Of a stretch of 64,000 nucleotides of DNA, positions 1-64,000 are shown piece by piece (positions within the stretch are counted from its first letter, which is position 1; every line of letters begins with the position of its first letter). This stretch comes from Escherichia phage EK010. Position numbers and translations under genes: made by a program. A model generated the notes under the pieces. That model ran no database searches. It worked only from the letters and a program-made list of their open reading frames with translations, and was not told where the DNA came from. The DNA lies in sequence record NC_070981.1. One strand, 5' to 3'.

Positions 1-30
1 TAAGGATTGATATTAGACATGCATTATTTA

Positions 31-523
31 CCCATGTATATCTAACCAGTATTCTCCCACCCGTATTTCTCTTACTCATGTTAAGGAAGGATGAAAGGCT
101 AGCACTGTACAGGCATACTAATAGAAGACTATAACTAACCGGTATTAATAGTAAGAACATTAATGATAACCTATGTAAACTATACTGTTGCTAACACTTC
201 CCCACGTTTGAATGTAATAACTTATGTGATTATTTATGAGTGGATTATTGATGTATGTATGTTTAGACTGGTTATTGTTTACTTTAGTGATTATGTTAAT
301 TCTTTCTTTTAATCTTTTTCTTTTTCAGAGATTCTTTTTTCTTTTGATGAGTAGATTTTTGACTGGTAATTTATTACCGCATGGTCTGACCTGTTACCTG
401 TAACTAACTTACATTATATCCCACCCGTTTCCCCTTCCTCGTTAGGCTTCTTACCCATTGGCTAACCTATGCGGCACGTCTTACCCATCTATCTATCCCG
501 TTGGTCTGCTACCCGTTCTATTA
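31..523. repeat. Direct-repeat motifs in ORF-free left end (TTACCCAT x3, CCCACCCGT x2) flanking a T/C-rich tract
   Basis: Motif copies read at ~31-63 and ~419-500; pyrimidine run ~301-350; no ORF >=60 aa in 1-700. Confidence 0.5.
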
Positions 524-633
524 GTGTTATAAAGTAACATTCTGTCAGTAAGCTGTACCTCTGAGTAAGAAAGTTTAGTAAATTAAACTCCTTTTAGATT
601 CAATGAGTTATGAAATAGTTTGAAAATAAGTGG

Positions 634-661
634 TTGACATGTTTTTCCTTTAATATATAGT
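634..661 (+). promoter_or_regulatory. sigma70-type promoter (TTGACA -35, TATAGT-like -10) with upstream A-rich tract
   Basis: TTGACA at ~634-639, -10 ~656-661, 40 nt before ATG 702. Confidence 0.55.
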
Positions 662-701
662 TGCGACTGTAGTTTGTAGTTCACATCAACCGAAAGGATT
701 A

Positions 702-1571
702 ATGAAAATGTCAAAGTTAGCAATTAAATACTTGAATCAAGCAAATGATGTACTTTCTCCGTTAGGTCTTTCCGTTGGTGTGCCTTCTCAATGGATGGAT
801 AACCAGCAAGCTCGTACCAGCTTTAAAAACTCTGTCATTCTGGCTTGTCTTATCATAGATTCCGCTGCGAACGCCTTACAGTGTGAAGATGAGCAGTCAA
901 TGAAAGAGAATGGTTTTACAGATATGCAAGATGCTATCAACTGTTACATTCAGGCTAATTTAGATAGTTGGACTCAGAATGATTGGCCTGAATCTTGCCG
1001 CGATGTTAACGCAGTATTATCCCGCTTGTCTGCTATGGTTGAAGCTATTCAGAACAAGAAGAAGAAAGATAGTAAGCCTTCTATTGCAAGTAAGATTATG
1101 AAGTCTGTCAACCTTGCAAGTTATGCACTGGTTGCAGCTATCGGTGTTAGTGCTATCGCTACCAATGTGCAGGCAAAAGACTCTCTTTCTACAGGTCTGC
1201 AATCCTTTGTTAGCACGTTTAAGAATGCTCCTGATATGGCTTGCCGTGACGTTGGCAGTGATGGTAATGATTCATTTTGGAAGGTGCATTTTAACTCTGT
1301 AACCGTAAAAGATGTGCGTGTCACTCTTACCCCGTTAGGTGAGAAATCAGGCGTTCAGTCGGTCATTAATTTGAAACGTGCTGACAGTGATCACGACATG
1401 GTGACTTATTCTCTATATCAGAAGATTGAGAAAGAGAAATTACAGTTTGTAACTAATCTCGTTAGCTATGGTGATGTTAGTGAAACTGTACTCGCTACCA
1501 CTGCTTATAATGACGGTGTAGCAGTTTATACAACCTTTATTAACTTTGCTAATTGTGAGGCTATTCAGTGA
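702..1571 (+). CDS. hypothetical protein (289 aa)
   Basis: Track ORF; ATG start after promoter; no recognisable motif. Confidence 0.7.
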   Translation: MKMSKLAIKYLNQANDVLSPLGLSVGVPSQWMDNQQARTSFKNSVILACLIIDSAANALQCEDEQSMKENGFTDMQDAINCYIQANLDSWTQNDWPESCRDVNAVLSRLSAMVEAIQNKKKKDSKPSIASKIMKSVNLASYALVAAIGVSAIATNVQAKDSLSTGLQSFVSTFKNAPDMACRDVGSDGNDSFWKVHFNSVTVKDVRVTLTPLGEKSGVQSVINLKRADSDHDMVTYSLYQKIEKEKLQFVTNLVSYGDVSETVLATTAYNDGVAVYTTFINFANCEAIQ

Positions 1572-1816
1572 ACGAATCATTTGCAACCGTGATAAACGCC
1601 TATATGTGCATCCAGCACGGTGATTTGGTTATCAGTGGTAAATATGGCCTTGTACTGATTCCTATCCGTGCTTTGGCTTCCTTGTCTTCAGCACATGCAC
1701 GCATGACTATTGCCCGATTGTCCGGCCTTGATCCCATGACCGCTAACGAGTATCGTGATTTGCTGGTTAAGTCTGGTTTATCGCTGGAAGAACTGTTAAC
1801 CGTCGAGGATAATTAA
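1568..1816 (+). CDS. hypothetical protein (82 aa)
   Basis: Track ORF; start overlaps upstream stop (ATGA coupling). Confidence 0.55.
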   Translation: MNESFATVINAYMCIQHGDLVISGKYGLVLIPIRALASLSSAHARMTIARLSGLDPMTANEYRDLLVKSGLSLEELLTVEDN

Positions 1817-1818
1817 CG

Positions 1819-2091
1819 ATGGAAACTATTGCCATTATTGAAACACATAATTACGGCGTAGGCATTACACTGAATTATGATGCTATGGCTGACGTTGGTA
1901 ATTTGTTATTGATCACCCCTAGCGATATGAAAATTATTGCCTTCACTGGTATTATGCTTATTGGTGCGGATTATCTTGAGCTAGCCCAATTCTTTGCCCG
2001 TAATGGCCTACTATTGGACGTTGACGAGGTGCAAGCCATTTGTGAAACCTTTGATAACTATCTAGATAAGGTAGTAAGTGGTGAGCAATGA
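1819..2091 (+). CDS. hypothetical protein (90 aa)
   Basis: Track ORF tightly following previous gene. Confidence 0.55.
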   Translation: METIAIIETHNYGVGITLNYDAMADVGNLLLITPSDMKIIAFTGIMLIGADYLELAQFFARNGLLLDVDEVQAICETFDNYLDKVVSGEQ

Positions 2092-2105
2092 TTCATAAAT
2101 ATTTC

Positions 2106-2134
2106 TTGCATTGCCTGATTGCTTTCTGTATCAT
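2106..2134 (+). promoter_or_regulatory. possible sigma70-type promoter (TTGCAT-17-TATCAT)
   Basis: Hexamers read in intergenic region before 2191 gene. Confidence 0.35.
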
Positions 2135-2190
2135 GTTATTTACCTATGACATGATTTCTTATGTTGCACGTTCCTTGTAAGGGTTGGATT

Positions 2191-2517
2191 ATGAAAATTA
2201 AATTAGCTGTATGTGCTGCCTTGTTCGCTGTTTCTTCCGTGTCACATGCTGCCGTATTCAATGAGGCTAGCCTTGATGGTCTGCAATGCACCTATCTAAT
2301 GGAAAATTACGACACTGGCAAAAAGTCTAGCAAGGTAGTATTGATTGACCTGAATGATTATGATCATCGTGTCGTTGATGGCAAGCATGCAATGCTAGTC
2401 AATGAAACTACAGGCAAGCAAATTACTATTGATCACATGATGCGATCTAGCATGACGTTGTTCGATGAGTCGATGAACGAAATATCATCCGGTAACGGCA
2501 CTTGCACCAATCCGTAA
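2191..2517 (+). CDS. small exported protein with N-terminal signal peptide
   Basis: Internal ATG of track ORF 2161-2517 gives MKIKLAVCAALFAVSSVSHA signal-like N-terminus. Confidence 0.55.
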   Translation: MKIKLAVCAALFAVSSVSHAAVFNEASLDGLQCTYLMENYDTGKKSSKVVLIDLNDYDHRVVDGKHAMLVNETTGKQITIDHMMRSSMTLFDESMNEISSGNGTCTNP

Positions 2518-2536
2518 CCAATCCGTAAGACTCTCT

Positions 2537-2562
2537 AAGCGCCCTTTTGAGGCGCTTTTTTC
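2537..2562 (+). terminator. intrinsic terminator
   Basis: AAGCGCC/GGCGCTT stem, 7-nt loop, T-tract, directly after stop at 2517. Confidence 0.7.
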
Positions 2563-2766
2563 ATTTCTAAGGTGATTGTATGCCTTACTCCCTTTTAGCT
2601 CGTTGTGATGCGTTACAGGACGCTTATTATTGCTTTACAAGCCATTTCCTGTGATGTATCACGCGTGCACGTTCCTTTACCTCCTGATTTCTTTGTAGTT
2701 CCTATCCTCCCTAAAATAAATTCCTTTATAAAACAGTGAGATATAAAATAATTTGAAAAAAGGGTA

Positions 2767-2795
2767 TTGACAGGGTTTTCCTGTATAGTAATATG
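2767..2795 (+). promoter_or_regulatory. sigma70-type promoter P1 (TTGACA-16-TAATAT)
   Basis: Consensus -35 hexamer plus A-tract UP-like element upstream. Confidence 0.6.
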
Positions 2796-2922
2796 AATCC
2801 CGTAGTAAGCAGTAAGTAACAACAAGTAGTAAAAACTCCTCGATAGGTGATTAGCATCACGGTAAAAGGCTTCAACGGGGAGCGGTAGGAATACCGACAG
2901 TAAGACGCACAATGAAGTGCTA

Positions 2923-2936
2923 CGCTCTTTAAAAAT
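2923..2936 (+). promoter_or_regulatory. boxA-like antitermination motif CGCTCTTTAAAAAT
   Basis: Matches lambda nutL boxA (CGCTCTTAAAAA) and rrn boxA (GCTCTTTAACAA) consensus. Confidence 0.5.
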
Positions 2937-2970
2937 CAGGCTAGAAAGTGAAAATACTTTAAAAATAGTA

Positions 2971-2999
2971 TTGACACCGAAAACAGCCTGATTCATAAT
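2971..2999 (+). promoter_or_regulatory. sigma70-type promoter P2 (TTGACA-17-CATAAT)
   Basis: Near-consensus hexamers, A-rich upstream. Confidence 0.65.
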
Positions 3000-3032
3000 A
3001 AGCACTCAGTCAGCGATGACTTAAAATATCCC

Positions 3033-3046
3033 CGCTCTTTAAAAAT
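3033..3046 (+). promoter_or_regulatory. boxA-like motif CGCTCTTTAAAAAT
   Basis: ~30 nt downstream of P2 -10. Confidence 0.55.
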
Positions 3047-3095
3047 ATGATTTGTCTTACAGGTGGCGGCGACGTCATTACTATAAGGCGCTTAG

Positions 3096-3124
3096 TTGAC
3101 CACTAGAATTGATTCCTGATTCAT
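3096..3124 (+). promoter_or_regulatory. degenerate copy of the P2/P4 promoter module (TTGACC ... CATACG)
   Basis: Aligns with P2/P4 but -10 hexamer is degraded. Confidence 0.25.
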
Positions 3125-3302
3125 ACGTGAAACAGGCGGACGATGAGCAACAAAATAAGCCTCATTTGTTCGATACTTTCAAATGGTCGATGCTTGAAAG
3201 CGCACTAGATTCCTAAAAGACAAATCAGACTTATCATCTTGCCCTTTCGCATAGATTCACGCGAGATAAGGGAACGGAATAAAAGAAGACGATAAAAAAG
3301 AG

Positions 3303-3330
3303 TTGACAAGGTGAAACGTTCTGATAGAAT
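3303..3330 (+). promoter_or_regulatory. sigma70-type promoter P3 (TTGACA-16-TAGAAT, TG extended -10)
   Basis: Hexamers read directly; A-rich UP-like tract upstream. Confidence 0.65.
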
Positions 3331-3353
3331 GTTCACTAAGCAGTAAGAAACAC

Positions 3354-3367
3354 CGCTCTTTAAAAAT
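3354..3367 (+). promoter_or_regulatory. boxA-like motif CGCTCTTTAAAAAT
   Basis: ~20 nt downstream of P3 -10; followed by TAAGCG-CAAC-CGCTTA hairpin. Confidence 0.55.
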
Positions 3368-3469
3368 ATGAATCAGAAAGTTAAGCGCAACCGCTTACAA
3401 TCTTGTTAATCCAATGCGTGATTAACTGGTCATTCGAAAGAATAGACGAGAAAAAGATTTAAAAAGTGG

Positions 3470-3498
3470 TTGACACGCTAAACAGGATGATTCATAAT
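3470..3498 (+). promoter_or_regulatory. sigma70-type promoter P4 (TTGACA-17-CATAAT)
   Basis: Near-identical module to P2. Confidence 0.65.
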
Positions 3499-3587
3499 GA
3501 GCACTCACTAAGCAAATCACCGCGAAGTGAACAGCGTAACAACGGCTAACAGTTGCATAGTGTGAGAAAACACACTGATAGATTTAC

Positions 3588-3600
3588 CGCTCTTTAACAA
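3588..3600 (+). promoter_or_regulatory. boxA-like motif CGCTCTTTAACAA (rrn-type)
   Basis: 12/13 match to E. coli rrn boxA as I recall it; followed by TTTAAACA. Confidence 0.55.
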
Positions 3601-4414
3601 TTTAAACATTCTCCTATATCGGTTGAATATGCTAGATGATAATAACCATCGGATAGCATACCAGATAAAACGGTGTAAGATTCTCTAAACTATCAGAGTA
3701 AACAACCTTACAATCCCTTAACTGGAAACGTCACCACTGATAAACAGATTCATCGAGTGCACGCAAAGACTTAAGCTAATCGCCCACGGTTAAGGGTAGC
3801 GGCGGTCATCGCTAACAAGGCGCTACGGTGAAAGAAGTTAATCGGGGTAGGCAATTCCGACGAATACAAGCTCAATTGAGAGCGGCGGTGAGTGGTTAAA
3901 GAGTAGCAAATTGCTATTTAACAATAAGGTTTAGTGTGAACGTTTACGAAGTGAATGATTTGAGGCCACTATTGATGGCGTACATAATCAGTTTATGTAG
4001 TAAACCTGCTGAAAGATATAAAACGTCAATGTATCAGGCGGCTAATGACTCTTTCGCAATAACCTCCCGTAGTGGGCGATGGTTAGCGATTGAGAGTTAG
4101 TATAAAAGGATAGGCGGGAGCGAAAGCAAAGTAAACGATATTACCGACGGTTACAATAAAGTAACTAATTAGAGTCGGGCACACTGCCTTATTGTGATGA
4201 TTGATCATCGCTGGCAAATCGGCTTTGTTTATAGCGATTAGTTGAATCCACCAGATGAAACATCACGGCAAGTTAGGCGGCAAGGTTAACTCCTGATAAG
4301 ACCGCCTGATTTACCACTGGTTACTAATAGTTAGTGATTAGTGTTAAGTCATTGTGACTTGAATAGCTCATAGAGAGCGGCGCATAGTGCGTTTACAATT
4401 GAAAGGTGAATATC

Positions 4415-5317
4415 ATGGCTAAAGTTTTTAATCTGGTTAACGAATCCGGCTTTAATGCACTGGCTAACAACATTCGTAGCAACAACGCGGCAATCAAACA
4501 AGATGTTTCTAATTTCCTGTTAGGTCATTTGCAGCACTTCCGCACTAACGGTAAGAAACTTCATGTATTGCAGGCGGCGGTTGATTTTCTGTTAACTGAA
4601 CGTTATCGTGATTTAGATGTGATTGCAGTTGCAATCTCTTTCCTCACTCCTATCAAGTTTAACACCGATGCGGCAAATGGTCGTAAAAAGTGGATTAATC
4701 TGGAAGGTGAGGCGAAAGCGAAAGAAGATGCGAAAGAAGCGCAAATTAAGGCCAAAATGGAACAAAACCGCGCTCGCTGGTCAAACTCCTTTGAACGCTT
4801 TGCTAAAGGTGAAGACGTGCAGGTTGATAACCCAGCATTCTACAAAGGTTGCAACGACAACGTTCCGGTAGCAAACCAGATCAACCAGAAGGTTAACGAA
4901 AACTTTAATCAGGATATTTATGCACTGGTTGACCGTCTGGCTGCAATCCGTATTGAATCGGCATTACTAGCAGATGAACGCAATGGCGCATCTTCTGATA
5001 ACACTATCGCATTGAGTGAAGAAGTAGGCAAAGTTAAGAAAACTTTCGATTCACTCCTTAAGAAAGTAACCGCTTCAACTGTATCTATCAGCGATGACTA
5101 CCTGATTAATGCCTCGACTAAAGAGCTTGAATCTTTGGACTCATACGCCGATGAAATGGAAAAGGCGATCAACGAAATGACTGAAAAATTGTCTAACCTT
5201 CGCGGTCGTATCTCAAATGCTTCAACTATCAAAGCTAATGAGAAAGCTGCGCAGGAAGAAGAAGAAGTGTTGCGCAAAGCTGCCGAAATCATGGCGGCAC
5301 GCCAACAAGCTGCATAA
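4415..5317 (+). CDS. hypothetical early protein (~300 aa, charged, coiled-coil-like C-terminus)
   Basis: Track ORF 4406-5317; ATG 4415 preceded by AAAGG SD; first gene after promoter/boxA leader. Confidence 0.7.
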   Translation: MAKVFNLVNESGFNALANNIRSNNAAIKQDVSNFLLGHLQHFRTNGKKLHVLQAAVDFLLTERYRDLDVIAVAISFLTPIKFNTDAANGRKKWINLEGEAKAKEDAKEAQIKAKMEQNRARWSNSFERFAKGEDVQVDNPAFYKGCNDNVPVANQINQKVNENFNQDIYALVDRLAAIRIESALLADERNGASSDNTIALSEEVGKVKKTFDSLLKKVTASTVSISDDYLINASTKELESLDSYADEMEKAINEMTEKLSNLRGRISNASTIKANEKAAQEEEEVLRKAAEIMAARQQAA

Positions 5318-5338
5318 CCCATAATAAAGAACAAGTAA

Positions 5339-5371
5339 GGCGCTATTCGAAAAGGTAGCGCCTTTTCTTTT
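5339..5371 (+). terminator. intrinsic terminator
   Basis: GGCGCTA/TAGCGCC stem with T-tract after stop 5317. Confidence 0.7.
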
Positions 5372-5416
5372 ACTAGTGCATTGATTCAGTGTGCTAATCA
5401 AAGAAACTAAAAAGAG

Positions 5417-5650
5417 ATGATCACCATGCCAAAATTGAAAACAGAAGTTAAGATGTATCGTAATATCTTAAACAATATGACCTATCGTAAAACCGATAGA
5501 TATGGAATCGAATGCAAATGCACCCTTACCGGTGAATGGTATCCGTCACCGATTCAAGAACAAGCCTTGATTGATAACTCTGTCACTTATACTATCACGC
5601 AGGAAACTAAGTTAGGTCGTCTACTTCGTAAGCTAGGGCTTCGCAAATGA
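5417..5650 (+). CDS. hypothetical small protein (77 aa)
   Basis: Track ORF with AAAGAG SD-like sequence. Confidence 0.5.
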   Translation: MITMPKLKTEVKMYRNILNNMTYRKTDRYGIECKCTLTGEWYPSPIQEQALIDNSVTYTITQETKLGRLLRKLGLRK

Positions 5651-5868
5651 TTTTAACTCAATCCCACCTTTGCCCCATCTGTAAGAAAGCACGTGCTAAC
5701 AACAACCATCGCAAATGTAGCAGAATCTTACAACGTCGTCGTAATGATGCCGAGATGGATAAGATTCGAAAGAATCAGCATGAGCACGAAAGAAAACAAG
5801 CGGCGATTAGTGCATCTTCTGTAATGTATCGTCGTGTAAGAGCACTCCAATATAAAGAGGTTGTTTAA
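5647..5868 (+). CDS. hypothetical small basic protein with CxxC motif (73 aa)
   Basis: Track ORF; start overlaps upstream stop. Confidence 0.5.
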   Translation: MILTQSHLCPICKKARANNNHRKCSRILQRRRNDAEMDKIRKNQHEHERKQAAISASSVMYRRVRALQYKEVV

Positions 5869-6078
5869 ATGACTAGTTTAAGCACGTTAGAGAAGAAAGC
5901 GACTCGACTGTTAGGGCGTCGTGTCCGCTACCACTACCTGAATAAAGGTAAGGCATTAACCGGACGTATTACCACGGTATCCAGTTGTCGCGGTAAACTG
6001 ATCTCTGTAAGTGTTCTCTTTGATGGTGAAAAGGTAGCAATTACACGTAGTTGGAAGTCATTTAGTTTAATTGATTAA
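5869..6078 (+). CDS. hypothetical small protein (69 aa)
   Basis: Track ORF adjacent to previous gene. Confidence 0.5.
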   Translation: MTSLSTLEKKATRLLGRRVRYHYLNKGKALTGRITTVSSCRGKLISVSVLFDGEKVAITRSWKSFSLID

Positions 6079-6148
6079 GTTATTTGGTTAAGCCTTGCTG
6101 TGTGGTAAGGCTTGCACGATATAATTTATCAGCGAAAGGAATAAAGCA

Positions 6149-6592
6149 ATGGCTAAATCTAAAATCAGCATGAAAGGCGGACGAGTGTTCTCTATGAGTG
6201 AGCTGGAAAAAGAAAAGCCAGCCGCTGTTAACCATATTAGCAAACGTAGCCTTAAACGCAGGGCTATGAAACAGGCCGCTCAAGAACATAAAGAATCTCC
6301 TGTACCAAAGGTACTAGGTCGCCGTGTTCATCGTGCTGATGCGCTTCTTCTTGCTGATCACAAGCGTTCCTTGTTAACCAACGGGGCGGCGAAAACGGAA
6401 CAAGAAAAGCGTTTAGAAATCTTCTGCAACGGTCGCACTAAAGGTAAGCAGAAGAATAAAGGTAGCACTAAGCCGCCGAAAGCATTCCCTACTACTAGCC
6501 AATGTGCACCTGATGTTTTCTACGCTGATAGCAAACACAAGTGGGGAGTTGAAAAATATATTGACCCAATCAAAACAGCAAGAGTTAAGTAA
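6149..6592 (+). CDS. hypothetical basic protein (147 aa)
   Basis: Track ORF; Lys/Arg-rich. Confidence 0.6.
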   Translation: MAKSKISMKGGRVFSMSELEKEKPAAVNHISKRSLKRRAMKQAAQEHKESPVPKVLGRRVHRADALLLADHKRSLLTNGAAKTEQEKRLEIFCNGRTKGKQKNKGSTKPPKAFPTTSQCAPDVFYADSKHKWGVEKYIDPIKTARVK

Positions 6593-6622
6593 GCCCCTTC
6601 TGTACCAGTGGTCAACTACTAT

Positions 6623-6646
6623 GACGCTCTTCTTGAGCGTCTTTTT
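6623..6646 (+). terminator. intrinsic terminator T1
   Basis: GACGCTC/GAGCGTC stem, TTTTT. Confidence 0.75.
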
Positions 6647-6650
6647 GTCT

Positions 6651-6671
6651 GCCGCCTTTGTGCGGCTTTTT
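6651..6671 (+). terminator. intrinsic terminator T2
   Basis: GCCGC/GCGGC stem, TTTTT. Confidence 0.7.
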
Positions 6672-6752
6672 GCGTAGCTAGTGATGCCTAAAGGGAACTC
6701 CCTTTGTGAATCATTGGCATGGTTCAATTCCTATTGGATGGTCATTTGACCG

Positions 6753-6776
6753 GGCCTTTAACGAGGCCTCTTTTTT
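6753..6776 (+). terminator. intrinsic terminator T3
   Basis: GGCCT/AGGCC stem, TCTTTTTT. Confidence 0.55.
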
Positions 6777-6800
6777 AAGAGTCTTTACGAGGATTCTTAA

Positions 6801-6932
6801 ATGAGTGAGGTCATGTTCACTCTTTCAGGTCGCCCCGTCTTCGGATGGGGCTTTTTTATGCCCGTAAAACAGGGGGTAGTAAGTTCTGATAACGACAGCC
6901 CAGCTACTTTTGACATTGACTATTTATTATGA
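6801..6932 (+). CDS. possible short leader ORF (43 aa) spanning terminator T4
   Basis: ATG with GAGGA SD; overlaps start of 6910 gene in another frame; below track size cut-off. Confidence 0.2.
   Translation: MSEVMFTLSGRPVFGWGFFMPVKQGVVSSDNDSPATFDIDYLL
6832..6857 (+). terminator. intrinsic terminator T4
   Basis: GCCCC/GGGGC stem, TTTTTT. Confidence 0.7.
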
Positions 6933-7296
6933 GGCAGGGAATCAGCCAACCGCTTGCAAAGCATTAGTAGCGGATACCGTAATAAACAGAATGTCACAAC
7001 GAAAACTGACTGCCGAGCAGGTTATAAACCAACGAAACCAGTTCGAGTGGATACCCGTCCTATTAAAGAAGGAGAAACCTTTTAAGCGTTATGTAAAGCT
7101 GATTCGTGATGATAATCCTCTGATAAAGAAAGCAATCAGAGAGAGCGAGGAGCTTGCAAGACGTGCACTGAAGAAGGGTTATGTGCCTTTATATAGCGGT
7201 ACATACTTTCAGAGTAAGAGCGAAGGGGTGCCAAAGTGGTATACCAATCCAATGTATTGTGGTGATTTAGTGTTCAATAATAGTGCCCGTGACTGA
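6910..7296 (+). CDS. SleB/CwlJ-like cell-wall hydrolase domain protein
   Basis: IYYEAGNQ...CKALVADTVINR...QVINQRNQFEW motifs typical of Hydrolase_2 family; apparent TTG start. Confidence 0.55.
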   Translation: MTLTIYYEAGNQPTACKALVADTVINRMSQRKLTAEQVINQRNQFEWIPVLLKKEKPFKRYVKLIRDDNPLIKKAIRESEELARRALKKGYVPLYSGTYFQSKSEGVPKWYTNPMYCGDLVFNNSARD

Positions 7297-7497
7297 TTCA
7301 TAGGTGCCAAGATCGACAAACTAAATTCCCTTATAAATCACCTACTTATGATTTTCTCTGTAAAAAGTGGTAGTGATTCGGAACCAGAGGTAATGACTGT
7401 ATATAGACCTCTGAAAATTATTGATAGAAATTAAGTTTAGAAATAATAAATTCTAAATAATATTTCTTATAATATCTTACTTTAAGAGGATAAAGAT

Positions 7498-7803
7498 ATG
7501 ACTTTAGAGGTTTATAAGTTCCTTCTCGTACTCACTGTAACGATCTCTACTCTAGGATTTATTGCTTTAAGTAATAAATCAGCAAGCTGGAAGCGTCGTT
7601 ACGAGTTCCTTCTTAAGCAAGAGGAAGTCTTTAATGCTGATGTTCGTTCCAAACTGCTCAAGATGCAGGAGCAAATTGAAGCACGTAATGATCGTTTGGC
7701 TTCTTTGGGTTGGGAGATTAAACGTATTCAAGATCTCAACAAGCAACTCACTGAAGAAATTAAACGCCAGAATGAGGAAACAGAGGATGCGCTCAAAGGT
7801 TAA
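7498..7803 (+). CDS. membrane protein with N-terminal TM helix and coiled coil
   Basis: Track ORF; hydrophobic FLLVLTVTISTLGFIAL. Confidence 0.55.
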   Translation: MTLEVYKFLLVLTVTISTLGFIALSNKSASWKRRYEFLLKQEEVFNADVRSKLLKMQEQIEARNDRLASLGWEIKRIQDLNKQLTEEIKRQNEETEDALKG

Positions 7804-7963
7804 GTTTACCACTGGTAACACTGTTCGCCTTGTTGGCGGTACTCAAACAGGTGTTATTCGTCGGAGAACAACGATTGATGGTGTTCTCTGTTATCTTGTT
7901 CAGTGGAATGGTGAATCTTCTCCTTCCTTCGAACGTCGTACTGATTTGGTGTTAATCAAATGA
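7787..7963 (+). CDS. hypothetical small protein
   Basis: Internal ATG of track ORF 7634-7963 with GAGGAAACAGAGG SD. Confidence 0.4.
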   Translation: MRSKVKFTTGNTVRLVGGTQTGVIRRRTTIDGVLCYLVQWNGESSPSFERRTDLVLIK

Positions 7964-8190
7964 AAATTAATCTCTTCTCTGTAGTTGTTACCAAAAAGCT
8001 CAGTGAGTTACGTCCTGGCGATGTGTTCCGTTTACCAACTAACTCTGAAAATGTCTACCTAAAGACAGACACTAGACTTAACGATATGCATCGTGTGGTT
8101 GGTCTTAGTCAGGGGACACTGTTCCAATTACAGGAAGACCATGAAGTTATCCCTGTACCTGATGTTCAAGTAACTCATATCGGTGGTTAA
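7960..8190 (+). CDS. small protein, paralog family A (LRPGDxF ... EDxEVxPVP)
   Basis: Track ORF; shares motifs with 13142-13390, 9245-9496, 11500-11754. Confidence 0.55.
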   Translation: MKINLFSVVVTKKLSELRPGDVFRLPTNSENVYLKTDTRLNDMHRVVGLSQGTLFQLQEDHEVIPVPDVQVTHIGG

Positions 8191-8499
8191 ATGATAAATC
8201 TTAATATCCGTAGAGGTTTTTACCCTAAAGTCTCTTTCCGTGCTCAACTGGAGCAGCTTCCTGGTGTAACTTTCTTAGAGTTTACCTACAGCTGCGGTCG
8301 AGACAATCCCGGTTTCACTGTCACAATTGAATCTGGTTGGTTTAATATGACCATCATGCCAGAAGATGTTAACAATGCACTCCGTGGTATTAAGTCCGGC
8401 GGCCTAAACCTTTTAGCTCCCAAGGTGGGTGATGAACTTCTCACTGTGATTCGTAATGGTGTGGATAAAACAGCTAAGATGGTTGAAGCTCTTAAGTAA
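8191..8499 (+). CDS. hypothetical protein (102 aa)
   Basis: Track ORF. Confidence 0.55.
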   Translation: MINLNIRRGFYPKVSFRAQLEQLPGVTFLEFTYSCGRDNPGFTVTIESGWFNMTIMPEDVNNALRGIKSGGLNLLAPKVGDELLTVIRNGVDKTAKMVEALK

Positions 8500-8507
8500 C
8501 ATCGACT

Positions 8508-8580
8508 TATAGCCCTTGTGTTTATCAGAGGGCTATGTGAGGGTGTTCCTCAATTAACTATAATCTCAACGCCATATGGC
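8508..8580 (+). repeat. conserved intergenic hairpin element, copy 1 (TATAGCCCTTGTG..TATCAGAGGGCTATGTGAG ... CTCAA.TAAC)
   Basis: About 32/34 identical to copy at 13395; 8-bp inverted repeat ATAGCCCT/AGGGCTAT. Confidence 0.6.
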
Positions 8581-8728
8581 TCACCGCTAGGGCGAGACTT
8601 GTCTCAAACATCCGGTGATAGACTAAAACCTGTTAATTTTCGAACAGCTTTCCGATATGTAGGGGTATGTATCGGTTTGGGATAGAGAACAATCTAGGGG
8701 TAGAGAGTTCTCGACAGTTAGTACAAGC

Positions 8729-8762
8729 GGAAGCCTTAACGTGTAGGGCTTCCCTTTATATT
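8729..8762 (+). terminator. intrinsic terminator
   Basis: GGAAGCC/GGCTTCC stem followed by CTTTATATT. Confidence 0.45.
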
Positions 8763-8801
8763 AACTGGCAATCCTGCCTTCACCAACAAAGAGAGAACGA
8801 T

Positions 8802-8942
8802 ATGAAGAAGACAACCAAACGTATGAACCGTCCTGAGCGTATGGAAGCAGTGGCAAATGGTGCTCTGAAGATTGAGTCTGCCATGCTTCGTCTGACAACT
8901 AACATCCGTAAGCGTCAAGGTGATTGGTTCTACGGTGGATAA
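8802..8942 (+). CDS. hypothetical small protein (46 aa)
   Basis: ATG with AAGAGAGAA SD after terminator; track ORF 8667-8942 would span the terminator. Confidence 0.4.
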   Translation: MKKTTKRMNRPERMEAVANGALKIESAMLRLTTNIRKRQGDWFYGG

Positions 8943-9025
8943 TTAATAATGGGCTGCCCTTAGGGGTGGCCTTTGTTGTTTTAATTAAGGGACAACTCTT
9001 ACTTAAACTAACAAGAGAGGTTGTT

Positions 9026-9235
9026 ATGAACATTCGTTTAGTTCGTGAGCAAGATGGCAGACAGGTTGTGCTAGGTGAGATTATCCGTGCTGCACACAAC
9101 CTACTCCCTGAAAAAGATGAAACTGTCTGGGTTGATGGAGAGTATCGCCGAGTGTTGTCGGTTGTTAAGTCCTTTGAACCAAAGCGTAACAATGAAAAAG
9201 CTCTTACCTGCTGGTTTGAGGTTAATATTACATAA
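9026..9235 (+). CDS. hypothetical small protein
   Basis: Internal ATG of track ORF 8924-9235 with AGAGAGG SD. Confidence 0.45.
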   Translation: MNIRLVREQDGRQVVLGEIIRAAHNLLPEKDETVWVDGEYRRVLSVVKSFEPKRNNEKALTCWFEVNIT

Positions 9236-9244
9236 GGGGTTGAT

Positions 9245-9496
9245 ATGTTCAATCGTTTATTTGACCGTAAAGGTCGCACTGACATACTGATACCTTCTAT
9301 CGGTGTGCCAGCTAAGTTCGGTGAGATACGTGCTGGTGATTTCTTCATGGAATCAGGTCGTCTTCATCTGAAGATCAACCTTGAACACGCTGTTGAAATC
9401 CTTAGTGATGATAAGCCAATCATCGGCACTTCGGTGTACAGTGCAAACCATACTGTATTTGTTGTCAATGTTCAGATTGAGATTAAATCACCATGA
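9245..9496 (+). CDS. small protein, paralog family A
   Basis: Track ORF; FGEIRAGDFF ... LHLKI motifs. Confidence 0.5.
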   Translation: MFNRLFDRKGRTDILIPSIGVPAKFGEIRAGDFFMESGRLHLKINLEHAVEILSDDKPIIGTSVYSANHTVFVVNVQIEIKSP

Positions 9497-9750
9497 AGAC
9501 AAACTTCCGAGCAGCAGTTATTACTAAAGTAATAGCAGTTGGTGATGTAATGATGCAAGTTCCTCTGAACACTCGTTACATTGCCATTGACCGAATGGGT
9601 TATGTGTGGGCTTGGAAGTGGAAGCCTACTTACAATGAACTGTTCGACGAATACCAGTGCGCTGGGCCTTACATGCCAACGTTGGTTGGTGTGTATGAAG
9701 ACGGTCCTTGTCGTACTCCTCAGTTAATTGAACTACCGGCGTGTGCTTAG
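9493..9750 (+). CDS. hypothetical protein (85 aa)
   Basis: Track ORF. Confidence 0.5.
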   Translation: MKTNFRAAVITKVIAVGDVMMQVPLNTRYIAIDRMGYVWAWKWKPTYNELFDEYQCAGPYMPTLVGVYEDGPCRTPQLIELPACA

Positions 9751-9751
9751 T

Positions 9752-9916
9752 ATGATTAAATGGTTCAAGCGTCTTGTGCACCTGCATGATTGGGTAATCC
9801 TTGAAAAATATACGCTGAAGATTACTGACGATCACGGTGGGACAAAGCACAAAGGTCTTCGCTATATTATGCAGTGTAAAGTGTGTGGTCATGTTACCAA
9901 GCGTGACATGATCTAA
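9752..9916 (+). CDS. small CxxC protein, tandem paralog 1 (MIKWFKRL...)
   Basis: Internal ATG of track ORF 9728-9916; near-identical N-terminus to next gene. Confidence 0.5.
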   Translation: MIKWFKRLVHLHDWVILEKYTLKITDDHGGTKHKGLRYIMQCKVCGHVTKRDMI

Positions 9917-9925
9917 GGGATCATT

Positions 9926-10090
9926 ATGATTAAATGGTTCAAGCGTCTCTTTCATTTCCATGAGTGGGAAGATCTTTCTACTTATGAATTGACGATCACA
10001 AATAAACTTACTGACAGAGAGCGACAAGGGTTGCGTATCTACTCTCGCTGTAAAGTGTGTGGTCTGCACAAGAAAACAGATCTGATCTAA
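9926..10090 (+). CDS. small CxxC protein, tandem paralog 2 (MIKWFKRLFHFHEW...CKVCG)
   Basis: Hand-translated 54-aa ORF below track cut-off; paralogous to flanking genes. Confidence 0.5.
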   Translation: MIKWFKRLFHFHEWEDLSTYELTITNKLTDRERQGLRIYSRCKVCGLHKKTDLI

Positions 10091-10098
10091 GGGGTGTT

Positions 10099-10308
10099 AT
10101 GTTCTTTCGTAAGAAAAAGCCCGAAGATTCTGAGTGTAAGCATGAGTGGGTGATCACTGAAAACCTACATATCACTCACGCTAAAGACACTCCAGTCGAG
10201 AGAAAAGAGTCTCGTGTATCTCGTATCTGTAAGCGCTGTTTGAAAATAGAACAGCATAAAGTTCCCGGTCATATTGGTCATGATGTGGCCTTGCGTATTT
10301 TCAGTTAA
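10099..10308 (+). CDS. small CxxC protein, tandem paralog 3
   Basis: Internal ATG of track ORF 10057-10308; shares HEW ... CKRC pattern. Confidence 0.5.
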   Translation: MFFRKKKPEDSECKHEWVITENLHITHAKDTPVERKESRVSRICKRCLKIEQHKVPGHIGHDVALRIFS

Positions 10309-10317
10309 ATAAATATA

Positions 10318-10395
10318 GCACCCTTAGCTCAATTGGATTAGAGTAGCGACCTTCTAAGTCGTCGGTTACAGGTTCGAATCCTGTAGGGTGCACCA
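10318..10395 (+). tRNA. tRNA-Arg (anticodon UCU)
   Basis: Hand-folded cloverleaf: 7-bp acceptor stem GCACCCT/AGGGTGC, anticodon loop CUUCUAA, T-arm ACAGG-TTCGAAT-CCTGT, encoded CCA. Confidence 0.85.
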
Positions 10396-10413
10396 ATTAA
10401 CGTAGGAGGGCAT

Positions 10414-10740
10414 ATGAGCTGGGGTGGTGTAATTACCTTAACCTGTATCTTTATCGCCTGTGTAGCTCTTACAGGCTGCGTACAGCATCGTCCTGATGGA
10501 TGGTGTGCATTATCGGTAGAAGGTGTCTGTGTTTCCCGTTGGCATAGCGGGGAGAAGATTCCTAGTGGTGAAATTGATATGCGTTATGCTGGTGCTTCTT
10601 GTTCTAATGGCGGTGCTGTTGACGAGAAGGCTTATGCAGAGCGTAACATGGAAACCCAAGGTGATTGGTCACGTTATGACTTCATCTCCCGTGGTGTACA
10701 GTGTAGTGGCTCTGTGACAACAACAGGTAAGGAGTGGTGA
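10414..10740 (+). CDS. Cys-rich lipoprotein (lipobox LTGC)
   Basis: Signal peptide VITLTCIFIACVALTGC; track ORF. Confidence 0.6.
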   Translation: MSWGGVITLTCIFIACVALTGCVQHRPDGWCALSVEGVCVSRWHSGEKIPSGEIDMRYAGASCSNGGAVDEKAYAERNMETQGDWSRYDFISRGVQCSGSVTTTGKEW

Positions 10741-10741
10741 T

Positions 10742-10996
10742 ATGTCTGGTCATTATTCTGATACGAAAGCTTTACTGGAAACAGCGGCTCAGACTTCATG
10801 CCAACAGCAAGTAAAAATGTTGTTGGTTGATATTCGTAATCTGCGTTGGCTTATCAAAGAAGGTCATATCGGAAACGCTGCCTATTACAACGTTAAAGAT
10901 ATCCTTCGCCGCCAGCACTTTCTTATCCACGGAAACGTGGTCACTCGCAACTATCAATGGAACGGTCAATGGTTACAGCAGCGTATGTCCTCCTGA
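10742..10996 (+). CDS. hypothetical protein (84 aa)
   Basis: Track ORF. Confidence 0.5.
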   Translation: MSGHYSDTKALLETAAQTSCQQQVKMLLVDIRNLRWLIKEGHIGNAAYYNVKDILRRQHFLIHGNVVTRNYQWNGQWLQQRMSS

Positions 10997-11223
10997 TTTA
11001 TGTTATTGGTTGGTGGTTGGCAGCCATTGTAGTTAAATGGTGCTTCAAAACCAATACACTCTACAACTTCTTCCATTCCTCATGGAGTGGTAAGCCTGAT
11101 GAATACTCTATTTGGACGGTGATATTCTTCTGGCCTTTTATGCTGATCTTTATCCTCTTCTTACCTTTACTTATGTTGATAGGTTGGGTAATGGATAAGG
11201 TGACAATCTTTGTTACTAAGTAA
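10957..11223 (+). CDS. membrane protein (2 predicted TM helices)
   Basis: Track ORF; hydrophobic segments; start uncertain. Confidence 0.45.
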   Translation: MERSMVTAAYVLLIYVIGWWLAAIVVKWCFKTNTLYNFFHSSWSGKPDEYSIWTVIFFWPFMLIFILFLPLLMLIGWVMDKVTIFVTK

Positions 11224-11414
11224 TATCGTGAAGGATTCTTACGAGAGTCCTTTGAGATAGGACTTCAGATCTCCTATCAACTAACCGCTCAATGTTGAGC
11301 ATTTTATTCACATAAGCCCCTCATGGGCTGGGTTTAATGCCGGTAAGCGTTTTACGCTATCCACTACAGCATCGGATTGTTAGGTCTTACATGCAACATT
11401 AATTAATAGGATAT

Positions 11415-11444
11415 GGGAGGATTCGTCCCCTCCCCCTATTTATG
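11415..11444 (+). terminator. possible terminator hairpin
   Basis: GGGAGG/CCTCCC stem, weak T-tract. Confidence 0.3.
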
Positions 11445-11499
11445 AAAGCATTCTTCCGAGAGTTCTCTCATAAATTGGTCCATAACTAAAGGTGGTAAA

Positions 11500-11754
11500 A
11501 TGAAAGTTAACAAACCAGCCAGTAAGAACGCAATACCCCTCAGTGCTTTGCGACTTGGGGATTGCTTCATGTACCCTAACAGTGAAGATGGTGATTTGTA
11601 CATCTTACTGTCTACCGAGTTCTCAACTCGACTCTGCATCAAGGGCGCGGACGAGCATAGACTTGTAGCCTGTCTTAACACAGGCCGAGCGACAGCTCCT
11701 CGTAAAGATGTTGCTGTTATTCCTATTAAAGCTGAAGCAACTATTAAGGAGTAA
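11500..11754 (+). CDS. small protein, paralog family A
   Basis: Track ORF; AAAGGTGG SD; LSALRLGDCF motif. Confidence 0.55.
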   Translation: MKVNKPASKNAIPLSALRLGDCFMYPNSEDGDLYILLSTEFSTRLCIKGADEHRLVACLNTGRATAPRKDVAVIPIKAEATIKE

Positions 11755-11757
11755 GCA

Positions 11758-12021
11758 ATGGCTCTGACCATTAACAAAACTCGTATTGCGGATATTCCTC
11801 TAATGGTGGCAGGTGTTTCTATCGGTTCTTTCTTTACTTTGAAAGAAGATAAAGAACAAACCATTTACATGAAAGTGAACAAAAGCTCTAATGGTTGTGA
11901 ATACCACCGAGCTGTGTCTATGCAGAGTGGATACGTTCGTAATATGGCATCCAATATGCCAGTTGGTATTGTGTTTGAATCAGCAACTCTGGATTTAGTG
12001 GAGAAGATCAGTGAAACATAA
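11758..12021 (+). CDS. small protein, weak paralog family A member
   Basis: Track ORF. Confidence 0.5.
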   Translation: MALTINKTRIADIPLMVAGVSIGSFFTLKEDKEQTIYMKVNKSSNGCEYHRAVSMQSGYVRNMASNMPVGIVFESATLDLVEKISET

Positions 12022-12268
12022 AGACCATCCAAAGTATGTATCGCTATTGGATGCAGCCCTTCTCTGCACGTACTGGCTCCTTATTATTATTGGGGTTGTG
12101 CTAATGATATGTGGTGTCGTACAGTTCTTTATGTATCTACAAAGCGTGTTAGATATCACATTAGCTAACACTATAATCCTTGCAATTCTCGGTGTTATTG
12201 CTTTCTGTGTGATTGTCTTCTTCGTTTGGTTATCTATGAACGACGACTCTACACACACCTTCTATTGA
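12011..12268 (+). CDS. membrane protein (2 TM helices)
   Basis: Track ORF; strongly hydrophobic. Confidence 0.5.
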   Translation: MKHKDHPKYVSLLDAALLCTYWLLIIIGVVLMICGVVQFFMYLQSVLDITLANTIILAILGVIAFCVIVFFVWLSMNDDSTHTFY

Positions 12269-12281
12269 CAGGAGAAAATCA

Positions 12282-12398
12282 ATGAGAAAACGTGCCTACT
12301 CTGAAGAAGAAATGGTTAACTTGAAAGGCTTCGGTCAACGACAGCCTGACGGCTCAGTTATCTGGTACATTAACGGACAGAAAAAGGCAAGTAAATAA
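12282..12398 (+). CDS. possible small protein (38 aa)
   Basis: ATG with GGAGAAAA SD; below track cut-off. Confidence 0.3.
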   Translation: MRKRAYSEEEMVNLKGFGQRQPDGSVIWYINGQKKASK

Positions 12399-12467
12399 GC
12401 CCTCTTCTCTCCTCCTTTTAACTACTATGACGCCTCTCTTTTCGGCGCTGTTTTGGAGCTTCAAAAA

Positions 12468-12881
12468 ATGGCTGGGAAATTCCCCAACGTAAGCAAGAAA
12501 TTGGCTTACCTCACGTATAAAGAAAACATTGATCTTCTGGTCAAGCTATATCCGGCTTCATTCAACAAGCAATTCCCTCTTCCTTTGGAGCTTAATGTCC
12601 ACAAGGAAATCGCCCGCAAGACTGGTTGGTCAGCGGAGAAAACAAGCATGGTGCTCAACATCTGGACTACTCGTATGGAGTATGTGATGATGGCCTGTAG
12701 CACTGGTAAACGCTTCAAGCTGCACTCTGTAGCTATGAAGATTCATAGCCCTATTGACCCTGAGCCGATGGCTGGCTTTATTAGCCGTCTGAAATCTTTC
12801 CGTGATCGTGGTCGTGTAGTGAAATTCAAGCATGACTTCTCTTACAAGTTTGGATACGAAGCGTTCCAATTTGTTGTTTAA
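12468..12881 (+). CDS. hypothetical protein
   Basis: ATG inside track ORF 12453-12881. Confidence 0.55.
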   Translation: MAGKFPNVSKKLAYLTYKENIDLLVKLYPASFNKQFPLPLELNVHKEIARKTGWSAEKTSMVLNIWTTRMEYVMMACSTGKRFKLHSVAMKIHSPIDPEPMAGFISRLKSFRDRGRVVKFKHDFSYKFGYEAFQFVV

Positions 12882-12908
12882 TCTCTCTTTAATGTAAGGT
12901 AATAAAAC

Positions 12909-13142
12909 ATGTCTAAAGTTAGCGCAATTGATGCCATCCGTCAGCCGTTCCAGTTCCAGTCTAAATCAACTCAGACCCACAGCGAACCGCGTCAGATTCG
13001 TCTGGGCGGTACAGAGAAGTCTGTGTTTGATATTGCGAAAAACAAAAGCGTAACCATCGTCGAAGGCGGCGAGCTGGTTAATGTTTCCCATCGTATCCGC
13101 ACTGGCAAAACTGCCAAAGATCGTGCTAAGAAAGGTCTGTAA
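12909..13142 (+). CDS. hypothetical protein (77 aa)
   Basis: Track ORF. Confidence 0.5.
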   Translation: MSKVSAIDAIRQPFQFQSKSTQTHSEPRQIRLGGTEKSVFDIAKNKSVTIVEGGELVNVSHRIRTGKTAKDRAKKGL

Positions 13143-13390
13143 TGCAAATTGCTGATAAAATTCCTAAACAAACTTCCAAAATAAAGGATCTTTATTCAGG
13201 GAGTGTGTTCCGCTCTGTTAAATATCCAGAAGAGTTCTTTATCAGAGTTCCTTCCATACAGGCTGGAGGCCACTCTAAACCAGTAACAGCTGCAAATTTA
13301 AGTACAGGACATCTATACCGACTGGATGAAGATCTGGAAGTATACCCTGTCCCAGCAGCAATCCTCCGCTTCGATGGAGCCACAGAGTAA
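13142..13390 (+). CDS. small protein, paralog family A
   Basis: Track ORF; LDEDLEVYPVP motif shared with 7960-8190. Confidence 0.55.
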   Translation: MQIADKIPKQTSKIKDLYSGSVFRSVKYPEEFFIRVPSIQAGGHSKPVTAANLSTGHLYRLDEDLEVYPVPAAILRFDGATE

Positions 13391-13394
13391 CATC

Positions 13395-13465
13395 TATAGC
13401 CCTTGTGAGTATCAGAGGGCTATGTGAGCTATTCTGGCTCAACTAACCTAAACTTAATTTAATCT
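13395..13465 (+). repeat. conserved intergenic hairpin element, copy 2
   Basis: Same sequence module as 8508-8580, again directly after a stop codon. Confidence 0.6.
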
Positions 13466-13586
13466 TACCCGTATGGGGCCGATGCTAGGGAGAGGGATAA
13501 TCCTCGAACATCCGTCGGATAGAATATTTTAAGAGCAGGTTATCCACAGATATTGGGTGATATCTATTTAATTGGCCTTAAAGCTT

Positions 13587-13611
13587 GGCTCTCTTAGGAG
13601 AGTCCTTTTTT
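13587..13611 (+). terminator. intrinsic terminator
   Basis: GGCTCTC/GAGAGTCC stem with one bulge, TTTTTT. Confidence 0.55.
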
Positions 13612-13631
13612 AAGTTCAAAGAAGAGGTTGT

Positions 13632-13799
13632 ATGGATAATAAGTTGAAAGCTAAATTCTTATTGGCAGCAATCTTTATTTGCTTAGCCACTGTGGGGTTT
13701 GCCCGTGTGACTTCCTTTGTATCTTGTGAGTTAAGCAAGAATAACAGAGGGTCTTATGACTGGCTAACCAATCAATGTGACAAACAGGAGAAGTTATGA
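13632..13799 (+). CDS. small exported protein (55 aa, signal peptide)
   Basis: ATG with GAAGAGG SD; stop overlaps next ATG; below track cut-off. Confidence 0.4.
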   Translation: MDNKLKAKFLLAAIFICLATVGFARVTSFVSCELSKNNRGSYDWLTNQCDKQEKL

Positions 13800-14158
13800 A
13801 CCTACGCCCCATTAAAGGCCATGTAAACCTGTCTACGCTTCATAAAGTAGCAAATGATTTAGGTGGTATGGATGAAGAAGATCTGAAGCAGAATTTGCTC
13901 TGGATTGCTAATGGCATCAAGGCGGCAAAGGCCAAAATGGCTCGTGCACAAGGTAAACTAAAAGCGAATAAATATCTTATTCGCCGTCGTAATACCTTAC
14001 CTCAGGATGTGGTAAGTTTAGCTTTATCAGGATATAAAGCAGCAGAGGTAGAGCTTCAGGAAGCAGAGTTTGAAAAGATGCGCTTCCAAGAGAACTATCG
14101 AAACTTCCGTAGTATTGACTACATTCGCAAGTCTCTGAGCCTTTTGGTAGCAGAGTAA
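13796..14158 (+). CDS. hypothetical protein (120 aa)
   Basis: Track ORF. Confidence 0.55.
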   Translation: MNLRPIKGHVNLSTLHKVANDLGGMDEEDLKQNLLWIANGIKAAKAKMARAQGKLKANKYLIRRRNTLPQDVVSLALSGYKAAEVELQEAEFEKMRFQENYRNFRSIDYIRKSLSLLVAE

Positions 14159-14169
14159 AGAGGTAAAAG

Positions 14170-15387
14170 ATGTTCCCTGTAACACTTCAAAGCTGGAAAG
14201 AATCAGAAGACGTTGTAACTGTTTGGCCTCCTTGTTATGGTTTCCTGAAAGCAGGTTACTATCAGGGTGGTGATTATGATGAAGATGAAGATGGCTATCC
14301 TGACTACTACAACGCATATGACAGCAACTACGGCTGGAATATCCGCATTAAGGTGTGGAGTGAGGGTATGATGGTTCGTCAAGGCACTGCTGAAGAGAAC
14401 GTTCTTGAAAACATGATGCCCATGTCTGAAATCAAGTACATCTGGAACTCTGGTACACACCTTCCCGCTTATGGTGTAAAACGTTATGGTGATAAAGAGC
14501 CTATTACCACCCAGTATTTCCGCGAAGGGTTGGAGAATGGAGACCCTCGTCCTCCTTCTCACGTAGAAACATGGGCAGAAGAAAACAATCGCCCGGATGT
14601 TACTGATCGTGCTGTAATGGAAGCCTTTGAAGCATTCATGGATAAAGATCTTGACTCGTGTCTGGTATGGCATGAAGTAGGGTTCATGGGTGTTTGTACT
14701 GATGGTTGCCCTGCTGATCGCGCTCTGTTCTATCTAATGCTGAATCGTACATTCTATACAGATGATGAAAAATCTGCTGTGTATGAAATGTTGAACAAGA
14801 TGTATAAGAAAGGTTGGTCTCCTTTAGCCTCTCTTGCATTCAGCCGACTGATCAACCCTTCAGTGGATGTGTTCGGTAACGAACGTGTTGCTTTAACAGG
14901 GAATGATTACGATTCGTGTATCTTCCAAGCATCTCTGTATACAGTAGGTGTTGGTAGTACGATGATTGAGCCTCGCCAGACCAAATGGCGACAGTGTGAA
15001 TACACTGAAGGTGAGGGACACCTACGTGATGAAGACTTCTCCAGTCTGATCTACCGTAGTGAAGGTGTGCGTGATTGTCGAGTGAATAACTCGATGTTCT
15101 TACCAATCCTTCTTCCTCAGTATTGTAATCTACCAGAGGGTGAGCGTCCGGTCATCACAGAGAAGTCACTCTTGGTTGAATTTATCCGAGAAGTGGCTGA
15201 ATCTGAAACATCTTTTGCTAAAATTGTATTCGGTTATAACTGGAACAATGAAACAGCTTCAGCTCGAAGCTATAATATGTATAACATTATTAGTAACATG
15301 TCCAATGGACTAACCGATAGTGTTTATGCAGTACGTCCCTCAGAAGAGTGGGAAAACATTTTGGAAAAATTATTCTTCAATAAATAG
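14170..15387 (+). CDS. hypothetical protein (405 aa), first gene of ligase cluster
   Basis: Track ORF. Confidence 0.65.
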   Translation: MFPVTLQSWKESEDVVTVWPPCYGFLKAGYYQGGDYDEDEDGYPDYYNAYDSNYGWNIRIKVWSEGMMVRQGTAEENVLENMMPMSEIKYIWNSGTHLPAYGVKRYGDKEPITTQYFREGLENGDPRPPSHVETWAEENNRPDVTDRAVMEAFEAFMDKDLDSCLVWHEVGFMGVCTDGCPADRALFYLMLNRTFYTDDEKSAVYEMLNKMYKKGWSPLASLAFSRLINPSVDVFGNERVALTGNDYDSCIFQASLYTVGVGSTMIEPRQTKWRQCEYTEGEGHLRDEDFSSLIYRSEGVRDCRVNNSMFLPILLPQYCNLPEGERPVITEKSLLVEFIREVAESETSFAKIVFGYNWNNETASARSYNMYNIISNMSNGLTDSVYAVRPSEEWENILEKLFFNK

Positions 15388-15395
15388 AGGCGAAT

Positions 15396-16346
15396 ATGTC
15401 AATCTCCGCATCGATTGCTCCGGTAACACCAGCAGAGAACTTCGGTGAGTCAGTGTTCAAAGGAAGAGCTTGCTTTGGTACTTTTAACTGTATGCACATG
15501 TACTCTGTTACAGACATTAATGGTGAAAGTCTTAACCAAACAAGCCTTCGTGACAGAACTTCAGAAATTGAAGTTATTAACTTCTGGCCTCACAATTTTT
15601 ATGGCGTACCAGCTAAAGATATCGAAAATGCTTTAGTTGAAGCAACAGACATTTTTAATTCAATGTCTTGCTATAAAGATATGTTCTCTGTCACTTCGGT
15701 GAATTCAATTGCCGTGAACCTTCGAAACCATCCAGCAGACAAGGTGTTTACTGGACTAATGACCATCCGTAGCTATTTGGATGGTGATTTTAATGGAATG
15801 GAGTTCCTTCAGGAAGGCGTACAAGACAAGGAAGAGTTGCTTAAGCGACAACGAATCGGTTTAGCTCTACGCCTAGCTGGTTTAAGTCGTAACTTCTTTG
15901 GTCGCTGGTGTTATAGTAATGACGTAGACTCAACTGATGAGTCAGCAGCGACTTATTTTGATGGTGACATGAGTGCAATTGCATTTCTGCCACTAATTTG
16001 CACCACTGATGAATTTTCTGAAAACGTATGGGTTCAGAATGTGTTCGGTGTTGATGATAACCTAGATGGTTATGTACGAAACCATAATGATGGAGTTCTC
16101 CGTCGTATGGCACGTCGTCGTGACCAAGACCCTGACCATTACGAGAGTATGAGTGAATGGTTACGTCTCTGGTCAACTTGTGCAGGTCACAAGAGAGAAG
16201 TATTAGATCAGCGTATGGATAGAATTACTGTTCGTAGTTTTATTGAACGTCTGATGCAAGCAGTACCTTCCTCAATGACACCAGAAGAAGCTGGTGCCCG
16301 TGTTGTTTCCCTTTTTGATGAACTCGTGGAGTATTACAATGACTAA
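15396..16346 (+). CDS. hypothetical protein (316 aa)
   Basis: Track ORF. Confidence 0.65.
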   Translation: MSISASIAPVTPAENFGESVFKGRACFGTFNCMHMYSVTDINGESLNQTSLRDRTSEIEVINFWPHNFYGVPAKDIENALVEATDIFNSMSCYKDMFSVTSVNSIAVNLRNHPADKVFTGLMTIRSYLDGDFNGMEFLQEGVQDKEELLKRQRIGLALRLAGLSRNFFGRWCYSNDVDSTDESAATYFDGDMSAIAFLPLICTTDEFSENVWVQNVFGVDDNLDGYVRNHNDGVLRRMARRRDQDPDHYESMSEWLRLWSTCAGHKREVLDQRMDRITVRSFIERLMQAVPSSMTPEEAGARVVSLFDELVEYYND

Positions 16347-17145
16347 GCGCGCTTTCCTTATTGGCTCTGACCCTGAAATGTTTGTTCGTACTGCTTCCGG
16401 TATTATCACCTCTGTGGCTGGTAAGCTGGGCTGTTCTAAAGATAATAAAATTGATCTGGCTCCTGATGTTCGTCTTCAAGAAGACAACGTTCTGGCTGAG
16501 TTTGATATTAACCCACAGAAAGGGTTTGAAGCGTTTGATGATAATATTCAGCGTGGTATTGATCTGACTAACAAAGTTCTCAATGAACGTGGCATGGAGG
16601 CAGCACTTGGGATTAGCTCTCATGTGTTCACTTCAGAAGAACTTGAATCATTCCACCCGTCAGCTTTTGTATTTGGCTGTACTCCTGATTTCAATGCCTT
16701 CACTGGACAAAAGAACCCTTCACCAGTCGCAACCGATAAGGGTTTGCGTACTGCTGGGGGTCATGTGCACCTTGGTGTCTCCGGGACTTTAGAGATTACT
16801 CGACAAACTCAAATGATGTTGGGTGTGTTGTGTGATTACTTCCTGTCCTTGCCAGCTGTGATCATGGATAAAGACACTCGTCGTAAAGAGTTGTACGGAA
16901 AGGCTTCTGCCATTCGCTACAAAGATTACGGTATTGAATATCGTTCTCTTTCTAACTTCTGGATTGGTGATAAGTCCACTCGCAAGTTTGTTTATGAGCA
17001 AGTGGATAAGGTTGTTCAGGGTTGTGATATGGAAGTGTTGATGTCACTTCACTCTCGCCTTCCAATTGAAAAGCTTCATAACATCATCAACAGCAACGAT
17101 GTTAAAGAAGCGGATAAATTCTCCTCTAAACTCCAGATTGTATAA
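16339..17145 (+). CDS. amidoligase-like protein (GSDPE ... GGHVHLG motifs)
   Basis: Internal ATG of track ORF 16294-17145; HxH motif and pattern similar to 17778 gene. Confidence 0.45.
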   Translation: MTKRAFLIGSDPEMFVRTASGIITSVAGKLGCSKDNKIDLAPDVRLQEDNVLAEFDINPQKGFEAFDDNIQRGIDLTNKVLNERGMEAALGISSHVFTSEELESFHPSAFVFGCTPDFNAFTGQKNPSPVATDKGLRTAGGHVHLGVSGTLEITRQTQMMLGVLCDYFLSLPAVIMDKDTRRKELYGKASAIRYKDYGIEYRSLSNFWIGDKSTRKFVYEQVDKVVQGCDMEVLMSLHSRLPIEKLHNIINSNDVKEADKFSSKLQIV

Positions 17146-17154
17146 GGTGATATT

Positions 17155-17781
17155 ATGAGCTTGTTAAGAGATTTTCAACACTATTATTGTGGAACATGGA
17201 TTGCTCAGCGATCACCTGATGGTAAAAACCTCCCTCTATATGTGCTTGATGTTCGTCAGCAAGGTAACTTTGATATCGACGACTACTCACACGACGCTGA
17301 AATGTCTTTAGTGTTTGAGGCGGAACGCTGGACTAAAAACTCTGAAGGTCAGTTTGAACGTCAGATTGTTAGTAATATCCCAGTGTTTGATCACAGCCTC
17401 ATTCTAGAGTCTCCAGATGTAGGATACCTTCAGCATGGTAATAACATGGTGAGCTGGACCCATATCAACCCTGTTCGTCAGCGAGCTAAAGGCTTGATGG
17501 GGAATAAACTTCGTGGTGCTGCACCTTCTCTCGGACGTTCGATTCCGGGTGATTTGGTGTACAACTTGTTTAATCCAGAGTTTGAAGGGTTGGTTACTCG
17601 TTTCATCTATATCAACCCTGTCGATGGAAAAGTGTATTACAAAGGGGCTTACGTTGGAAACGTGCTTCTTGAAGCTGGCTATGGCGACAACGGTCGCCAA
17701 TCTTTAAACCTTCTGGAGAAGTTCAAGCATATTTCTTCAGACCTGTCATCATATAATGTAGAGTTGGTGGAATCATTATGA
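17155..17781 (+). CDS. hypothetical protein (208 aa)
   Basis: Track ORF. Confidence 0.6.
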   Translation: MSLLRDFQHYYCGTWIAQRSPDGKNLPLYVLDVRQQGNFDIDDYSHDAEMSLVFEAERWTKNSEGQFERQIVSNIPVFDHSLILESPDVGYLQHGNNMVSWTHINPVRQRAKGLMGNKLRGAAPSLGRSIPGDLVYNLFNPEFEGLVTRFIYINPVDGKVYYKGAYVGNVLLEAGYGDNGRQSLNLLEKFKHISSDLSSYNVELVESL

Positions 17782-18878
17782 CAACCGTAGCACAAGTTTT
17801 TGGATACCGTAACCCTCGCTTATCTGAACCACATCCAAGTATTGCTTTTCAGTGTGGTGTAGGTATTGAGTTAGAAGTCGAAGGTACAATTGACATTGAC
17901 GCTGATATGTGGGTTTGTACTGAAGATGGCTCTCTTCGTGATGGTTGTGAATTAGTGTGTGCACGACCTTACAACGGTGAAGAATTACTTCGTGCTATTA
18001 ACAATCTGAGTGAAGCAGTACAGGACTCTGGAGCCGAGGGAACTTGGCGCTGCTCCACTCACGTTCATATGGATATGCGGGACGCTGATAGTAATATCCT
18101 TAAGAAAGTTATTCTTGGGTGGACGTTCTATGAAAAGATGATGTTCAAATGTTCTGGATATCATCGTTACCGTAGTAACTTCTGCCCAGCTTTTGCTGTT
18201 GTTCAAGCTCAAGTTATGAATGCTTCATCAGCGTTCAACCGAGATGGGGAAGATTTCTTCCGTACTCTTGTTAATAGCTGGGACAAGTATACCTCCCTTA
18301 ACCTGTTGCCTCTATCTCAGTTTGGTTCTGTTGAGTTTCGTATTTCAGAGCCGAAGTGGAAAAAGAGTCAGCTGCTAAATCTGGTCAATCGCTTCTTGGT
18401 TCTCAAGAAACTGGCTGTTGAATATGCAGATTTAGATAATGAAGCTTATGTTGAGAAGTTGAATGAGCTGCGCTTCGCTCCTATGATTCAACATCTACCT
18501 CTAGACTATACTCCAAGAGATAGCGATCTCACTGAAGGGTATCGTCTTGCCCGTGATATTCTGTTCTGTCGTGAGCAATCTGTAACTTTGGTTGGTCGTG
18601 TTCGTGTGCAACAGACTGGCCCTGATGGTGAAGTCCTTATCAACTTACGTGATATGAATGACTTCTATGGTTTCTTGGGATATGTGCGCGGTAATGCCAA
18701 CACTGTCTATGAAGAGATCATGACCTACTACACTCCTCAGATTGAAAGCACTCGAATCGCAACGGTTCGTGAAATTCGTCACATGTTTGCATTGATGCGT
18801 GAATCAGGTAGCAGTGATAATAACATCACTGATTACATTCCAGACCATCTGGAAATGCAATTAGAACGACTGCTGTAA
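17778..18878 (+). CDS. putative amidoligase (GS/GCS-like, Amidoligase_2-type)
   Basis: GVGIELEVEG and STHVHMD motifs; sits next to a GATase and an AIG2-like gene. Confidence 0.55.
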   Translation: MTTVAQVFGYRNPRLSEPHPSIAFQCGVGIELEVEGTIDIDADMWVCTEDGSLRDGCELVCARPYNGEELLRAINNLSEAVQDSGAEGTWRCSTHVHMDMRDADSNILKKVILGWTFYEKMMFKCSGYHRYRSNFCPAFAVVQAQVMNASSAFNRDGEDFFRTLVNSWDKYTSLNLLPLSQFGSVEFRISEPKWKKSQLLNLVNRFLVLKKLAVEYADLDNEAYVEKLNELRFAPMIQHLPLDYTPRDSDLTEGYRLARDILFCREQSVTLVGRVRVQQTGPDGEVLINLRDMNDFYGFLGYVRGNANTVYEEIMTYYTPQIESTRIATVREIRHMFALMRESGSSDNNITDYIPDHLEMQLERLL

Positions 18879-18955
18879 CACAATGGGCGCTCTGATAAAG
18901 GGCGCATTTAAAGGTTAATTAGATGAAAGGGTTTACCCTTCAGGTGGATTAGAAA

Positions 18956-20989
18956 ATTTGTGGTATCGTATTAGCTGGCGGCAACATGACCTCAACAGAT
19001 TTGGATATTTTCAACCAACTTCTGTATGCTGGTGTTTTCCGGGGACAGCACTCAACTGGTGTGTTTGGTCAGCGTAAAGGTGAAAAGCAAGTCTTCTCTT
19101 ATAAAGAAGCTCTTCCTTCTTATGCTTTTATGCTCCAGACAGAATATACAAATATTACCAAAGGGCTTACGAACTACGTGGTTCCTCCTTCGTGGATTGT
19201 TGGTCACAGCCGACATGCCACTCGTGGGGCTGTCAATGCTCGAAATGCTCACCCATTTACTCACGGGGATATTACTCTGGTTCATAATGGAACCCTGTTA
19301 GATCAAGATCTCCTTCCTGACAGTAAGCGTTTCGAAGTTGATAGTGAAAACATCTGCCACTCAATTAATACCATTGGAGCAGCAGAGACTATCCAAAAAC
19401 TGGATGGTGCATTCACTTTAATCTGGCATGACGCCAAAGATAACACGCTTCACATTATCCGTAATGATGAGCGTCCTTTCCACCTAGCCCGTTGTGGTTT
19501 AGATTGGTTTGGGGCTTCTGAAGAAGCTATGCTTATGTGGATTTTAGAGCGTTCTAAATCCCACAAGAACCGTATCAATGACCACTTCGAGTGTAAAGTG
19601 GGAACTGAGTATATCTTTGATGTGTCTAACAGTCGTATGACTCTGGTTCAAGAGGTGGAGCACAAGCTTCCGGTTTTTACGGTAACGAGTCGCTGGGGCG
19701 GCTATTACTCGAACTCCTCTCTATATCAGAACCAACAGACAAACAAATCAAGCAGCAGCACAAGCGACATTTACGGAAACAAAGACGACAAGCCCGGCGT
19801 GACAAGCGGAGACATTCGTCGTCGTAAAGCGATTGAAGACCAGAACAAACTGGCTGCCGATCGTGGTCTTCCTTATCGTCGTGATGGTCGTGTGGATATT
19901 ATTCCTCACGAGTTCCATGCTTATAACAACACAGATCGTGGTAAGATGGTTGGTTACATCTACGACGATAAAGCCCAAGAGTATGTCGAAGGGGATGTTC
20001 ACAACGTAGCCAAAGATGAATATCTTAAGGCTCTTGAAAACCCAAAGGTAGTATATCGCGGGACGATTGCTTGTATCTCCGAAGTGGACAGTATGATTCG
20101 CCTCGTACTAACTTCAGGGCTGTTTGTTGATGCTACAGATAAGGAGCCTCAAAGCACTACTGCTGATTTTGATGATGATATCCCTTTTGATGCAGAGGAC
20201 TCCTTCATCACTAAAAATGGTGTAGAAGTCACTCGTAAGTTCTGGGAATCTCACTCTCATGGTGATTGTGGTGGTTGTGATAAGCACATTGACTGGAAAG
20301 ATGCTCGTAAGGCTGTGTTTGCTTATCAAGCATACTGGCATCCAGAATGCTTCGAAGCGTTATCTAAAACCTCTGAAGATGAAGAAGATGTGCCTTTGGG
20401 TGTATGTGCTATCTGTGGTGAAGTCAAGACTGATTTCGAGTTTGACAACGAAATGAGTAAACTTCGTGGTGAAGACGTTTGTTATATCTGCTCCAAAGAA
20501 ATCAAAGATAAAGTAAAGAATGTTACTCTATCTGAAGGTTATATTTGGACTAAAGCAGTAGACACAACCAACCCACGTCGTCCTGAAGTAGCTGTTCGTG
20601 TTGATGAACGTATGCTTAGCCGTATGATCGTAATGGTTAGCTCAGCAAAACGTTCAGGGGATATCACACTTGCAGATGTTCCTAATTCGTATTTGGAAAA
20701 ACGTGGTGGTGATACTTATGCCATCTCTGTTTATGGTCCAAAGAATGCCCCAAAGGAGGTACCCGCTGAGAAAGCGGAGACATTTCCAGAAAAGTCAACC
20801 TCTCTCCGAAAAACAGTTGTCAGTTACGATGGACAACGAACAGCTGAGTTTACAAAAGCCCTCTGGACTTCAATTGGGTTTTGTGCAGTCTGTTATAAAC
20901 AAATTCCGTGGCGTGATGCAGAAACTTGCTCACTAAACAAAGAAAATAGAGTGATCTGTAATTCAGATTACTGTAAAGGTAAACACTAA
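18956..20989 (+). CDS. class-II (Ntn) glutamine amidotransferase with Cys-rich C-terminal extension
   Basis: CGIVLAGG...LQ-like RGQHSTGV...HSRHATRG...NAHPF motifs; Cys nucleophile lies 9 codons upstream of the first ATG (18986), implying ATT start at ~18956 after AGGTGG SD. Confidence 0.8.
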   Translation: MCGIVLAGGNMTSTDLDIFNQLLYAGVFRGQHSTGVFGQRKGEKQVFSYKEALPSYAFMLQTEYTNITKGLTNYVVPPSWIVGHSRHATRGAVNARNAHPFTHGDITLVHNGTLLDQDLLPDSKRFEVDSENICHSINTIGAAETIQKLDGAFTLIWHDAKDNTLHIIRNDERPFHLARCGLDWFGASEEAMLMWILERSKSHKNRINDHFECKVGTEYIFDVSNSRMTLVQEVEHKLPVFTVTSRWGGYYSNSSLYQNQQTNKSSSSTSDIYGNKDDKPGVTSGDIRRRKAIEDQNKLAADRGLPYRRDGRVDIIPHEFHAYNNTDRGKMVGYIYDDKAQEYVEGDVHNVAKDEYLKALENPKVVYRGTIACISEVDSMIRLVLTSGLFVDATDKEPQSTTADFDDDIPFDAEDSFITKNGVEVTRKFWESHSHGDCGGCDKHIDWKDARKAVFAYQAYWHPECFEALSKTSEDEEDVPLGVCAICGEVKTDFEFDNEMSKLRGEDVCYICSKEIKDKVKNVTLSEGYIWTKAVDTTNPRRPEVAVRVDERMLSRMIVMVSSAKRSGDITLADVPNSYLEKRGGDTYAISVYGPKNAPKEVPAEKAETFPEKSTSLRKTVVSYDGQRTAEFTKALWTSIGFCAVCYKQIPWRDAETCSLNKENRVICNSDYCKGKH

Positions 20990-21000
20990 GAGGTATAGTT

Positions 21001-21234
21001 ATGGAAGTTCGTAAACTGATGTTGGATAACGTGGTAACTACCCGTCGTATTCCGATGACAAGCACAGGATGTGATAACCTCCGAGCAATTCAGAAGTGGA
21101 TGCAAGAAGGTATTGGGAAGCTGGTTGACTCTCCAGTAGAAATCCCTTTTCCAACCGTCATTAATAACGTGTTGGCTGACTATGTTAAAATGAAGGGGAT
21201 TAAAGTTGAGCCTCATGTCAAGCAAGGGAGCTAA
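21001..21234 (+). CDS. hypothetical protein (77 aa)
   Basis: Track ORF. Confidence 0.5.
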   Translation: MEVRKLMLDNVVTTRRIPMTSTGCDNLRAIQKWMQEGIGKLVDSPVEIPFPTVINNVLADYVKMKGIKVEPHVKQGS

Positions 21235-21436
21235 GCCTCACCTGACAATGCTGGAGTATCAACAACTCCGACTTCAACAACTGGTAACGGAGCAGCGAAA
21301 GCTGTATCCGTTTGCTTTTAACCTAATTGATTCACCAAGCGATGACCAAGAAGACGAGATGTTCGCCAAGTATTGGGAAATCGAAGTTAAAATTCAATCC
21401 TGTCGTAACGAAATTCTTAAACTAAAAGGTATCTAA
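21206..21436 (+). CDS. hypothetical protein (76 aa)
   Basis: Track ORF; start uncertain. Confidence 0.45.
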   Translation: MSLMSSKGAKPHLTMLEYQQLRLQQLVTEQRKLYPFAFNLIDSPSDDQEDEMFAKYWEIEVKIQSCRNEILKLKGI

Positions 21437-21438
21437 AA

Positions 21439-22674
21439 ATGACTACTCGTATCCGTGTTCTTCCGTATGGCCCTTCTGATTCTGTTAACGCTCTGGTAAC
21501 TGCCATTAACGATACTATCCGTGATGAACGTATCAACGCTAACATAATGGGTCTTCTTTCAGAGAACAGTCGCTGGCGTTCTCGTGAGGGTGATGTGGTT
21601 GTGAACTACGGGAACCGTCGCTATCCTGAATCCTTCTTTGGTTCTGCAACTGTCCTTAACCGTACCGCAGCCTTACATATGGCAGCGAACAAACGTCGTG
21701 CTTTCAGCGTGATGGACCAAGCAGGTGTTAAAACTGTTGAGTATACAGATGTTCAAGAGATTGCTCAGGAGTGGTCAAACTCTGGCAACATTGTGTATGA
21801 ACGTCATGAACTGACTGGTCACTCTGGTTCGGGTATCGTTGTTGTTGAGCCTCGTGATTCAATTGGTCAAGCTGAACTGTACACCAAAGGTATTCAAGGT
21901 CCACGTCGTGAATGGCGTGTCCATGTGTTCAAAGGTGTTATCACCTATGTTCAGAAGAAGATTCGTCGTAACGGCTATCGTGAAGACCCTAACTATCGTG
22001 AAGATGTTCGTAACCATCACACTGGTTGGGTTTACTCAAGTTCCTTCACAGACGCTCCAAATGATGCATCTCTGATCAACGCAGTGAAAGCTGTTGAATC
22101 AATGGGTCTGGATTTCGGTGCAGTTGATATCATCACCAAAGGTCAAGAAGCGTGGGTACTGGAAGTTAATACAGCACCGGGCCTGACTGGTACAACTCTG
22201 GATACCTACCGTCATAACATTCTTGAGTTTGTTAAAGCTCAAAACCCTCTCTATACCCCTCAGTATAAAGTGGTTTACCAGACTCCGATTGAAGATGGAG
22301 ACGGTGAGTTGGTGGATGATATTGAAAGTGCTGATGATGAAAACTTTGCACTGGAAGGACAAGTAGCACAGCCGATTGATTCAGTTGATGTGGTTCCTGA
22401 AGAAATGCAACTGGAAGGTCAGATGAATACTCAAACTATTCGTAATGCACCTACTGGCTACACTTTGTCTCGTGGCTACTGGATTGCAAATATCCGTCAT
22501 GTCCACAACAACCTGCAACCGAATGCAATGTCTGCCAATGTCATCCTGTTCTGTGATGGTCGTAACTTCTACCGCAGTGGTTGGAACGTTCCGGTCAATC
22601 CAGTCCAGATTCATAACCCTCGCAAGTTAGAGTCTGTCAATGTTGAAGGTAGCGAAGTAGCAGTAACTCTGTAA
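21439..22674 (+). CDS. ATP-grasp family ligase
   Basis: GHSGSGIVVV, EWRVHVF, WVLEVNTAPGLTG motifs. Confidence 0.7.
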   Translation: MTTRIRVLPYGPSDSVNALVTAINDTIRDERINANIMGLLSENSRWRSREGDVVVNYGNRRYPESFFGSATVLNRTAALHMAANKRRAFSVMDQAGVKTVEYTDVQEIAQEWSNSGNIVYERHELTGHSGSGIVVVEPRDSIGQAELYTKGIQGPRREWRVHVFKGVITYVQKKIRRNGYREDPNYREDVRNHHTGWVYSSSFTDAPNDASLINAVKAVESMGLDFGAVDIITKGQEAWVLEVNTAPGLTGTTLDTYRHNILEFVKAQNPLYTPQYKVVYQTPIEDGDGELVDDIESADDENFALEGQVAQPIDSVDVVPEEMQLEGQMNTQTIRNAPTGYTLSRGYWIANIRHVHNNLQPNAMSANVILFCDGRNFYRSGWNVPVNPVQIHNPRKLESVNVEGSEVAVTL

Positions 22675-22705
22675 TTAAATTAAATTAAACAAAAAGGAAT
22701 TTGTA

Positions 22706-22948
22706 ATGTTGTCTATCGAAGATTTGATCAGCCGTGGAATGACCGAAGAAAAAGAGCCTCTGATTGTAGGCTCTCGTAAAGCTATCAACCAACTCTGTGA
22801 AGAGTTCGGAATCACAAATAAGAGAATGATTGGTAATCAGTTCTCTGCAATCATCACCTTCCTCAAACGAGGTGATAAATATTCAATGGAATGTGCTGAG
22901 CGTATCATCGCAATTGCACAAGCAGATAAGGGAGTAACAAATCTATGA
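22706..22948 (+). CDS. hypothetical protein (80 aa)
   Basis: Track ORF. Confidence 0.5.
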   Translation: MLSIEDLISRGMTEEKEPLIVGSRKAINQLCEEFGITNKRMIGNQFSAIITFLKRGDKYSMECAERIIAIAQADKGVTNL

Positions 22949-23130
22949 ATAAATACACAATCATGTTTCGTACAATGTCAGCAGAAGGAAATATTCAATC
23001 TCTGGACATTCAAGCAGATCGCTTTGAATCACTTGGAACAAGTGTTAACTTCTTCCGAGGTACAGAGCTAGTGGGTACATTCCAATCTGATGTGTTGACT
23101 GGTGTGATCAAACACTTCGAAGTAGAATAA
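22945..23130 (+). CDS. hypothetical protein (61 aa)
   Basis: Track ORF. Confidence 0.45.
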   Translation: MNKYTIMFRTMSAEGNIQSLDIQADRFESLGTSVNFFRGTELVGTFQSDVLTGVIKHFEVE

Positions 23131-23189
23131 TTTGCTTTAGCCTCTTCGAAAGAGGGGGCTAGTTCGAATTTAGCTTACAAAGGAGTTTT

Positions 23190-23726
23190 ATGGAATGGAG
23201 AGAACTTCCCGGATATGAGGGACAGTATTCAATCTCTGATAAAGGGGATATCCGTAGTAATTACCGATGGTATCTTAACCCTAAGACACTAACACGCCAT
23301 AAGAAAGATCGTGAATTGATTATGACACCCAATGTTGGTTCAGCGGGTTATGCTCGAATCAAATTAAGTGATCAGATTTTTCATCCGTATCACAGATTGG
23401 TAGCTATTGTTTGGGTAAGCAATCCAGAAAACAAACCTTTCATCAACCATAAAGATGGAAACAAACTGAACAACAACCCTTCTAATCTAGAATGGGTTAC
23501 TTGTCAGGAAAACAATATACATGCATATCAGACAGGTTTAAACTCTGGTATGCTAAGAGCAGAAACCCTTTCACATGTGTGGAATTTTATATCTCCCGAA
23601 GGGGTTCAAACCGAAATCACTAACCTTTGTAAATATTGTAGAGAGAATGATTTATCTAAGTCCTCTATGATAGCAGTACACAAAGGAACTCAATATCAAC
23701 ATAAGGGTTGGAAAAGAAATGAGTAA
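23190..23726 (+). CDS. HNH homing endonuclease (NUMOD4-like N-terminus)
   Basis: WRELPGYEGQYSISDKGDIRS and NHKDGNKLNNNPSNLEWVTCQENNIHA motifs. Confidence 0.8.
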   Translation: MEWRELPGYEGQYSISDKGDIRSNYRWYLNPKTLTRHKKDRELIMTPNVGSAGYARIKLSDQIFHPYHRLVAIVWVSNPENKPFINHKDGNKLNNNPSNLEWVTCQENNIHAYQTGLNSGMLRAETLSHVWNFISPEGVQTEITNLCKYCRENDLSKSSMIAVHKGTQYQHKGWKRNE

Positions 23727-24153
23727 TGAGAAAGTTTTAGTAGCAACTTACGGCAGCTTGAGAAAAGGTCAACACAACCACGCTATCAATGCTCGTGCAG
23801 GTGGTGTGTCTATCGGTGAAGGGTGGACAGTAAACAACTGTAACCTGTATCAGTATTGCACAGCATACTTCCCAAGTGTATCTCTGGTGCATAACAGCAA
23901 TGGTAAGCCTGTTCGTGTAGAGGTCTTTGAGACAACCCAAGCTGGTCTGGAAGGCCCATATGACGGTCTGGAAGGTCACCGTGGCAATGATAACCCATAC
24001 ACCTTTTACAAACGTACATTGATCCCAGTATTATTGGACAGTGGTGAAACTGTGGAAGCGTGGATTTACCATATTGACGAAGAACAAGATGTTCTTGTTG
24101 AATCTGGTGACTGGACAGCATATCTGGCAGGTGAGAAGGATGACAGTAACTGA
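23719..24153 (+). CDS. gamma-glutamyl cyclotransferase (AIG2/GGCT)-like protein
   Basis: N-terminal VATYGSLRKG motif. Confidence 0.65.
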   Translation: MSNEKVLVATYGSLRKGQHNHAINARAGGVSIGEGWTVNNCNLYQYCTAYFPSVSLVHNSNGKPVRVEVFETTQAGLEGPYDGLEGHRGNDNPYTFYKRTLIPVLLDSGETVEAWIYHIDEEQDVLVESGDWTAYLAGEKDDSN

Positions 24154-24346
24154 CAGGCAGAAGTTAAGAAAGCTGGAATCTGACTACTTGAAGATGCGGT
24201 GGAAAATTAATCGCTATGAAAAGTTTGTCAGTATGCTCACACCTGATAAGCACTCTGAAGAATTTATTCACAGAACAAAGCAAACCTTGCAGGGTTTTAG
24301 AAACTTGCAAGATGATGTGTGGGAAGAAATACGATCGTTTTACTAA
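24140..24346 (+). CDS. hypothetical small protein
   Basis: Internal ATG of track ORF 24041-24346 with GAGAAGG SD. Confidence 0.4.
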   Translation: MTVTDRQKLRKLESDYLKMRWKINRYEKFVSMLTPDKHSEEFIHRTKQTLQGFRNLQDDVWEEIRSFY

Positions 24347-24381
24347 GAAGATTGCTCAAGGAATTCCAAGGAGGATAGAGC

Positions 24382-26172
24382 ATGTCAAAGATCATTTTGG
24401 GAGACACAGGCTGTAAAGAGTGTATCTCTCATGGTCGTGATAAGACCCGCAATCACATGATTCTCTTCCGAAATGAAGAGTCCGGTGAGGAGTGGGGTTC
24501 ATGTAACAGATGTGGTGCGTATGAAATCTTCGAGAAAGGAACGACGCCCACTCCTAATGAAAAGAAAGAGCTGTCCCCTGAAGAACTCCGAGAAGTCTTA
24601 GACGATTGCTTAGAGCTTCCTCAGGGAGAGTTGACTCGTCGCTTAATTCCTAAAGCTGTATCTGAACGTTATGGATGCCGTATCGGTTTAAGCCAAACAG
24701 ATGGTCAAACTCCTGACAGCTACTTCTTCCCTCGTGAACGTGATGGGAACATTGTTGGATATGAAGTAAAACTTCTAGACAGCAAGAAGTTCTATTATGT
24801 AGGTAATGTGAAAGAAGCCGACTTGTTTGGTATGGCTCAAGCACAACGTGGTGACGTATACAACAAGAAACTCTTCATCTTTGAAGATCCTCTCTCTTGT
24901 ATGTCTGGGTTCCACGTACTTACCGCGTTTACAAACGCAACTAACATCAAACCTGCTTGCGTCTCTCTTCCGTTCGGTGCAGGTTCAATCTCTTCTGTAT
25001 TATCAAGAAACCGTGATTTTATTAATGGTTTCGAGGAGATTGTACTCTGCATGGACAATGATGATGCAGGTGAGATTGCTTTAACTAAGGGTCGTTCTCT
25101 GTACCCGCATGTTAAGTTTGCAAGGATTCCAAAAGGTACGTTCACTTATAACGGACAAGAAAAGGAAATCAAAGATGCAAACGACATGTTACTTGCAGGG
25201 AGAGGTCAAGAGCTTTTCAACAATCTGAAATATTCAGCTAAGCGGGAATCTCCTGCTGGAGCTGTTACAGTTTTTGATTGCCTCGAAGATGCTCTGAAGA
25301 AAGCGGAATGGGGTATCCCTTATCCGTGGAAAACTCTCAATGACATGACCTTTGGTATTCGTTGGGGAGAGATGGTTGCAATCGGTGGTGGTGTTGGTTC
25401 AGGTAAAACCTTAATCGCACATGAACTGGTAGCATGGCTTTGCCTTGAGCACGGTTTTAATGGTGGTGGCTTCTTCTTGGAAGAGAAGGTAGGCATGTCT
25501 GTTAAGAACATTGCAGGTAAATCCGCATCCATCCCATTCCACCGACCAGATGTTGAGTATGAAGAAAGTCAGCTACGAGATGAAGCACTTCGATACGCTG
25601 ATAAGTTTTTCTTGTACGACAACTTTGGGCAGAATGAGTGGGAAGACATTAAGCAGTGTATTCGCTTTTGGGTAGTTGAGAATCAGTGTAAATTTATCAT
25701 TCTTGATAACATCACTGCATTGGTATCTCACTTAACTCCGTCTGAGGTAAATACAGAAATCAGCAAGATTGCTTCAGAGCTTGCTGGTATGTGTAAGGAA
25801 CTGGACTTCACTGCTTTTGTGTTATCTCACTTGAATGCTCCGGCGGGCGGTGCCCCTCACGAAGAAGGTGGTCAGGTTAAAGAAGTACAGTTTACTGGCT
25901 CACGTTCATTAATGCGCTGGTGTCAATGTATTATCGGTTTCGAACGTAATAAACAAGCGGATGGGTTAGGTAAAAACTTGTCAATCATACGTCTGCTCAA
26001 AGAACGTAACTACGGACAGACAGGGGTTTGCTATACCAAATACATTAACGAAACAGGTCGTCTTGTGGAACGAGAAGATCATGAAGTTGATGAAGATAAT
26101 CCGTTTACAGTCACCAATGGAGAAGATGCAGCTTCCTTACTTTCACAAGAAGGGGAGGCACGTCCATGGTAA
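24382..26172 (+). CDS. DNA primase/helicase (T7 gp4-like)
   Basis: N-terminal Cys4 zinc ribbon, Walker [10 protein letters not shown], Walker B FIILDNIT. Confidence 0.85.
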
Positions 26173-26714
26173 AGAAACTGTATGCGTTTGATATTGAAGG
26201 TGATAACCTCTATGACGGTATTCAGAATGTCTGGTGTATATGGATATTTGATGTACTGTCTGGAGAACGGTGGGGGTATCGCCCTCACCAAATTGAAGAA
26301 GCACTACACAAACTGAAAGAAGCTGATGTAGTAATAGGTCACAATATTATTGATTTTGACCTTCCTGCTTTGTTTAAATTCTACTCTCATGTGATACCTT
26401 TTCGTTTTAATGTCTTTGATACCCTGTGCCTGAGTCGATACCTCAAGCCTGATCGTATTGGTGACAGTCCAGAATACCCCAAAGGCGACCCTAGACATGG
26501 ACCTCGCGGTCATGGCCTCAAGCAATGGGGCGAATTTCTGGGAGAGCTGAAGGGTGATTATGGCGAACAGGAAGAAGCATGGGATGCATTCACTGAAGAC
26601 ATGTTCACATATTGTGAGCAAGACGTTAACTTGACAGTTAAGGTTTACATGTGTCTTTGTCAAATGGCAGGATTTGATTATAAGAATCCCCCATCTCTCA
26701 ACTGGAAAATGTAG
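26166..26714 (+). CDS. DnaQ-like 3'-5' exonuclease (separately encoded proofreading domain)
   Basis: Exo I FDIEGD, Exo [13 protein letters not shown], Exo [11 protein letters not shown]. Confidence 0.8.
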
Positions 26715-26716
26715 AA

Positions 26717-28177
26717 ATGATTAAGATTCCATTATCTGAATTGAACCTTCAAGAAGGAGAAGCCCTCAGTGTAGGGCTTGACCTGATTCGTAATTTGATC
26801 AGAGATAACGTAGTCCCTGATGGTATCTATCCTGTTATTGCAGGTGGTGCTATCCGTGATACGTTCTTCCAAAATCGAACTCCGAATGATGTTGATATCT
26901 TCCTAGTTCAAGGAGGGCTTCGTTGGAACACTCGCCAGGAAAATAGCCCTGCTAACGTAGGTAATGCTGCACTGTTCCTTGACAACTTCTTATCTTGGAC
27001 AGAAAGTAAGGGGCTTCAGGTTACATCTCGCCTAGTTCAGCCTGTTAACGGGACAACCTATGCTGAAGCGCTTTTCACTTTCCAAGAGATTCTGGAAATT
27101 GAGATTGATCAAGTGAAGATTCAGATGATGATTAATCTCCCTCTGGATATGGATACTTTGAGTCGTCGCTTTCCTATGATCTGTCAAGGGTTTATGACTC
27201 TTGGTGATTTGTATGTGTCAAACGAAGGTTTGTTTGCAATGTCATACACTCGTGACATTCCTGTGGTATCTAGTCGTGAAATGAAGTATGTTCACAAGAA
27301 GTGGCCTGAAGCAACTGTTGCAGTTTATAGCAGTTCTACCGAATATATGCACCTTGCAATGGGAGCTTTCGGTGAGCCAGAAGTTCACCTGATTAGTGAT
27401 TTAGTTGGACCTATGGCTGGTGTAAATTTATATCAGAATCAGCGTCGTCATTATACCCTGAAGATGATGGAAACTATATTAAACATTCCTCAGGAAAGGG
27501 GTCGTAGCTATCTGGACGAGGAAGTTAACCTACAGACAGAATGGTCTAGTGGATTAACCACTATAGGTGCTGAAGCAATTACGCAGCCTTGGACTCCGGG
27601 AACTAACAGACGAGATCTTCAAGCTTTTAATGAAGAAACTTCTCGAACTGTTCGAGGAGGTGTTGTAGGGTATAACGTACAACCTCATGAAAGACCTCGT
27701 GACACTTTTACTGGCAGTTTTGGTAGTGCACACTCTTCTGGAATGGATACTCGTACATGGCATGTCCAAGGAGGAACTGCTCGTCCTATTCCTTCTCCGT
27801 CAATGGATGATTTGCAGCGTTCTCGTCGTTCATGGGAAACAGTAAGCTCTGTTGTTCAGGGTCTACGTGCTAGTGATGTAGAACGTGTAGAAGTTGGCGA
27901 TGTGCTGGAAGATGGATTGCTGGCGATAGCGGCTCGTGAAGCTGCTCGTACTGGCTTTGCATCTTTAGCTAATGATGCTAACGAAGCTCCTCGCCCTCGC
28001 CGTCGTAGCGGTTTAGCTCACTCTAACACTGAACTAGGTTCAGAACTCCGATCTGCTGCTCGTGAGCTATCTGGTGAGCTTCACAACAACCTAGCAGGTG
28101 TTACACTATCTCGTGAAACAGCTCGTAATATGATTAATAATTTGGCATCATCTGTACAAGGAAACAGAAACTCATGA
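26717..28177 (+). CDS. Pol-beta superfamily nucleotidyltransferase (tRNA-NT/poly(A) polymerase head-like) with R/S-rich C-terminal tail
   Basis: IAGGAIRDTFF...DVDIF matches GGxVRD...DxD head motif. Confidence 0.5.
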   Translation: MIKIPLSELNLQEGEALSVGLDLIRNLIRDNVVPDGIYPVIAGGAIRDTFFQNRTPNDVDIFLVQGGLRWNTRQENSPANVGNAALFLDNFLSWTESKGLQVTSRLVQPVNGTTYAEALFTFQEILEIEIDQVKIQMMINLPLDMDTLSRRFPMICQGFMTLGDLYVSNEGLFAMSYTRDIPVVSSREMKYVHKKWPEATVAVYSSSTEYMHLAMGAFGEPEVHLISDLVGPMAGVNLYQNQRRHYTLKMMETILNIPQERGRSYLDEEVNLQTEWSSGLTTIGAEAITQPWTPGTNRRDLQAFNEETSRTVRGGVVGYNVQPHERPRDTFTGSFGSAHSSGMDTRTWHVQGGTARPIPSPSMDDLQRSRRSWETVSSVVQGLRASDVERVEVGDVLEDGLLAIAAREAARTGFASLANDANEAPRPRRRSGLAHSNTELGSELRSAARELSGELHNNLAGVTLSRETARNMINNLASSVQGNRNS

Positions 28178-28707
28178 GTCTTTTAGGTTCTCAAGAATTA
28201 CACAGCGTTATTGATAGTGGCTTTTTAGATGCGGAGCATAAATATGTTAACGCTGCTAGTGTGGATATCCGTATTGGTGATACTATCCTTGTTGAAGAAC
28301 AGGCTGATGGTATTGTTGACATTGATGCTAAAGAAAACCTCAAGTGGAAAGAAGTGAAAATCCCTGAAGATGGCATTGTCATTACTCCGGGACAGTTCTT
28401 CTTAGCTCACTCTATGGAAGAATTTAACCTTCCAGATAACATCTCAAGCCTGTTTGTACTCCGCTCCTCGATGGCTCGTTGTGGTTTGAACCACCTACAT
28501 GCTGGTTGGGCTGATGCAGGGTTTAACAGCAGTAAGCTAACCTTTGAGTTCCATAACGTTACCCACAATCACAGCTTACGAGTTCGTGCTGGGATGCGTG
28601 TTGGTCAAATGGTTATGTTTGAACACTCTCACGCTGGTGATGATTCCTATGCAGTGAAGGGTCGTTACAATGGCAGCAATGGTGTAGTTGCTTCTAAAGG
28701 TGTATAA
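28174..28707 (+). CDS. dcd: dCTP deaminase family protein
   Basis: SSMARCGL...GWADAGF...LTFEFHN motifs of dCTP deaminase/dUTPase fold. Confidence 0.8.
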   Translation: MSLLGSQELHSVIDSGFLDAEHKYVNAASVDIRIGDTILVEEQADGIVDIDAKENLKWKEVKIPEDGIVITPGQFFLAHSMEEFNLPDNISSLFVLRSSMARCGLNHLHAGWADAGFNSSKLTFEFHNVTHNHSLRVRAGMRVGQMVMFEHSHAGDDSYAVKGRYNGSNGVVASKGV

Positions 28708-28923
28708 TTGATGGAGTTTGGAACAATGAAAAGACGTTGGGTAGTTCGTGTTCACTGGAGCAGTGGTGCAGAGTCAATGGGTATTAGAAACACCCGTCAA
28801 GAAGCTCGCGCTCATAAGAAGTTCTTGTTAAGTTGTGAAAGCACAATTAATAAGATCACTATCCACAAAGCTCAAGACTTTAAATCAGGTCGTTTCTATA
28901 TCAGCGGAAAGGTACATTACTAA
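28708..28923 (+). CDS. small protein, paralog family B (WxVxVxW ... TRQEAR ... KVHY)
   Basis: Track ORF; 4 paralogs in window. Confidence 0.5.
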   Translation: MMEFGTMKRRWVVRVHWSSGAESMGIRNTRQEARAHKKFLLSCESTINKITIHKAQDFKSGRFYISGKVHY

Positions 28924-29129
28924 TGGCTAGATTATGGGCAGTTCGCGTTAAATGGGCTAACAAAGACCTTGGTGGTGATTGTATTAAATTATTCGACACT
29001 CGACAAGAAGCTCGTCTTGCTAAGAAAGCTACAAAAGCTTTAGGTCTCGCTGAAAAAGTAGAGATTCATCGTTGGTTTCAAAATGACAATAACAGTGCAG
29101 GATCCTTGACTAGCAAGGTTCATTACTAG
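28923..29129 (+). CDS. small protein, paralog family B
   Basis: Track ORF. Confidence 0.5.
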   Translation: MARLWAVRVKWANKDLGGDCIKLFDTRQEARLAKKATKALGLAEKVEIHRWFQNDNNSAGSLTSKVHY

Positions 29130-29153
29130 TTGGTAGTAGATATGATAACTCTC

Positions 29154-29162
29154 AAATGTATA
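29154..29162 (+). promoter_or_regulatory. AAATGTATA motif (8/9 match to recurring TAATGTATA element)
   Basis: ~38 nt upstream of ATG 29200. Confidence 0.3.
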
Positions 29163-29199
29163 TACAGTATAAGAATATTGTATGAAACAGGAGAGAGTT

Positions 29200-29529
29200 A
29201 TGTTAGATTTGAGTAAAGTGGCCCCGCCATCTGAAGAGATTAGCAAAGCTAAAGTTATGCAGCAGTTCTATCATCGGGATATGCTTGGTCGTTATATCAA
29301 GAATCGTGATGTTGTTGCATGGTCTATTGGAAATCAAGGTTATCTTCTCAAAGTGTTGCAAGTTACTGGCTCAACAGCCAAGCGAGTCAAAGTCTATGAC
29401 CCTGAAATGGGGCGTTCTAAATCAGTAGACCCTCAGAATTGCATTGTTATCACACAACAGGTCATGGATAACATTGCTCGTAATGTAGCTAATTCAACTA
29501 ACTTAGAAGGGGATGCACCTAATGCATAA
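29200..29529 (+). CDS. hypothetical protein
   Basis: ATG with CAGGAGAGAG SD inside track ORF 29182-29529. Confidence 0.5.
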   Translation: MLDLSKVAPPSEEISKAKVMQQFYHRDMLGRYIKNRDVVAWSIGNQGYLLKVLQVTGSTAKRVKVYDPEMGRSKSVDPQNCIVITQQVMDNIARNVANSTNLEGDAPNA

Positions 29530-30088
29530 TAATGTCTTCGACTTACCTGAACTAACACGAGTGGGTTCTAGCAACCCATTCTCTACTACTGACTCTTCTA
29601 TTTCTCGTCTTGAGGGAATGAATAAACTGATTAGTGGTAACAGCTTAGAACACATCTTATGTGATGTGCAAGCTAACCTTGAACTTCTACACATCAAAGC
29701 AAAGAACTACCACTGGAACGTCTCTGGAGCTGGTTTCCAAGGTGTTCATGGTATGTTCGATGAACTAGAAGATTATGCTCGTGAGGCAGGCGACCGAATA
29801 GCAGAGCGTATGCGCTTCCATTGTGTTAAGGTGGATGCCACTGCCAGTAACTATTTAGGTCACGCTTGGTTCCGAGAAGGTAACGCTGATCTCGACATGG
29901 ACGGTATGCTTTCCGACATGTGCATGACTCTTATGTGTATCATTGAGAAGATGGATGAGTTTGATTCAGACTTGTGCACCTATCCAGTGGACCAGAGTAT
30001 GCTTCAAGAAATTAATGAAGGTCTTGGCAAGTTCTGTTACTTCGTCAAGAGCAACATGTCCCACTCCAGTGGTGATGTGTCTTACTAA
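29513..30088 (+). CDS. Dps-like ferritin-fold protein
   Basis: KNYHWNVSGAGFQGVHGMFDELEDYAREAGDRIAERM matches Dps ferroxidase-site region. Confidence 0.7.
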   Translation: MHLMHNNVFDLPELTRVGSSNPFSTTDSSISRLEGMNKLISGNSLEHILCDVQANLELLHIKAKNYHWNVSGAGFQGVHGMFDELEDYAREAGDRIAERMRFHCVKVDATASNYLGHAWFREGNADLDMDGMLSDMCMTLMCIIEKMDEFDSDLCTYPVDQSMLQEINEGLGKFCYFVKSNMSHSSGDVSY

Positions 30089-30152
30089 TCAAACCTCCGC
30101 CCTGTCTCGTTTGTTCAAGAGGTGGGGCGAACTTTTTTATAAGGATGTGAAT

Positions 30153-30332
30153 ATGTTTTCAGCAATCGTATGGTCTGTGTGGGCAATTCTTGTTGGCGGT
30201 ATCGTTTATCTGGCTCAGAAGCAGATGCTTAAAGAGAATCCGAATGATGCTAAAGCCATTAAACATGGCAGCATTGCTCTGGTAGTCTTCTCTGTTGTTA
30301 TTCCTTTCCTTCTTCACCTATGGACTGCATAA
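30153..30332 (+). CDS. small membrane protein (2 TM)
   Basis: ATG with AAGGA SD inside track ORF 29943-30332. Confidence 0.45.
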   Translation: MFSAIVWSVWAILVGGIVYLAQKQMLKENPNDAKAIKHGSIALVVFSVVIPFLLHLWTA

Positions 30333-30508
30333 TGAAATTAAACCTCCCTGAAGAGCTACAAGCACATGCTATTATTGTTAGTGGCTGTGTAATGGGTCTT
30401 GGTCAGACGAAGAAGATTGCCCATGATTTAGCAAAAGGGCAGTATAAATCTTTTATTGTTGTTCCTGCTACCCAACGTCATATCAATCTGTTTATTAACA
30501 AGGAATAG
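30332..30508 (+). CDS. hypothetical small protein
   Basis: TAATG overlap with upstream stop; track ORF 30320-30508. Confidence 0.4.
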   Translation: MKLNLPEELQAHAIIVSGCVMGLGQTKKIAHDLAKGQYKSFIVVPATQRHINLFINKE

Positions 30509-30509
30509 A

Positions 30510-30785
30510 ATGAGTAAAGTGATTAAGTTTTATAGTAACTCCTGTGCTCCGTGTGCAGCTATGGCTCCTGTGTTTAAGAAGGTTGTGGCTGACTATAACG
30601 TTGAAGTTGAAGAGGTAAACATCTCTGAAGGTGATGGTCGAGAGCGGGCCATTGAGTATGGTGTTCGCAGTATCCCAGCCTTCATAGTCCCTGATAATAA
30701 CAGTGGTGCTCACTATAGTTTGTCAGGTATGCAAACTGAATCTAATCTCCGTGCATTTTTAGACACGGCTCTGAAAGGTAAGTAA
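30510..30785 (+). CDS. thioredoxin-like protein (CxxC active site)
   Basis: FYSNSCAPCAAMAPVF; ATG with AAGGAA SD inside track ORF 30456-30785. Confidence 0.7.
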   Translation: MSKVIKFYSNSCAPCAAMAPVFKKVVADYNVEVEEVNISEGDGRERAIEYGVRSIPAFIVPDNNSGAHYSLSGMQTESNLRAFLDTALKGK

Positions 30786-30786
30786 T

Positions 30787-30999
30787 ATGTCCGAATGTAA
30801 ATGGGCTTTACAAGTAAATTGGGGTGGTAATAGAAGTGACATTGCCGCCACTATCTCGTTACAACGAACCCGTGAAGCTGCTCGTACACTTCGTCGTATG
30901 TTTATCAGTGGTGGTCAGAAACCATGTGATGTTAAAATCTACAAAGTTAAACATACCAACGGTGTTATGCAAATTGACACCAACGTAAATTATCGCTGA
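30787..30999 (+). CDS. small protein, paralog family B
   Basis: Track ORF. Confidence 0.5.
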   Translation: MSECKWALQVNWGGNRSDIAATISLQRTREAARTLRRMFISGGQKPCDVKIYKVKHTNGVMQIDTNVNYR

Positions 31000-31006
31000 G
31001 GCAGAT

Positions 31007-31222
31007 ATGGAAAAGAAACCTTGGGTTACTTTTTGGGTAGTTAAGTGGTTTAATTTTGATAGTACAATCCCTAGCTTCTCAACATACTCCACACGGAAAG
31101 AGGCTCGTCGGTTTAAGCGAGCTTTAAAAATTGCTAATACCGGTGCTTCTAAGATTACAATCCAGAAAGGGATTGAAACAGAAAGCGGAAGCAACATGGT
31201 TTATAAAAAGATTCACTATTAA
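31007..31222 (+). CDS. small protein, paralog family B
   Basis: Track ORF. Confidence 0.5.
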   Translation: MEKKPWVTFWVVKWFNFDSTIPSFSTYSTRKEARRFKRALKIANTGASKITIQKGIETESGSNMVYKKIHY

Positions 31223-31229
31223 GGAAGAA

Positions 31230-31697
31230 ATGATACAAGACGACTTGGAATACAACCCTAAGACTGGAGACTTCTTCTGGAAGAACACAAAAGGTCGAAG
31301 GGTTAAAGGAAATCAAGCTGGGTATGTATCTTCTCTAGGTTATCGTTACATTGAGCATGAAGGGAAAAGCTACAGAGCTTGTCGCCTTGCTTGGTTCTTT
31401 GTTCATGGAAAGTTTCCTGAGTTTGAAATTGACCACATCGACCAGAACAAACTTAATGACTCAATTGATAACCTAAGAGATGTGAATCCATCTACTAACT
31501 GCCATAACAGAAGGCAGTACGATGTTGATAACAAGATAGGAAATCTTCCTAGAGGTGTGTATCTTCGTAAGACAGCTTCTGGTGATAAATATCGAGCCAT
31601 TATCGGCGTCAAAGGTAAGAATATATACTTAGGGACTTTTGCTTCTTGTGAAGAGGCAGAAGAAGTTTACAACAAGGAGAAGTTGAAGTATGTCTGA
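31230..31697 (+). CDS. HNH homing endonuclease with AP2-like DNA-binding domain
   Basis: EIDHIDQNKLNDSIDNLRDVNPSTNCHNRR; paralog of 42035 gene. Confidence 0.8.
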   Translation: MIQDDLEYNPKTGDFFWKNTKGRRVKGNQAGYVSSLGYRYIEHEGKSYRACRLAWFFVHGKFPEFEIDHIDQNKLNDSIDNLRDVNPSTNCHNRRQYDVDNKIGNLPRGVYLRKTASGDKYRAIIGVKGKNIYLGTFASCEEAEEVYNKEKLKYV

Positions 31698-32340
31698 TTT
31701 TTTAAAAGCAACACTGGTAGAGCACATGGGTTCCGACAAATCTGTGGTCAATGCAGCAAGGGTTTCCTTTGGTGTGACACGAGATGGTGATCTGAACGAA
31801 CGTGACGAGCGGTTGATTAAATTCTTAGCTCGGGAACGTCATGTGACTCCTTTTCGACACCCTCAAATCACCTTTCGGTGTAAGGCTCCCATTGCAATTG
31901 CTAGACAACTCAATAAACACCAAGTTGGATTCTCATGGAACGAAATGTCCCGGCGGTATAAAGATGGAGCAGTTGAACTCTTCATCCCTAAAGAGATTTT
32001 TGAAAGACCTTCGGACCTCCATGCAGGTGCGGGGAATCTCCTTACCACAGGAGCACAAAACTCTGCACTAGTTCTGATTAATCGGGCATACGAAACAGCT
32101 CTTGAGTCGTATGATGAATTGATTAAGTTTATCGCTCCAGAGCAAGCTCGATTTGTTCTACCTCAAGGTATGATCACGGAGTGGGTGTGGACAGGTTCTT
32201 TATATGGCTGGTCAGAGTTATGTCGTCAGCGACTGTCCGACCATGCTCAGTATGAAGTACGAGTGTTCGCATCAACGGTCGATGAAGAGCTTCGTAAACT
32301 TTTCCCAATCTCATGGGATGCACTACGTGAAGCCCACTAA
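31690..32340 (+). CDS. thyX: ThyX-family (flavin-dependent thymidylate synthase) homolog with divergent active-site motif
   Basis: Aligns along its length with ThyX (AARVSF...TPF.H...KAPI..ARQ...S.NE.S.RY) but canonical RHR is K-H-Q here. Confidence 0.75.
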   Translation: MSDFLKATLVEHMGSDKSVVNAARVSFGVTRDGDLNERDERLIKFLARERHVTPFRHPQITFRCKAPIAIARQLNKHQVGFSWNEMSRRYKDGAVELFIPKEIFERPSDLHAGAGNLLTTGAQNSALVLINRAYETALESYDELIKFIAPEQARFVLPQGMITEWVWTGSLYGWSELCRQRLSDHAQYEVRVFASTVDEELRKLFPISWDALREAH

Positions 32341-32347
32341 AGTATGT

Positions 32348-32378
32348 AGCTTCTGTCAAAAGCAGAAGCTTCTTATCA
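32348..32378 (+). terminator. intrinsic terminator
   Basis: AGCTTCTG/CAGAAGCT perfect 8-bp stem, T-rich tail. Confidence 0.6.
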
Positions 32379-32511
32379 ATTTCAAGCTGAACGAGGAAAC
32401 AGGTTTGGGTCATGCTTTTTGTCATGATTGCAGGCACTACCTTGAACAGAAGCAACACATAAACTGGTTGCATTACTACCATCCAACAACATTCAAATTT
32501 AAGGTTGTTAA

Positions 32512-32715
32512 ATGAGAACATTGTGGACTCTTGACTGTCAAGATGATGAAGGAGAGCGTTGGACTTGGAAATATTTCCTAGATAAACCAACACCTGATAA
32601 CCCTGCTTTAGATTTTACTTCATATGAAGATGCTAAGAAGTTAGTAAACGGAGAAAAGGTTTGGTCTCCGGATGATGAAGTTCAATACTTTTTAACAGAA
32701 CGGAAATTTTCATAA
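32512..32715 (+). CDS. hypothetical protein (67 aa)
   Basis: Track ORF. Confidence 0.5.
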   Translation: MRTLWTLDCQDDEGERWTWKYFLDKPTPDNPALDFTSYEDAKKLVNGEKVWSPDDEVQYFLTERKFS

Positions 32716-33035
32716 TGATTGACAGTAATACATTTAGGACTGGTAACGGAAACGAGATTAGTCCTGCTGAAGTGATTAAACGACACAGAACGCAGATGCT
32801 TATCCATTCCTATCTGTATTATTGGTTGGATGACCCAATCTGGTCTGATGACAAATGGCAACAAGTGGCTGATGACTTAACCACTTTGCAAGAGATGTAT
32901 CCTGAGCCTATCGGATTCTTTGATTCAGAGTTCAATGGATGGAATGGCTCCACTGGTATGCATCTTCCTCATGACGAGCGTATAGCTTGTATGGCTACTG
33001 AAGTATACCGTTTACATAAGGACAAATCAATCTGA
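32715..33035 (+). CDS. hypothetical protein (106 aa)
   Basis: Track ORF. Confidence 0.5.
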   Translation: MIDSNTFRTGNGNEISPAEVIKRHRTQMLIHSYLYYWLDDPIWSDDKWQQVADDLTTLQEMYPEPIGFFDSEFNGWNGSTGMHLPHDERIACMATEVYRLHKDKSI

Positions 33036-33213
33036 AATGTTTTAAATGTGAATCAACTCTTCTCCATTTGGACTCGAAAGTAATACGGGAGCTTGCCAAA
33101 GGCTCCCCGACTAAAGGGAAGAATAAGAAGTTTGTCGAAATTAAGGTTATAGGTATCCATTGCTCAGAGTGTAAATCCTGTAGCTTCTTATATGAAGAAC
33201 ACGGAGGTAGGAA

Positions 33214-33951
33214 ATGAGTCGTAGAGAATCTCGGAAAGCATCACGGAGAGAATTACGTCGTGAAGCTCTCGTCACCAAGAAAGGAAAGCGGGAATTTGAA
33301 GAAGTAGTTCTTGCTAAGCCGGTAGTACCTCAGAACCAATTCCAGAGTGAGCTGCTTAATGCAATTAAAACCAAACAGGTTGTATTCACAGATGCTCCTG
33401 CTGGTTGTGGTAAGACCTTCGTAATCACTTCTACAGTGATTGATGCTCTGAAGAGTGGGAAGATTGAGAAGATTATCCTAAGCCGACCTGCTGTTGGTAT
33501 GGGTAATAGTCTTGGATTACTTCCCGGTGGACTTCGTGAGAAGTTTGAACCATACCTAATGCCAATCGTTGATGTTATTACTCAGCGCTACGGTAAAGGT
33601 TTCTACGAATGTCAAGTAGGTAATGGTAATATTGAGTTCGTACCTCTGGAATATCTACGTGGTCGCTCGTTCAACGATGCTATCGTGATTGTTGATGAGT
33701 TCCAGAACACTACTCCTGATGAAGCATATTCAATCATGACACGTCTTGGTGAAACCTCTCAGATGTTCTGCATGGGGGACACTAACCAGCACGACATGCG
33801 TGGTGAGAGCGGTCTTGATTGGGCTACTGATTTCATCTACCGTCACCAGTTATTTGAATTTGCCGCTCTAGTAGATGGCGAATCAGATGATATTGTTCGT
33901 TCAGGTTTCTGTAAAGCTATTGTTAAAGCAATGGAATCTGAAAAATCATAA
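33214..33951 (+). CDS. phoH: PhoH-like ATPase
   Basis: Walker A APAGCGKTF, Walker B-like IVIVDEFQN. Confidence 0.8.
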   Translation: MSRRESRKASRRELRREALVTKKGKREFEEVVLAKPVVPQNQFQSELLNAIKTKQVVFTDAPAGCGKTFVITSTVIDALKSGKIEKIILSRPAVGMGNSLGLLPGGLREKFEPYLMPIVDVITQRYGKGFYECQVGNGNIEFVPLEYLRGRSFNDAIVIVDEFQNTTPDEAYSIMTRLGETSQMFCMGDTNQHDMRGESGLDWATDFIYRHQLFEFAALVDGESDDIVRSGFCKAIVKAMESEKS

Positions 33952-33954
33952 ACA

Positions 33955-33963
33955 TAATGTATA
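33955..33963 (+). promoter_or_regulatory. TAATGTATA motif, candidate phage-sigma promoter element
   Basis: Exact 9-mer 33 nt upstream of ATG 33996. Confidence 0.4.
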
Positions 33964-33995
33964 CTCCTTAGTGTACACTGATATATTAAGGAGTT

Positions 33996-34319
33996 ATGAT
34001 GACCGATAAGGCGAAACGTGATTATGCACAAGAACGAAGAACTGCAATCGCAAGGGGTGAAACCGGCGTTGGTAGCAAGAGCGGAGATGCTCAGCGCCAC
34101 CGTGCACGTCGCATCGTTGAAAAGCGCGATGGAAAAGCTGCTGTCCGAGGTAAAGATGTTGGACATAAACGATCAATCAAGTCGGGAGGTTCTAATGCGT
34201 CAAGTAACTTACGTGTTGAATCAGTCTCTCGAAATCGCTCGAACGGCGGCAAAAGTGGAGATCGTGCTGGAAAATCAGCAGGAGGAGTCAAATCGAGAAA
34301 AGGCGCTCTAAGTCAATGA
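33996..34319 (+). CDS. highly basic Gly/Arg/Lys-rich protein
   Basis: Track ORF with AAGGAG SD; chosen over overlapping frame 34018-34311. Confidence 0.5.
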   Translation: MMTDKAKRDYAQERRTAIARGETGVGSKSGDAQRHRARRIVEKRDGKAAVRGKDVGHKRSIKSGGSNASSNLRVESVSRNRSNGGKSGDRAGKSAGGVKSRKGALSQ

Positions 34320-34810
34320 TTCCGATTTCCGACTACTTGTCATACGACCCGGATACTGGTTTATTGATTTTTACCGAATCTAGCTCTAAAGGTAAGAAAT
34401 GGAATAAATCACATCCGGGAAAAGTGGCAGGGGCTGTTGATGAAAAAGGATATATCAGAGTTTACTTTGAAGGGAGGAGATGGAAAGCTCACAGACTTAT
34501 AGCTTCTGTGCTCATACCTAACCCTGAAAATAAACCACAAATTAACCACATCAATGGTAACAAAAGTGATAATAGGTTAGAGAACCTAGAGTGGGTCACT
34601 GGTCATGAAAATATACAACATGCTTTTTCAACAGGTCTTAATGTTGGTAAAGAGAGGGATGCTAATGGAATGACTAAAATCAACACATTGGATGTGGAGA
34701 AGATCAAGAGTTTATATGTTAAAGGCTCTACCACTCACGGAACAAGAGCACTAGGTAAGATGTTTGGCGTAAGTCACACAGCTATCCGACATGCTTTAAG
34801 CTCAAGTTAA
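34316..34810 (+). CDS. HNH homing endonuclease
   Basis: INHINGNKSDNRLENLEWVTGHENIQHA. Confidence 0.8.
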   Translation: MIPISDYLSYDPDTGLLIFTESSSKGKKWNKSHPGKVAGAVDEKGYIRVYFEGRRWKAHRLIASVLIPNPENKPQINHINGNKSDNRLENLEWVTGHENIQHAFSTGLNVGKERDANGMTKINTLDVEKIKSLYVKGSTTHGTRALGKMFGVSHTAIRHALSSS

Positions 34811-34814
34811 TATA

Positions 34815-34845
34815 AGGCTACCCATTTCGGGTGGCCTTTTCTTTT
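34815..34845 (+). terminator. intrinsic terminator
   Basis: 9-bp stem AGGCTACCC/GGGTGGCCT (one G-U), TTTTCTTTT. Confidence 0.65.
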
Positions 34846-34866
34846 ATGTAACCTAAGGTAATAAAT

Positions 34867-35118
34867 ATGTCTAAAGTAACTTACATCACTGTAACTGATT
34901 TCCTCCCTTCTCTGAACACAACTGAGAGCTATACTTTTCCTGTAGAAAATGTTACAAGCTCTGTTGAGATGATTCAGTTTAACAAAACAACAGCTCGTAC
35001 TAATGTAGCCCTTCGTGGTCCTGATGGCAAGTTCATCTCCTTCCGTGATAAGGCTGTTCCTAAGTGTATTGCTAAGTCTATTGAAAATCTGAAACCTTTC
35101 CCTAACTTTGGTGCATAA
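34867..35118 (+). CDS. small protein, tandem paralog pair C (KTTARTNV ... DGKF ... NLKPFP)
   Basis: Track ORF. Confidence 0.55.
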   Translation: MSKVTYITVTDFLPSLNTTESYTFPVENVTSSVEMIQFNKTTARTNVALRGPDGKFISFRDKAVPKCIAKSIENLKPFPNFGA

Positions 35119-35377
35119 TATGAAGATTAGCTTAATCCAAATTCGTGATCATCTCTTTAATGGTGACGCTCAGACTCATGACTACAAGGTTAATCAAGGA
35201 CAACACCCTACCAACCATCTTATTGGAGGGATTTCTTTATTGCCTAATAAAACAGCACGGACTAATGTAATGATTCGTGGTAAGGATGGTAAATTCCTCT
35301 CTTATCGTGATCCTGAAATCTGTGCTGATGTTCGTACAGCCATGAACAACCTAAAACCATTCCCGACAGTGGAGTAA
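35108..35377 (+). CDS. small protein, tandem paralog pair C
   Basis: Track ORF. Confidence 0.55.
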   Translation: MVHNMKISLIQIRDHLFNGDAQTHDYKVNQGQHPTNHLIGGISLLPNKTARTNVMIRGKDGKFLSYRDPEICADVRTAMNNLKPFPTVE

Positions 35378-35380
35378 GTT

Positions 35381-35734
35381 ATGCCAGTACCTCAACGCCT
35401 AGAACGTCACTGCGTTCTCAAATGGGATAATATTCATGATAACCTCTCTATTCAAGAGTTTCGTCAGTTTATCGAATTGACAGCGAAGATTAACCGAAAC
35501 CAACCAGCTCGAAACTTTGTGGTGGTTAGTGATAAGTATCCAGAGCTGTATGAGCAGGTGTGGGGGATGAAACTAGCACAGGTTCAGAGGAATAGTAATG
35601 AACGGAGAGAAGCTCGTAGACAGCGAGCAGAAGATGTTCCAGCAGTCTTTTATGTGGATGAATTGGCTGATTCATATGAAGCTTTAGATATTGTTGAAGA
35701 CAACCAAGCATTCACAGATTTAATATACCAATAA
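35381..35734 (+). CDS. hypothetical protein (117 aa)
   Basis: Track ORF. Confidence 0.55.
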   Translation: MPVPQRLERHCVLKWDNIHDNLSIQEFRQFIELTAKINRNQPARNFVVVSDKYPELYEQVWGMKLAQVQRNSNERREARRQRAEDVPAVFYVDELADSYEALDIVEDNQAFTDLIYQ

Positions 35735-35747
35735 CTATAAGGAGTGG

Positions 35748-37595
35748 GTGATGGATAACCCTGATAAGTTACCTTTCATAACGGAGATGACAGTCGCTGA
35801 TATAATCTCAAAACAAGCGAAGCATGGAGTCAACTTCAACAGAAGAAACGCTCGGTGGTTTGTTCACCTTCTCAAAGAGATTATTGTCAATATTGATAAA
35901 GAACTGATTCCTCTCCTCCCCAAAATGCGGGTGGATGGTTCAACTTATGCTAAGCCTTTTAAGAAATCAGGTGCTTTACAGAAGTGGCCTCAACTCTATT
36001 GTGATAGGGTTGGTCTTAAAAGAGAAGATATCGGTGGGGCGTTTACTTGCGTTGAGTATGTAGACTTTGACCCATCAAAAGATGCACGTATCAAAGAAGC
36101 CTTGATGGATGAAGGTTTTATACCTCCAGAGTGGAATTATTCTAAGAAACCTTGGAATACTTTTGAAATTCGTAAAGCTATGAAGAAGTATGGTACATAC
36201 TCTGCATGGTATTCTGCTTGGATTCGAGGTAACGCTAAAGAGAAACAGACAGCAGAGATGATAGATGCTGATATCCGAAGGTTTTTGGATAAGCACTTCC
36301 GTTATCACACTGTCAACTATATGAAAGCCTATGTCAGCGGTTTAGGTCTTAACCCTAACAGGAAGAAGCCTGTAACCTTTGATGAAATCAAAAAAGCTTT
36401 GGCTACATCAAACAAGTGGCCTACAGCCCCTACAAACCTTGAGGAGACTCTTGAAGAGGGGCTTGGGGGTGAGCTAGGGGGTGTAGGAAGTTTGCTTAAG
36501 AGACGCGTTGTAGCGGCTCACAGGCTAGGTTTGATTAGCGGGCTTATCGACAAGGAACGTAAAGATGGTAAGTTGTCCGCCGAAGCTAATAGCTGCGCTA
36601 CTCCGACATTTCGTTTTAAACATCGCATTGTTGTTAATATTCCTTCTCGCGGTTTGTTTGGTCACGAGTGCCGCAGTCTTTTTCAATCTGACTATTCCTC
36701 AGACGATAGTCATAACCATCCTTTCATCATTACCAACCATATCCCTGATGGGTGTTACGTACGAAAGGGTACTAACATTATCTACGAAATGGGAAAACCG
36801 GGCAAGAAAGACAAACCAATAGGTGCTTATAAATTTTATGTACCTGCTGGTCGTGAAATCTTCTTAGGTTACGATGGCTCTGGTCTTGAGCTGAGGATGC
36901 TTGCTCATTACCTTATCAAAGAATGTCGTGAGATGCTCGCTGAAGCAGAGCAGGAAAACAACCCAGCTAAGAAACGAGAAGCTGAACGCGGTCTAGCTTC
37001 TGCTGTTATGTACAGAGATATTCTTTTAGAAGGAGATATTCACTCACACAACCAAAAACTTGCTGGCCTTCCTACTCGTGATAATGCTAAAACGTTTATC
37101 TACGCATTCAACTACGGAGCTGGTGACGCTAAGTTAGGAAGCATCGTAGGTGGTGGCTCTGATGAAGGGGCTGTCATGAGGGCAAGATTCTTAGCAGAGA
37201 ATCCTTGTATTGCAATTCTTATTGAACGTATGACAGAGAAAGCACAAAGTGGATACATCTACGGTGTGGATGGACGTCGTATTACAATGAGAAGGGATGC
37301 AACTGGAAAGGTTATGGTTCATAAAGCCTTAAACACCCTCTTACAGAGCGCTGGGGCGATTGTTATGAAGTATGCAATGCTATTCCTTAATAAATGGATT
37401 GAGCGTGATGGTGTTCGTTGTGCGAAGGTTATTGACATGCATGATGAAGGCCAGTTCACTGTACATCGTGACGATGTTAACAAACTTCGTACCCTCACTG
37501 AAGAGTGTGTTCGTAAAGCAGGTGAATACCTCAAAATGGAATGTCCTCTTGCATCTGATTGTAAGATTGGGTTAAACTGGAATCACACTCACTAA
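35748..37595 (+). CDS. family-A DNA polymerase, polymerase domain
   Basis: Motif A DGSGLELRMLAHY, motif B KTFIYAFNYGAG, motif C VIDMHDEGQF. Confidence 0.9.
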   Translation: MMDNPDKLPFITEMTVADIISKQAKHGVNFNRRNARWFVHLLKEIIVNIDKELIPLLPKMRVDGSTYAKPFKKSGALQKWPQLYCDRVGLKREDIGGAFTCVEYVDFDPSKDARIKEALMDEGFIPPEWNYSKKPWNTFEIRKAMKKYGTYSAWYSAWIRGNAKEKQTAEMIDADIRRFLDKHFRYHTVNYMKAYVSGLGLNPNRKKPVTFDEIKKALATSNKWPTAPTNLEETLEEGLGGELGGVGSLLKRRVVAAHRLGLISGLIDKERKDGKLSAEANSCATPTFRFKHRIVVNIPSRGLFGHECRSLFQSDYSSDDSHNHPFIITNHIPDGCYVRKGTNIIYEMGKPGKKDKPIGAYKFYVPAGREIFLGYDGSGLELRMLAHYLIKECREMLAEAEQENNPAKKREAERGLASAVMYRDILLEGDIHSHNQKLAGLPTRDNAKTFIYAFNYGAGDAKLGSIVGGGSDEGAVMRARFLAENPCIAILIERMTEKAQSGYIYGVDGRRITMRRDATGKVMVHKALNTLLQSAGAIVMKYAMLFLNKWIERDGVRCAKVIDMHDEGQFTVHRDDVNKLRTLTEECVRKAGEYLKMECPLASDCKIGLNWNHTH

Positions 37596-37612
37596 TTTGT
37601 AGTGGAGGAATA

Positions 37613-37804
37613 ATGACTAGACACGTACATGAAACATGGGCCATTACGGGAGCAAAAGATGCAATTGTTTGCTGTAATGGACATTTCTGCATCTATAACA
37701 CAGAAAGAAAAGCTATTCAAGAAGCGGCTGAGTTAATGGAAGAGTTTCCTGATAAAGATTTCTCTATTAAGAATCTAACCATCAACCTTCCGTGGAAGAG
37801 CTGA
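37613..37804 (+). CDS. hypothetical protein (63 aa)
   Basis: Track ORF. Confidence 0.5.
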   Translation: MTRHVHETWAITGAKDAIVCCNGHFCIYNTERKAIQEAAELMEEFPDKDFSIKNLTINLPWKS

Positions 37805-37819
37805 ATCATATTACGAAAT

Positions 37820-37847
37820 GAACTAGTCTTATTGATTAGTTCTTTTT
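37820..37847 (+). terminator. intrinsic terminator
   Basis: GAACTA/TAGTTC stem, TTTTT. Confidence 0.5.
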
Positions 37848-37861
37848 AAGGAGACAAGGAA

Positions 37862-37996
37862 ATGGAAGAAGTAAAAAGTTCTGAATGGTGCTTGAAGCAA
37901 CAAAAACTCGCACAGGAAGAAGGACGTTTTGATGATGCCAAAGTGTATGGGGAGCTTTTTCATACATGGGTTGAACGAGAGGAGAAAGATCAATGA
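37862..37996 (+). CDS. possible small protein (44 aa)
   Basis: ATG with AAGGAGACAAGG SD; below track cut-off. Confidence 0.35.
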   Translation: MEEVKSSEWCLKQQKLAQEEGRFDDAKVYGELFHTWVEREEKDQ

Positions 37997-38160
37997 TGGA
38001 TTTGATTCGTAAACCTGCTCCAAAATGGAATGTATATTTCCAAGATGCTACAGGAAAATTTCACAACCAACTGGTTTATTCTGATGAAGAACGCGATGAA
38101 GTCGCTGCTCAGATTAAAGCGGATGGTGGTACAGTTCTCAAAATTTATGAAAGGGAGTAA
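37993..38160 (+). CDS. possible small protein (55 aa)
   Basis: ATGA-coupled to previous ORF; below track cut-off. Confidence 0.35.
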   Translation: MMDLIRKPAPKWNVYFQDATGKFHNQLVYSDEERDEVAAQIKADGGTVLKIYERE

Positions 38161-38162
38161 TA

Positions 38163-38405
38163 ATGACTTTAACATCTAAAGAATTGAAAGAGACTCTAGA
38201 AACAACTGAAGGTAAGCAATTCTTTGTTGCACAGATTCATTCTATGGGCAAAGATTCACTACGTCAGGCTTTGTATGAACTAACTACTGCGGTTCTTCAA
38301 ACAGAAGCTGACGCTGAAGAAGCTCTAATTAAGCTAGAAGCCGCTCAGGCTGAAATTAATGGTTTGAAAGTTCGTATCAGTGAACTGGAAACACAGAATA
38401 AATAA
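38163..38405 (+). CDS. hypothetical coiled-coil protein (80 aa)
   Basis: Track ORF. Confidence 0.5.
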   Translation: MTLTSKELKETLETTEGKQFFVAQIHSMGKDSLRQALYELTTAVLQTEADAEEALIKLEAAQAEINGLKVRISELETQNK

Positions 38406-38428
38406 GCTACCTTCGGGTGGCTTTTCTT
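38404..38428 (+). terminator. intrinsic terminator
   Basis: AAGCTACC-TTCG-GGTGGCTT hairpin, T-tract. Confidence 0.6.
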
Positions 38429-38443
38429 GTCTAAGAGGCTAGT

Positions 38444-38836
38444 ATGAATATTGGTTTAGATTATGATGACACTTTTACAGTGGACAAGGAGATGTGGACC
38501 CACATTGTAGGTCTTATGAAATCTCGTGGACACGATGTTCGTATTGTCACTTATCGTTTTGCTCAGCCCAATGGGTATTCAAATGAAGAGCTTCTAGCAG
38601 ATGCAGCAAGTCTAGATATTCCTGTTATTTTTTGCAACGGTGTTCAGAAGGATTCTGTCACTCAGAGCTTGGGTTTCTTTGTGGATGTTTGGATTGATGA
38701 CTTCCCTGTCGGTATCCCTAAAATGGACCACCTAGATGGTATGCTGAAGGGCGTAAGGCTTAATGACCTTAGAGCAGCACCTCCGGTAGAAATAGCCTCT
38801 CCTGTGTACTCTGAAGAGCCTCTGGTGATACGATGA
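38444..38836 (+). CDS. possible HAD-like phosphatase/nucleotidase
   Basis: N-terminal LDYDDTF resembles HAD motif I (DxDxT); weak. Confidence 0.4.
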   Translation: MNIGLDYDDTFTVDKEMWTHIVGLMKSRGHDVRIVTYRFAQPNGYSNEELLADAASLDIPVIFCNGVQKDSVTQSLGFFVDVWIDDFPVGIPKMDHLDGMLKGVRLNDLRAAPPVEIASPVYSEEPLVIR

Positions 38837-39012
38837 AGAAGTTTCTAATCTGGTCTATTGTAATTGCTCTGTTTCTTTGGGTGATGGATGCTCTTGGAGA
38901 TTATAGCAAAGAAGACTGTGAGACTCGAATCTCTCAAGAGTTTAAATCAGAGACCAAGTGGGTTGATGGTCGCTGTTACATCAAGGATTGGGGAAGGGTC
39001 TTATCAAGATGA
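38833..39012 (+). CDS. possible small membrane protein (59 aa)
   Basis: ATGA-coupled; hydrophobic N-terminus; below track cut-off. Confidence 0.35.
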   Translation: MKKFLIWSIVIALFLWVMDALGDYSKEDCETRISQEFKSETKWVDGRCYIKDWGRVLSR

Positions 39013-39188
39013 AGAGATACAGCATGTGGTTCAATGAGGTAGAAGAGGGTTTTGATGAAGTTGGTGGTTGGGTTAATATCCTAAACACAGACGATATAGA
39101 AGAGGCCGAGAAATGCGCCCTAAACTACAACTCTGGATATTATGAAAGAAATTGGGAGCACGATGAAATACTACAAAGTAGTTTATAA
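39009..39188 (+). CDS. small protein, paralog pair D (KRY..W ... GW ... TDDxEEAE ... NY..YYE)
   Basis: Internal ATG of track ORF 38988-39188. Confidence 0.45.
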   Translation: MKRYSMWFNEVEEGFDEVGGWVNILNTDDIEEAEKCALNYNSGYYERNWEHDEILQSSL

Positions 39189-39348
39189 GTTAAATTTATA
39201 CCTTCGTGGAACAGGCAGTCTTGAAGTGTCAGGGTGTAAAGTTGTAGAAGAAGAAAACCCTATTAAAGCTGTTGAGAAGGTTAAAGAGATTATTAAGCTT
39301 GAAGAAATAGGAAGTTTTGAATTAGTTGATATTGAGGAAGTTAAATGA
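39163..39348 (+). CDS. hypothetical small protein
   Basis: Internal ATG of track ORF 39142-39348. Confidence 0.4.
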   Translation: MKYYKVVYKLNLYLRGTGSLEVSGCKVVEEENPIKAVEKVKEIIKLEEIGSFELVDIEEVK

Positions 39349-39569
39349 TTTGGGTTCATACTTATAAGATTGGAAAGAAAACAGTTGACCGAATTCACTA
39401 TGATGAAGCGGAAGCTCAGGCTTCTCTAGCGGTTCTTGGTGGCAAAGTTAAGAATTACATAGAGGCTGATAAAACAACTAAGGGTGTCCCTGTTCTAGAA
39501 TATCTTGGAACAAATAATCCAGTCACAGCGATGACAGTCATTAACAGCAAACAAAGGGAGATCTTATAA
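39345..39569 (+). CDS. hypothetical protein (74 aa)
   Basis: Track ORF. Confidence 0.5.
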   Translation: MIWVHTYKIGKKTVDRIHYDEAEAQASLAVLGGKVKNYIEADKTTKGVPVLEYLGTNNPVTAMTVINSKQREIL

Positions 39570-39772
39570 TGTCTAAAGAGTATATTGTTAAAGCTGAAGG
39601 TAAAGGTTTGTTTCAATTCGTCACTGATGCGACGGATTATGGTCAATTGATAAACTTCGTAGAACTTGCAAAGCTCAAGGAAGAAATTGATGCTCTGTAT
39701 GCCGATGAGCAATCTCGACTCCTACAAGAGTCTCTCAGTGGAGATTACATCTGCGATGGTTGCACAATCTAA
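39569..39772 (+). CDS. hypothetical protein (67 aa)
   Basis: Track ORF. Confidence 0.5.
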   Translation: MSKEYIVKAEGKGLFQFVTDATDYGQLINFVELAKLKEEIDALYADEQSRLLQESLSGDYICDGCTI

Positions 39773-39923
39773 ACGATACAAAGTCTGGCTAGACGAAGGA
39801 GCTGAATATCCTGATGGTTCTGGCTGGAAAGTTGTTCTAGAAACAGACGACAGGGAGGAGGCTGAAACGAAAGCTGAATCCTTCAACTACTCATATTACG
39901 AGGACACATACGAGAATGGCTGA
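39756..39923 (+). CDS. small protein, paralog pair D
   Basis: Internal ATG of track ORF 39666-39923; paralog of 39009 gene. Confidence 0.45.
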   Translation: MVAQSKRYKVWLDEGAEYPDGSGWKVVLETDDREEAETKAESFNYSYYEDTYENG

Positions 39924-40536
39924 AGTTTATTTTGCAGGTGATGGTCACCTAGGCCATCGTAACATCTGTAACTTTAGGAAGAAGTTTAGTAGTATTGAAG
40001 AACATGATAAAGCTATCTTAGCAGCGTTTGATCATGTTACTAAACGCGATAAAACTTTCTTTACAGGTGACTGGGTGTTTGAGAAATATGCACTTGATAT
40101 TATCGCTGAAGTAAAGGGAGAGAAACATCTTGTCTTAGGGAACCATGACAGATTAGAACTTCTCCCTGATATGATGAAAGTCTTTAGACATATCAGCGGT
40201 GATTATAAGTACAAAGAATTTTGGGTAACTCATATTCCTATCCACTCTGATGAAATGAGAGGAAAGTATAATATCTATGCTCATACTCATAATTCTACTA
40301 TCAGAGATTGGAGATACTTCTGTACTTCTATGGAACAAATTGATTACAGAGCTGTGTCTCTGCAAGAGATTAGAAAAGAACTGGAAAGTAGGAAAGAGTG
40401 GGTAGCTTCTTTATTACAAAAAGATCATCCAATTACCAGCGAAGTACAAGAGATGTTAAGTAAACAAGCTGAATCTAACTTACCTTTTCAGAGAACAGTA
40501 GAACAAACTAGCTTTAAAGGTCTTTTAGAATGGTAG
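39916..40536 (+). CDS. calcineurin-like metallophosphoesterase
   Basis: GDGHLGH, FTGDWVF, LGNHD motifs. Confidence 0.7.
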   Translation: MAEVYFAGDGHLGHRNICNFRKKFSSIEEHDKAILAAFDHVTKRDKTFFTGDWVFEKYALDIIAEVKGEKHLVLGNHDRLELLPDMMKVFRHISGDYKYKEFWVTHIPIHSDEMRGKYNIYAHTHNSTIRDWRYFCTSMEQIDYRAVSLQEIRKELESRKEWVASLLQKDHPITSEVQEMLSKQAESNLPFQRTVEQTSFKGLLEW

Positions 40537-40730
40537 AAGTTATTGTTTTAAGTTAAGTTTTCTTTTGATTTTAATAGAGAATCAAAGTCCTAGGAGTCCT
40601 CAACCTAAATCAAGGATTTCCTTAATTCTCTATTTTTATCTCGCAGGTGTCTCCTGCCCTTCGGTACTTGCAAGGGTTACGATGATTGCCCAATATACAA
40701 GCCTGCAATAGCTTTACTAGCTATACCATA

Positions 40731-40739
40731 TATACATTA
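40731..40739 (-). promoter_or_regulatory. TAATGTATA motif on minus strand
   Basis: Plus-strand TATACATTA; orientation opposite to neighbouring genes. Confidence 0.25.
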
Positions 40740-40801
40740 CTACTTACTGTTATCTACTACCAAAAAGGTTATAGTATAATAGAACCTTATCTGTATAAGT
40801 G

Positions 40802-40810
40802 TAATGTATA
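40802..40810 (+). promoter_or_regulatory. TAATGTATA motif, candidate phage-sigma promoter element
   Basis: Exact 9-mer ~60 nt upstream of ATG 40870. Confidence 0.4.
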
Positions 40811-40869
40811 TAGTATACAAACCGCTCAAAGAGAGCAACAATCTTAAATCTATATAAGGAAATATTAAT

Positions 40870-41610
40870 ATGTCTATGATCCCTGAACTGTCTGTATCCC
40901 GTAAATCCAACTACGATGTAATCCCTGATGGTGAGTACGAAGCACGTATTGTTCGTGTTGTAGGTTTGGGTGTTCACAATCGTGACCCTTGGATTGACCC
41001 TAAAACCAAAGCAGTTACTCCTAAGAACCCAGCTTTCCGTATGGACTTAGCTTTTGAGCTGATTGGCGTAGATGCAACAGGGACTGATAATGAAGGCAAA
41101 CCTCTGGACCCTCGCCCTGCTTGCCAGTTTAAATCTTTCGATGTAAATCCACGAGCTAAGAACTCTGGTATTCTGAATCTGATTAAAATGATCGACCCAA
41201 GTGTTCAAGCACTGAAAGGTGATTTGGGTTGGTTTAAAGATATGCTGTTAGGTCAGCCTGTTAACATTCTGGTTAATTCCTATGTAAACAAAGCTGGTGA
41301 GAAGAAAAACTCTATTAAGAGTATCACTCCAATTCCGACCAAATATCGTGATGCTGTAGGTGCTCCTCGTAGTGAGTTGATCTTCTTCGAACCGTATGCT
41401 GAGACTGATGCTAACTTAGCTGCTTATCAAGCAATCTTCCCATTCCAACGTAACCTCTTGACTCAAGCTAACGATGCTAAGAACATTCCTCTGGCTGGTC
41501 GTGAAGTTACCAAAGCTTCTGACACTGAACAGAAGGACGCAACTCCGAGTATCCCTACTATTAATGAAGAGCCGCAGTCTACCTTTGAAGAGGACGACTC
41601 TCCTTTCTGA
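40870..41610 (+). CDS. possible single-stranded DNA-binding protein
   Basis: Acidic C-terminal tail ending EEDDSPF, reminiscent of SSB C-termini (DDDIPF); no fold evidence. Confidence 0.4.
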   Translation: MSMIPELSVSRKSNYDVIPDGEYEARIVRVVGLGVHNRDPWIDPKTKAVTPKNPAFRMDLAFELIGVDATGTDNEGKPLDPRPACQFKSFDVNPRAKNSGILNLIKMIDPSVQALKGDLGWFKDMLLGQPVNILVNSYVNKAGEKKNSIKSITPIPTKYRDAVGAPRSELIFFEPYAETDANLAAYQAIFPFQRNLLTQANDAKNIPLAGREVTKASDTEQKDATPSIPTINEEPQSTFEEDDSPF

Positions 41611-41633
41611 TGAATCTCTCCTTGTAATAGCTT

Positions 41634-41657
41634 AGCCACCTTCGGGTGGCTTTTTTC
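41634..41657 (+). terminator. intrinsic terminator
   Basis: AGCCACC-TTCG-GGTGGCT hairpin, TTTTT. Confidence 0.75.
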
Positions 41658-41669
41658 GTTGGAGTTAAA

Positions 41670-42011
41670 ATGGAAAAGCTTCAAAACAATATAGGCTTTC
41701 TTATTTTCACAGCTCTTATTTTCTTTGGTGGAATGAAGTTTGAGCAATATCGAAACGATAGCAGTGCTCTTGACCAAGAGAAGAAACAACAAGAGATAGA
41801 GATTGAGAGAGCCAAGGCTGCTGATGAAGTAGCTCAGAAAGTTCTTACCGGTTTAACTAACTGGAAGAAGAACACGGAAACTATTTACAAAGAGATGCAT
41901 TATGAAAAGACTAAGCCAGTTTTTTACAATGTGTGTGCTAGCGATGAGTATGTCTCTTTATTTAACCAAAGACAGGAAGAAGCTAAGAGGGTTTTAAAAT
42001 CGAAGGAATAG
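41670..42011 (+). CDS. membrane protein with N-terminal TM helix
   Basis: ATG inside track ORF 41646-42011. Confidence 0.5.
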   Translation: MEKLQNNIGFLIFTALIFFGGMKFEQYRNDSSALDQEKKQQEIEIERAKAADEVAQKVLTGLTNWKKNTETIYKEMHYEKTKPVFYNVCASDEYVSLFNQRQEEAKRVLKSKE

Positions 42012-42034
42012 AAGAGTTTTTATCCTATGATGAA

Positions 42035-42493
42035 ATGTCAGGAAAACTAACGTGGAGAAGCTCTGAAAAGAAGAGCAATCAATGGAACTCTAGGTTTGCT
42101 GGAAAAGAGGCTGGCTGTTTGATAGATGCTGGATACATTGTTGTGAGGTTTAATGGGAAAGCACATAAAGCTCACAGAGTGGCTTGGTATTTAAAAACAG
42201 GAGAAATCCCTGATACTGATATCGACCACAAAGATCAGATTAAATCTAACAATTCTTGGACCAACCTGAGAAAAGCAACCAATGCGCAGAATCAGATGAA
42301 TACATCTGCTCAGAAGAATTCTATAACAGGTATAAAAGGTGTCGGATATAGAAAGGATGTTAACAAGTGGACTGCTCGAATAGGGTTTGAGGATAAAGTT
42401 ATTTGGCTTGGTTTTCATGATACACTGGAAGGAGCTAAGTGTGCATATAAAGAAAAAGCTATTGAGTTGTACGGGGATTTTGCTAGCTTTTAG
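42035..42493 (+). CDS. HNH homing endonuclease with AP2-like domain
   Basis: IDHKDQIKSNNSWTNLRKATNAQNQMN; paralog of 31230 gene. Confidence 0.75.
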   Translation: MSGKLTWRSSEKKSNQWNSRFAGKEAGCLIDAGYIVVRFNGKAHKAHRVAWYLKTGEIPDTDIDHKDQIKSNNSWTNLRKATNAQNQMNTSAQKNSITGIKGVGYRKDVNKWTARIGFEDKVIWLGFHDTLEGAKCAYKEKAIELYGDFASF

Positions 42494-42707
42494 TTTATCA
42501 GCTTGTTCAACGAGCGACAACAGCAGGCAATCAATGCCCTTACCAACAAACCTAAAAGCTGAATGTAGAGTTGACCTACCTCTTTTAGAGAGTGCTCAAG
42601 GGAAGGCACTAGCCACTACGTTGGAGTGGTATCAGGACCAGTACACAGAATGTGCTGCTAATCACAATGGATTGTTAGAAGCTCTGAAAGAGCGTGGAAT
42701 AGAATAA
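42417..42707 (+). CDS. putative lipoprotein (lipobox LSAC)
   Basis: ATG inside track ORF 42387-42707; overlaps 3' end of HNH gene. Confidence 0.4.
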   Translation: MIHWKELSVHIKKKLLSCTGILLAFSLSACSTSDNSRQSMPLPTNLKAECRVDLPLLESAQGKALATTLEWYQDQYTECAANHNGLLEALKERGIE

Positions 42708-43045
42708 TGGAAGTCCTTAATTTCTACAAAGAGGGGTTGAAGATTCCAGAAGGCGCTATTTACATAGGAAGATATAGTGCCAAGCATGGTCTACCACAAT
42801 CTAAGTATCACAACCCAATAAAGCTCCAAGAGGGTGAGCCAAGAGGTTCTACTCTGGATAAGTATAGGAAATATTTATGGGGTGAGATAAAAGCTGGCAG
42901 AATAACTGTGGAAGAGCTTGCAAATCTGTATGGAACAAACCTTGTGTGTTATTGTAAGCCCAAACCTTGTCATGGGGATATCCTTATGGCTGCTATAAAA
43001 TGGGCAAAAGAAGAAATGGATAATGCTATAACTAAGGAAAGATGA
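42707..43045 (+). CDS. DUF4326-like protein (CYCxPxPCHGD motif)
   Basis: Track ORF; motif [15 protein letters not shown]; assignment from memory. Confidence 0.45.
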
Positions 43046-43695
43046 TGGCGAAGAAGACAACACCTACAAGATATCGAATTCATGGAATCCCTATTAAGTA
43101 TATCTCAAACTATGAAGAGTTTTACAGAGTGAACTGGAAAGTGGTTCACAAGTTCTTCATGTATGATATCAGGGATTATCATGAAGCAGAAGATGTGGCA
43201 CAAGAAGTGCTCTTGAATGCTTGGAGATTTGTCTTCGCTAAGCAGGATGAGAGAGTCCTAGAGGATGAGAAAGACCAAGAGCATATGACTTATCGAGTCA
43301 AGAACATTATCTGGTCGATTCGTTCTAATCGTCAGACAGTTGGAGACCGACGTATCTACTCTATTCCAGAGGCTGATATGTTTAGACCTCCTGAGATGAA
43401 CTCATGGGAAAGTCCTTTAGAAATTGCGATGGATAAGCATGATTCTACTGGAGACCCATTCTTGGAATCTAGAATCTTTTTCTTCTTCCAAGACCTGAGT
43501 GACATTATGGAAAACCGTAAGATGGCAAGCATGTTCTCAATGCTCTTTCTCGGCATCCCACATGATCACATCCAGCAGGAGCTGGGAATTTCACACGGAA
43601 CCTTCTATCGCCGTTATGCAGAGAATCGTGATCTGTATGAAGCGGTAGTAGAGAAGCACTTTGATAAAGAAGATCTTCAAGGGATGATTCAATAA
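43042..43695 (+). CDS. phage-encoded sigma factor (sigma70/ECF-like)
   Basis: Region-2-like [15 protein letters not shown] and C-terminal HTH-like region. Confidence 0.65.
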
Positions 43696-44291
43696 TGAGT
43701 AAACCATTAGTAGTAATTCTGAATGGACCACCGGGTTGTGGTAAAGATACAATCGCTAATGCTTGGCTAGAATTCACTAAAGAGAACATTGAATTTAAGC
43801 CACATATAAAGGCTTTTAAGGAGCCTATGTACCGAGTTGCTGCTGCTGCATTAGGTATTCCTATTGACGAGTTCATGGAGCTGTATAGCGACCGTGAGTG
43901 GAAAGAACGAAGCCGTCCTGAATGGGGCGGTAAGTCAGTTCGAGATTTGATGATTGCAACTAGTGAGAGCTACTTGAAGCCAATGTTTGGTGATACCTGT
44001 ATGGGTAAGTTGGCTGTTAGTAGTATCAAACGACAACTGTTAGGACAGAAAGATGTTATCGTCTTCTCTGATGGTGGATTCAAAGCAGAAGTTTCAGAAC
44101 TGGAAGAACAATTCCATGTTCAAGTAGTTCAGATTCTTCGTGATGGTTGCACTTTTGAAGGAGACTCTCGGTCTTACATCGAAGGCAGTCAGAGAAACAC
44201 ATATTACCTAGTAAACGATTCTACTGTAGAAGATGCAATAGACTATTTAAATTGGATTGTTGTACGGACACGGAGAGATCTCTATGTCTGA
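43695..44291 (+). CDS. P-loop kinase (possible dNMP kinase)
   Basis: Walker A GPPGCGKDT. Confidence 0.55.
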   Translation: MSKPLVVILNGPPGCGKDTIANAWLEFTKENIEFKPHIKAFKEPMYRVAAAALGIPIDEFMELYSDREWKERSRPEWGGKSVRDLMIATSESYLKPMFGDTCMGKLAVSSIKRQLLGQKDVIVFSDGGFKAEVSELEEQFHVQVVQILRDGCTFEGDSRSYIEGSQRNTYYLVNDSTVEDAIDYLNWIVVRTRRDLYV

Positions 44292-45105
44292 TGTAATTTA
44301 TCCTGAAGTAGCAATTGTGGATGCAGATGTTCTGCGATATGAAGTCGGTGCTCTTACACAAGAGCATCCTTTTCTAGACACAGGTCGTGTTCCAGTTGAT
44401 TATGGATTCTTGATTGAACGACTTCAACATAAAATAGATGTAATCATTGCAAGGTCTGGTTGCGAGAAAACAATCTTTTACTTCAGCGAAGGTGGTAATT
44501 TTCGGTTTGATATTGCTAAGCAGCAAGGTTATAAAGCTAATCGACCACTGGGAGAAAGACCTCATCATTGGCAGAACGTTAGTGATTATATTAAAGAAAA
44601 TTACGAGTATGTAGAAGTTTTTGGGAGAGAGGCAGATGATGCCTTAGCTGAAAGACAGAGACGTGATAAGAACACTATCATTTGCACCCGTGATAAAGAT
44701 TTGTTAATCACCCCCGGATGGCATTACCGTTGGGCTTGCGGGGAGAGACAGAAAGAAGTACCTCCTCATTATGTATCAGAGGAAGTAGCATGGCAGAACT
44801 TCTTCTACCAGATGTTGATTGGGGATAGGACAGATAATATTCCCGGATGTGGTGAGAAGGTTGAAATGATGTGGGGTGGCAACCTAGTGATGCGTCGTCA
44901 AGGTGTTGGCAGCAAGGCTGCAATCGAACTTATTGAGAAGGTATTCGATAAGTGGACTCTTTATCATATTATACGAATGGAATACTATAAGAGGTTCGAG
45001 GAAGAAGCAGAAGCTAAGATGTTAGAAAACGCTCGATTGCTCTTCGTTGGACAAGCTGAAGGCGACCTCTTTGATTGGTCGTGGTTAGATAAAACTTGGG
45101 AATAA
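44284..45105 (+). CDS. 5'-3' exonuclease / flap endonuclease (FEN family)
   Basis: GREADD, TRDKDLL, GDRTDNIPG motifs. Confidence 0.8.
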   Translation: MSDVIYPEVAIVDADVLRYEVGALTQEHPFLDTGRVPVDYGFLIERLQHKIDVIIARSGCEKTIFYFSEGGNFRFDIAKQQGYKANRPLGERPHHWQNVSDYIKENYEYVEVFGREADDALAERQRRDKNTIICTRDKDLLITPGWHYRWACGERQKEVPPHYVSEEVAWQNFFYQMLIGDRTDNIPGCGEKVEMMWGGNLVMRRQGVGSKAAIELIEKVFDKWTLYHIIRMEYYKRFEEEAEAKMLENARLLFVGQAEGDLFDWSWLDKTWE

Positions 45106-45115
45106 GGATATTATA

Positions 45116-45307
45116 ATGGGTAAATTTGACTATCGTTCGTATGATGAAAACTCCTCTACTCGTGAATCTCGTAAAGATCAAAAGATTAAGCACCAAGCAT
45201 TTGATCGTCGCACAGGCCGTATCCCTCGTGCTGATAAAGAATCACACCGAGTCAATAAACGCATTTGGGAAGACGCTGATATGGATGTAGGTTATGGCGA
45301 AAGCTGA
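45116..45307 (+). CDS. hypothetical protein (63 aa)
   Basis: Track ORF. Confidence 0.5.
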   Translation: MGKFDYRSYDENSSTRESRKDQKIKHQAFDRRTGRIPRADKESHRVNKRIWEDADMDVGYGES

Positions 45308-45698
45308 GAAGACAAGATGCTCTGGTCAGTGGACTGAAGCACGTTATAACTCCTTCATTAAGTCAGGGATTCGTTCTCTGACTAGGAAATGGAAACCTAT
45401 GTTTGATTCTCTCAAAGAGGCTCAGACAGAACGTAAAATCAACCCTAAAACTGGCAAAATGGCAATGCATTACAAGTGCGCCATGTGTGGTAATGATTCT
45501 CCTCTTAAAGACGTAGCAGTAGACCATATAGAGCCTATTGTTCCAGTGGACCATGAAGCTACTTGGGATGAAATCATCGAGAGGGCTTTAGTTGAGAAAG
45601 ATGGTTTTCAAGTCTTATGCAAAGAGCCTTGCCATAAGATAAAAACTAAGGAAGAGAATGATGCAAGACGCGAATTTAAAAAATCTAGAGACTTCTGA
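45294..45698 (+). CDS. HNH endonuclease
   Basis: CAMCGN ... DHIEPIVP ... CKEPCHKIK motif. Confidence 0.65.
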   Translation: MAKAEKTRCSGQWTEARYNSFIKSGIRSLTRKWKPMFDSLKEAQTERKINPKTGKMAMHYKCAMCGNDSPLKDVAVDHIEPIVPVDHEATWDEIIERALVEKDGFQVLCKEPCHKIKTKEENDARREFKKSRDF

Positions 45699-45960
45699 AG
45701 AAAGAGAAGTCTTTGAATCTATGAACAAGGAAAACACATATGATCAAGTATCTACGAAACAAGTTCTTCGCTTTAGCTATCGTAATTGGAGAGGCGAAGT
45801 TGCAGACCGCTCCGTTATTCCTTTACGAACCTCAGTTGCTTCTTCCCGCTATCATAATGGGGGCAAACCTTGTTGGATAATGACCGCTTGGGACAATGAT
45901 AAGAATGACATTCGAGAGTTCAAACTCTCTGATATTATTAAGTATTATGACTTAATCTAG
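45658..45960 (+). CDS. hypothetical protein (100 aa)
   Basis: Track ORF. Confidence 0.45.
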   Translation: MMQDANLKNLETSEEREVFESMNKENTYDQVSTKQVLRFSYRNWRGEVADRSVIPLRTSVASSRYHNGGKPCWIMTAWDNDKNDIREFKLSDIIKYYDLI

Positions 45961-45968
45961 GAGAACAA

Positions 45969-46235
45969 ATGGATTTTAGTTCAGCACTTATTAAAGTAAA
46001 AGAAGGTAAGAAGATTGCTCGTTCTGGTTGGAATGGTGCAAATCAGTTCGTCATCAAAGCAGGTGGATATGAAGTAGAAGAAGCTCGACCGGGTTCTGAT
46101 TATGAAAAAGCTGGCATCACAGGTCGATTCACTATCGCCCCTCATTTAGACTTAAAGAATGCTCAGGGTATTATGCAACCCGGATGGGTTCCATCTCAGG
46201 GTGATTTATTTGCAGATGATTGGGAGGTCTTATGA
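45969..46235 (+). CDS. DUF2829-family protein (Tad2-like candidate anti-Thoeris factor)
   Basis: N-terminal ALIKVKEGKKIARSGWNG and C-terminal DLFADDWEV match DUF2829 signature as recalled. Confidence 0.5.
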   Translation: MDFSSALIKVKEGKKIARSGWNGANQFVIKAGGYEVEEARPGSDYEKAGITGRFTIAPHLDLKNAQGIMQPGWVPSQGDLFADDWEVL

Positions 46236-46417
46236 TTGACTTCGAAGAAGAAAATTGGGATGTGTGATGAATTCGATGGATTCTAGTAGCCTTGGGTTTT
46301 CTCTTTGTTCTAATAGTTCCTATTAAGAGTAAGGACACACCCCCTACTGTACAGTAGATATGGCAAGAGAAGTGATAAAGGTTTGATATAAAACGTCGAA
46401 CCTGTATCTAGAAATAA

Positions 46418-46450
46418 AGAAGCCCCCTTCCTTTCGGTTGGGGGCTTTTC
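46418..46450. terminator. bidirectional terminator between convergent plus- and minus-strand gene blocks
   Basis: AGCCCCC/GGGGGCT stem with T-rich tracts on both strands. Confidence 0.65.
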
Positions 46451-46454
46451 TTGT

Positions 46455-49400
46455 TTACTCCTTAGCTCGAACTCTAACACGAAGTTTAGCTTGACGCTTA
46501 CTTCTCTCCAACTTGTCAGACAGAGAACCACGTTTGACTTTCAACTCTCCCTCGTCATTATACTTCTCCAAGAACTGTAAATACTCTTGTCGAGTAGTTG
46601 TCTTGTAAGAAGGAATCTTAGCATTAGGATTCGCTTCAATCACACGTCTAATCTTAGCTACATCATCCCTCCCTAAAAGTTTCCCTTTAGCTTGTTCTGC
46701 TGTAGAACCAAAGATTTTCTCAAGTGCTCGAGATTTGTTACCACCTGCCGAAGCAGCACCAAGTTTCGCAATAGCAGAATAATCATCAGCACTAAACCAA
46801 GCCACTGGATTATCTCCATAACGTTTCTTGTTCTCAGCAGCAGTCTGTAGAGCACGTACAAATCGACGGTTGTTACCAGCCTTATCTGCACCATGAACCC
46901 TATCTAGAACCTCTGCAACACTCGCCAACTCCTGCAAGTCTTTCCCTTCAATAAAAGCTTTCTCTGCTTTGTTAGCAAAGTCGTCTTCCTGCTTTTTAAT
47001 ACTTTCAAGAATATCAGAGTTAGCCTGAGATCTTTCATCCTCAGGTAGAGCGGAACGAATCTTCTCCATTTCTTTCTCTTCATCTAAAAGTTTCTTAAAG
47101 TCAGAATCAACTTTACGAGCATCTTCGATAGCTTTTGCTGTTTCTGCATCAAGGTCAGAAGCTTTCCCGTCTGCATCACCAGTTGCCTTAGCAATCTCTC
47201 TTTCGATTGGAGTAGCTGTTTCATACTTCTTAACAAACTTCTCTACGTCAGATTCGATACGAGCACGAGCATTCTGATGTTCCACTGGAGTCATAGGTTT
47301 CTCTAACAAAGCATACCGATTATCCATATAAGAACCAGCATACGCTTCAGCATCCTCCCTAGAAACCCCCTTCTCTTCCAGAGTGTTGACTAAACGCTTA
47401 TGAATGTCATCACGTTGACGTTGAACTGCCATTAGGTCATTCTCCCGTTCCTGAGCTTCTTTCAGAGCCTTATCTCTCTTCACTCTAGAATCAATATCAA
47501 ACCTACGGTTCATTTCCTCAGCCTGTTCATACATTCTATTCCACTTAGCCTCACGAGCATCTTCCTCTGCTTCGGTCAAACGTCGTTTGCGATCGAGGTA
47601 ATCACTCTCAGCGTTGTGAATACGTTCAATAATACTACGGAAACGCTCTGGTGGTACTGGAGAGTTTTTATCATGGTGAGCAGCAAGCTGTTTCAAAGTA
47701 CGACCTTCCTGAGCTTCTCTGACACTTTCAGGCAACTCTTTGAACATCTTCTCCATCTCGGATTTCTGAGCCGCTATAGCTTCCAAGGACTGCTTTTCAG
47801 CTTCCATAGCTGCCTTGGCATCATTACGAGCCTTAGCTCTGTTACGGAGCGTCTCAAGACGTTCTTGACGTGCTTGCAAGTGTTTAGCCGCTGCTTCGTA
47901 TTGAGAGTTCTTGTTAGCCTTGTTGAACATGTTAACTTCTCGGTTATAGGTATTGATAAACCCATCCCACACATCCTTCATTTGACCAACTTCCAAAGCC
48001 TCAACCCTTCCAGCTTTTTCTGAAGATTTAAACTTACTCTCCACAAAGTCTTCCATAATCCTACGCATAGCATCTTTCTGAGCAGGACGTAAAGGTTCTG
48101 CATCAAGCAGTGTACCAATTTCATCCTGAAGCTCTTTCTTCTGATCTACCAGTTTAGGAGCATCTTTCTTGTCAAAAGCTTTATTCTCTTCCAGAGCCTC
48201 TCGATAGAGACGGTCAAATTCATCATCTCTCTGTTTCTGATATAAACGCTCAGCTCTTCGTTTCAGTGAATCTAGGCTTGTGACGTTTCCACCCAAACCC
48301 TTCTCTTCAGCACGTAAAGCCTTAGTAGCAATATCAGAAGGCAATCCACGCTCTTTTACCCAATCAGCAAAAGAAGAACGAACATGTTGAGACTTAGCAG
48401 AAGCAATACCTTGCTGTGAAGCTAGCTGGTTTCTAGCCATCTCTTCATGACGCTGTGTGTTGTTTGCTTGGTCTTCCTGACGGATACGACGCATAAGCTC
48501 TTTAGGGTCTCCTTTATAAGAAAGGAAGTTTTCCGCAGTAGCTTTAGCTTTAGCAGCAGCCGAATACAAAGAACGAGCAAATCGGTCAGCACGATCTTTT
48601 GTTGCCTGACGGGCAGCAGTTGACATAGAAGCCAGACGCTCTACACCGAGTGATGGTTTAACAGGCTCAAGAGCCTTCTCAGGAGCTTTAGGCGCACGAG
48701 CAGGTAATGGCTCAGGTTTCTCTTGAGGTTCCTCTACGGTCTTCTCAGGAGCTTCTTTAGCACGTTCCGCTTCCTCTGCTTCTTGACGTTTCTTCGCTTC
48801 TGCTACAGCTCTGCGCTGAGCTACTAGCTCTCTTGCTGTAAGAGCTTCTTGCTGTGGTTCAGGTTCTGGTGTAGCACTTTCTTGAGCCTGAGCAGCTTCA
48901 GCTTCTTGACGTCTAAGCTCTGCTTGTTGGAGAGCACGTCTTTGAGCAACTAGATCCCTCGCAGTAAGAGGTGTTTCAGTTGGAGCTGGAGAGGAAGGAA
49001 TTTCTTCCGTCACAGTAGTAGCAGAAGGCTCCTCACGAACCGGTTCGGAAGGTGCATCATTTTGAGTACGGAATTTGATGTCTTCTGTGGTTGGTTCTTC
49101 TTCCATTTTTGCTCTTGCTTCTTCAGCCTGAGTCCTAGCTCGTTGTACTTCTAAATCAGCCCTAGCCAAAGAGCGGATAGCTTCGCTATTAGCTGACTGT
49201 TGCTTCTCACGTTGAGCACGAGCACGATCGGAAGTAAAGCGGTTAAGTACATACTTGGCTGCACCGAGAGGATTCTTAACTAACACAGGAGCCGGAGCTT
49301 CACGAAAACCGTCATCAGTCAGAGAGGTCCAACCACGGTCTTGGTTACTCATGAACTTAGCTGTATTATTCAGAGTGAAAGCATCTTGGATAGGGTTAAA

Positions 49401-50900
49401 ACCTTCAGGCATACCTTTTAGTTTCTTTAATCCACCAATGGCCTTCTTCATTTCTGGAGAAACATTTTCAGAGAGCTTCTGCAACTGAGTAGCTTTATCA
49501 ATGAAGTTGTTTAGGTCTTCACCATCACGAGCTTTGAAACGATTAGCTTCACTGTAAAAAGTTTTATAAGCATCAATAAAATCACGATCAGCTTGAGTAC
49601 GGTTTTTAATGTCAATAGCACTACCAGTAAAATCACCACTTGCTCTCAGAGCTACTAACTCTCGGTCTAGATTGTCTAGAACATCAGTAAGAGCTTTGGT
49701 GTTATCTTTAGTGTAGTCAGCCATTGCATCTTTCATTGCCACAGCTTGTTTCTGGTTGTACTCATTGTCAGCAAAAGCTTTACCTTGAGTCTTCTTAGGA
49801 GAAGCTAAAGGATTAAGACCGGGAACGTTAGAACTATCTTTCTGAACCGTAGCAGCCTTCTCTGCACGACTTTGATCTGTATTTAATATACGTTGAACAG
49901 CAGGAGAGTCCATAGCAACTGCATCTGTGATTCGGAAACCATTTTCATCCAGAAGGTTTAAAGCAGAGGCAGCATTAGCATTCTCAGCTTTAGCATAGGC
50001 TTCACGAAGTTCATCAGCGTTAGCAGCTTTACGAATAGCCTCATCTTCAGCAGCAATGTCAGTCTTAACATGCTCAGGAGTACGATCAAACACTTGAGGA
50101 CTAGGACGACTTATTAACCCATGAACCCCACCAATCGCCCCACCATAAGCGGCACCGAGTGCACCTTCTTCAATAGCCCCTTCTAAGACATTAGCTAGAG
50201 TAGTGTCATCCCCATATTTGTTCTGAGCTTCAGCAGCACCAACAATAGCACCACCCTTAGCACCAGCAACTGCGTTAGAGGCTACGCTTTGTCCTACACG
50301 ACCAAGAGTAGTAGAAGCTGTACCAGTCATGCCCGGAAGTATCTTCTGAGCAGCGTAGTTAGCACCACCAACAAGAGCAGCATCTAAGACTGACTTATCT
50401 TCATCTTCTTTAGGAGTTTGATCAGCATAAGCACGACCTGTTTCACGAGCTGCAATCACAGCAGCAGCAACAGCAGGGTTTGCAACTGTCAAACCAATAT
50501 CAGCAGCAACACCAGCATACTGACCAGCTGTTTTACCAAAACCATCTTCTATCTTGGATAAGCGTTCTTCCAGCAATTGCTTAGAGTTCTCTTGAATGCG
50601 CTTACCGTAGCTTGTTTCCGAACCAGTTAGATTTTCACCAATCTCTACCAGCCCACCTAAACCTTTAGCAGCACTAGCTGCAATGTTAGCACCACCTGAT
50701 TGAAGAGCGTTAGACACACCTTGAGCAAACTCCCCAATAGCACCTCGTTCTTCTTGTTGTGGTTGCTCTTGTGGTTGAGTCTCAGGAATAGTGCCCCCTG
50801 CTGCCTTGTATTGTTCTCTCATTTGAGCCTGTTGCTCTGGAGAGGCATTCAGATACGCAGGAGCTTTGGAAGCTTCTTCCCACGATTTTAAATTAGCCAT
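46455..50900 (-). CDS. large internal virion / ejection-type protein (1481 aa)
   Basis: Track ORF; Gly/Ala-rich hydrophobic N-terminal region, long coiled-coil-like region, internal repeat LTAR(D/E)LVAQRRA. Confidence 0.6.
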   Translation of the reverse strand: MANLKSWEEASKAPAYLNASPEQQAQMREQYKAAGGTIPETQPQEQPQQEERGAIGEFAQGVSNALQSGGANIAASAAKGLGGLVEIGENLTGSETSYGKRIQENSKQLLEERLSKIEDGFGKTAGQYAGVAADIGLTVANPAVAAAVIAARETGRAYADQTPKEDEDKSVLDAALVGGANYAAQKILPGMTGTASTTLGRVGQSVASNAVAGAKGGAIVGAAEAQNKYGDDTTLANVLEGAIEEGALGAAYGGAIGGVHGLISRPSPQVFDRTPEHVKTDIAAEDEAIRKAANADELREAYAKAENANAASALNLLDENGFRITDAVAMDSPAVQRILNTDQSRAEKAATVQKDSSNVPGLNPLASPKKTQGKAFADNEYNQKQAVAMKDAMADYTKDNTKALTDVLDNLDRELVALRASGDFTGSAIDIKNRTQADRDFIDAYKTFYSEANRFKARDGEDLNNFIDKATQLQKLSENVSPEMKKAIGGLKKLKGMPEGFNPIQDAFTLNNTAKFMSNQDRGWTSLTDDGFREAPAPVLVKNPLGAAKYVLNRFTSDRARAQREKQQSANSEAIRSLARADLEVQRARTQAEEARAKMEEEPTTEDIKFRTQNDAPSEPVREEPSATTVTEEIPSSPAPTETPLTARDLVAQRRALQQAELRRQEAEAAQAQESATPEPEPQQEALTARELVAQRRAVAEAKKRQEAEEAERAKEAPEKTVEEPQEKPEPLPARAPKAPEKALEPVKPSLGVERLASMSTAARQATKDRADRFARSLYSAAAKAKATAENFLSYKGDPKELMRRIRQEDQANNTQRHEEMARNQLASQQGIASAKSQHVRSSFADWVKERGLPSDIATKALRAEEKGLGGNVTSLDSLKRRAERLYQKQRDDEFDRLYREALEENKAFDKKDAPKLVDQKKELQDEIGTLLDAEPLRPAQKDAMRRIMEDFVESKFKSSEKAGRVEALEVGQMKDVWDGFINTYNREVNMFNKANKNSQYEAAAKHLQARQERLETLRNRAKARNDAKAAMEAEKQSLEAIAAQKSEMEKMFKELPESVREAQEGRTLKQLAAHHDKNSPVPPERFRSIIERIHNAESDYLDRKRRLTEAEEDAREAKWNRMYEQAEEMNRRFDIDSRVKRDKALKEAQERENDLMAVQRQRDDIHKRLVNTLEEKGVSREDAEAYAGSYMDNRYALLEKPMTPVEHQNARARIESDVEKFVKKYETATPIEREIAKATGDADGKASDLDAETAKAIEDARKVDSDFKKLLDEEKEMEKIRSALPEDERSQANSDILESIKKQEDDFANKAEKAFIEGKDLQELASVAEVLDRVHGADKAGNNRRFVRALQTAAENKKRYGDNPVAWFSADDYSAIAKLGAASAGGNKSRALEKIFGSTAEQAKGKLLGRDDVAKIRRVIEANPNAKIPSYKTTTRQEYLQFLEKYNDEGELKVKRGSLSDKLERSKRQAKLRVRVRAKE

Positions 50901-50936
50901 AACGTCTCCTTATAAATAAAAATGTCCTACCTCCTA

Positions 50937-50945
50937 TATACATTA
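50937..50945 (-). promoter_or_regulatory. TAATGTATA motif, candidate phage-sigma promoter element
   Basis: Exact 9-mer on minus strand 37 nt upstream of start codon at 50900. Confidence 0.4.
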
Positions 50946-50970
50946 TAAGAGATAGGACTTAGGTCTTAGA

Positions 50971-52638
50971 TTACTGTAACATCCAACTCGTGTCCGCTGG
51001 AGCAGAAGAAAGAGCGCCTGTTAATCGAGGATTTGTAGCATCTCCACCAACAGCTGCTTCAGCTTCACTCTCAAACGTACCGAATGGGTCATAGAAACCA
51101 GCAGAAGGAATAGCACGGTTGACAAGAGCTGTCGCTCGTTTCTTATCCATACCAGAACCGATATATGCCTCAATTGTTGCTTTCTTAGCATCCTTCACAC
51201 CTTTCTCAGCAGAAGTAGCACCAACAGTTGCCTGCTTACGAGCATATGACAGAGCAGCATCAGAAGGACGATAACCTGCTTTAAGGGACCATGTATTACC
51301 CAACTTAACAAAGATGGACGGGTCTTCTGCAAAGTGGGCTAAGTCATCAGCTTGGAGAGAACGGTTAGCACCGATTTCTGCCCTTGCGGAGTTCATGATA
51401 GCCTGCATGTAAGCAGAACGAGCAGTTTGGTAATCCTTATCCTTAACAGCTTTGTCTGCTAAATCCAAGTCCTTATGAGACTGGTTGAACAGACCTGCTT
51501 TCTCTGCCCACTGCTTAGCAACTGTACCTTCTGCTGTGTTCTGAGCAAGACGAACTTCTTTCGGATTGAAAGTAAAGCTCTGAGCAGCTTTCTCTGCACG
51601 ATCTGCTTTAACTTGATCACGATATCCAATAAGTTCTTTCTGTTTCTCGAACTGAGCATTAGCACGTTCTTCAGCAGCACGACGAGTTTCAGCAGCACGT
51701 TCCCGCATCGAATTCTCTTGAATCTGTTGACGTCTATCCCACTCACGATTGGCACGTTCTTCATCCTGAGCAGCAAGAGCCATTTTCTCCTGAGGACTCA
51801 TCTGACGCATCTTGAGAAGAGAAGGATCTCCCGAAGCAATTGCAGCAGCAACTGAATCTTGAGAGTAGCCTTGTTCTAACAGAGCATCACGGTTGGCTTC
51901 TAGTTGTTGTTTAGTTTCATCCTGAGCAGCTAAGCCAGAACCAATCTGGAAAGCTTCAATAGGGGATTTACCTGACATGATAGAAAGACCAACACCCATT
52001 AAGCCAGTATAGAAACTAGACTTCTGGTAGAATGGTTGCTTCTGAAGCTCATTCCAAGCTTGTGCTGGATCTTTAGCTTTAGCTACTTCCATAATATCAT
52101 TATTAATACGTTCTTGGTCTTTAGCACGAGTTGCACCAGCCATACCTTCAGGAGCTGGATTACTATTAGCTAGAGTGTTAATAACATTCTGAGCCTGTTC
52201 CACTTGAACTGGAGAGAACTCTTTATCTGTTTCTTCCAAAGGTTTACGAGGAGGAGTAACAGGAAGTGGGTCACTAGGCATCAATCCAGCAGCTTGTAGA
52301 CCTTCATCAGAGGATAGATCTGGGTTATTTATAGCAGGAGCTGGTTCGCCAATATCAATACCCTGAAGGCTTGTAGGAGTCCCTTGATTCTCTGCTTCCA
52401 TAAGGCGCTGTCTAAATCCCGGATTTAACATAGCTTCTTGGTCCTCTTGAGCAGTAGCAACAAGAGAGGATAAACCTACAGGAGAAGCAGGAGGTCTCCG
52501 GTTATACATAGAAACATCAGCAGCTGGGTAAGTAGGTCTTGCCATGTATGGAGAGGCCGAAGCGGCCCCTTGTTTAACACCATAGATCTGATTTCTTGGG
52601 TCTTGACTGCGAAGATACGCATAAGAAGTTTGTTGCAT
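50971..52638 (-). CDS. virion-associated protein (555 aa)
   Basis: Track ORF in structural block; AATTAGGAG SD upstream. Confidence 0.6.
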   Translation of the reverse strand: MQQTSYAYLRSQDPRNQIYGVKQGAASASPYMARPTYPAADVSMYNRRPPASPVGLSSLVATAQEDQEAMLNPGFRQRLMEAENQGTPTSLQGIDIGEPAPAINNPDLSSDEGLQAAGLMPSDPLPVTPPRKPLEETDKEFSPVQVEQAQNVINTLANSNPAPEGMAGATRAKDQERINNDIMEVAKAKDPAQAWNELQKQPFYQKSSFYTGLMGVGLSIMSGKSPIEAFQIGSGLAAQDETKQQLEANRDALLEQGYSQDSVAAAIASGDPSLLKMRQMSPQEKMALAAQDEERANREWDRRQQIQENSMRERAAETRRAAEERANAQFEKQKELIGYRDQVKADRAEKAAQSFTFNPKEVRLAQNTAEGTVAKQWAEKAGLFNQSHKDLDLADKAVKDKDYQTARSAYMQAIMNSARAEIGANRSLQADDLAHFAEDPSIFVKLGNTWSLKAGYRPSDAALSYARKQATVGATSAEKGVKDAKKATIEAYIGSGMDKKRATALVNRAIPSAGFYDPFGTFESEAEAAVGGDATNPRLTGALSSAPADTSWMLQ

Positions 52639-52652
52639 AATTATTCTCCTAA

Positions 52653-53621
52653 TTAAGAGCTAGCTAAGCCACCGATAACACCGCCAGCTAAAGCGCCCCA
52701 AGGGCCAAAAGCTGAACCAGCAGCAGCACCACTCGCAGCACCACCTAGGAAGCCTCCACTACCACCAGATGTTTTAGTAGTTGTGGTTGTCCCTAAAGCT
52801 CCATTAAGAACCCCGGCAGCACCTAGTTGATTGTTAATATCCTGCCAACCCCAATTAGCAGCATTCTGAGCATTCTCATAAGCATTGTTCAAATCAGACT
52901 GCTGTTGTTGCTGCTGTTGCAGTCCTGCATTCCACTGATTCATCATTTGCTGTTGTGATAGCTGACCAGCTTGGTTTCCTAGATTAGCAAGGTTGGAGCC
53001 AATGTTAGATAAACCACCCAAAGCAGATGCTTGTGTTTGTCTATTACCAGAAAGAATGTTCTGTGCTTGAGTTAGAGCGGAGTCATAAGCACTATTAGTA
53101 ATATTAGTTGCTGTGTTCTGCATCTGGTTCAGAGCATCACCCTGAGCAAAAGATTTAGCCATACGTGCACCAGAACCTTGCTGACCAGCAAACTGCTGAG
53201 AGATTTGAGGAAGTGCATTCCTAGCCAAACTCTGTTGGGTTTGTTCATTATTCGCTGCAATAGCTGCTTGCACAGCCTCGTCGTCATAGAGCTGGCCTGC
53301 AAGAGCACCAATCTGTTCTCCAGTGATTTGACCAGAGTTTGAAAGGTTATTGTATCCAGAGTATGCATTATCTAGATAACCTAAGCCAGATTGAGCAGCA
53401 TCCATATACTGAGAAGAAAGTGCACCTAATGCACCAGATTGTGATAGATTGTTCAGAGCCTCTTGCTGGTTTTGATTAAGTCCAACATTTTCTCGATACA
53501 CATAATCGCCTGAACTAGTGTTATTAACCTGATTGACCAACTGATCAATATAGGATTGAATGTAGTCAGGTCTTGTCATTTTAGAAGTAGTCTTGCTACT
53601 CCCACCACCAAATAAAGCCAT
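52653..53621 (-). CDS. Q/N/G-rich virion protein
   Basis: Track ORF; N-terminus MALFGGGS paralogous to next gene. Confidence 0.6.
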   Translation of the reverse strand: MALFGGGSSKTTSKMTRPDYIQSYIDQLVNQVNNTSSGDYVYRENVGLNQNQQEALNNLSQSGALGALSSQYMDAAQSGLGYLDNAYSGYNNLSNSGQITGEQIGALAGQLYDDEAVQAAIAANNEQTQQSLARNALPQISQQFAGQQGSGARMAKSFAQGDALNQMQNTATNITNSAYDSALTQAQNILSGNRQTQASALGGLSNIGSNLANLGNQAGQLSQQQMMNQWNAGLQQQQQQQSDLNNAYENAQNAANWGWQDINNQLGAAGVLNGALGTTTTTKTSGGSGGFLGGAASGAAAGSAFGPWGALAGGVIGGLASS

Positions 53622-53630
53622 AGCTCCTCC

Positions 53631-54683
53631 TTAATTTGCTCCAAAGGCTCCTAGAACACCACCTAAGATATTACTCCCTGCGGTAGATAACCAGTTGCTC
53701 TGACTATTCTGTTGAGACAGGTTTGAGCCACCAATCATAGGACCAGCCATCCCAGCTTGACCTCCAGAAGCATTGTACGAATTCCAAGCATTAGTAGTTT
53801 GCTGGTTAGGGGTAAAAGCACCTAGACGACCAGCAATACCAAGACCAGTAATCCCAGCACCAAGGATTTGTTGTGAAGTATTAGGGGCAGCACCTTTATT
53901 AGTAATAGTGTACCCAGCCATTGGACTTACTGAGTTTAATACATTAAGCTGATTGTTAAGCCGATTCCAACCATACTGCTGACTGCCAATAGTATTCTCC
54001 CAATTGTTGTTAGCTTGGAGTTGATCTTGCTGCTGTTGAAGGTTTCCAGCAGTGAGCTGATTCTGTATTGCTTGTTGACCAGCTTGTACTCCAGCAGCAC
54101 CTAGATTCAAGTTCTGACCTGCTAGACCAGATTGAGCATTTAGCAAACCTTGCTGATAAGAGCTGTTATTCAGAAGATTACTAACACCCATATTTTTACC
54201 CTGAATAGAGCGAGAGAGGTTAGTATTCGCTGAAGAAAGAGCAGCACCTTGGGCAGCAGCACGTCTCAGAGAACCTGAGTCAGATCCATTGCCAAGGGAT
54301 ACATTAGCAGCAGCTTTACCTGTAGACTTAGCTAGTGCAGAATTATTCAATCCAGAACTAAAGTTATTAACATCCTGAGCAGAGATACCACCTTTATTAA
54401 CTAGGTTTTGGTATTTCTGAGCCAACTCATTCATCTGGTCTAGCCCTTGTTGAGTTCGAGGAGTATACATCTGACTAAATTGGTTAAGTGTATTAGAGTT
54501 TGCTAAATTAGAAAGAGCTGCCGTTTGGCCTTCATTGAAGCCCGCTATATTACGACTGATGAACCCTTGGTCATTTTGATTCATAGCTTGGGCATTGGCT
54601 ACAATCTGTTTCAGAAGAGCATCAACCTGAGAAGACGGAGCTACCGTAGTCTTAGATTTAGGAGCAGAACCGAAAAGAGACAT
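53631..54683 (-). CDS. Q/N/G-rich virion protein (paralog)
   Basis: Track ORF; N-terminus MSLFGSAP. Confidence 0.6.
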   Translation of the reverse strand: MSLFGSAPKSKTTVAPSSQVDALLKQIVANAQAMNQNDQGFISRNIAGFNEGQTAALSNLANSNTLNQFSQMYTPRTQQGLDQMNELAQKYQNLVNKGGISAQDVNNFSSGLNNSALAKSTGKAAANVSLGNGSDSGSLRRAAAQGAALSSANTNLSRSIQGKNMGVSNLLNNSSYQQGLLNAQSGLAGQNLNLGAAGVQAGQQAIQNQLTAGNLQQQQDQLQANNNWENTIGSQQYGWNRLNNQLNVLNSVSPMAGYTITNKGAAPNTSQQILGAGITGLGIAGRLGAFTPNQQTTNAWNSYNASGGQAGMAGPMIGGSNLSQQNSQSNWLSTAGSNILGGVLGAFGAN

Positions 54684-54692
54684 ATGTCCTCC

Positions 54693-55490
54693 TTATCTGT
54701 AAATGTCAGTGCCTATGCTAGACAGACGTCTAAGCACGGCTTGTGTTTGTGGACTATATCGAGAACCTGCCTGAGTGGGAGCATGTGCTCTTTGCACAGT
54801 TTGAGAGTTAGGTTGCTTTCCTGCAAGCATAGAGGCAGCTGCCAATACAGCATTACCAAAATTCTGTTGAGGTTTTTGATCCTCTCCGGAAGATTGTTCG
54901 TCAGAGTAAAACTCTACAGGACTACCACCTAAAGCTCCAGCCTTACTTGCAGCTATCTCTGCCTGAGTTGGAGCATTAGCAGCTCCTTCTTTAGTAAGTG
55001 TGTTAGAGCCGAATTGGTCTACAGGTTGTGCTGCTTTCAAAGCACCGACAGGGTTAGCCACTTGAGATGCTGCTGTATTCTTATCAAAGAATGGTAAGAA
55101 TAACTTGTTGTTCATAGAATCTAAAGCTTGAGGAGTAAACCCACGCTTACCAGAGAACATCTGTTTTGCACCACCAGTCCCTTCTGAATATCCCACCAAA
55201 GCTTTCCTCACATCACCATCAAAAGCTTTTAGGTTGTCTCTCAAATACCTAGCACCCATATCAATATTCTTTGCAGGGTCTAATCTATCTTCTAGTTTGT
55301 AACCATAATCTTTAGCCAACCCTTTACTGATTTGCATTAAACCTACTGGCCCTGTACCTGATGCAACAGAGGGTCTACCACTAGACTCCCTCTGGATAAC
55401 TGCATGGATAAGAGCAGCAGGAATGCCGTACTTCTTAGAAGCTTGCTGGACCATAGGATCTAGCTCAGACACTCCCATTCTTATTGTCAT
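54693..55490 (-). CDS. lytic transglycosylase (SLT domain)
   Basis: HAVIQRESSGRPSVASGTGPVGLMQI motif. Confidence 0.8.
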   Translation of the reverse strand: MTIRMGVSELDPMVQQASKKYGIPAALIHAVIQRESSGRPSVASGTGPVGLMQISKGLAKDYGYKLEDRLDPAKNIDMGARYLRDNLKAFDGDVRKALVGYSEGTGGAKQMFSGKRGFTPQALDSMNNKLFLPFFDKNTAASQVANPVGALKAAQPVDQFGSNTLTKEGAANAPTQAEIAASKAGALGGSPVEFYSDEQSSGEDQKPQQNFGNAVLAAASMLAGKQPNSQTVQRAHAPTQAGSRYSPQTQAVLRRLSSIGTDIYR

Positions 55491-55502
55491 ACGTCCTCCT
55501 TG

Positions 55503-56537
55503 TTATATACTTGCAAAAATTTTAGTTGCATCTAATACAGGAACGGAGATCCCTATAGTTGAGTTAGAGCCTAGGTCGTAGGAGTTATCCCACTGGAACA
55601 TATACCTCCCATACCCTGTACCAAAAGAAGAACCATTCATAGTGTGTGACCTAGCATGTTGGAAATACCAACCACTACCATTACCTCGGATAGCACCTAC
55701 ACCAGAAGATAAAGGTATCATTGGGTATGAGATTCCTGTATTCCCACCACTATAAGGCATAAAATTGTGAATCATCATTGGTGTTCTGTAAGTAGAGAAT
55801 ACACACTGAGAACCGTTAGGAGAATAAATGTTCAGTCCACCGTTGTGAGTAGGAACACTGCCACCATCACAGAACACTGCAACCCTAACTGTTCCGATGT
55901 TACCACCTGCGTTGTTGTTTCCGTTGTTGTAAGATCTGTTTTGATATACCCGAATAGTTCTATCACCAGCTGTGTATAGAAGACCTGCACCACTGTTTGA
56001 CCAATTGGCAAATACCATGTATCTGTTAGAATCAAACCCACTAATCGCAGGTATCTGCATAGAACCGTTGATTGTGCCCTCCCAAGCATAAATACACTGA
56101 CCAACCGTACCACTATCAGAGATAGAGAAGTAGTCAGCTGTGTTTGAAAAAGTAATACCGTAGTTTCTGTTAGCTCTAGGCCAAATCTGGTATACGTTAA
56201 ATCCACAGTCAAACAGAGGGTTACTTCCGGGGTTCTGGTTGATGCTGACCCTGAAGGTAGAGTTATTGATTACAGAAATTCCAGTGACACAATAAACATC
56301 AGGAATTAAGTTAGGAGGAACTTCCCATTGCCAGCACAAACTGCCAATCGGAGCAATAACAATTTGACCTGAACCGTCCCATCCCGATATAGGGAAATCT
56401 CTGCTTCCTCCATTGAAGTTGTAGTTACCACTCACTCTATTCTTGAATTGAGGGAAAGTTGAACCACTATCAATAAAAAGTTCAGAAGGAGTTGCTGGTC
56501 CCGGCCCTACTGGTTTAGTCCAAATTCCATATGCCAT
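55503..56537 (-). CDS. tail-associated protein (344 aa)
   Basis: Track ORF in structural block; Gly/Asn/Ser-rich. Confidence 0.55.
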   Translation of the reverse strand: MAYGIWTKPVGPGPATPSELFIDSGSTFPQFKNRVSGNYNFNGGSRDFPISGWDGSGQIVIAPIGSLCWQWEVPPNLIPDVYCVTGISVINNSTFRVSINQNPGSNPLFDCGFNVYQIWPRANRNYGITFSNTADYFSISDSGTVGQCIYAWEGTINGSMQIPAISGFDSNRYMVFANWSNSGAGLLYTAGDRTIRVYQNRSYNNGNNNAGGNIGTVRVAVFCDGGSVPTHNGGLNIYSPNGSQCVFSTYRTPMMIHNFMPYSGGNTGISYPMIPLSSGVGAIRGNGSGWYFQHARSHTMNGSSFGTGYGRYMFQWDNSYDLGSNSTIGISVPVLDATKIFASI

Positions 56538-56538
56538 A

Positions 56539-57552
56539 TTACCATGTCCCTATTCTAATTCTTAACGTACCACTGCCGTCATAGAAATCTATACGGCTTC
56601 CATTCATCCACAACCTGTTACCACCAGAGGTTGGACCTAATTGAAAATCTCCACCAACTGTAAGTCTCCAGTTAGACCCACTCATTGCACCAGCAGTAAT
56701 CTTGTTAGCTGACAAGTTTTGAATCTGAGCATTACTAACAGACACATTATCAATCTGTGCCCATTGGATTCGAGCATTTGATATCATTGCTGTCGTTATG
56801 TTGACGTTCTTGATATCAGCAAACTCCATCCTAGCTCGACCATTCTCAAAGACGAAAGGTGCATTACCTGATGTACCATTACCGACAATAAACTTATTCG
56901 CTGTAACTTGAAACTGACTATTCGTACCATTGTTGGTAAGCTTAACTCCAGCATACTGACCGTTAACAGAAGAGTTAACACCCCACGTAGCTTCATAGGA
57001 GGAAAGTTTCATATATTGAGACAGAGAGTTCTGAACTGTAGTAACTTTACCATCTACCGTTGCTATCTGTTGACCTTGAGCGGTAAGCTCTGTTTGAACT
57101 AAAGCAATCTCTTGACCTTGGTCATTTACAATACCTTCTACCGTTTGAATCTTAAGATTAGTCCCTTCAATAGAGGTCTTGAAGCCTGCTACCGTCCCAT
57201 CTAGTTTGGTAGGAGGAACAGTTGAGTTATCCCAAATATCTTCAGTGGACAGATTACCCATTTGTGTCTGGATATCAGCAATAGCTGTTTCAATCTCTGT
57301 AGTAATTCTATTCTCAAGTTCGTCAAATTGAAGATTCATTGCATTAAGAGCTTTGATTCGAACATCAATCTCATCATGTATCTCATCAATTGCTTGGAAC
57401 ATTTGGTTTGTAGCGGTGCTGACTTTCTGGAGTTCATCATAAACCGCAACGTTGTATTTATCCGTATCCTCTACATTGTTGAGAAAGCCAACGTTGTAGG
57501 GAAGCGTGGTGTTGTTTCTTCCAGTATTCTTACGAAAACCTCCAGCACCCAT
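56539..57552 (-). CDS. tail fibre-like protein
   Basis: Track ORF; coiled-coil N-terminal region then beta-rich Gly/Asn region. Confidence 0.55.
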   Translation of the reverse strand: MGAGGFRKNTGRNNTTLPYNVGFLNNVEDTDKYNVAVYDELQKVSTATNQMFQAIDEIHDEIDVRIKALNAMNLQFDELENRITTEIETAIADIQTQMGNLSTEDIWDNSTVPPTKLDGTVAGFKTSIEGTNLKIQTVEGIVNDQGQEIALVQTELTAQGQQIATVDGKVTTVQNSLSQYMKLSSYEATWGVNSSVNGQYAGVKLTNNGTNSQFQVTANKFIVGNGTSGNAPFVFENGRARMEFADIKNVNITTAMISNARIQWAQIDNVSVSNAQIQNLSANKITAGAMSGSNWRLTVGGDFQLGPTSGGNRLWMNGSRIDFYDGSGTLRIRIGTW

Positions 57553-57570
57553 AAGTACCTCCCATTATAA

Positions 57571-57596
57571 ACAATAAAAGGGGCCGAAGCCCCTTG
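57571..57596 (-). terminator. intrinsic terminator (minus strand)
   Basis: GGGGC-CGAA-GCCCC hairpin with T-tract on minus strand. Confidence 0.6.
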
Positions 57597-57599
57597 TCG

Positions 57600-60599
57600 T
57601 TACCTTCGACCGCCAACAGCAAACTCTATAGTGAGTCCATTCATAGATGCATTACTGTTAACATCATTATCTATAACATTATAGAATAGGTATGGATGGT
57701 TCAATCTTACTGACACATGACGGTCTACCCCAACCCTAAACTCTTTAGTTGAGTGATTATGTCCATACTCATTAGAGAATTGACTTCCACCTGCTTCGAA
57801 CATATAAGTGCCTGTTCCTGTCACTTGTGGTCTAAACCTGTTGATGTGTTTTTGATTCCATTCATTAGTGACATTATCAAAGTCAATACCAGTCCTCTCT
57901 AGCCTCATTTCTAAAGGCCTTTCTATGACTGTATCGTTTGATCTGTCATAAAAATAATCTAAAGCACCAACATCTACTTGATAGAACCCTCTCAAGAAAG
58001 AACCTACTATTGTAACCCTCTGACGGAAGTTTGTTGCATCCTTTCTCCAGACAAGTTTATCAATAGATGGATCATCCCAAGTGACTTCTTGAAAATCTGC
58101 CCAAATAGGACCACGCTCAAGAACAGGAGGATCAACCAAACCAATACAATAAGAGTGTGGAATAGTACGGAAAGACCAAGTATCAAATTCGTAGTTCCAA
58201 ACAGCAGCTTTGGTACAAGCGAAACTCTCTTTTGGCTCTCCCGGTCCTACGTATAGAATCCAAACTTCTTTCTTATCTTGGTGTAGGTGAACTTTAGTAG
58301 CTATGGGATTAACTAAACAAATCTCATTGATTAGCATATTCTTAACACGATTGGAAGCAATTGACTTCTTAGATGCCCCATTATGAAGAATAACATCGTT
58401 CTGAGTAACTACAAAATGACCACCCTCTACTTCCACAACACATTCGGGAGCAAGAATTCCTGAATCGTTAAACAACTTCTTAAACATCAGAGGTTGATAT
58501 GTGTTATTAGTGGGTGACCCAATGTATGTCTCAAATTCAGTGTAAACAAACAAATAGTCCTTCAGAGGTAACACTTCTATAAGACTACCGTTCGAATCTG
58601 CAAGATCAATATACCCTGCATACCCATTCTCAAGAGCTTCAGTCTGTCCGACAATATTAGCAGCAAGATCAGAGCTGACAGCCCTATCATATGCATAATC
58701 ATCCCACAGCTCTGGAGCCTTGTTCTCTTCTGCAAAATTAGACCAACGAAGACGCAACGGGTAATGTGTTGTAACGCCAGAAGCATTAGATTCTCTCATA
58801 TTCAGAGCAAACAATCTGTTGTTAAATGCACGAATGCGCTCACACTTCCAGTTATACTTCTTAACAGAAGGGTTCCCTGATGCATCTACTACTGTCTGTT
58901 CGCCCCATCCCGGCAAGTCAACAAAGTATTCAGAATCAAACTCTTTAACTTGAGGAGTTTCATAATGGGTGGTTGCAACTGCACAGTTAGAGATGATAGT
59001 ATGATACCACGGGTAATCTTCAAAAGCATCGTAGTCTTTTTGAACCATCTGACTTACAGTGCAGGTAACTTTCACTTCACCCTTACGGAGAGCTGTGAGC
59101 TTGAGAGTAGGGCTACTAGTGTTGGTAGTAGACACATAACCACTCTTATCTACAGTCCATTTATAGGAATAGTTACCAGTCGGAGAAGCTGTTGCTGTCA
59201 ATACAATCTCTTCACCAACATCCAGAGAGGCATCTATAATATCCAAAGTCACGCCACTTAAAGGAGGGTCATTAGCTAGAAGAGCAGCTCTGCCAAAACC
59301 TTCAAGGTCCATTACGTTAGAGTAGTCATAGAAATTGTTACCTTCTGCCATACCTGTTGTATCAATTCCAGTGTTCTCTGATGCAAAATATACCACATCT
59401 TCTTTCTCAATCACAGGCTCTTCTACCGGAGCTTCAGGAGTAATAGAGTAAGACAAAGAACGAGCCATTCTAGAAGCCAAACCAACTTGAACTTCACAAG
59501 TAGCGGTACGTTTACCTTCTACAGTTGTTGCCGTGATTTGAGTATACCCCGCTACTAGGCCAGTAATGGTTGCTTCTGTACTAGAACCACTAACAGTAGC
59601 AATGTTGGGGTTAGAACTTGTCCAAGTGATTGCTTTGTTAGGGGCATTGGCTGGATTAACCGTAGCTGTTAGTATGTACTGAGTCCCCCTATTCATTGTT
59701 ACATTCTCTTGACTTAAAGAGATGCTATCAATCTGAGGAATTGCAGAAACTACACAAGATGCAGTTTTTGTCCCATTATCAGCTGTAATGGTTACGTTAC
59801 CTTCTCCTGAAGCCCTCAACACTGCGGTTAAAGAGTTTGAGTTAGGAGTGACTGACACAATACTTGGATTAGAGCTTGTCCAAGTGACGCTTGGTTTTCC
59901 TGTAATAGCAGTAAGTGTTGAAGTTCCTCCTTTTCTCACTGTCAATGTATCCTGACTTAAGAAGATTCCAGAATCTCCATCAATAATGTTAACTGCAATC
60001 TGAGTAGAAATGGATTCATCTGCCGTTCGAACTGTAACTACTAAATTACCCTCAACAGCTTTAGAAGTAAGAGTTGCTCTCTTAGAATCTGTAGGATCAA
60101 CAACAATACTGCCATAGGCTGAGTTACTTACTGACCAAACTAGGTTAGTATTTTGTGCATCTTCTGGAGTTACACTAACTTCCAAAACCTTTGTTTTATT
60201 GAAAGTCATAGAAACAGAGGATTCTTTAGGGGTAATAGAAGATACTACCGGATAAATCTTAAGTGTCGCTGTTGCTTTCTTAGTTGCTGTAGCAACCTTG
60301 CGACTGATGTCAGTAAGCCCTTCATCAGTTAATTTGTACAACTTCTTATCTGTACCAACTACAAGGAAACTGTTGCCAGCGCTATAATAGTCAAAAGGCA
60401 TAGAGATGAAAGAGAGGGGGGTAAGCTCCTTATCTTCATCAACGTAAGAAAGAGGGGCATTGCCCCCCGTCTTAAAAACCCTTTGCTCAACAAAACGAGC
60501 ATTAATAGCGTTAGTGAAAGCATTTGGTGCTAAGTCAGTAGGTGCTTGGTCAGCGATAACCCCAACTGCCCCTAATGATTTTATTGGATATAAAGCCAT
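57600..60599 (-). CDS. large tail protein with tandem bacterial Ig-like (Big_2) domains
   Basis: Repeated Big_2-like segments (e.g. QENVTMNRGTQYILTATVNPANAPNKAITWTSSNPNIATVS). Confidence 0.7.
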   Translation of the reverse strand: MALYPIKSLGAVGVIADQAPTDLAPNAFTNAINARFVEQRVFKTGGNAPLSYVDEDKELTPLSFISMPFDYYSAGNSFLVVGTDKKLYKLTDEGLTDISRKVATATKKATATLKIYPVVSSITPKESSVSMTFNKTKVLEVSVTPEDAQNTNLVWSVSNSAYGSIVVDPTDSKRATLTSKAVEGNLVVTVRTADESISTQIAVNIIDGDSGIFLSQDTLTVRKGGTSTLTAITGKPSVTWTSSNPSIVSVTPNSNSLTAVLRASGEGNVTITADNGTKTASCVVSAIPQIDSISLSQENVTMNRGTQYILTATVNPANAPNKAITWTSSNPNIATVSGSSTEATITGLVAGYTQITATTVEGKRTATCEVQVGLASRMARSLSYSITPEAPVEEPVIEKEDVVYFASENTGIDTTGMAEGNNFYDYSNVMDLEGFGRAALLANDPPLSGVTLDIIDASLDVGEEIVLTATASPTGNYSYKWTVDKSGYVSTTNTSSPTLKLTALRKGEVKVTCTVSQMVQKDYDAFEDYPWYHTIISNCAVATTHYETPQVKEFDSEYFVDLPGWGEQTVVDASGNPSVKKYNWKCERIRAFNNRLFALNMRESNASGVTTHYPLRLRWSNFAEENKAPELWDDYAYDRAVSSDLAANIVGQTEALENGYAGYIDLADSNGSLIEVLPLKDYLFVYTEFETYIGSPTNNTYQPLMFKKLFNDSGILAPECVVEVEGGHFVVTQNDVILHNGASKKSIASNRVKNMLINEICLVNPIATKVHLHQDKKEVWILYVGPGEPKESFACTKAAVWNYEFDTWSFRTIPHSYCIGLVDPPVLERGPIWADFQEVTWDDPSIDKLVWRKDATNFRQRVTIVGSFLRGFYQVDVGALDYFYDRSNDTVIERPLEMRLERTGIDFDNVTNEWNQKHINRFRPQVTGTGTYMFEAGGSQFSNEYGHNHSTKEFRVGVDRHVSVRLNHPYLFYNVIDNDVNSNASMNGLTIEFAVGGRR

Positions 60600-60610
60600 T
60601 ATAGCCCTCC

Positions 60611-61414
60611 TTAGCTAATACGTCTCCAAATGTGTGCTGCTCGGAACGGAGGCAATGTGTTAATAGGTTGGCGAGATGTATCATCACGACCAAAACTAAC
60701 AGAACCTGTGATTGTGTGTGAGTGAGTATTAGTGTCAGTCACCTGAGTGTAACCACTACCCGGACTATACCAGTTAGGGCTGCTGTTATGACCACTTGCA
60801 TCACCTCGTCCCATTCTGATATTGTGTGAGTGGGAATAAGAACTAACTTGGAAACTAGAACCGTTGATTGTGGTTAGAGGGATATTATCAGCACGAATCG
60901 TATTGAATACGCGACCACCTGTACCACCTGCTTGAAATTCTACACGTTGGGCGTTAGGAACAGACCCATCAGGGTTAACAACACCAGTACCCATAATAAC
61001 ACCTGTTACTTTGGCCCAAGAGCCAAAACCAAGAGATGCGGAATCACCCGGATTGATATCTTCTTCAGTGATGTAATAAGAACCAATACGGTACAACTTA
61101 TTCTGCATCCAATTCAACATGAAAGCTTCCATCTGACCTTTGGTTACAGCATCTTTGTCTCCAGTTCCCGGAGTAAGATTTTTAATCATAAGATTACCAA
61201 CATCCATAGCATCACCAGTAAAAGTAATCTTCTCTGATAGAGCTTTAAAAGACTCAGAAGAGAGGTCTACCGGCTCTGTAATATTAGGGAATGTGTTAAT
61301 CAAAACCTGCTTAATGAGGCGGAGTTGAGCCGCCCCTTCGTAAATGTAATCCCTGTCCCGAGGGTACAGAGGGTTTAAATCGGTAGTCACTACCGCAGTT
61401 GTTTCGATAGCCAT
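60611..61414 (-). CDS. tail fibre protein
   Basis: Track ORF; DAVTKGQM motif typical of fibre N-terminal regions. Confidence 0.55.
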   Translation of the reverse strand: MAIETTAVVTTDLNPLYPRDRDYIYEGAAQLRLIKQVLINTFPNITEPVDLSSESFKALSEKITFTGDAMDVGNLMIKNLTPGTGDKDAVTKGQMEAFMLNWMQNKLYRIGSYYITEEDINPGDSASLGFGSWAKVTGVIMGTGVVNPDGSVPNAQRVEFQAGGTGGRVFNTIRADNIPLTTINGSSFQVSSYSHSHNIRMGRGDASGHNSSPNWYSPGSGYTQVTDTNTHSHTITGSVSFGRDDTSRQPINTLPPFRAAHIWRRIS

Positions 61415-61426
61415 AAGGCACCTCCA

Positions 61427-61951
61427 TTAATATTTTCCTGTGGTGTATAGGTCTGCTTCTGCAACCCTACGATTGTGAAGTCCCGGACTCTGTTGTTTTA
61501 CACCCTTAACAGTTATCTTATCCCAACGCAAGAATTCTGAATAAACATCACCCTTTACGTCCCCGTTAATCACTTTCCTAAGTTTTGAGGTTGATAGAGC
61601 ACCACCACCAACATTAAAGTTGAACGAGGTGACAGCATCAAACTCATGGGCTAACATAGGAACTCTTATGTTTTTCTGAGTAGCACGAACAGAGTCTTGT
61701 GTGTCTCTATCTAGCAGAGCTAGACAATCCTCTATAGAATACGTTAATCCTTGTCTTACTGGATACCCATTCATATCGCGCGTAGCCCCTACACATATTG
61801 TCCAGATTCCAGCGGAGTCTTTATAGGCTTTAGTTCTCATGCCTTCATGTTTCATGATAAACTCCATACCGTCTGGACTCAGGCTCATTTGTACAGGTGG
61901 CAATGCGATAGCGTCCATCTTGACCTCCTTTTTGTTATTATGATAGGTCAA
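61427..61951 (-). CDS. GH24 (T4-type) lysozyme
   Basis: EGMRTKAYKDSAGIWTICVG catalytic E/D/T motif; true start may be an internal Met. Confidence 0.85.
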   Translation of the reverse strand: MTYHNNKKEVKMDAIALPPVQMSLSPDGMEFIMKHEGMRTKAYKDSAGIWTICVGATRDMNGYPVRQGLTYSIEDCLALLDRDTQDSVRATQKNIRVPMLAHEFDAVTSFNFNVGGGALSTSKLRKVINGDVKGDVYSEFLRWDKITVKGVKQQSPGLHNRRVAEADLYTTGKY

Positions 61952-62170
61952 TTAAGGAAGAATTTTTCTCAGAGCTGAAGATTGAGCATCTGGGCAAATA
62001 ACAACCAAATTATTTTGAATGGTCCTTTGTTTACATTGAGAACTGAGCTTCTCTACGGGAGCTTCTATAACAGAATGAGAGCTTACCGCATTTACAGGCA
62101 CTGCCGTAGAAATCACAAAACCAGTCCCTAAGCAAGCAAGACCATAAGTTACTTGTTTCATCATTTTCAT
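61952..62170 (-). CDS. small exported/TM protein (possible holin or lysis accessory)
   Basis: N-terminal signal/TM segment with VNA cleavage-like site, immediately upstream of lysozyme. Confidence 0.4.
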   Translation of the reverse strand: MKMMKQVTYGLACLGTGFVISTAVPVNAVSSHSVIEAPVEKLSSQCKQRTIQNNLVVICPDAQSSALRKILP

Positions 62171-62240
62171 TTTCTTCTCCTTTTCGTTTTCCTTTTGGAT
62201 ATAGTAGTTTCATTACTTATTCACCAGTTTCACTCCTAAA

Positions 62241-62256
62241 AGCCCCCGAAGGGGCT
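62241..62256 (-). terminator. GC-rich tetraloop hairpin after tail-fibre stop (possible attenuator)
   Basis: AGCCCC-CGAA-GGGGCT; only 3 T on minus strand. Confidence 0.3.
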
Positions 62257-62260
62257 TATC

Positions 62261-64000
62261 TCACTTCTCTGCTAACTTCGCTTCTAGAACTTCAATACGC
62301 TTCAGCAGATCTTGAACAACCTGCATGGTATCTAAAAGCATTGGAGTTGCATCCAACTCTTTCTGTTCCTGCTCTACCCCATCGTTGTCATGGAATTTAC
62401 GAGTTTTAACATAAAGAGGTTCAACTTTCTCTGCCTGCTGTGCAATGATACCACGACGAGTTCTTCCTTGATTATCATTGTTGTACACAAACGATTTGAA
62501 ATCCAAACCTTTTATCGCACGAATTGCTTCATCAGGAGAGATATCTTGGATGTTATGTTTCAACCTTTCATCAGATACAGGATTCATAGCAAGAGTATAA
62601 GTTCCAGCGGAGCCGGGCTGCCATGTGTAATAGAAAATCTCATTTCTGTTTGGTCGAAGGGTTAAACGACACCCGAATTGGTTATTTTCATCACCAGAGA
62701 CATGCCAACAGGAATCAGCAAAAGATCCAGCATCATTGTGAATCATCCCTACATGGGTAGTAGTTTTGTATCCACCTTGAGATGCTTGGGAAGCACTCAG
62801 TATAGAGTTAAAAGAGTAGTTAGCACCAATCCCTTGGTTATCTATAGAAAACGTCCCTCTGCGAATTCCTGTTTCGTTCCAAGACATCAATGTTCTAGAC
62901 CGAGCAGCATACCTATCAGAGTTCAGGGTTCCAGAATCGTCAAAAGCTAATTGCTTGGTAACACCTTTGGTTTTATTATAAACACCAATAATCCCATAAT
63001 AAACTCCGTCGATATAAGCATCAGTTTGGAGCGTAGTAGAAGCCTCTACTTCTGAACCAATTTTATATTCAGCAACAACAGAACCACTAGTTACTCGAGT
63101 TCCACCAGCAGGACGGTTTGCATCACTATTAATAACTGACCAAGAAGTGTTAGCTGCTACAAAAGCACCTTTAGCTCTGATAACCCAAACGCCGATGAAT
63201 GAATTTGTTCTAACCTCAGAAACGTCGTCCTTACCGTAGACCGGACTTGAGCGCGATGCGTCGAGCCTGAATGAGATATACCTAGTCCCAGCTTCGGGGG
63301 TTGTTAGATTTAGCACCCCTTGAGCAACTGGTGTAGGGAAGTAAACGGCCCCTCCTTGTTGCGCATTGTTGTAGGCATAAGATTGCCACTGACCAGTTAT
63401 ATTTGGCGCGGCGGCCTCGTGGATCTTTCTGGTGAAATCTCCTGACCCACGACCATATAGACCCTTTATACTTCCCGGTTGAACACCATTCTTATCAGGA
63501 ACTCGGAATGTGGTAGAGCCATCGCCTAGTGAATATTGAGACCTTTTCAGAGGATCTGCCAGCCAATCAGCATCAGAGATAGGTGTTATCATTTGCGCGT
63601 ATGCCCAAAGCTCTGGATAATCTGTACGAGAAAGAAGTTGACCATCTGACGGGATATCATTAGATGGGATATAAGCTCTACTGTCAATTAAACGGAAATC
63701 ACCAATGTTGAAATTGGAGATACCATTCATTGTAGGGCCACCAGAACCTCCACCACTGTTACGAAGCTGCCTTAGTGTAACTGCATCATAGTCACCTACA
63801 GCATCTGCTACAGTAACCGGTTGCTGAAAGGTAACTTTCTCGGTAAATTGTTTGATATCAGAGTTGATACCAGTTCGAGTTACACCAATGGTGCGTCCTT
63901 TGGAATCTTTTACATAGGAACCGATTGAAGCGAAAGGTAAATCCTCGATCTCAGGACGATAACGTTTAGAGTAAATAGGATACTTGGTTTCTATACCACC
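62261..64000 (-). CDS. tail fibre with collar domain and C-terminal S74 intramolecular chaperone; 5' end beyond window
   Basis: SDERLKHNIQDI chaperone motif, DGQLLSRTDYPELWAYA collar motif; hand translation upstream of the track Met (63730) stays open to 64000 and contains VTVADAVGDYDAVTLRQL. Confidence 0.7.
   Translation of the reverse strand, partial: GGIETKYPIYSKRYRPEIEDLPFASIGSYVKDSKGRTIGVTRTGINSDIKQFTEKVTFQQPVTVADAVGDYDAVTLRQLRNSGGGSGGPTMNGISNFNIGDFRLIDSRAYIPSNDIPSDGQLLSRTDYPELWAYAQMITPISDADWLADPLKRSQYSLGDGSTTFRVPDKNGVQPGSIKGLYGRGSGDFTRKIHEAAAPNITGQWQSYAYNNAQQGGAVYFPTPVAQGVLNLTTPEAGTRYISFRLDASRSSPVYGKDDVSEVRTNSFIGVWVIRAKGAFVAANTSWSVINSDANRPAGGTRVTSGSVVAEYKIGSEVEASTTLQTDAYIDGVYYGIIGVYNKTKGVTKQLAFDDSGTLNSDRYAARSRTLMSWNETGIRRGTFSIDNQGIGANYSFNSILSASQASQGGYKTTTHVGMIHNDAGSFADSCWHVSGDENNQFGCRLTLRPNRNEIFYYTWQPGSAGTYTLAMNPVSDERLKHNIQDISPDEAIRAIKGLDFKSFVYNNDNQGRTRRGIIAQQAEKVEPLYVKTRKFHDNDGVEQEQKELDATPMLLDTMQVVQDLLKRIEVLEAKLAEK

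Follow-up and report, generated by a model that had tools for sequence, protein, structure and literature searches.

Two tandem pairs of short reading frames lie in Escherichia phage E20-1, a Kuravirus-like prolate podophage, and the locus raises the question of whether their products form one protein family and what such proteins might do. The window, meaning the whole 64,000-nt stretch of DNA that was analysed, carries one pair (ORF1 and ORF2) directly past the dCTP deaminase gene, in what is called slot A here, and the other pair (ORF3 and ORF4) between the thioredoxin and ThyX genes, in slot B. Both slots are inside a co-directional replication and nucleotide-metabolism gene cluster. The features concerned are as follows.

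28174..28707, + strand: dCTP deaminase gene (Pfam DCD, E = 1.2e-34), the conserved upstream boundary of slot A
28713..28716, + strand: GGAG, ribosome-binding site of ORF1, 9 nt 5′ of the ATG at 28726
28726..28923, + strand: ORF1, 65 aa, pI 10.75, phiEco32 gp70 type, first gene of slot A
28923..29129, + strand: ORF2, 68 aa, pI 9.9, phiEco32 gp69 type, second gene of slot A
29130..29199, + strand: intergenic region 3′ of slot A, highly conserved (90% mean column identity over 8 phages)
30510..30785, + strand: thioredoxin gene (Pfam Thioredoxin, E = 1.2e-12), upstream boundary of slot B
30787..30999, + strand: ORF3, 70 aa, pI 10.1, the most divergent member, first gene of slot B, a rare type
31007..31222, + strand: ORF4, 71 aa, pI 10.2, slot-B (ThyX-adjacent) type
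31230..31697, + strand: HNH homing-endonuclease gene (Pfam HNH_3, E = 7.5e-10), inserted between slot B and thyX
31690..32340, + strand: ThyX thymidylate synthase gene (Pfam Thy1, E = 6.8e-44), downstream boundary of slot B

All four reading frames were present on the + strand as originally predicted, but the start proposed for ORF1, 28708, is a TTG directly past the dCTP deaminase stop. The ATG at 28726 is most likely the true start, because it has the GGAG at 9 nt upstream and because the same start is used in the orthologues and in the GenBank annotation of both E20-1 and Bas87. The two pairs were also said to flank the dCTP deaminase, Dps, and thioredoxin genes; this holds for Dps and thioredoxin, whereas the dCTP deaminase gene is not flanked and lies directly upstream of the first pair. 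Between the pairs are a 109-aa gene, the Dps/ferritin-like gene, two genes of ~58 aa, and the thioredoxin gene. A good ribosome-binding site was observed at each of the four genes, with the ATG of ORF4 preceded by GAGG 5 nt upstream, and ORF3 starts 1 nt past the thioredoxin stop. The stop of ORF1 and the start of ORF2 overlap by 1 nt (TAATG), and ORF2 is predicted from this arrangement to be translationally coupled to ORF1. Such 1-nt stop/start overlaps were recurrent in the phiEco32, Paul, and metagenome arrays. In phiEco32, Paul, and KBNP1711 no HNH gene occupies the position upstream of thyX where E20-1 has its insertion.

On profile comparison, ORF1–ORF4 belong to a single small protein family as true paralogs of ancient divergence, as the original prediction of a family in two tandem pairs had it. 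The PHROG 4939 profile HMM (67 positions) matched ORF1 (E = 3.6e-26, positions 1–67), ORF2 (2.8e-19, 1–67), ORF3 (1.8e-3, 4–67), and ORF4 (8.1e-23, 2–67). ORF3 was the weakest match; it is backed at 8e-8 by an independent profile made of members from other phages only, from which the E20-1 and Bas87 sequences were left out. Among the 770 six-frame ORFs of the window, this independent profile found exactly the four proteins (E = 9e-23, 7e-19, 1e-17, and 8e-8), with the next-best ORF at 0.04, and the family-profile search gave no fifth copy within the window. Pairwise BLASTP connected ORF1, ORF2, and ORF4 at 1e-6 to 1e-4, and ORF3 was detectable by profile only.

The motifs by which the four proteins were first recognised were not uniformly kept. 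WxVxVxW is present in ORF1 and ORF2 but reads WALQVNW in ORF3 and FWVVKW in ORF4. T-R-(Q/K)-E-A-R and the C-terminal K-(V/I)-H-Y were confirmed in ORF1, ORF2, and ORF4, but ORF3 has TREAAR and NVNYR in their place. The family was defined here by the Trp, T-R-x-x-A-R, a terminal Tyr, a length of 65–80 aa, and the order of the fold elements. The Trp and T-R-x-x-A-R are found in all four copies, and the last residue is Tyr in ORF1, ORF2, and ORF4, while ORF3 ends in Tyr-Arg. Across 29 family sequences W5, T23, R24, A27, and R28 are invariant, K31 and the C-terminal Tyr are nearly invariant, and the penultimate His, H47, and E26 are variable; an exact C-terminal Tyr was seen in 52 of 57 distinct members. 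The four proteins (65–71 aa) are strongly basic, with pI 9.9–10.8, 12–14 Lys and Arg residues against 4–7 Asp and Glu, and a net charge of +6 to +10.

The AF2 models of ORF1 (pLDDT 83) and of ORF3, the most divergent copy (pLDDT 79), showed the same β-β-α-β-β topology, in which a β-hairpin is followed by one helix and a second β-hairpin. The C-terminal block was of low confidence in these models (pLDDT 53–61). The earlier view that no known fold could be assigned was borne out by all the searches made. Neither Pfam nor NCBIfam gave a consistent match when the four proteins and the 29 family members were scanned, the PDB sequence search with the family profile reached a best E of 0.42, and Foldseek against the PDB reached a best E of 0.41. 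Foldseek against BFVD returned matches to uncharacterised phage proteins only. DUF2188 (PF09954), small bacterial and phage proteins which we took to be a candidate relative, resembles the family in size, W-x-V strand, T-x-x-EA helix, and I-H strand, but is without the basic stripe and the terminal Tyr. PF09954 matched none of the 29 family members at E up to 10, and the model itself works, as a consensus-like DUF2188 sequence scored 9e-32. An hhalign comparison with real DUF2188 members put the W-x-V and T-x-x-EA segments in register over 28 aligned columns, with a probability of 2.2% (2–3% over the comparisons made) and P = 0.022, at the limited power given by a DUF2188 alignment with Neff 1.8. 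Membership in DUF2188 was rejected as a demonstrable relationship, given the missing Pfam match and the hhalign probability. Uracil-DNA-glycosylase inhibitors such as phi29 p56 and PBS2 Ugi, which are small acidic DNA mimics, were ruled out by the strongly basic charge; Foldseek matches to p56 had E of 1.7–1.9 and TM of 0.34–0.35.

Invariant Arg residues together with a terminal Tyr give the family a superficial likeness to a ribonuclease. E. coli YoeB is small and basic, starts with MKLIW, and ends in HY-COOH with a catalytic terminal Tyr, so the proteins could be considered miniature RelE/YoeB-like RNases or another enzyme that uses conserved Arg residues and a C-terminal Tyr. This is hardly credible, as the β-β-α-β-β order differs from that of RelE/YoeB, where a pair of N-terminal helices precedes a sheet of four to five strands, there was no Pfam match, and the variability of the penultimate His, H47, and E26 leaves no conserved catalytic set apart from Arg and Tyr. 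Neither the helices-plus-sheet order, nor a Pfam match, nor the catalytic residues of the RelE/YoeB/ParE superfamily were found in the family.

The four copies share 21–36% identity (ORF3 against the other three 21–24%), and the DNA shared among them is limited to two short segments of 31 and 22 nt. Recent tandem amplification via the adjacent HNH endonuclease was rejected, because of this low identity and little shared DNA and because each copy groups with orthologues in other genera. The dN/dS values in 21 orthologue pairs ranged from 0.13 to 0.54 and were below 1 in all of them, which points to purifying selection on all subgroups. Between phiEco32 and KBNP1711 the gp69 type is nearly identical (dS 0.026), and the neighbouring gp70 and gp71 types are saturated (dS > 2); evolution within the array is thus mosaic, as judged from synonymous divergence. 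These values bear on whether the genes are unexpressed or functionless leftovers of duplication. No family member appeared in the SU10 proteomics, and single copies are dispensable in some phages, both of which would suit relics. Against this, all subgroups are under purifying selection, phages with saturated synonymous sites have nevertheless kept the reading frames, ribosome-binding sites, and start/stop overlaps intact, and the residues and fold are kept at the low identities given above, so that the chance of the genes being relics is very small.

With only 20 clusters out of 1.84 billion representatives the family is small, and it is confined to phiEco32-like prolate podophages. Conservation beyond this genome, one of the two points on which the original prediction was to be judged, is clear. 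The family was present in 97 of 97 Kuravirus-like records sharing the region, in one Salmonella phage of another family (PKM.Hi.22.6, Grimontviridae), and, at syntenic positions, in metagenomic relatives. The link of the pairs to replication and nucleotide-metabolism genes is real as synteny, in two phage families and metagenomic relatives. The family is already catalogued, as PHROG 4939, as BFVD models, and as “hypothetical protein” entries in ~100 genomes, and its proteins have never before been described as a multi-copy family.

The genes form tandem arrays of variable copy number at the two fixed slots, giving 2 to 5 copies per genome (2–4 in slot A, 0–2 in slot B), and within the array the types follow one another in a conserved order. 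The gp69, gp70, and gp71 proteins of phiEco32 and their orthologues in SU10, ECBP2, KBNP1711, EP335, and Paul belong to the same family by profile, and the phiEco32 genes occupy the same slot past dCTP deaminase, where stop and start codons overlap by 1 nt as they do in E20-1. ORF1 clusters with gp70, a type carried by all 97 related records sharing the region, and ORF2 clusters with gp69. In comparison with phiEco32, E20-1 is missing the gp71 type but gains two copies in slot B; phiEco32, like EP335 and SU7, has none there. The ORF4 type is carried by 39 phage records, and its closest relative, in PKM.Hi.22.6, is likewise directly upstream of thyX. The ORF3 type was found in E20-1 alone among 50,697 phage records, and an identical protein is named from phage EK010; by its distribution and sequence, ORF3 is a rare, divergent extra copy. 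Other small slot-A genes of some phages, at loci missed by the family profile, were considered as members and rejected as unrelated sequences. One of them resembles PF26888 (Phage_T4_Y13I) and the other is a small membrane ORF. A literature search, which did not include the two primary phiEco32 papers, found no paper mentioning gp69–71, and a study of the svsR sRNA in Kuravirus infection proved irrelevant to the four genes.

The position of the slots might suggest that the proteins are regulatory or assembly subunits of dCTP deaminase, ThyX, thioredoxin, or DNA polymerase, with the Tyr tail docking on the enzyme. A member lies beside thyX in Gordonclarkvirinae and in PKM.Hi.22.6, slot A is always past dCTP deaminase in the Kuravirus-like phages, and the nearly invariant terminal Tyr is on a tail of low model confidence. 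T7 gp2.5 and gp4 have a terminal aromatic residue that touches the polymerase–thioredoxin complex, and they offer a possible parallel, in that a conserved terminal aromatic residue sits on a flexible tail and the gene is among T7-like replication genes, including a phage thioredoxin. In T7, however, large proteins carry the tails, and these tails are strongly acidic, whereas the PHROG 4939 tail is neutral to basic (e.g., SGKVHY) on a protein of ~70 aa. Since every carrier is a related phage, the adjacency may also be synteny by inheritance. PKM.Hi.22.6 has no member past dCTP deaminase, phiEco32, EP335, and SU7 carry thyX without a slot-B copy, and it would be unusual for one enzyme to be served by several paralogs. 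Overall, we consider such a role improbable.

Expression of the two slots was placed in time by synteny with phiEco32 and SU10. The intergenic region 29130–29199 lies between slot A and the downstream transcription unit holding slot B, and it corresponds to the stretch upstream of phiEco32 gene 68. At 29154–29162 it contains AAATGTATA, which differs at one position from TAATGTATA, the core of the phiEco32 gp36-sigma promoter, and a promoter is annotated at the same place in SU7. A gp36-dependent promoter has been mapped upstream of phiEco32 gene 68 (PMC8948821; see also PMC4331800). Slot A would then be the 3′ end of an early, host sigma-70-dependent unit, and slot B would be in a middle unit starting at the conserved gene-68 promoter. 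For SU10, CDS 65, 67, and 68 are listed as middle products and CDS 74 and above as early. SU10 shotgun proteomics detected the neighbours CDS 65, 67, and 68 and no PHROG 4939 family member, which is weak evidence, because very Lys/Arg-rich proteins of 7–8 kDa give few usable tryptic peptides.

Variable copy number and probable early expression are what would be seen if the paralogs were host-protein binders serving takeover or counter-defence, each binding its own host factor, probably an acidic one, and inhibiting or redirecting it. Gain, loss, and recombination would then have shaped the array as an arsenal. The range of 2 to 5 copies, the loss of whole slots, the nearly strain-specific ORF3, the mosaic evolution of the gp69 type beside the saturated gp70 and gp71 types, the unrelated small genes interleaved in slot A, and the early expression suggested for slot A are all in agreement with this explanation. 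The Gordonclarkvirinae are also reported to be remarkably resistant to restriction-modification, with no modification pathway or inhibitor known (PMC11990801). The presence of the gp70 type in every genome sharing the region and the conserved type order, however, fit a core function better than an arsenal. The dN/dS values below 1 in all pairs give no gene-wide sign of diversifying selection, and a common ligand, as opposed to many targets, is what the Arg/Lys residues kept unchanged in all paralogs argue for. Host-protein binding is the main alternative, possible but somewhat unlikely.

We tentatively favour, with considerable doubt, the explanation that the four paralogs are small nucleic-acid-binding accessory proteins. 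In the models, conserved basic and His residues (in ORF1: R8, H10/K10, R21, K43, and H47) would lie on the open face of the four-stranded sheet, this face being assigned from the strand and helix periodicity of the model and not from inspected coordinates. The invariant helix stripe T-R-x-x-A-R-x-x-K would form a second positive surface, and both surfaces may contact the DNA or RNA backbone. The flexible tail with its nearly invariant C-terminal Tyr might dock on a partner or on another subunit, and specificity could differ from paralog to paralog through the variable loops. Because of their coupled translation, neighbouring copies would be made in roughly equimolar amounts and could possibly form hetero-oligomers. 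Small basic chromatin and nucleoid proteins such as Sso7d/Cren7 and HU have 7–10 kDa, a pI near 10, and a Lys/Arg-rich exposed β-sheet or arm. The PHROG 4939 proteins resemble them in size, pI, and the predicted exposed basic sheet, but have no sequence or structural similarity to them; no sequence or fold match was obtained to HU/IHF, Sso7d/Cren7, Alba, or ribbon-helix-helix proteins. High positive charge is also found in some binders of acidic protein partners, which speaks against nucleic-acid binding. Copy-number variation and whole-slot loss indicate that no single copy is essential, as would be expected at least equally of accessory or counter-defence genes.

There is a slim chance that the family is the missing factor behind the restriction-modification resistance of the Gordonclarkvirinae. 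Strongly basic mini-proteins made early and in the middle phase, with coupled translation and a fold absent from solved structures, might act as hetero-oligomers that coat or occlude the phage's DNA or that sequester a nucleotide signal. Even more speculatively, the free C-terminal Tyr could be a substrate of the RimK-like ATP-grasp ligase, amidotransferase, and gamma-glutamyl cyclotransferase encoded at ~17.8–24.2 kb of the window. The RimK-like ATP-grasp gene was counted in 310 phage records, a number well above that for the PHROG 4939 family, and this much wider spread gives no specific co-occurrence support for the link.

The finding is real but modest. For a phage group that has been little studied although it is abundant and in therapeutic use, PHROG 4939 offers a concrete and cheap target, its proteins are tiny and easy to purify, and relatives that infect K-12 exist among the BASEL phages (Bas86–94). 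A solved structure would probably yield a new small α+β family.

All four predicted genes were present on the plus strand, and the finding of a paralogous family of about 70-aa proteins arranged as two tandem pairs is real and correct in essence. The genes occupied two sites, slot A after the dCTP deaminase gene and slot B between the thioredoxin and ThyX genes.

28726-28923, plus strand, ORF1, first gene of pair 1 (slot A)
28923-29129, plus strand, ORF2, second gene of pair 1 (slot A)
30787-30999, plus strand, ORF3, first gene of slot B
31007-31222, plus strand, ORF4, second gene of slot B

ORF1 to ORF4 matched phrog_4939, which includes phiEco32 gp69, gp70, and gp71, with E-values of 3.6e-26, 2.8e-19, 1.8e-3, and 8.1e-23, respectively, and their alignment shared the columns M1, W, V, W, T-R, A-R, I, and Y. 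ORF3 was recovered at 2e-8 by a profile built without it. Among 770 six-frame ORFs of the window, a profile drawn exclusively from other phages found the four ORFs (E-values from 9e-23 to 8e-8); the next best scored 0.04, and no fifth copy was found in the window. The original prediction started ORF1 at TTG 28708, which is less likely; the start is almost certainly ATG 28726, which has GGAG nine bases upstream and is the annotated start in phages E20-1 and Bas87. The proposed signatures (WxVxVxW, TRQEAR, and KVHY) held literally in ORF1 and ORF2 only, as ORF4 lacked the first and ORF3 deviated in all three. The pairs were also said to flank the dCTP deaminase, Dps, and thioredoxin genes; the dCTP deaminase gene is instead located 5' of pair 1, outside the stretch between the pairs.

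Window positions 28000-32000 were 100% identical to E20-1 (OP293233.1; Gordonclarkvirinae, Kuravirus per the record), with the plus strand of the window corresponding to the minus strand of OP293233.1, and 92-95% identical to ECBP2, Bas87, SU7, and other phages. The co-directional block holding the four ORFs showed an even GC content (41-44%) and a steadily positive GC skew. Cumulative skew reached its maximum near 46 kb of the window, where the sign of the skew reverses, probably at the boundary between the plus-strand replication/metabolism block and the minus-strand genes. Two OP293233.1 labels near the family are probably misannotations, because ORF66 (window 29513-30088, ‘integrase’) matched Pfam Ferritin at 5e-8, as a Dps/ferritin-like protein, and ORF63 (window 30510-30785, ‘holin’) matched Thioredoxin at 1e-12. 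Upstream of the dCTP deaminase lies a 486-aa gene (26717-28177), called ‘nucleotidyltransferase’ in related records. Its window copy had no Pfam match, and its homologue in metagenomic locus L006 weakly matched PF26128 (Gad2, anti-Gabija). The BASEL paper suggested that this gene and the dCTP deaminase together may underlie a DNA modification (PMC11990801).

Within slot A, the ORF2 start overlapped the ORF1 stop (TAATG, 28921-28925). In slot B, 1 nt separated the thioredoxin stop from the ORF3 start, 7 nt containing GAGG separated ORF3 from ORF4, and 7 nt separated ORF4 from an HNH endonuclease gene. The copies are all joined by 1-nt overlaps in the phiEco32 array (gp71-gp70-gp69), in that of Paul, and in a four-in-a-row metagenomic contig. 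Such stop/start overlaps point to translational coupling. DNA similarity between ORF1 and ORF2 was confined to segments of 31 nt and 22 nt (77-82% identity), which indicates that the duplications are old. The HNH gene (31230-31697), positioned between slot B and thyX and overlapping the start of thyX, has no equivalent there in phiEco32, Paul, and KBNP1711; it is one of four HNH homing-endonuclease paralogs dispersed in the replication block (also 23190-23726, 34220-34807, and 41987-42490; BLASTP 1e-6 to 3e-19). An all-against-all BLASTP of window ORFs gave further paralogous pairs, several of them tandem (9728-9913/9917-10087, 34852-35115/35093-35374, 38967-39185/39663-39920, 7945-8187/13130-13387, and 52656-53630/53634-54692). 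Judged from these sequences, duplication of small genes is common in the E20-1 genome.

The family is conserved outside this genome. The ORF1 type occurred in 97 records of the phage collection (50,697 records), equal to the number matching the DNA of this region and all named Escherichia, Shigella, or plain "phage". The ORF4 type occurred in 39 records and the ORF3 type in E20-1 only, an identical protein being named from phage EK010. A word-indexed protein search found 11 proteins, and when 1.84 billion representatives were searched exhaustively with the profile, just 20 clusters emerged, each of stand-alone proteins 65-78 aa long. By clustering, ORF1 is of the phiEco32 gp70 type and ORF2 of the gp69 type, ORF4 belongs to the slot-B group, and ORF3 stood alone; the gp71 type was absent from E20-1. 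Synteny was kept in metagenomic relatives and reference phages, and it is the sole point in favour of reading the proteins as enzyme subunits of Dcd or ThyX. Salmonella phage PKM.Hi.22.6 (Grimontviridae) carried one copy immediately 5' of thyX, nearest in sequence to the slot-B type, and a second at another site.

Table. Family copies per slot (L numbers, compared phage or metagenomic loci).
E20-1, Bas87: slot A, 2; slot B, 2
SU7: slot A, 2; slot B, 0
L006: slot A, 2; slot B, 1
phiEco32, EP335: slot A, 3; slot B, 0
Paul, KBNP1711: slot A, 3; slot B, 1
L004/L005: slot A, 3; slot B, 0
L007: slot A, 4; slot B, 1
L003 (1.4-kb contig): slot A, 4; slot B outside contig

The 70-bp spacer 3' of slot A (29130-29199) was 90% conserved over eight phages, some of them relatives in which the synonymous sites of the gp70- and gp71-type genes are saturated. 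The spacer holds CTCTCAAATGTATATA / AAATGTATA, which differs at one position from the phiEco32 gp36-sigma promoter core, TAATGTATA (PMC4331800). A gp36-dependent promoter was mapped 5' of phiEco32 gene 68 (PMC8948821), the gene next after the spacer; the spacer corresponds to this mapped region, and the SU7 record annotates a promoter at the same position. In SU10, CDS 65, 67, and 68 are listed as middle products, and those from CDS 74 upward as early. From these data we infer that slot A forms the end of the early unit, with slot B inside the middle unit. None of the 34 proteins detected in SU10 was a family member, a weak negative since such small, K/R-rich proteins yield few usable peptides.

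The dN/dS ratio was 0.13-0.54 in 21/21 orthologue pairs (Nei-Gojobori), synonymous-saturated pairs included, and by this measure the family consists of protein-coding genes under purifying selection. Between phiEco32 and KBNP1711, the gp69 type showed a dS of 0.026 beside gp70 and gp71 types with dS >2, which indicates recombination within a mosaic slot-A array. In some phages the first slot-A position held unrelated small genes, so slot A behaves as an insertion hot spot. One kind encodes an acidic helical protein matching PF26888 (Phage_T4_Y13I) and the other a 63-aa protein containing a hydrophobic stretch (L007 9798-10004, L014 5586-5792; L012 5583-5774, L001 3713-3904). A set of host-protein binders, serving takeover or counter-defence, would fit the copy-number flux, the mosaicism, the interleaved genes, and the inferred early expression. 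It is also compatible with the published puzzle of Gordonclarkvirinae, whose resistance to restriction systems is not accounted for by any known modification or inhibitor (PMC11990801). We regard this as the main rival to the nucleic-acid-binding reading given below, and as only slightly less likely.

The proteins were short (65-71 aa) and strongly basic (pI 9.9-10.8, net charge +5.7 to +9.8). For ORF1, AlphaFold2 (pLDDT 83) predicted E4-11, E16-21, H24-37, E41-52, and E56-59 and, after these, a tail of low confidence, and ORF3, the most divergent copy, gave the same beta-beta-alpha-beta-beta order (pLDDT 79). W5, T23, R24, A27, and R28 were invariant in 29 sequences, K31 and the C-terminal Tyr nearly so; Tyr was the exact last residue in 52 of 57 distinct members collected. 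Strand and helix periodicity, rather than inspected coordinates, would place W5, V7, V9, W11, I44, and I46 toward the helix, R8, H/K10, R21, K43, and H47 on the open sheet face, and R24, R28, and K31 as a stripe on one helix flank. The early region also holds a cluster (17778-24153) of a 366-aa ORF and 667-aa glutamine amidotransferase-like, 411-aa RimK-like ATP-grasp, and gamma-glutamyl cyclotransferase-like genes. The phage records with a relative of the ATP-grasp gene numbered 310 and included Pseudomonas, Vibrio, Aeromonas, Proteus, and other phages; this is far more than carry the family, so co-occurrence does not support the C-terminal Tyr as its substrate.

The original prediction assigned no known fold, in agreement with Pfam, NCBIfam, and PDB sequence searches that gave no match and a Foldseek search of the PDB with a best E of just 0.41. 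In a Foldseek search, the model also matched proteins from Salmonella phage SE131, Cronobacter phages GAP52 and 009, and Aeromonas phage LAh_8, none of them characterised. The sequence pattern resembles DUF2188. After a consensus-like query was verified and members were collected and aligned, hhalign placed the W-x-V and T-x-x-EA segments in register, with a probability of only 2-3%, and membership was not demonstrated. The MKxxW start and HY-COOH end resemble YoeB, a reading at odds with the topology and with the variable His and Glu positions. DNA mimicry as in UDG inhibitors is excluded by the strongly positive charge.

The most economical reading, which we hold tentatively, is a family of small nucleic-acid-binding accessory proteins, possibly hetero-oligomeric. 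It is suggested by the very high positive charge, the invariant Arg/Lys predicted on two surfaces, a free C-terminal Tyr that is conserved and sits on a flexible tail, the coupled translation of adjacent copies, the fixed sites inside DNA-metabolism operons, and a gp70 type that is core while the extra copies are accessory.

The family was already catalogued as a PHROG, its genes are annotated ‘hypothetical protein’ in about 100 genomes, and our literature search found no paper mentioning it. What is new is the description of the proteins as a family that occurs in several copies, with defined subtypes, at two fixed slots, together with its predicted fold and its invariant residues.

Follow-up and report, generated by a model that had tools for sequence, protein, structure and literature searches.

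We report that a 188-codon open reading frame in a 64,000-nt stretch of the genome of Escherichia phage EK010 (NC_070981.1; hereafter, the window) encodes a full-length Dps-family protein with an intact ferroxidase motif, as an earlier note on this DNA had claimed. Our preferred reading, to which we give a probability of about 0.6, is that it is a genuine Dps, probably active as a catalyst, which would protect phage replication and the enzymes of nucleotide synthesis from iron and peroxide rather than condense DNA. The gene is already known, as relatives have been annotated as Dps since 2008: the phiEco32 record describes phi32_67 (gp67, YP_001671812) as a "DNA binding protein, member of the Dps family", and the papers on phages SU10 (2014) and Privateer (2021) noted that dps is kept in all podophages with elongated heads (C3 morphotype) and that its product is detected by mass spectrometry (MS). 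In the E20-1 record, as in those of many relatives, the Dps gene is instead labelled "integrase" and the thioredoxin gene downstream "holin". Both labels can be ruled out, since no integrase or holin family matches either protein and each gives a strong match to its own family, Dps or thioredoxin. The value of our analysis is mostly corrective, in that Dps is confirmed, these misannotations are flagged, and the "DNA-binding" label is questioned.

A therapeutic phage whose record contains an "integrase" label can be wrongly excluded from use even though it is strictly lytic. In the literature searched, we found no biochemical or genetic test of any phage Dps. If its function were demonstrated, no earlier phage Dps would have been characterised by experiment, and virulent coliphages would be shown to manage iron and peroxide chemistry actively during replication. 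Because kuraviruses are frequent therapy candidates, such management would matter for treatment with phages where the niche is inflamed, oxidising or iron-limited.

The features of the locus, all on the plus strand, are as follows.

29154..29164, +: candidate middle promoter element AAATGTATATA, from a pattern search with the phiEco32/SU10 gp36-sigma motif tAATGTATAtA
29200..29529, +: gene X (phrog_10984), encoding 109 aa, with orthologues in phiEco32 (gp68) and SU10 (CDS68)
29522..30088, +: Dps-family mini-ferritin, 188 aa, assigned by profile, fold and ligand alignment
30098..30139, +: terminator-like element directly 3' of the dps stop, made up of a hairpin of 11 bp (30098-30129) and then a T-run
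30153..30332, +: 59-aa protein (phrog_9296; phiEco32 gp66 is its orthologue) containing two hydrophobic, transmembrane-like stretches
30332..30508, +: 58-aa open reading frame (phrog_19504)
30510..30785, +: thioredoxin of only 91 aa, with CAPC as its active site

The frame that the earlier note read as Dps, 29513-30088 on the plus strand, is present, and the peptide quoted from it, KNYHWNVSGAGFQGVHGMFDELEDYAREAGDRIAERM, lies inside it. The real start is most likely the ATG at 29522 and not 29513, because a Shine-Dalgarno sequence (GAAGGGG) ends 9 nt upstream of that ATG, the gene begins there in the E20-1 GenBank record, and most homologues are 186-191 aa long; the Bas87 record uses the longer start equivalent to 29513. 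An internal start at Met33, which would yield a short, Privateer-like Dps, is unlikely, given that the GAGG preceding that ATG is only ~2 nt away from it.

The Dps signal in this frame is far above chance. The protein matches PHROG 3636 at E = 1e-52 and Pfam Ferritin (PF00210) at 33.4 bits (cut-off, 24.5), the latter across residues 55-102 only. That short span might suggest a degenerate or truncated ferritin domain, which is ruled out by alignment of the whole domain with solved structures and by the AF2 and Foldseek results below. A single-sequence phmmer search reaches solved Dps chains at E ~3e-10, and the profile of the family reaches them at E down to 2.8e-27 over positions 27-167. In a protein library, 8166 proteins match at E <= 1e-3. 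Against the NCBIfam Dps equivalog (NF006975, E. coli-type DNA-binding Dps), the protein scores 35.1 bits, far under the cut-off of 114, which identifies it as a divergent member of the family rather than an E. coli Dps equivalog. Recent capture of a host dps is likewise ruled out, since the sequence on its own matches E. coli Dps with an E-value of only 0.08 and three phage taxa share the gene at 33-44% identity.

Structure prediction agrees. The AF2 monomer model (pLDDT 81.5, and >90 in the core) has helices at 26-66, 72-99, 108-113, 126-151 and 155-178 (A, B, BC, C and D), forming the four-helix bundle of a mini-ferritin with its short BC helix within a long B-C loop. All of the top 50 Foldseek matches are Dps proteins, and superposition on MsDps2 gives an rmsd of 1.2-1.3 Å over ~139 columns with a TM(target) of 0.8-0.9. 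The ferroxidase-centre residues are H64, W65, H76, D80, D91 and E95 in the 188-aa numbering; across 26 homologues, down to 26% identity, all are invariant except D80, which is nearly so, and the pattern aligns with the H W...H...E/D...D...E of Dlp-2, S. aureus Dps and MsDps2. The earlier note had accepted that a profile search failing to support the Dps/ferritin fold, or an alignment lacking the metal ligands, would overturn its identification, which withstood both.

In solved Dps proteins, the ferroxidase sites lie between subunits, with His, His and Asp supplied by one subunit and Asp and Glu by its two-fold partner. By analogy, the phage protein would assemble into a 12-subunit cage in which H64, H76 and D80 of one subunit face D91 and E95 of the partner. 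These sites would oxidise Fe2+, preferably with H2O2, and the resulting Fe3+ would be stored inside the cage, so that both Fenton reagents would be removed from the infected cell.

The closest known counterparts are the orthologues phiEco32 gp67 and SU10 CDS67 (84% and 82% amino-acid identity), which occupy the same place, preceded by gp68 (X) and followed by genes for the small membrane protein and thioredoxin, with the same promoter motif 5' of the genes. Cellular Dps proteins of solved structure (M. smegmatis Dps2, 2Z90; B. anthracis Dlp-2, 1JIG; S. aureus Dps, 2D5K; E. coli Dps, 1DPS) are only 20-26% identical, and share with the phage protein the four-helix bundle with its BC helix, the inter-subunit H-W / H / D(E) / D / E motif and a full-length profile alignment. 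Unlike them, the phage protein has a non-basic N-terminal extension of ~40 aa ahead of the bundle, a distinctive Cys/Met content (6 Cys and 12 Met here; 5-10 and 11-15 in most close relatives) and a conserved C-terminal tyrosine. The extension and the unusual enrichment in Cys and Met, both kuravirus traits, are left unaccounted for by a protective role.

It also differs from E. coli Dps, which binds DNA through a lysine-rich tail, in that we found no such N-terminal tail in the Dps frame. The protein is strongly acidic (pI 4.72; 29 D+E versus 14 K+R), its first 42 residues carry a net charge of -1 (3 K/R versus 4 D/E), and its C-terminal tail is not basic either. This composition makes the "DNA-binding protein" label doubtful and is the reason why we do not expect DNA condensation. 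A reading in which Dps binds and compacts DNA, coating that of the phage or the host alone or via X, accords with the family name, the behaviour of E. coli Dps and the wording of the database records; however, several cellular Dps proteins that lack basic tails do not bind DNA.

If DNA were reached via a partner, X would be the candidate. It is basic (pI 9.1), as are its homologues (median pI 9.4), and its predicted shape is an SH3/KOW/PWWP-like beta-barrel with a C-terminal helix, weakly resembling KOW, Tudor and PWWP barrels, some of which bind nucleic acids. The end of X and the start of dps share 8 nt, and X homologues lie directly 5' of Dps in Privateer, LAh_8, Trabzonvirus APT65 and metagenomic contigs. 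Against this, the fold search returned generic SH3-like barrels only, none significantly (best E 0.017), and X has no Pfam or NCBIfam match and no sequence match in the PDB; a PF23835 tag precomputed for a few homologues was not reproduced by our Pfam search. In some relatives, moreover, X is present without Dps, directly upstream of NrdD, which argues that it is no dedicated Dps adaptor. We consider a DNA-coating role unlikely, directly or through X.

The protective reading fits the gene context. The earlier note called Dps uncommon in phages, which is true overall (145 of 50,697 phage records by tblastn) and not of the kuravirus lineage to which this phage belongs, where the gene is universal. 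It sits inside a module for dNTP synthesis and replication that includes dCTP deaminase (DCD), ThyX, thioredoxin and a T7-like DNA polymerase. Other C3-morphotype podophages (Privateer; Salmonella 7-11, SE131 and pSal-SNUABM-01; Cronobacter GAP52 and 009; Aeromonas LAh phages and BUCT695) carry the same Dps family at 33-44% identity, in the same nucleotide-metabolism module and with the same X partner. Their proteins are shorter (144-156 aa), with few Cys and without the kuravirus N-terminal extension, and their genes are followed by NrdD or an ATP-cone frame, which kuraviruses lack.

The block conserved across lineages runs dCTP deaminase, X, Dps, and then the anaerobic ribonucleotide reductase (RNR) NrdD or an ATP-cone protein, an order seen in Privateer, LAh_8, APT65 and metagenomic contigs. 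Phage 7-11 also has the ATP-cone frame after Dps, but its X adjoins thioredoxin. Because a scan of IMG/VR gave 17 loci that were mostly from already-known phages, these neighbourhood statistics represent ~7 independent lineages. The placement of Dps in a dNTP/replication module, ahead of an oxygen-sensitive anaerobic RNR in related phages, makes a protective job the most likely one; protection from oxidation and iron during replication, the role proposed in the earlier note, is a reasonable fit to this context. In another system, lytic infection is reported to induce host dps, catalase and peroxiredoxin strongly. Dps-like genes near DNA-metabolism genes in Lactobacillus myophages and in the gut "Gratiaviridae" and "Flandersviridae" have likewise been read as protection against iron and peroxide, in literature that does not list the kuravirus Dps; these belong to unrelated phage lineages, with distant sequences that match at the fold level only. 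The conserved X-Dps-RNR neighbourhood is a place to look for function.

The same neighbourhood could indicate something narrower, namely that Dps is a dedicated accessory of ribonucleotide reduction, scavenging O2 and peroxide or handling iron for NrdD/NrdG or for a host di-iron RNR, and that kuraviruses kept it after losing NrdD. In APT65-like and metagenomic phages, NrdD follows Dps at a distance of at most ~1.8 kb (directly in APT65), in LAh_8 Dps adjoins NrdG/NrdD, and the stand-alone ATP-cone frame that follows it in Privateer, 7-11 and LAh_8 is a homologue of the NrdD N-terminus. However, the basis for this idea is gene association only, kuraviruses retain Dps although their annotation includes no phage-encoded RNR and neither nrdD nor nrdG, and some relatives have DCD-X-NrdD with no Dps. 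A dedicated accessory role is therefore improbable in our view.

Two further readings draw in part on virion preparations. Privateer Dps was detected by MS in CsCl-purified virion preparations, beside ~10 structural proteins; SU10 CDS67 was detected in virion preparations with a coverage of 35.8%, and X (CDS68) was also seen there. These data indicate that Dps is indeed produced by the phages. The presence of Dps with purified virions in two phages is left unaccounted for by a purely cytoplasmic role. The overlapping frames, and the occurrence of both proteins in SU10 preparations, raise the idea that Dps, instead of acting as an antioxidant by itself, forms with X a conserved two-protein unit that serves the dNTP/replication factory (for example, by tethering a cage that scavenges iron and peroxide to DNA or to the anaerobic RNR), or else that it is packaged in the elongated capsid like the ferritin cargo of encapsulins. 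We hold this at low probability; if it were true, the N-terminal extension and the Cys/Met residues could form a surface for interaction or redox control, possibly one served by the thioredoxin.

Dps alone might instead be a capsid-internal protein, comparable to the ferritin-like cargo of HK97-fold encapsulins, that is packaged along with the genome and protects it or enters the next cell with it. Beyond the MS data, some proteins of uncultured phages named "prohead protease" contain a Dps-like domain. The multi-domain Dps proteins that we scanned (P0043, P0062, P0082, P0085, P0128, P0184 and P0185) consist of a ferritin domain plus unannotated sequence, with no recognisable head-protein domain. 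However, the SU10 preparation was not clean, as it also contained DNA polymerase, thioredoxin, PhoH and a sigma factor, and iron-loaded cages could band together with phage. A SU10 study by cryo-EM and MS, covering major gel bands only, names gp20-24 as the head-internal ejection proteins, with no Dps among them. With dps being a middle gene in a nucleotide-metabolism module, outside the late structural block, and a cage of ~250 kDa probably too big for the portal, we regard virion cargo as the least probable of these readings.

The assignment of dps to middle expression comes from a putative promoter. The candidate element at 29154 lies ~45 nt 5' of X, and phiEco32 has the same motif 48 nt 5' of phi32_68; the authors of the SU10 paper put a promoter ahead of the first middle gene, CDS68. 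By this motif, dps would come second in the first middle transcription unit, where its overlap with X suggests that the two genes are probably translationally coupled. The hairpin following dps has a dG of -16.3 kcal/mol, with a z-score of only -1.5. Its stem is kept in 7 kuraviruses with a variable loop, and phage L019 has a hairpin of different sequence in the same place.

Downstream, the earlier note described a small membrane protein and a CxxC thioredoxin. Both are there, separated from each other by the 58-aa frame, so that two small frames and not one intervene between Dps and thioredoxin; the 58-aa frame occurs in E20-1 and its closest relatives and is absent from this position in phiEco32. 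The adjacency of Dps and thioredoxin also stands for this locus, where they are 0.4 kb apart, without making them a dedicated pair: their proximity is confined to three lineages, those of the kuraviruses, Privateer and 7-11, and the thioredoxin belongs to the Dps-containing dNTP/replication module in its own right.

The thioredoxin matches PF00085 with 48.4 bits (cut-off, 23.5), and its sequence contains both the C-A-P-C site and the conserved S-I-P of the cis-Pro loop (MSKVIKFYSNSCAPC...RSIPAF), so that it shares the thioredoxin fold profile, the CxxC site and the cis-Pro loop with E. coli TrxA. Unlike TrxA, it is only 91 aa long, lacks the N-terminal beta1-alpha1, has CAPC in place of WCGPC with Ser replacing Trp before the first Cys, and falls below the cut-off of the TrxA-like equivalog TIGR01068 (47.3 versus 96.8 bits, with the match beginning at profile position 18). 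It is probably a reductant for the host ribonucleotide reductase, a processivity partner of the T7-like polymerase, or both. The latter role, putative by comparison with the T7 DNA polymerase/TrxA pair, is suggested by the phage DNA polymerase itself, which is closest to T7 gp5 (E 4e-33) and aligns locally, if weakly, with T7 residues 296-361, a segment that includes part of the thioredoxin-binding loop.

The product of the open reading frame at 29522-30088 is a Dps protein, and the feature that the earlier note had recognised from the sequence alone is real. Pfam Ferritin scores above its gathering threshold with a match limited to residues 55-102, PHROG 3636 matches residues 40-184 at 1e-52, and a single-sequence search reaches solved Dps proteins at about 3e-10. 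With a profile of 26 homologues, the whole domain aligns to solved Dps proteins at E-values down to 2.8e-27, including B. anthracis Dlp-2, S. aureus Dps, B. subtilis MrgA, M. smegmatis Dps2 and others. The AF2 model (pLDDT 81.5, core > 90 throughout) contains helices A, B, a short BC, C and D; its top Foldseek matches in the PDB are without exception Dps cages, with M. smegmatis Dps2 superposing at 1.2-1.3 Å. As both profile search and model support the fold, so the alignment bears out the proposed metal ligands: the ferroxidase-centre residues H64, W65, H76, D80, D91 and E95 show no or almost no variation among homologues as distant as 26% identity. An exhaustive HMMER scan yields 8166 relatives, typically 140-160 aa long.

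E. coli Dps binds DNA through a lysine-rich tail. Judged by its sequence, kuravirus Dps is a divergent family member without such a tail, because its pI is acidic (4.72; 29 acidic versus 14 basic residues), its N-terminal extension is non-basic (3 K/R versus 4 D/E) and its score against the NCBIfam E. coli Dps equivalog model is 35 bits, below the cut-off of 114. This extension of ~40 aa, modelled by AF2 with low confidence, carries a conserved S-x-x-R-L-(E/D)-x-M. The widespread label “DNA binding protein” for phage Dps thus finds no support in the sequence. Recent capture of a host dps is disfavoured by the weak match to the E. coli protein (E 0.08, single sequence) together with conservation across phage taxa. 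Kuravirus-clade Dps proteins are also unusually rich in Cys and Met, and D-M-C-M-T-L-x-C is conserved in their helix C. Among homologues of at least 48% identity, 5-10 Cys and 11-15 Met are usual; the short Dps proteins of related phages have 0-3 Cys, and the window protein has 12 Met and 6 Cys.

29522-30088, plus strand: Dps, with cysteines C47, C101, C134, C139, C152 and C172

The frame itself runs from 29513 to 30088 (+) and contains the peptide quoted in the earlier note. Its start is probably ATG 29522, preceded by a GAAGGGG Shine-Dalgarno sequence whose end is 9 nt away; this ATG is also the start in the E20-1 record, the longer version being that of Bas87, and most homologues are 186-191 aa long. 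The surrounding 4.5 kb is 100% identical, in reverse complement, to Escherichia phage E20-1 (OP293233, Kuravirus, Gordonclarkvirinae) and 80-95% identical to ~90 further kuraviruses, ECBP2, SU7 and the BASEL phages Bas86-88 among them. The membrane protein and CxxC thioredoxin said to follow dps are both present, except that two small frames, not one, separate dps from the thioredoxin gene; in phiEco32, by contrast, the membrane protein stands there alone.

30153-30332, plus strand: 59-aa protein with two hydrophobic segments, first small ORF after dps
30332-30508, plus strand: 58-aa ORF, second small ORF after dps
30510-30785, plus strand: thioredoxin, 91 aa, CAPC site, PF00085
28726-28923, 28923-29129, 30787-30999 and 31007-31222, plus strand: small paralogues, mutual identity 27-38%

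These four paralogues, of ~65-71 aa, lie on both sides of the block formed by X (the small gene upstream of dps), Dps and thioredoxin. They share the pattern M-x-x-x-W...V-x-W...TR-x-EAR...I...Y, most end in VHY or IHY, and one alone has a PHROG match, a weak one (phrog_4939). Between them and thyX is inserted an HNH homing-type endonuclease (PF13392; 31230-31697, +), present in E20-1 and Bas87 and absent at this position from phiEco32, which explains some of the uneven coverage between kuraviruses.

The thioredoxin scores 48 bits against PF00085 and keeps the cis-Pro loop; it lacks beta1-alpha1 and falls below the TrxA equivalog cut-offs. It could be a processivity partner of the phage DNA polymerase (35748-37595, +), an idea raised in the Privateer paper (PMC7881722). 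The polymerase consists of the pol domain only, the exonuclease being a separate subunit. Among solved structures it is closest to T7 gp5 (E 4e-33), and it aligns weakly and locally with T7 residues 296-361, a stretch that includes part of the thioredoxin-binding loop; this fits the idea but is weak evidence for it. A role as reductant for host ribonucleotide reductase (RNR) is equally possible.

Dps was already known in these phages, the type-phage annotation dating from 2008; phiEco32 phi32_67 is recorded as “DNA binding protein; member of the Dps family” and phi32_65 as thioredoxin. According to the SU10 paper (PMC4281155), few middle genes are common to all five C3-morphotype (elongated-head) phages then sequenced; CDS65 (thioredoxin), CDS67 (DPS domain) and CDS68 are three of them. 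No functional study of a phage Dps was found in the literature searched. What can usefully be added is an argument against intrinsic DNA binding, a conserved X-Dps-RNR neighbourhood and a warning about misannotation. In the E20-1 record (OP293233.1), Dps is labelled “integrase” (2523-3089 of our E20-1 locus) and thioredoxin “holin” (3511-3786), labels without support in Pfam, PHROG or NCBIfam matches. “Integrase” recurs in many kuravirus records, IME267, MLP3, ES17, DE5 and KBNP1711 among them, and could wrongly imply a temperate lifestyle for phage-therapy candidates.

That Dps is uncommon in phages holds overall (145 of 50,697 records by tblastn), while within the elongated-head podophage lineage it is a hallmark. 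Carriers are all kuravirus-like coliphages, other elongated-head podophages (Salmonella 7-11, SE131 and pSal-SNUABM-01; Proteus Privateer; Cronobacter 009, GAP52 and A24; Aeromonas LAh and BUCT695) and a few Streptomyces and Synechococcus phages. One gene order recurs in APT65-like and metagenomic phages: primase/helicase, exonuclease, dCTP deaminase, X, Dps and NrdD (anaerobic RNR). In Privateer, 7-11 and LAh_8, the frame after Dps is instead a stand-alone ATP cone homologous to the NrdD N-terminus, labelled “ribonucleotide reductase” or “Zn-ribbon ATP-cone regulator” in the records; kuraviruses instead have the two-TM mini-protein at this position.

Privateer locus 3898-4194; 7-11 locus ~3890-4192; LAh_8 locus 3929-4201: ATP-cone protein, ~90 aa, directly after Dps

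Thioredoxin lies within a few kb of Dps in kuraviruses, Privateer and 7-11 only. From gene order across lineages, the conserved partners of Dps are therefore the dNTP-synthesis block and X, not specifically thioredoxin.

X is present in all C3-type podophage lineages examined, between dCTP deaminase and Dps or NrdD. In Privateer and Aeromonas LAh_8, homologues with 36-38% identity (E 1e-16 to 1e-18) immediately precede Dps; that of Salmonella 7-11 comes straight after thioredoxin, and in one group of contigs that have no Dps, X directly precedes NrdD.

29200-29529, plus strand: gene X in the window
Privateer locus 3139-3423; 7-11 locus 1879-2145; LAh_8 locus 3109-3462; a further compared locus (L013) 4001-4294: gene X

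Profile search finds 105 relatives, nearly all on phage-sized contigs and uniformly basic (median pI 9.4). X matches phrog_10984 only, with no match among curated Pfam and NCBIfam families. In the AF2 model (pLDDT 82) X is predicted to fold as a small SH3-like beta-barrel with a C-terminal helix; the best structural neighbours, KOW/Tudor/PWWP barrels, are not significant (E >= 0.017).

The SU10 paper (PMC4281155) locates a promoter ahead of CDS68, with which the middle genes begin, and gives tAATGTATAtA as the motif of phage-sigma (gp36) promoters. In the window, AAATGTATATA stands at 29154, some 45 nt before X, and phiEco32 carries this motif at the corresponding place. X and dps overlap by 8 nt (stop codon to start), and an 11-bp hairpin with a T-run directly follows the dps stop, with a thermodynamic z-score of only -1.5; its stem is kept in seven kuraviruses with a variable loop, and one phage has another hairpin sequence at the same site. 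Because of this motif, overlap and hairpin, X and Dps have the appearance of a two-gene unit that is promoter-proximal and possibly attenuated, with a putative promoter and terminator.

From Dps family chemistry and gene context, iron and peroxide detoxification is the most likely role. The cage would be made early in the middle phase, and would oxidise Fe2+ with H2O2 and sequester the iron; replicating phage DNA and redox-sensitive enzymes of nucleotide synthesis would thereby suffer less hydroxyl-radical damage. Other authors have read phage Dps genes likewise, and in another system the host answers lytic infection with an oxidative-stress response that strongly induces dps, catalase and peroxiredoxin.

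The main point that detoxification leaves unexplained is detection by virion mass spectrometry, which would fit Dps as capsid cargo. CDS67 was found in SU10 at 35.8% coverage (PMC4281155), and the Privateer paper, which also notes homologues in kuraviruses, reports Dps in CsCl-purified virions (PMC7881722). However, the SU10 preparation clearly held non-structural proteins, the same sample yielding CDS68, thioredoxin, DNA polymerase, PhoH and sigma factor (PMC4281155); a later SU10 cryo-EM/MS study, covering major bands only, names gp20-24 alone as internal proteins; and dps lies outside the late block. It therefore seems likelier that a dense, stable cage co-purified than that it was packaged. 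Dps might alternatively be a dedicated RNR accessory, a reading to be set beside its place before NrdD; one phage group has dCTP deaminase-X-NrdD without Dps, and no RNR gene is annotated in kuraviruses. That Dps coats DNA, possibly through the basic X, is opposed, as regards intrinsic binding, by its acidity and want of a lysine-rich tail.

Dps domains are elsewhere fused to long unannotated regions, as in the metagenomic or viral proteins P0043 (777 aa, two Dps-like stretches), P0062, P0082, P0085, P0128, P0184 and P0185 from the exhaustive profile search, and in BFVD entries A0A6J7XDU5, A0A6J7WPK9 and A0A6J7WIS1, some named “prohead protease”. Such fusions hint at possible capsid-targeted Dps domains in other phages.

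Follow-up and report, generated by a model that had tools for sequence, protein, structure and literature searches.

R-H-R-X7-S has been described as the 'ThyX motif' of the flavin-dependent thymidylate synthases (Myllykallio 2002, as quoted in PMC2826268). In the enzymes that carry it, here termed class 1, the RHR residues hydrogen-bond to FAD at the AMP phosphate, the ribityl chain and the FMN phosphate, and the first arginine makes further contacts to the substrate and to the isoalloxazine ring (PMC6514825). In the reduced enzyme of T. maritima (Tm ThyX) R78 is directed towards N1/C2=O of the flavin and stabilizes FADH- (PMC11940539). Accounts differ for R80, which has been listed together with R78 as a direct ligand of dUMP (PMC3498832). 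In ThyX of PBCV-1 the side chain of Gln89 can fill the dUMP-phosphate pocket (PMC3498832). The one documented ThyX homologue with an altered substrate range is PolB (PMC5003785). Its Arg86, which corresponds to the first motif arginine, hydrogen-bonds to O3' of the ribose; residues equivalent to R74, Q75, S88, residue 89, R90 and R147 bind the phosphate of the substrate (PMC5003785).

The window analysed here comprises 64,000 nucleotides of Escherichia phage EK010 (NC_070981.1). It is the reverse complement of GenBank record OP293233.1 with 100% identity, such that window position and record position add up to 77,851. OP293233.1 is Escherichia phage E20-1, 77,938 bp, a Kuravirus of the Gordonclarkvirinae. 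The gene under study is:

31690..32340, plus strand: thyX, 216 aa; class 2 as defined below (K-H-x ... S-R-R-Y); matched by PF02511, TIGR02170 and phrog_85

The reading frame runs from ATG to TAA and is preceded, at a distance of a few bases, by an AAGGAG ribosome-binding site. An initial annotation had claimed a full-length ThyX homologue, which was borne out by two family profiles and by HMMER alignments. Pfam Thy1 (PF02511) matched residues 8-206 with an E-value of 6.8e-44 and 150.4 bits (cutoff 24.8) and was covered from position 1 to 190 of its 191 positions. The protein passed the NCBIfam equivalog model for thyX, TIGR02170, with 126.4 bits (cutoff 87.9) and matched phrog_85 (thymidylate synthase) with an E-value of 3.8e-63. 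The HMMER E-values were 6e-26 against T. maritima ThyX (1kq4) and 5e-29 against T. thermophilus ThyX (6j61, Tth ThyX). An AlphaFold2 model (pLDDT 88.5, pTM 0.82) was superimposed by Foldseek on Tm ThyX with TM-scores of 0.80-0.83, and its top 50 PDB matches were ThyX in 50 of 50 cases with TM-scores of 0.73-0.83. A Pfam search of the product gave no match besides PF02511, and the modelled fold is that of ThyX, not of ThyA. Phage pathways of DNA hypermodification use ThyA homologues as their pyrimidine hydroxymethylases and methylases. Record OP293233.1 labels the same gene 'thymidylate synthase ThyX'; the annotation thus already exists, and the profile matches and predicted fold mark the protein as an ordinary ThyX.

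The RHR position was aligned to Tm ThyX by HMMER and MAFFT; the Tm numbering in the HMMER alignment takes account of the 12 tag residues that the PDB chain carries. The motif and the residues of the putative active site are encoded as follows:

31840..31842, plus strand: H51, equivalent of Tm His53, the folate/flavin-stacking histidine (role: PMC11940539); kept in 123 of 125 class 2 representatives
31903..31908, plus strand: R72-Q73, aligned with Tm R74-Q75, contacts to the dUMP phosphate and base (the PolB equivalents R82/H83 are ligands of the substrate phosphate, PMC5003785)
31915..31923, plus strand: K76-H77-Q78, codons AAA CAC CAA, equivalent of Tm R78-H79-R80
31948..31959, plus strand: S87-R88-R89-Y90, the substrate-recognition peptide, codons TCC CGG CGG TAT
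32149..32151, plus strand: R154, equivalent of Tm R147 (dUMP phosphate); invariant in 125 of 125 representatives
32230..32232, plus strand: R181, equivalent of Tm R174 (recognition of uracil O2/O4); invariant in 125 of 125 representatives

In the HMMER alignment the query segment ARQLNKHQVGFSWNEMSRRY lies beneath ARQWFRHRIA-SYNELSGRY. The claim that the RHR position reads K-H-Q was thus exact, including the quoted string LNKHQVGFSWNEMS, and no alternative placement of RHR elsewhere in the protein emerged; there is an extra, class-specific arginine, R88, beside the motif serine. S87, R89 and Y90 correspond to Tm S88, R90 and Y91, and R88 occupies the position of Tm Gly89. The spacing from the motif to the serine is 8 residues compared to 7 in the RHR enzymes, so that instead of the literal R-H-R-X7-S the phage protein reads K-H-Q-X8-S. 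On the other hand, the equivalents of Tm H53, R74, Q75, E86, S88, R90, Y91, R147 and R174 are all present as H51, R72, Q73, E85, S87, R89, Y90, R154 and R181, as is that of Tm S30. Because of the profile matches, the fold and the catalytic residues we keep the protein in the ThyX family despite its departure from the literal motif.

The variant is shared by the relatives of the phage protein. The best 120 homologues from a collection of 5.8 billion proteins, down to 53% identity, had K-H-Q throughout save for one K-S-Q. An alignment of 34 relatives down to 53% identity had K76 and Q78 invariant and H77 nearly so; its 69 invariant columns included every catalytic residue. As it appears in these alignments, the K-H-Q substitution is neither chance nor sequencing noise. 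A wider, exhaustive HMMER search against 1.84 billion representatives of 50%-identity clusters yielded 7,111 relatives, the best 150 of which (40-54% identity) were examined. Wherever the motif could be read among these best 150 (105 by pattern match, 125 by alignment), RHR did not occur. At the first position K far outnumbered R, at the second H was more frequent than S, the third was variable (Q, T, K, H, V, E and others), and S-R-R-Y followed. We refer to this grouping, [K/R]-[H/S/Y]-x ... S-R-R-Y, as class 2 ThyX.

Residues were counted in 125 of the representatives aligned with Tm and Tth ThyX. The equivalents of Tm S30, H53, Q75, E86, S88, R90, Y91, R147 and R174 were each conserved in at least 120 of the 125, and that of R74 in 106. 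Position 78 was K in 100 and R in 24. The six commonest residues at position 80 did not include arginine, yet one sequence (P0197) read K-S-R. At position 89 arginine was found in 121 of 125, compared to glycine in both Tm and Tth, and all 11 class 1 sequences examined had G, A or Q there. A panel of 17 sequences, composed of 14 GenBank phage ThyX drawn from the whole tblastn ranking, Tm, Tth and the query, separated without exception. RHR went with G/A/Q89 in nine of nine (Tm, Tth, ACP17, Bxz1, RcLkye, DS-1410Ws-06, P-SSM2, HRTV-18 and Schwartz33), and K-[H/Y]-x went with R89 in eight of eight (the query, Faunus, TC6, Barba6A, Stanimal, Jayan, P184 and ICBM3). A neighbor-joining tree of 61 sequences contained a single bipartition that split 11 of 11 class 1 sequences from the other 50; in this set class 2 sequences had a mean identity of 0.44 to one another and of 0.31 to those of class 1. 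The phage protein lacks arginine at position 80 (Q78), has arginine at position 89 (R88) and lies on the class 2 side of this split. Across the sequences compared, then, K-H-Q is the regular signature of a second ThyX class, which is large and phylogenetically coherent, and not a lesion private to this phage.

Literature searches turned up neither a class 2 ThyX that had been assayed or solved nor a described K-H-Q variant, and every PDB relative with a readable motif was class 1. The thyX gene of a Borrelia plasmid, considered as an experimentally tested class 2 enzyme, proved to be class 1 with RHR...SGRY.

Class 2 is also found outside phages. We scanned GTDB genomes, one for each species, with a 13-sequence alignment as the query and a search pattern that included WNEVSRRY, and obtained 137 class 2 relatives; since the pattern contained these letters, the presence of Arg89 in 77 of 77 scan loci is not independent evidence. 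The lineages included about 11 Dependentiae/TM6/Babeliales, six Dehalococcoidia/SAR202, three Poribacteria and three Nitrospinota, in addition to Spirochaetia and Neomarinimicrobiota. A complete Spirochaetia chromosome (OZ251568.1, a MAG; locus L018) carries an exact KHQ...SRRY gene next to pyrD (dihydroorotate dehydrogenase) and a pyrF/pyrE-like gene that joins an OMP decarboxylase domain to a phosphoribosyltransferase domain. Two TM6 genomes have a thyX that overlaps with the dcd (dCTP deaminase) downstream of it, and one of these pairs adjoins a gene for a class II aminoacyl-tRNA synthetase. The copies of Nitrospinota, SAR202 and Poribacteria lie amid housekeeping genes such as ispH and that of a 2-oxoacid dehydrogenase E2. 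On the Staphylococcus aureus plasmid pCKFA-361 a class 2 thyX (KYV...SRRY) begins at the last base of dfrE, which codes for a trimethoprim-resistant DHFR. One class 2 protein is fused to a dNMP-kinase-like domain, and inteins are inserted in class 2 genes at active-site positions, i.e. inside the motif loop, before the serine and after the catalytic histidine.

The proteins of L018, TM6 and pCKFA-361 pass TIGR02170. Because class 2, including such cellular genes that pass the equivalog model, lacks RHR, the literal RHR-X7-S defines class 1 only. From the housekeeping, pyrimidine-pathway, dcd and DHFR contexts it would follow that the product of cellular class 2 enzymes must be ordinary dTMP. 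The best reading of these genes is that class 2 enzymes would be ordinary thymidylate synthases, their housekeeping use in bacteria included.

How might the substituted residues function? The initial annotation had taken the loss of both arginines to mean altered phosphate or nucleotide recognition. This finds no support. RHR mainly binds the phosphates and the ribityl chain of FAD and stabilizes the reduced flavin; the first arginine alone touches the substrate (PMC6514825, PMC11940539, PMC5003785) and is conservatively replaced by lysine here; and the residues that read dUMP are retained. K76 would keep the positive charge of class 1 Arg78 at flavin N1/C2=O and ribose O3', while Q78 would offer a hydrogen bond where Arg80 binds an FAD phosphate. 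R88 may put a new guanidinium group at the dUMP-phosphate pocket, into which residue 89 of solved class 1 enzymes extends with its backbone or side chain, and thereby offset the one lost. Such a compensation of R80 by R88 is only partly tenable: the covariation of positions 80 and 89 is observed, the geometry proposed. The compensation is not obligatory because a few class 2 sequences (P0122, P0139, P0266) have Met or Leu in place of R88. A strict exchange of R80 for R88 is also weakened by at least two sequences with arginine at both positions, L058 (K-H-R) and P0197 (K-S-R).

The dCTP deaminase and the kinase reported earlier for this genome could both be confirmed:

28174..28707, plus strand: dcd, dCTP deaminase, likely supplier of deoxyuridine nucleotides; PF22769 (E 1.2e-34), TIGR02274 (106.8 bits, cutoff 92.8), phrog_1663
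43695..44291, plus strand: dNMP kinase, likely for dTMP to dTDP; phrog_139, deoxynucleoside monophosphate kinase (E 3.4e-40); annotated as dNMP kinase in OP293233.1

The kinase had no match in Pfam or NCBIfam. The TM6 thyX-dcd pairs represent in cells the same pairing of enzymes as in the phage. In Erwinia phage Faunus (Chaseviridae) a class 2 thyX adjoins the genes for primase/helicase and DNA polymerase, and the 6 kb on each flank contain neither dcd nor a nucleotidyltransferase gene.

Thus we favor the view that the reading frame very probably encodes a functional flavin-dependent thymidylate synthase that converts dUMP to dTMP in the canonical manner, K-H-Q being its class 2 signature. By homology the enzyme would form the usual FAD-containing homotetramer; NAD(P)H would reduce the flavin, flavin N5 would relay the methylene group of CH2-THF to C5 of dUMP, and dTMP and THF would be released. 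The phage dCTP deaminase would supply dUTP from dCTP, host Dut would hydrolyze it to dUMP for ThyX, and the dTMP formed would then be phosphorylated to dTTP by the dNMP kinase of the phage and the Ndk of the host. The effect would be more dTTP for a genome of 42% G+C, independent of host ThyA or DHFR. Of the two pathways considered in the initial annotation the dTMP route is favored, while a non-canonical pyrimidine gains no support from a motif that is class-wide and occurs in housekeeping contexts. Together, dCTP deaminase, ThyX and dNMP kinase would make up a standard route from dCTP to dTTP, and the K-H-Q motif is no evidence of exotic DNA chemistry.

A class 2 enzyme that still acts as a thymidylate synthase might handle its cofactor differently, having lost Arg80, a ligand of the FAD phosphate, and gained R88. 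FMN instead of FAD, a more weakly bound or exchangeable flavin, or another preference for the reductant would be in line with the contacts of class 1 RHR to the AMP phosphate and ribityl chain of FAD and to the FMN phosphate (PMC6514825). Such a difference would also fit the third motif position, which varies among class 2 sequences (Q, T, K, H, V, E), and the motif loop, whose pLDDT of about 71 is the lowest in the AlphaFold2 model. It would likewise fit the lack of conservation in class 2 at Tm positions E58 and R165, which we take to be AMP-side contacts of FAD. However, AMP-side positions vary within class 1, too, Tth having His at 165 and Asp at 163, and for that reason their variability says little. 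We regard a cofactor difference as distinctly unlikely.

Very unlikely, in our estimate, is a change in substrate or chemistry, by which the enzyme would make a non-canonical pyrimidine, e.g. 5-hydroxymethyl-dUMP by hydration of the exocyclic methylene, or methylate dCMP or UMP, with the product being phosphorylated by the phage kinase and built into virion DNA and so explaining resistance to restriction-modification (RM). PolB demonstrates that a ThyX-fold enzyme can have a widened range as a UMP/dUMP methylase (PMC5003785), but this known substrate variant is RHR-type class 1 with its specificity in other loops. The phage encodes a dNMP kinase and an orphan nucleotidyltransferase of 486 aa; yet the ThyX of Faunus belongs to this class, too, and its gene has neither dcd nor a nucleotidyltransferase gene within 6 kb, and positions 28000-77938 of OP293233.1 hold no annotated hypermodification genes. 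Sites for EcoRI (12), EcoRV (26) and EcoP1 (about 106) are present in the window at roughly the expected frequency, which counts in favor of this reading. The depletion of palindromes graded by G+C recurs in T7 with its unmodified DNA. The motif also occurs in class 2 enzymes of cells and plasmids whose genes lie in canonical pyrimidine and folate contexts, and every residue that reads uracil, ribose or phosphate is conserved.

The Gordonclarkvirinae are reported to be unusually resistant to RM systems, with no modification pathway known for them, and dU-containing DNA has been raised as a speculation (BASEL paper, PMC11990801). One could imagine class 2 as mechanistically distinct, with a rebuilt flavin/phosphate site and, in the Gordonclarkvirinae, a product such as 5-hydroxymethyl-dUMP that leads to thymidine modification with the aid of the orphan nucleotidyltransferase. 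This would explain the resistance, but we consider it highly improbable. The orphan nucleotidyltransferase adjoins dcd and had no match in Pfam, NCBIfam or PDB sequences. For 6-bp palindromes with 0, 2, 4 and 6 A/T positions the observed/expected ratios in the window were 0.15, 0.44, 0.87 and 0.94, and in T7, in the same order, 0.28, 0.22, 0.85 and 1.08. Palindrome depletion as a sign of protected A/T positions was rejected on account of this like gradient in T7. Literature searches for a tested phage class 2 ThyX, for ThyX in TM6 and for phiEco32-like DNA that had been digested with restriction enzymes or analysed for its nucleosides yielded nothing decisive. An intact and strongly constrained ThyX argues against dU replacing T in the Gordonclarkvirinae; hence the cause of RM resistance is to be sought elsewhere, and the ThyX motif is no evidence on it.

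That the gene is a decayed, catalytically dead relic, being lost or kept for a non-enzymatic role, is extremely improbable: the literal RHR-X7-S is broken at two of three motif positions, host ThyA makes the gene not strictly needed and ThyX of B. burgdorferi (S-G-C-Y, Arg90 lost) demonstrates that decay can occur, but the 69 invariant columns with their catalytic residues in 34 relatives down to 53% identity, the conservation of the signature over hundreds of divergent clusters, the inteins that interrupt class 2 genes at active-site positions, and a score above the TIGR02170 equivalog cutoff all speak against it.

Taken by itself the question of the motif matters little, as the gene is already annotated as ThyX and resembles an ordinary enzyme of nucleotide supply. 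Yet RHR-X7-S covers one of two classes, so that filters built on it can yield too low a count of ThyX in phages, candidate phyla and plasmids. The restriction of solved structures with a readable motif to class 1 is relevant to work on ThyX inhibitors.

With respect to known systems, PolB (PDB 4P5A-C), the UMP/dUMP C5-methylase of polyoxin biosynthesis, has the ThyX fold and the FAD/CH2-THF chemistry in common with the phage enzyme. It owes its specificity to Loop 1, Loop 2 and Tyr99/124/126 and not to the RHR position (PMC5003785), and the phage protein is less similar to PolB (4P5A, E 4.7e-18) than to Tm ThyX (E 6e-26). PolB (4P5A) was tried as a model of class 2 or of a variant function and set aside, as the reported residues Arg86 and S96-A97-R98 fit class 1. 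The characterized viral ThyX, A674R of PBCV-1 (PDB 2CFA, 4FZB), likewise has about 216 aa and supplies dTMP for an A+T-richer viral genome; it is distant from the phage protein (E 1e-8), and its glutamine at 89 is a class 1 feature (PMC3498832). Tm ThyX (FDTS, TM0449; PDB 1KQ4, 1O26, 4GT9, 8REN and others) is like the phage protein in fold over about 210 columns, about 33% identical and of the same length class, and presumably catalyzes the same reaction. In contrast to its R78-H79-R80 and Gly89 the phage enzyme has K76-H77-Q78 and Arg88 with one extra loop residue, and the two are on opposite sides of the split between class 1 and class 2. The ThyX proteins of L018, of TM6/Dependentiae (L072 and L084) and of pCKFA-361 are 38-45% identical to the phage protein and have K/R-H/Y-x ... 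S-R-R-Y in common with it; they differ in that their genes are embedded in pyrimidine, dcd or DHFR contexts, whereas the phage thyX lies in a replication module.

The gene for the flavin-dependent thymidylate synthase ThyX (31690-32340, + strand, 216 aa) is overlapped at both ends by other reading frames, which are given here together with the upstream genes under consideration.

18986-20989, + strand: class II glutamine amidotransferase, 667 aa
21439-22674, + strand: ATP-grasp (RimK-like) protein, 411 aa
26717-28177, + strand: "nucleotidyltransferase", 486 aa; phrog_12715 (E = 6e-154)
29513-30088, + strand: ORF66, named "integrase" in GenBank; ferritin-like domain (E = 5e-8)
31230-31697, + strand: HNH_3 homing-endonuclease gene; PF13392 (E = 7.5e-10)
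32318-32515, + strand: 65-aa ORF with a CxxC...CxxC zinc-ribbon pattern; weak Pfam match to Zn_ribbon_Elf1 (E = 1.2e-3, below cutoff)

The 3' end of the HNH_3 gene overlaps the start of thyX by 8 nt. Because phage relatives match this stretch only piecemeal, the alignments suggest that the HNH_3 gene is a mobile insertion beside a conserved gene of nucleotide metabolism. On the other side, the last 23 nt of thyX are shared with the zinc-ribbon ORF, which occupies the 171-nt gap to the next annotated gene and carries no gene annotation in GenBank. The "integrase" label of ORF66 is probably a misannotation, since the ferritin-like domain was its sole Pfam match. The label is consequential for a lytic phage under consideration for therapy.

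Inteins were found at three active-site positions in class 2 ThyX genes among the cluster representatives examined (P0121, P0209, P0257, P0225, P0234, P0251 and P0266). P0121 serves as an example with KHQSGF|C...HN|SWNE, and in P0234, P0251 and P0266 the insertion follows the catalytic histidine. P0219 is a fusion of class 2 ThyX with a P-loop dNMP-kinase-like domain.

Class 2 thyX was also present on the Staphylococcus aureus plasmid pCKFA-361 (L097, 1971-3169 for the gene pair), directly 3' of the trimethoprim-resistance gene dfrE with an overlap of 1 nt; in a tblastn search, 17 plasmid records from Staphylococcus matched thyX. The pair may constitute a DHFR plus ThyX antifolate-bypass cassette. 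The 43.7-kb Sphingobium plasmid pCFD-1-5 (L100) carries a thyX with KHQ...SRRY. Its neighbours there are MazG, a gene with an endonuclease domain and a large DNA-directed RNA polymerase gene, and this "plasmid" looks like a phage or phage-plasmid. In thyX of Borrelia burgdorferi lp54 (L099, 268-1065) the motif reads S-G-C-Y. The replacement of the substrate-binding Arg90 by cysteine, while B. hermsii retains S-G-R-Y, suggests that ThyX of the Lyme-disease species is inactive.

Both the glutamine amidotransferase and the ATP-grasp gene are located in the early/replication region. The nucleotidyltransferase gene is flanked by the gene for the exonuclease subunit of DNA polymerase and by dcd, the start of which it overlaps by 4 nt. 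The protein had no sequence match in Pfam, NCBIfam or PDB; a role in DNA modification has been suspected for the gene in the BASEL paper (PMC11990801).

Across the whole window, 6-bp palindromes containing G+C were strongly under-represented: GAGCTC and CTGCAG were absent (16.7 and 11.9 expected, respectively). The shorter site CCWGG occurred 3 times (72 expected) and GATC 129 times (282 expected). Site counts over the same stretch showed no depletion of EcoRI, EcoRV or EcoP1 sites. The G+C gradient in palindrome depletion was the same in T7, a phage with unmodified DNA. Thus, the depletion in the window is attributable to ordinary RM-driven site avoidance.

Follow-up and report, generated by a model that had tools for sequence, protein, structure and literature searches.

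Divergent gp36-type promoters and a candidate structured non-coding RNA upstream of the SSB-like gene gp40 in phiEco32-like phages

Results

The intergenic region at positions 40537-40869 was analyzed within a 64-kb stretch of phage DNA (the window). Over the surrounding 1.8 kb, the DNA matches Escherichia phage E20-1 (OP293233) at 100% identity. E20-1 is a phiEco32-like Kuravirus, and a similar intergenic region occurs in about 97 phage records. Every gene around it is located on the plus strand. The gene that precedes it (39916-40536, +) had been described as a metallophosphoesterase in the original prediction and indeed encodes a Metallophos-type phosphoesterase; the next gene is the gp40 homologue (40870-41610, +), whose SSB-like OB-fold product has an acidic tail with F as its last residue. 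The gene for the phage sigma factor (gp36) is found at 43042-43695 and the DNA polymerase gene at 35748-37595. No annotation lies under the spacer in the E20-1 record or in nearly all other records checked.

Two features of the neighboring genes differ among relatives. The phosphoesterase ORF of E20-1 is 206 aa long and ends in 32 residues that match phrog_14248, a distinct family of small proteins; relatives carry a 167-aa phosphoesterase followed by two small ORFs, and the ORF of the E20-1 lineage is a gene fusion, frameshift or deletion. Further downstream, an HNH homing endonuclease gene (42035-42493) separates the spanin gene from the sigma-factor region, at a position occupied in phiEco32 by a macro-domain gene (gene 37).

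The intergenic region had been called AT-rich and highly structured. Its G+C content is 31.8%, compared to 42.1% for the 64-kb window, and RNA folding of 40537-40724 is moderately better than that of shuffled sequences on both strands (z -2.0 and -2.3). The repeats and the two oppositely oriented TAATGTATA copies are present where they had been placed, the latter on the minus strand at ~40731 and on the plus strand at ~40802. The inverted repeats are AATAGAGAATCAA/TTAATTCTCTATT (40573-40585 and 40622-40634), GCAGG-TGTCT-CCTGC (40643-40657), CCCTT...AAGGG (40657-40661 and 40672-40676) and AAGGTT...AACCTT (40765-40770 and 40783-40788). The last of these forms a hairpin between the two motif copies (40765-40788) that contains TATAAT (40775-40780). 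This hairpin is specific to the E20-1 lineage, being present in E20-1, SU7, 4E8, TH34 and ECBP2 and not conserved in phiEco32-type phages.

The gp40 protein belongs to no Pfam family and had no match in a profile search of PDB sequences. An AlphaFold model built from a 32-sequence alignment is a confident OB fold (pLDDT 82.8); a single-sequence model reached a pLDDT of 35 and was not usable. All members of the family have an acidic tail ending in PF, which recalls that of T7 gp2.5. The earlier description of the downstream gene as SSB-like is therefore moderately supported by the modelled fold together with the tail. Directly 3' of gp40 we found a strong intrinsic terminator, AGCCACC-TTCG-GGTGGCT (41634-41651), followed by a T-run (to 41657). 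With this terminator right behind it, the SSB-like gene constitutes a short unit bracketed by hairpin/T-run structures.

Promoters recognized by E. coli RNA polymerase with the phiEco32 sigma factor gp36 have one published consensus element, tAATGTAtA (PMC4281155, PMC8948821, PMC12276001), and transcription from these promoters starts 6-8 nt downstream of the element (PMC8948821). Six gp36 promoters have been identified experimentally in phiEco32: the late promoters P6, P13 and P26, and the middle promoters P40, P58 and P68 (PMC8948821, Table S3). At P68, G-37 and A-34 are contacted by the C-terminal domain of gp36 and are needed for transcription (cryo-EM paper, PMC12276001). Exact TAATGTATA occurs four times in the 64-kb window where 0.58 occurrences are expected, and none of 100 shuffles reached four. 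Outside the intergenic region, the other exact or near-exact copies in the window map to P68 (29154, aAATGTATA), P58 (33955) and P26 (50937, minus strand).

The plus-strand copy (40802-40810, predicted start 40817) lies at the position that matches the motif upstream of gene 40 in phiEco32. By position it is the counterpart of the mapped phiEco32 P40 and as such already known, not new. As expected of a gp36 promoter, it precedes a co-oriented gene, gp40 (40870-41610). Its -10 element is invariant in the 24 distinct sequences compared; the DNA upstream is not conserved and position -37 is a T. The G-37/A-34 pair is thus missing from this copy, and published phiEco32 P40 is also without a -35 block. 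The mRNA leader of gp40 (40817-40869, +) comprises the conserved stretch ACAAACCGCTCAAAGAGAGCAACAATCTT (40818-40846) and the ribosome-binding site AAGGA. This stretch is invariant across Kuravirus, and a similar leader precedes the homologue in Salmonella phage 7-11 (L024, 1075-1150). In phage T4, gene 32 is autoregulated via a translational operator, and by analogy ACAAACCGCTCAAAGAGAGCAACAATCTT could be such an operator for gp40.

We gave the name Pas to the minus-strand orphan promoter. Its -10 element TAATGTATA occupies 40731-40739 (minus strand), and the 6-8 nt rule for gp36 places its predicted transcription start at 40724, 7 nt after the element. The -35 element, TGGTAGTAgAT, spans -38 to -28 (40752-40762, minus strand). 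When AATGTA is placed at -14 to -9, following the cryo-EM paper, Pas has a G at -37 and an A at -34. On the minus strand, TTGGTAGTAGATA lies 16 nt upstream of AATGTA, and this block of 13-14 nt is shared in the same register with P68, both in the window (29131, plus strand) and in phiEco32. The two bases required at P68 are thus supplied in the minus copy by TGGTAGTA, again in the register of P68. The bipartite arrangement TGGTAGTA-N15/16-AATGTA is found at two sites in the 64 kb, P68 and Pas, compared to 0.00 expected.

In 24 distinct Kuravirus sequences, which comprised GenBank phages picked across the identity range, IMG/VR sequences and metagenome contigs, the -35 and -10 elements of Pas are invariant and the spacer between them is variable. 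The -10 element reads TAATGAATA or TAATGTATT in more distant relatives, and both elements persist in relatives whose gp40 is 67-79% identical. Pas does not appear among the six published gp36 promoters (PMC8948821, Table S3). It departs from the expectation of a co-oriented downstream gene: the genes here all read in the plus direction, and there is no conserved minus-strand ORF. Judged by its elements, Pas has full promoter anatomy, and we infer that it is fired by the gp36 holoenzyme.

It is conceivable that the minus copy is an inactive relic that remained, unused, after a gp36 promoter had been duplicated in inverted orientation. Such an origin would fit its antisense orientation to all surrounding genes and its absence from the published promoter list. 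A relic, however, would not be expected to keep both elements invariant while spacer and flanks diverge, as they do across the 24 sequences and the relatives with 67-79% identical gp40, nor would it account for the compensatory evolution immediately downstream that is described below. We therefore regard a dead promoter as very unlikely.

Both TAATGTATA copies lie within the arms of a perfect 12-nt inverted repeat, TATATACATTAC (40729-40740) and GTAATGTATATA (40801-40812), which are 60 nt apart. Among 2000 dinucleotide-preserving shuffles, only 1% contained a perfect inverted repeat of 12 nt or longer. This rarity (p ~0.01) could suggest one palindromic DNA site, the arms being operator half-sites or a cruciform bound by a regulator. 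The arms, however, consist of the known promoter element plus two flanking bases, and only the minus arm has a conserved -35 element at promoter spacing. Moreover, the predicted start-to-start distance is 83, 85-86, 93-94, 119 or 214 bp depending on the phage. Since this spacing varies among relatives from 83 to 214 bp, with a 128-nt insertion in ES17-type phages, the two motif copies behave as separate promoters; a single palindromic site was rejected on this ground, and we consider it highly improbable. The "regulator site" of the original prediction is accordingly not supported. The idea of a divergent promoter, on the other hand, is well supported by sequence comparison: the motif is the known gp36 element, the plus copy corresponds to P40, and the minus copy carries a conserved -35/-10 pair.

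The insertion in ES17-type phages (L011; also L018, L006 and L031-L034) lies between Pas and P40 (L011, ~995-1125), sets the promoters 214 bp apart and contains an annotated 47-aa plus-strand ORF (L011, 1023-1166).

Downstream of Pas, we predict a non-coding transcript of ~155-160 nt (40565-40724, minus strand), its putative 3' end lying at the base of a long hairpin. Conservation stops at the base of this hairpin, and in L044 the stop codon of the upstream gene abuts it; the conserved unit therefore runs from Pas to the long hairpin. This unit measures ~155-160 nt in E20-1; where the middle module is longer, it reaches ~185-190 nt. In common with small RNA genes it has a putative promoter of its own, a covarying 5' hairpin and no ORF; its presumed 3' end would depend on a hairpin with a weak U-tract. 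No conserved ORF was found on either strand. A 37-aa plus-strand ORF called in PHANOTATE-based records, which covers the module and the promoter part of the spacer, was discarded as a candidate, as it is interrupted by stops in phiEco32, KBNP1711, L044, L047 and L055. In Rfam searches the region matched no family at gathering or permissive thresholds (best match E 0.76, far below threshold), and the only hit at threshold in the whole window was a tRNA at 10318; this is a tRNA-Arg (TCT) gene in the early region (10318-10395).

The predicted RNA begins with a 5'-terminal hairpin, AUAGCU-aguaa-AGCUAU, followed by UUGCA (40708-40724, minus strand). In all phages that carry the conserved block described below, the hairpin opens at the predicted +1, with UGCA invariably behind it; its position 7 nt downstream of the -10 element lends indirect support to a gp36-type start. 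Within Kuravirus the stem varies by compensatory substitution (AUAGUU/AACUAU, AGAGUUA/UAACUCU), and one variant, AUAGAU/UUCUAU, loses the sixth pair. In more distant relatives the stem is replaced outright, by AUCUCU/AGAGAU in L055 and by ACAUC/GAUGU in the second clade. In a 13-sequence alignment of the hairpin, pairing holds for 97% of cells, and covariation scores 0.291 compared to 0.109 in shuffles; this score was reached by one of 500 shuffles and fell to near zero once the partners were slid. The two most frequent variants (AUAGCU/AGUUAU) contain a G.U pair in minus-strand RNA. The plus strand would have an A.C mismatch at this place, and these variants fold only as minus-strand RNA. Covariation at +1, together with G.U pairs that are compatible with folding of this strand alone, points to minus-strand transcription and to selection on RNA shape, and the 5' hairpin provides the main evidence for both.

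A 12-mer from the 5' hairpin region, GTAAAGCTATTG (40706-40717, minus strand), recurs on the plus strand at 33911-33922, just upstream of the P58-type promoter (33955). This repetition could be due to chance (blast E 0.64).

Between the 5' hairpin and the structures further downstream lies a variable module (40666-40703), which comes in at least three alternative versions that cannot be aligned with one another. E20-1 and phiEco32 carry type A, whereas ECBP2, ES17 and MN05 carry type B; the second clade has a third type, and the module of L050 is a mosaic.

The module is followed by a very strongly conserved non-coding block of ~95 nt (40572-40665) that comprises a long hairpin, a T-run/A-run and a small G+C hairpin. 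This block, which had not figured in the original prediction, is the most conserved feature of the locus. Across 18 phages, 28-29 of every 30 columns are invariant, compared to mostly 25-26, with a peak of 27, in the gp40 gene. Compared with second-clade phages, the block shows 91-94% identity and the gp40 gene 72-75% at the DNA level. None of the indels in the block (+1, +2 and -1) has a length divisible by three. Each clade contains both block haplotypes (AGTCCT twice or AGTCCCT twice), which points to recombination, and part of the apparent conservation may therefore reflect exchange and not selection. The block had no match in E. coli genomes, a single chance-level match among plasmids, and no paralogous copies within the window.

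The small G+C hairpin of the block, GCAGG-TGTCT-CCTGC (40643-40657), has an invariant stem and a loop in which T/G varies. The block as a whole is nearly invariant, and its structure has almost no covariation support for this reason. A direct repeat within it (40588-40605, plus strand AGTCCTAGGAGTCCT) is present as AGTCCT twice in E20-1-type and as AGTCCCT twice in phiEco32-type phages, both copies changing together, and its possible partner, AAGGA(T)TT/AAGGGATT, also varies. This pattern suggests alternative pairings or a tandem protein site.

The long imperfect hairpin (40573-40634) is a candidate two-way terminator. Such intrinsic terminators consist of a hairpin flanked by an A-run and a T-run between converging transcripts. 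The hairpin described here resembles them in being one hairpin with both flanks, located between what would be converging transcripts. It differs from them in its A+U-rich stem, its long, internally folded loop and its weak U-tract on the minus strand, and its sequence is far more conserved than is usual for terminators. The predicted energy is more favorable on the minus than on the plus strand (-21.7 versus -15.7 kcal/mol in E20-1; -23.5 versus -18.2 kcal/mol in phiEco32), and G.U pairs extend the stem on the minus strand. The sequence 3' of the hairpin on the plus strand is TTTTTATCTC, including invariant UUUUUAUCU. On the minus strand it is UAUU(U)AAAA (UAUUAAAA), or UUUUAAAA in the second clade. 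A scan with a terminator consensus made no call at the long hairpin and detected no canonical intrinsic terminator on the minus strand. The case for a plus-strand terminator thus comprises a hairpin of -15.7 to -18.2 kcal/mol and UUUUUAUCU on one side, and an A+U-rich stem, a structured loop of ~40 nt and the missing scan call on the other.

The cassette always lies directly upstream of P40-gp40, whatever gene is located further upstream: E20-1 has the phosphoesterase fusion there, phiEco32 has gene 41, and second-clade phages have unrelated ORFs. In two intermediate contigs, L052 and L054, the Pas-like -35/-10 pair is kept and the block is absent, the promoter facing unrelated DNA of 79-81% A+T. 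Neither the block nor an opposing promoter was found in 7-11, GAP52, Proteus 3H10_20, Aeromonas BUCT695 or metagenomic contigs with 64-65% identical gp40. In these distant relatives the spacer is only 75-145 nt long, or ~200 nt are readable upstream (L053, gp40 65%), and where a promoter was looked for, there was either one on the plus strand with another motif or none that is recognizable. The element is therefore restricted to Kuravirus/Suseptimavirus and closely related metagenomic sequences.

Metagenomic relatives with 64% identical gp40 (L036, 1390-1440; L037; L039) are without TAATGTATA and have TAGCTTAGCTTAGCTTTGATATGCTAGCTTTGCTAG upstream of the gene. This sequence contains TAGCTTTGCTAG, which is close to TAGCTTTACTAG of the E20-1 hairpin region.

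Discussion

We propose that the intergenic region harbors a divergent pair of gp36 promoters, of which Pas makes a structured non-coding RNA of ~155 nt that ends at the large hairpin. Weighing the sequence comparisons, we consider this reading somewhat better than even, with a probability of roughly 0.55. The interval would then be a transcription boundary formed by two independent, back-to-back promoters. The plus-strand promoter, the P40 counterpart, would drive the mRNA of SSB-like gp40. Pas, which serves no gene, would start at ~40724 and transcribe leftward, producing an RNA that opens with a hairpin at its first base. A hairpin in this place is a common means of RNA stabilization. The RNA would continue through the exchangeable middle module and the small G+C hairpin and end at or just after the large hairpin at 40573-40634. 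On the plus strand, this hairpin with its T-run could stop transcripts arriving from the upstream genes. The product would be antisense to the 3' end of the upstream operon.

Several observations weigh against this proposal, in addition to the scant covariation and the possible recombination in the block. The tail on the minus strand is UAUUAAAA or UUUUAAAA and drew no terminator call; a search by complementarity within the window for targets of the Pas RNA returned only chance-level matches of 9-12 nt; and L052 and L054 keep the promoter without the block, so the role of the promoter may not depend on the RNA. Firing of the gp36 holoenzyme at Pas, the precise points at which the RNA begins and ends, and its role are inferred features of the model. 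Outside the original promoter-mapping paper (Pavlova et al. 2012), in which the site may already have been tested, the literature searched describes neither antisense transcription nor a small RNA or replication origin here.

More tentatively, Pas and the block might represent an unrecognized non-coding RNA family of phiEco32-like phages, made by the phage sigma factor and equipped with an exchangeable specificity module, which could act as a primer or origin RNA, a trans-acting regulator or a counter-defence RNA. A formal parallel is the OOP RNA of phage lambda, a 77-nt transcript made by host sigma-70 polymerase that has a clear terminator and was once proposed as a replication primer. Like OOP, the predicted Pas product is a short non-coding RNA that is made from a promoter directed against the main operon, overlaps the 3' end of the upstream gene region and adjoins replication functions. 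The two differ in that they have no sequence relationship, and the Pas RNA would be ~155 nt long, depend on a phage sigma factor and have an uncertain 3' end.

The main rival to the divergent pair with a non-coding RNA is a transcription-activated origin, in which Pas would open or prime the DNA for a T7-like replisome and the block would be an RNA-DNA hybrid or helicase-loading site. Promoters that serve no gene, or that open or prime an origin, are exemplified by phi1.1A/B (at the primary origin), phiOL and phiOR of T7 and by oriF and oriG of T4; they occur in phages with a T7-like polymerase, a primase-helicase and a gp2.5-like SSB. Pas resembles these origin promoters in being phage-specific and without a gene to serve. 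It is located in the replication module, between the DNA polymerase gene (35748-37595) and the SSB-like gene, and phiEco32 encodes a primase/helicase and a family-A polymerase. Retention of the promoter in L052 and L054 in front of unrelated DNA of 79-81% A+T would be in line with an origin, and the conservation of the primary sequence of the block, loops included, would suit a site that acts at the DNA level. However, T7 and T4 origins have an AT-rich unwinding region directly downstream, whereas the stretch that Pas would transcribe in E20-1 is structured and not unusually AT-rich: over the first 150 nt from the predicted start, phages with the block have an A+T content of 57-62%, close to that of the genome. 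GC skew, which is dominated by gene orientation, shows no sign change or step at 40.6 kb. The G.U-dependent 5' hairpin indicates selection on RNA folding, which a primer RNA would not obviously need, ColE1 RNA II being a primer RNA that does need it. Finally, no origin has been reported for phiEco32-like phages in the literature searched. On balance, an origin at this locus, as also raised in the original prediction, is a tenable but less likely reading.

Alternatively, Pas might function at the level of the promoter, as an insulator. Its firing, together with the hairpin and T-run, would block read-through into the P40-gp40-sigma unit, the RNA itself having no role, and negative supercoiling from divergent transcription may in addition stimulate P40. 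This would agree with the lack of a conserved -35 element in P40 and the full one in Pas, with the constant position of the promoter pair next to gp40, with the hairpin/T-run structures that bracket gp40, and with persistence of the promoter without the block in L052 and L054. It would leave unexplained, however, why a covarying hairpin sits exactly at +1 and why ~95 nt are nearly invariant, loops included, and it sits uneasily with a start-to-start distance that varies from 83 to 214 bp. We thus consider it unlikely that insulation is the sole function of Pas.

phiEco32 is a model for how a phage sigma factor takes over E. coli RNA polymerase. It shares with the phage analyzed here an encoded sigma factor and the -10 element of P68 and P40; Pas carries the -35 block of P68 in register, and the plus copy is located where P40 lies, so that this promoter is not new. 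All six reported phiEco32 gp36 promoters serve genes. Pas differs from them in that it opposes all neighboring genes, has no gene to express and is outside the published six; it would be a seventh promoter and add an unrecognized layer to this system. If confirmed, it would be a fully conserved, backward-facing promoter with both elements known from the cryo-EM structure, and it could lead to a phage small RNA, an insulator of the SSB-sigma unit or the replication origin of the phiEco32 group.

One further candidate element was noted in the early region. TAATGTAGA, the variant element of P6, occurs at 17754-17762 (+), at the end of an early-region ORF and before the ORF at 17778-18878, and could be an internal gp36 promoter or a chance occurrence.
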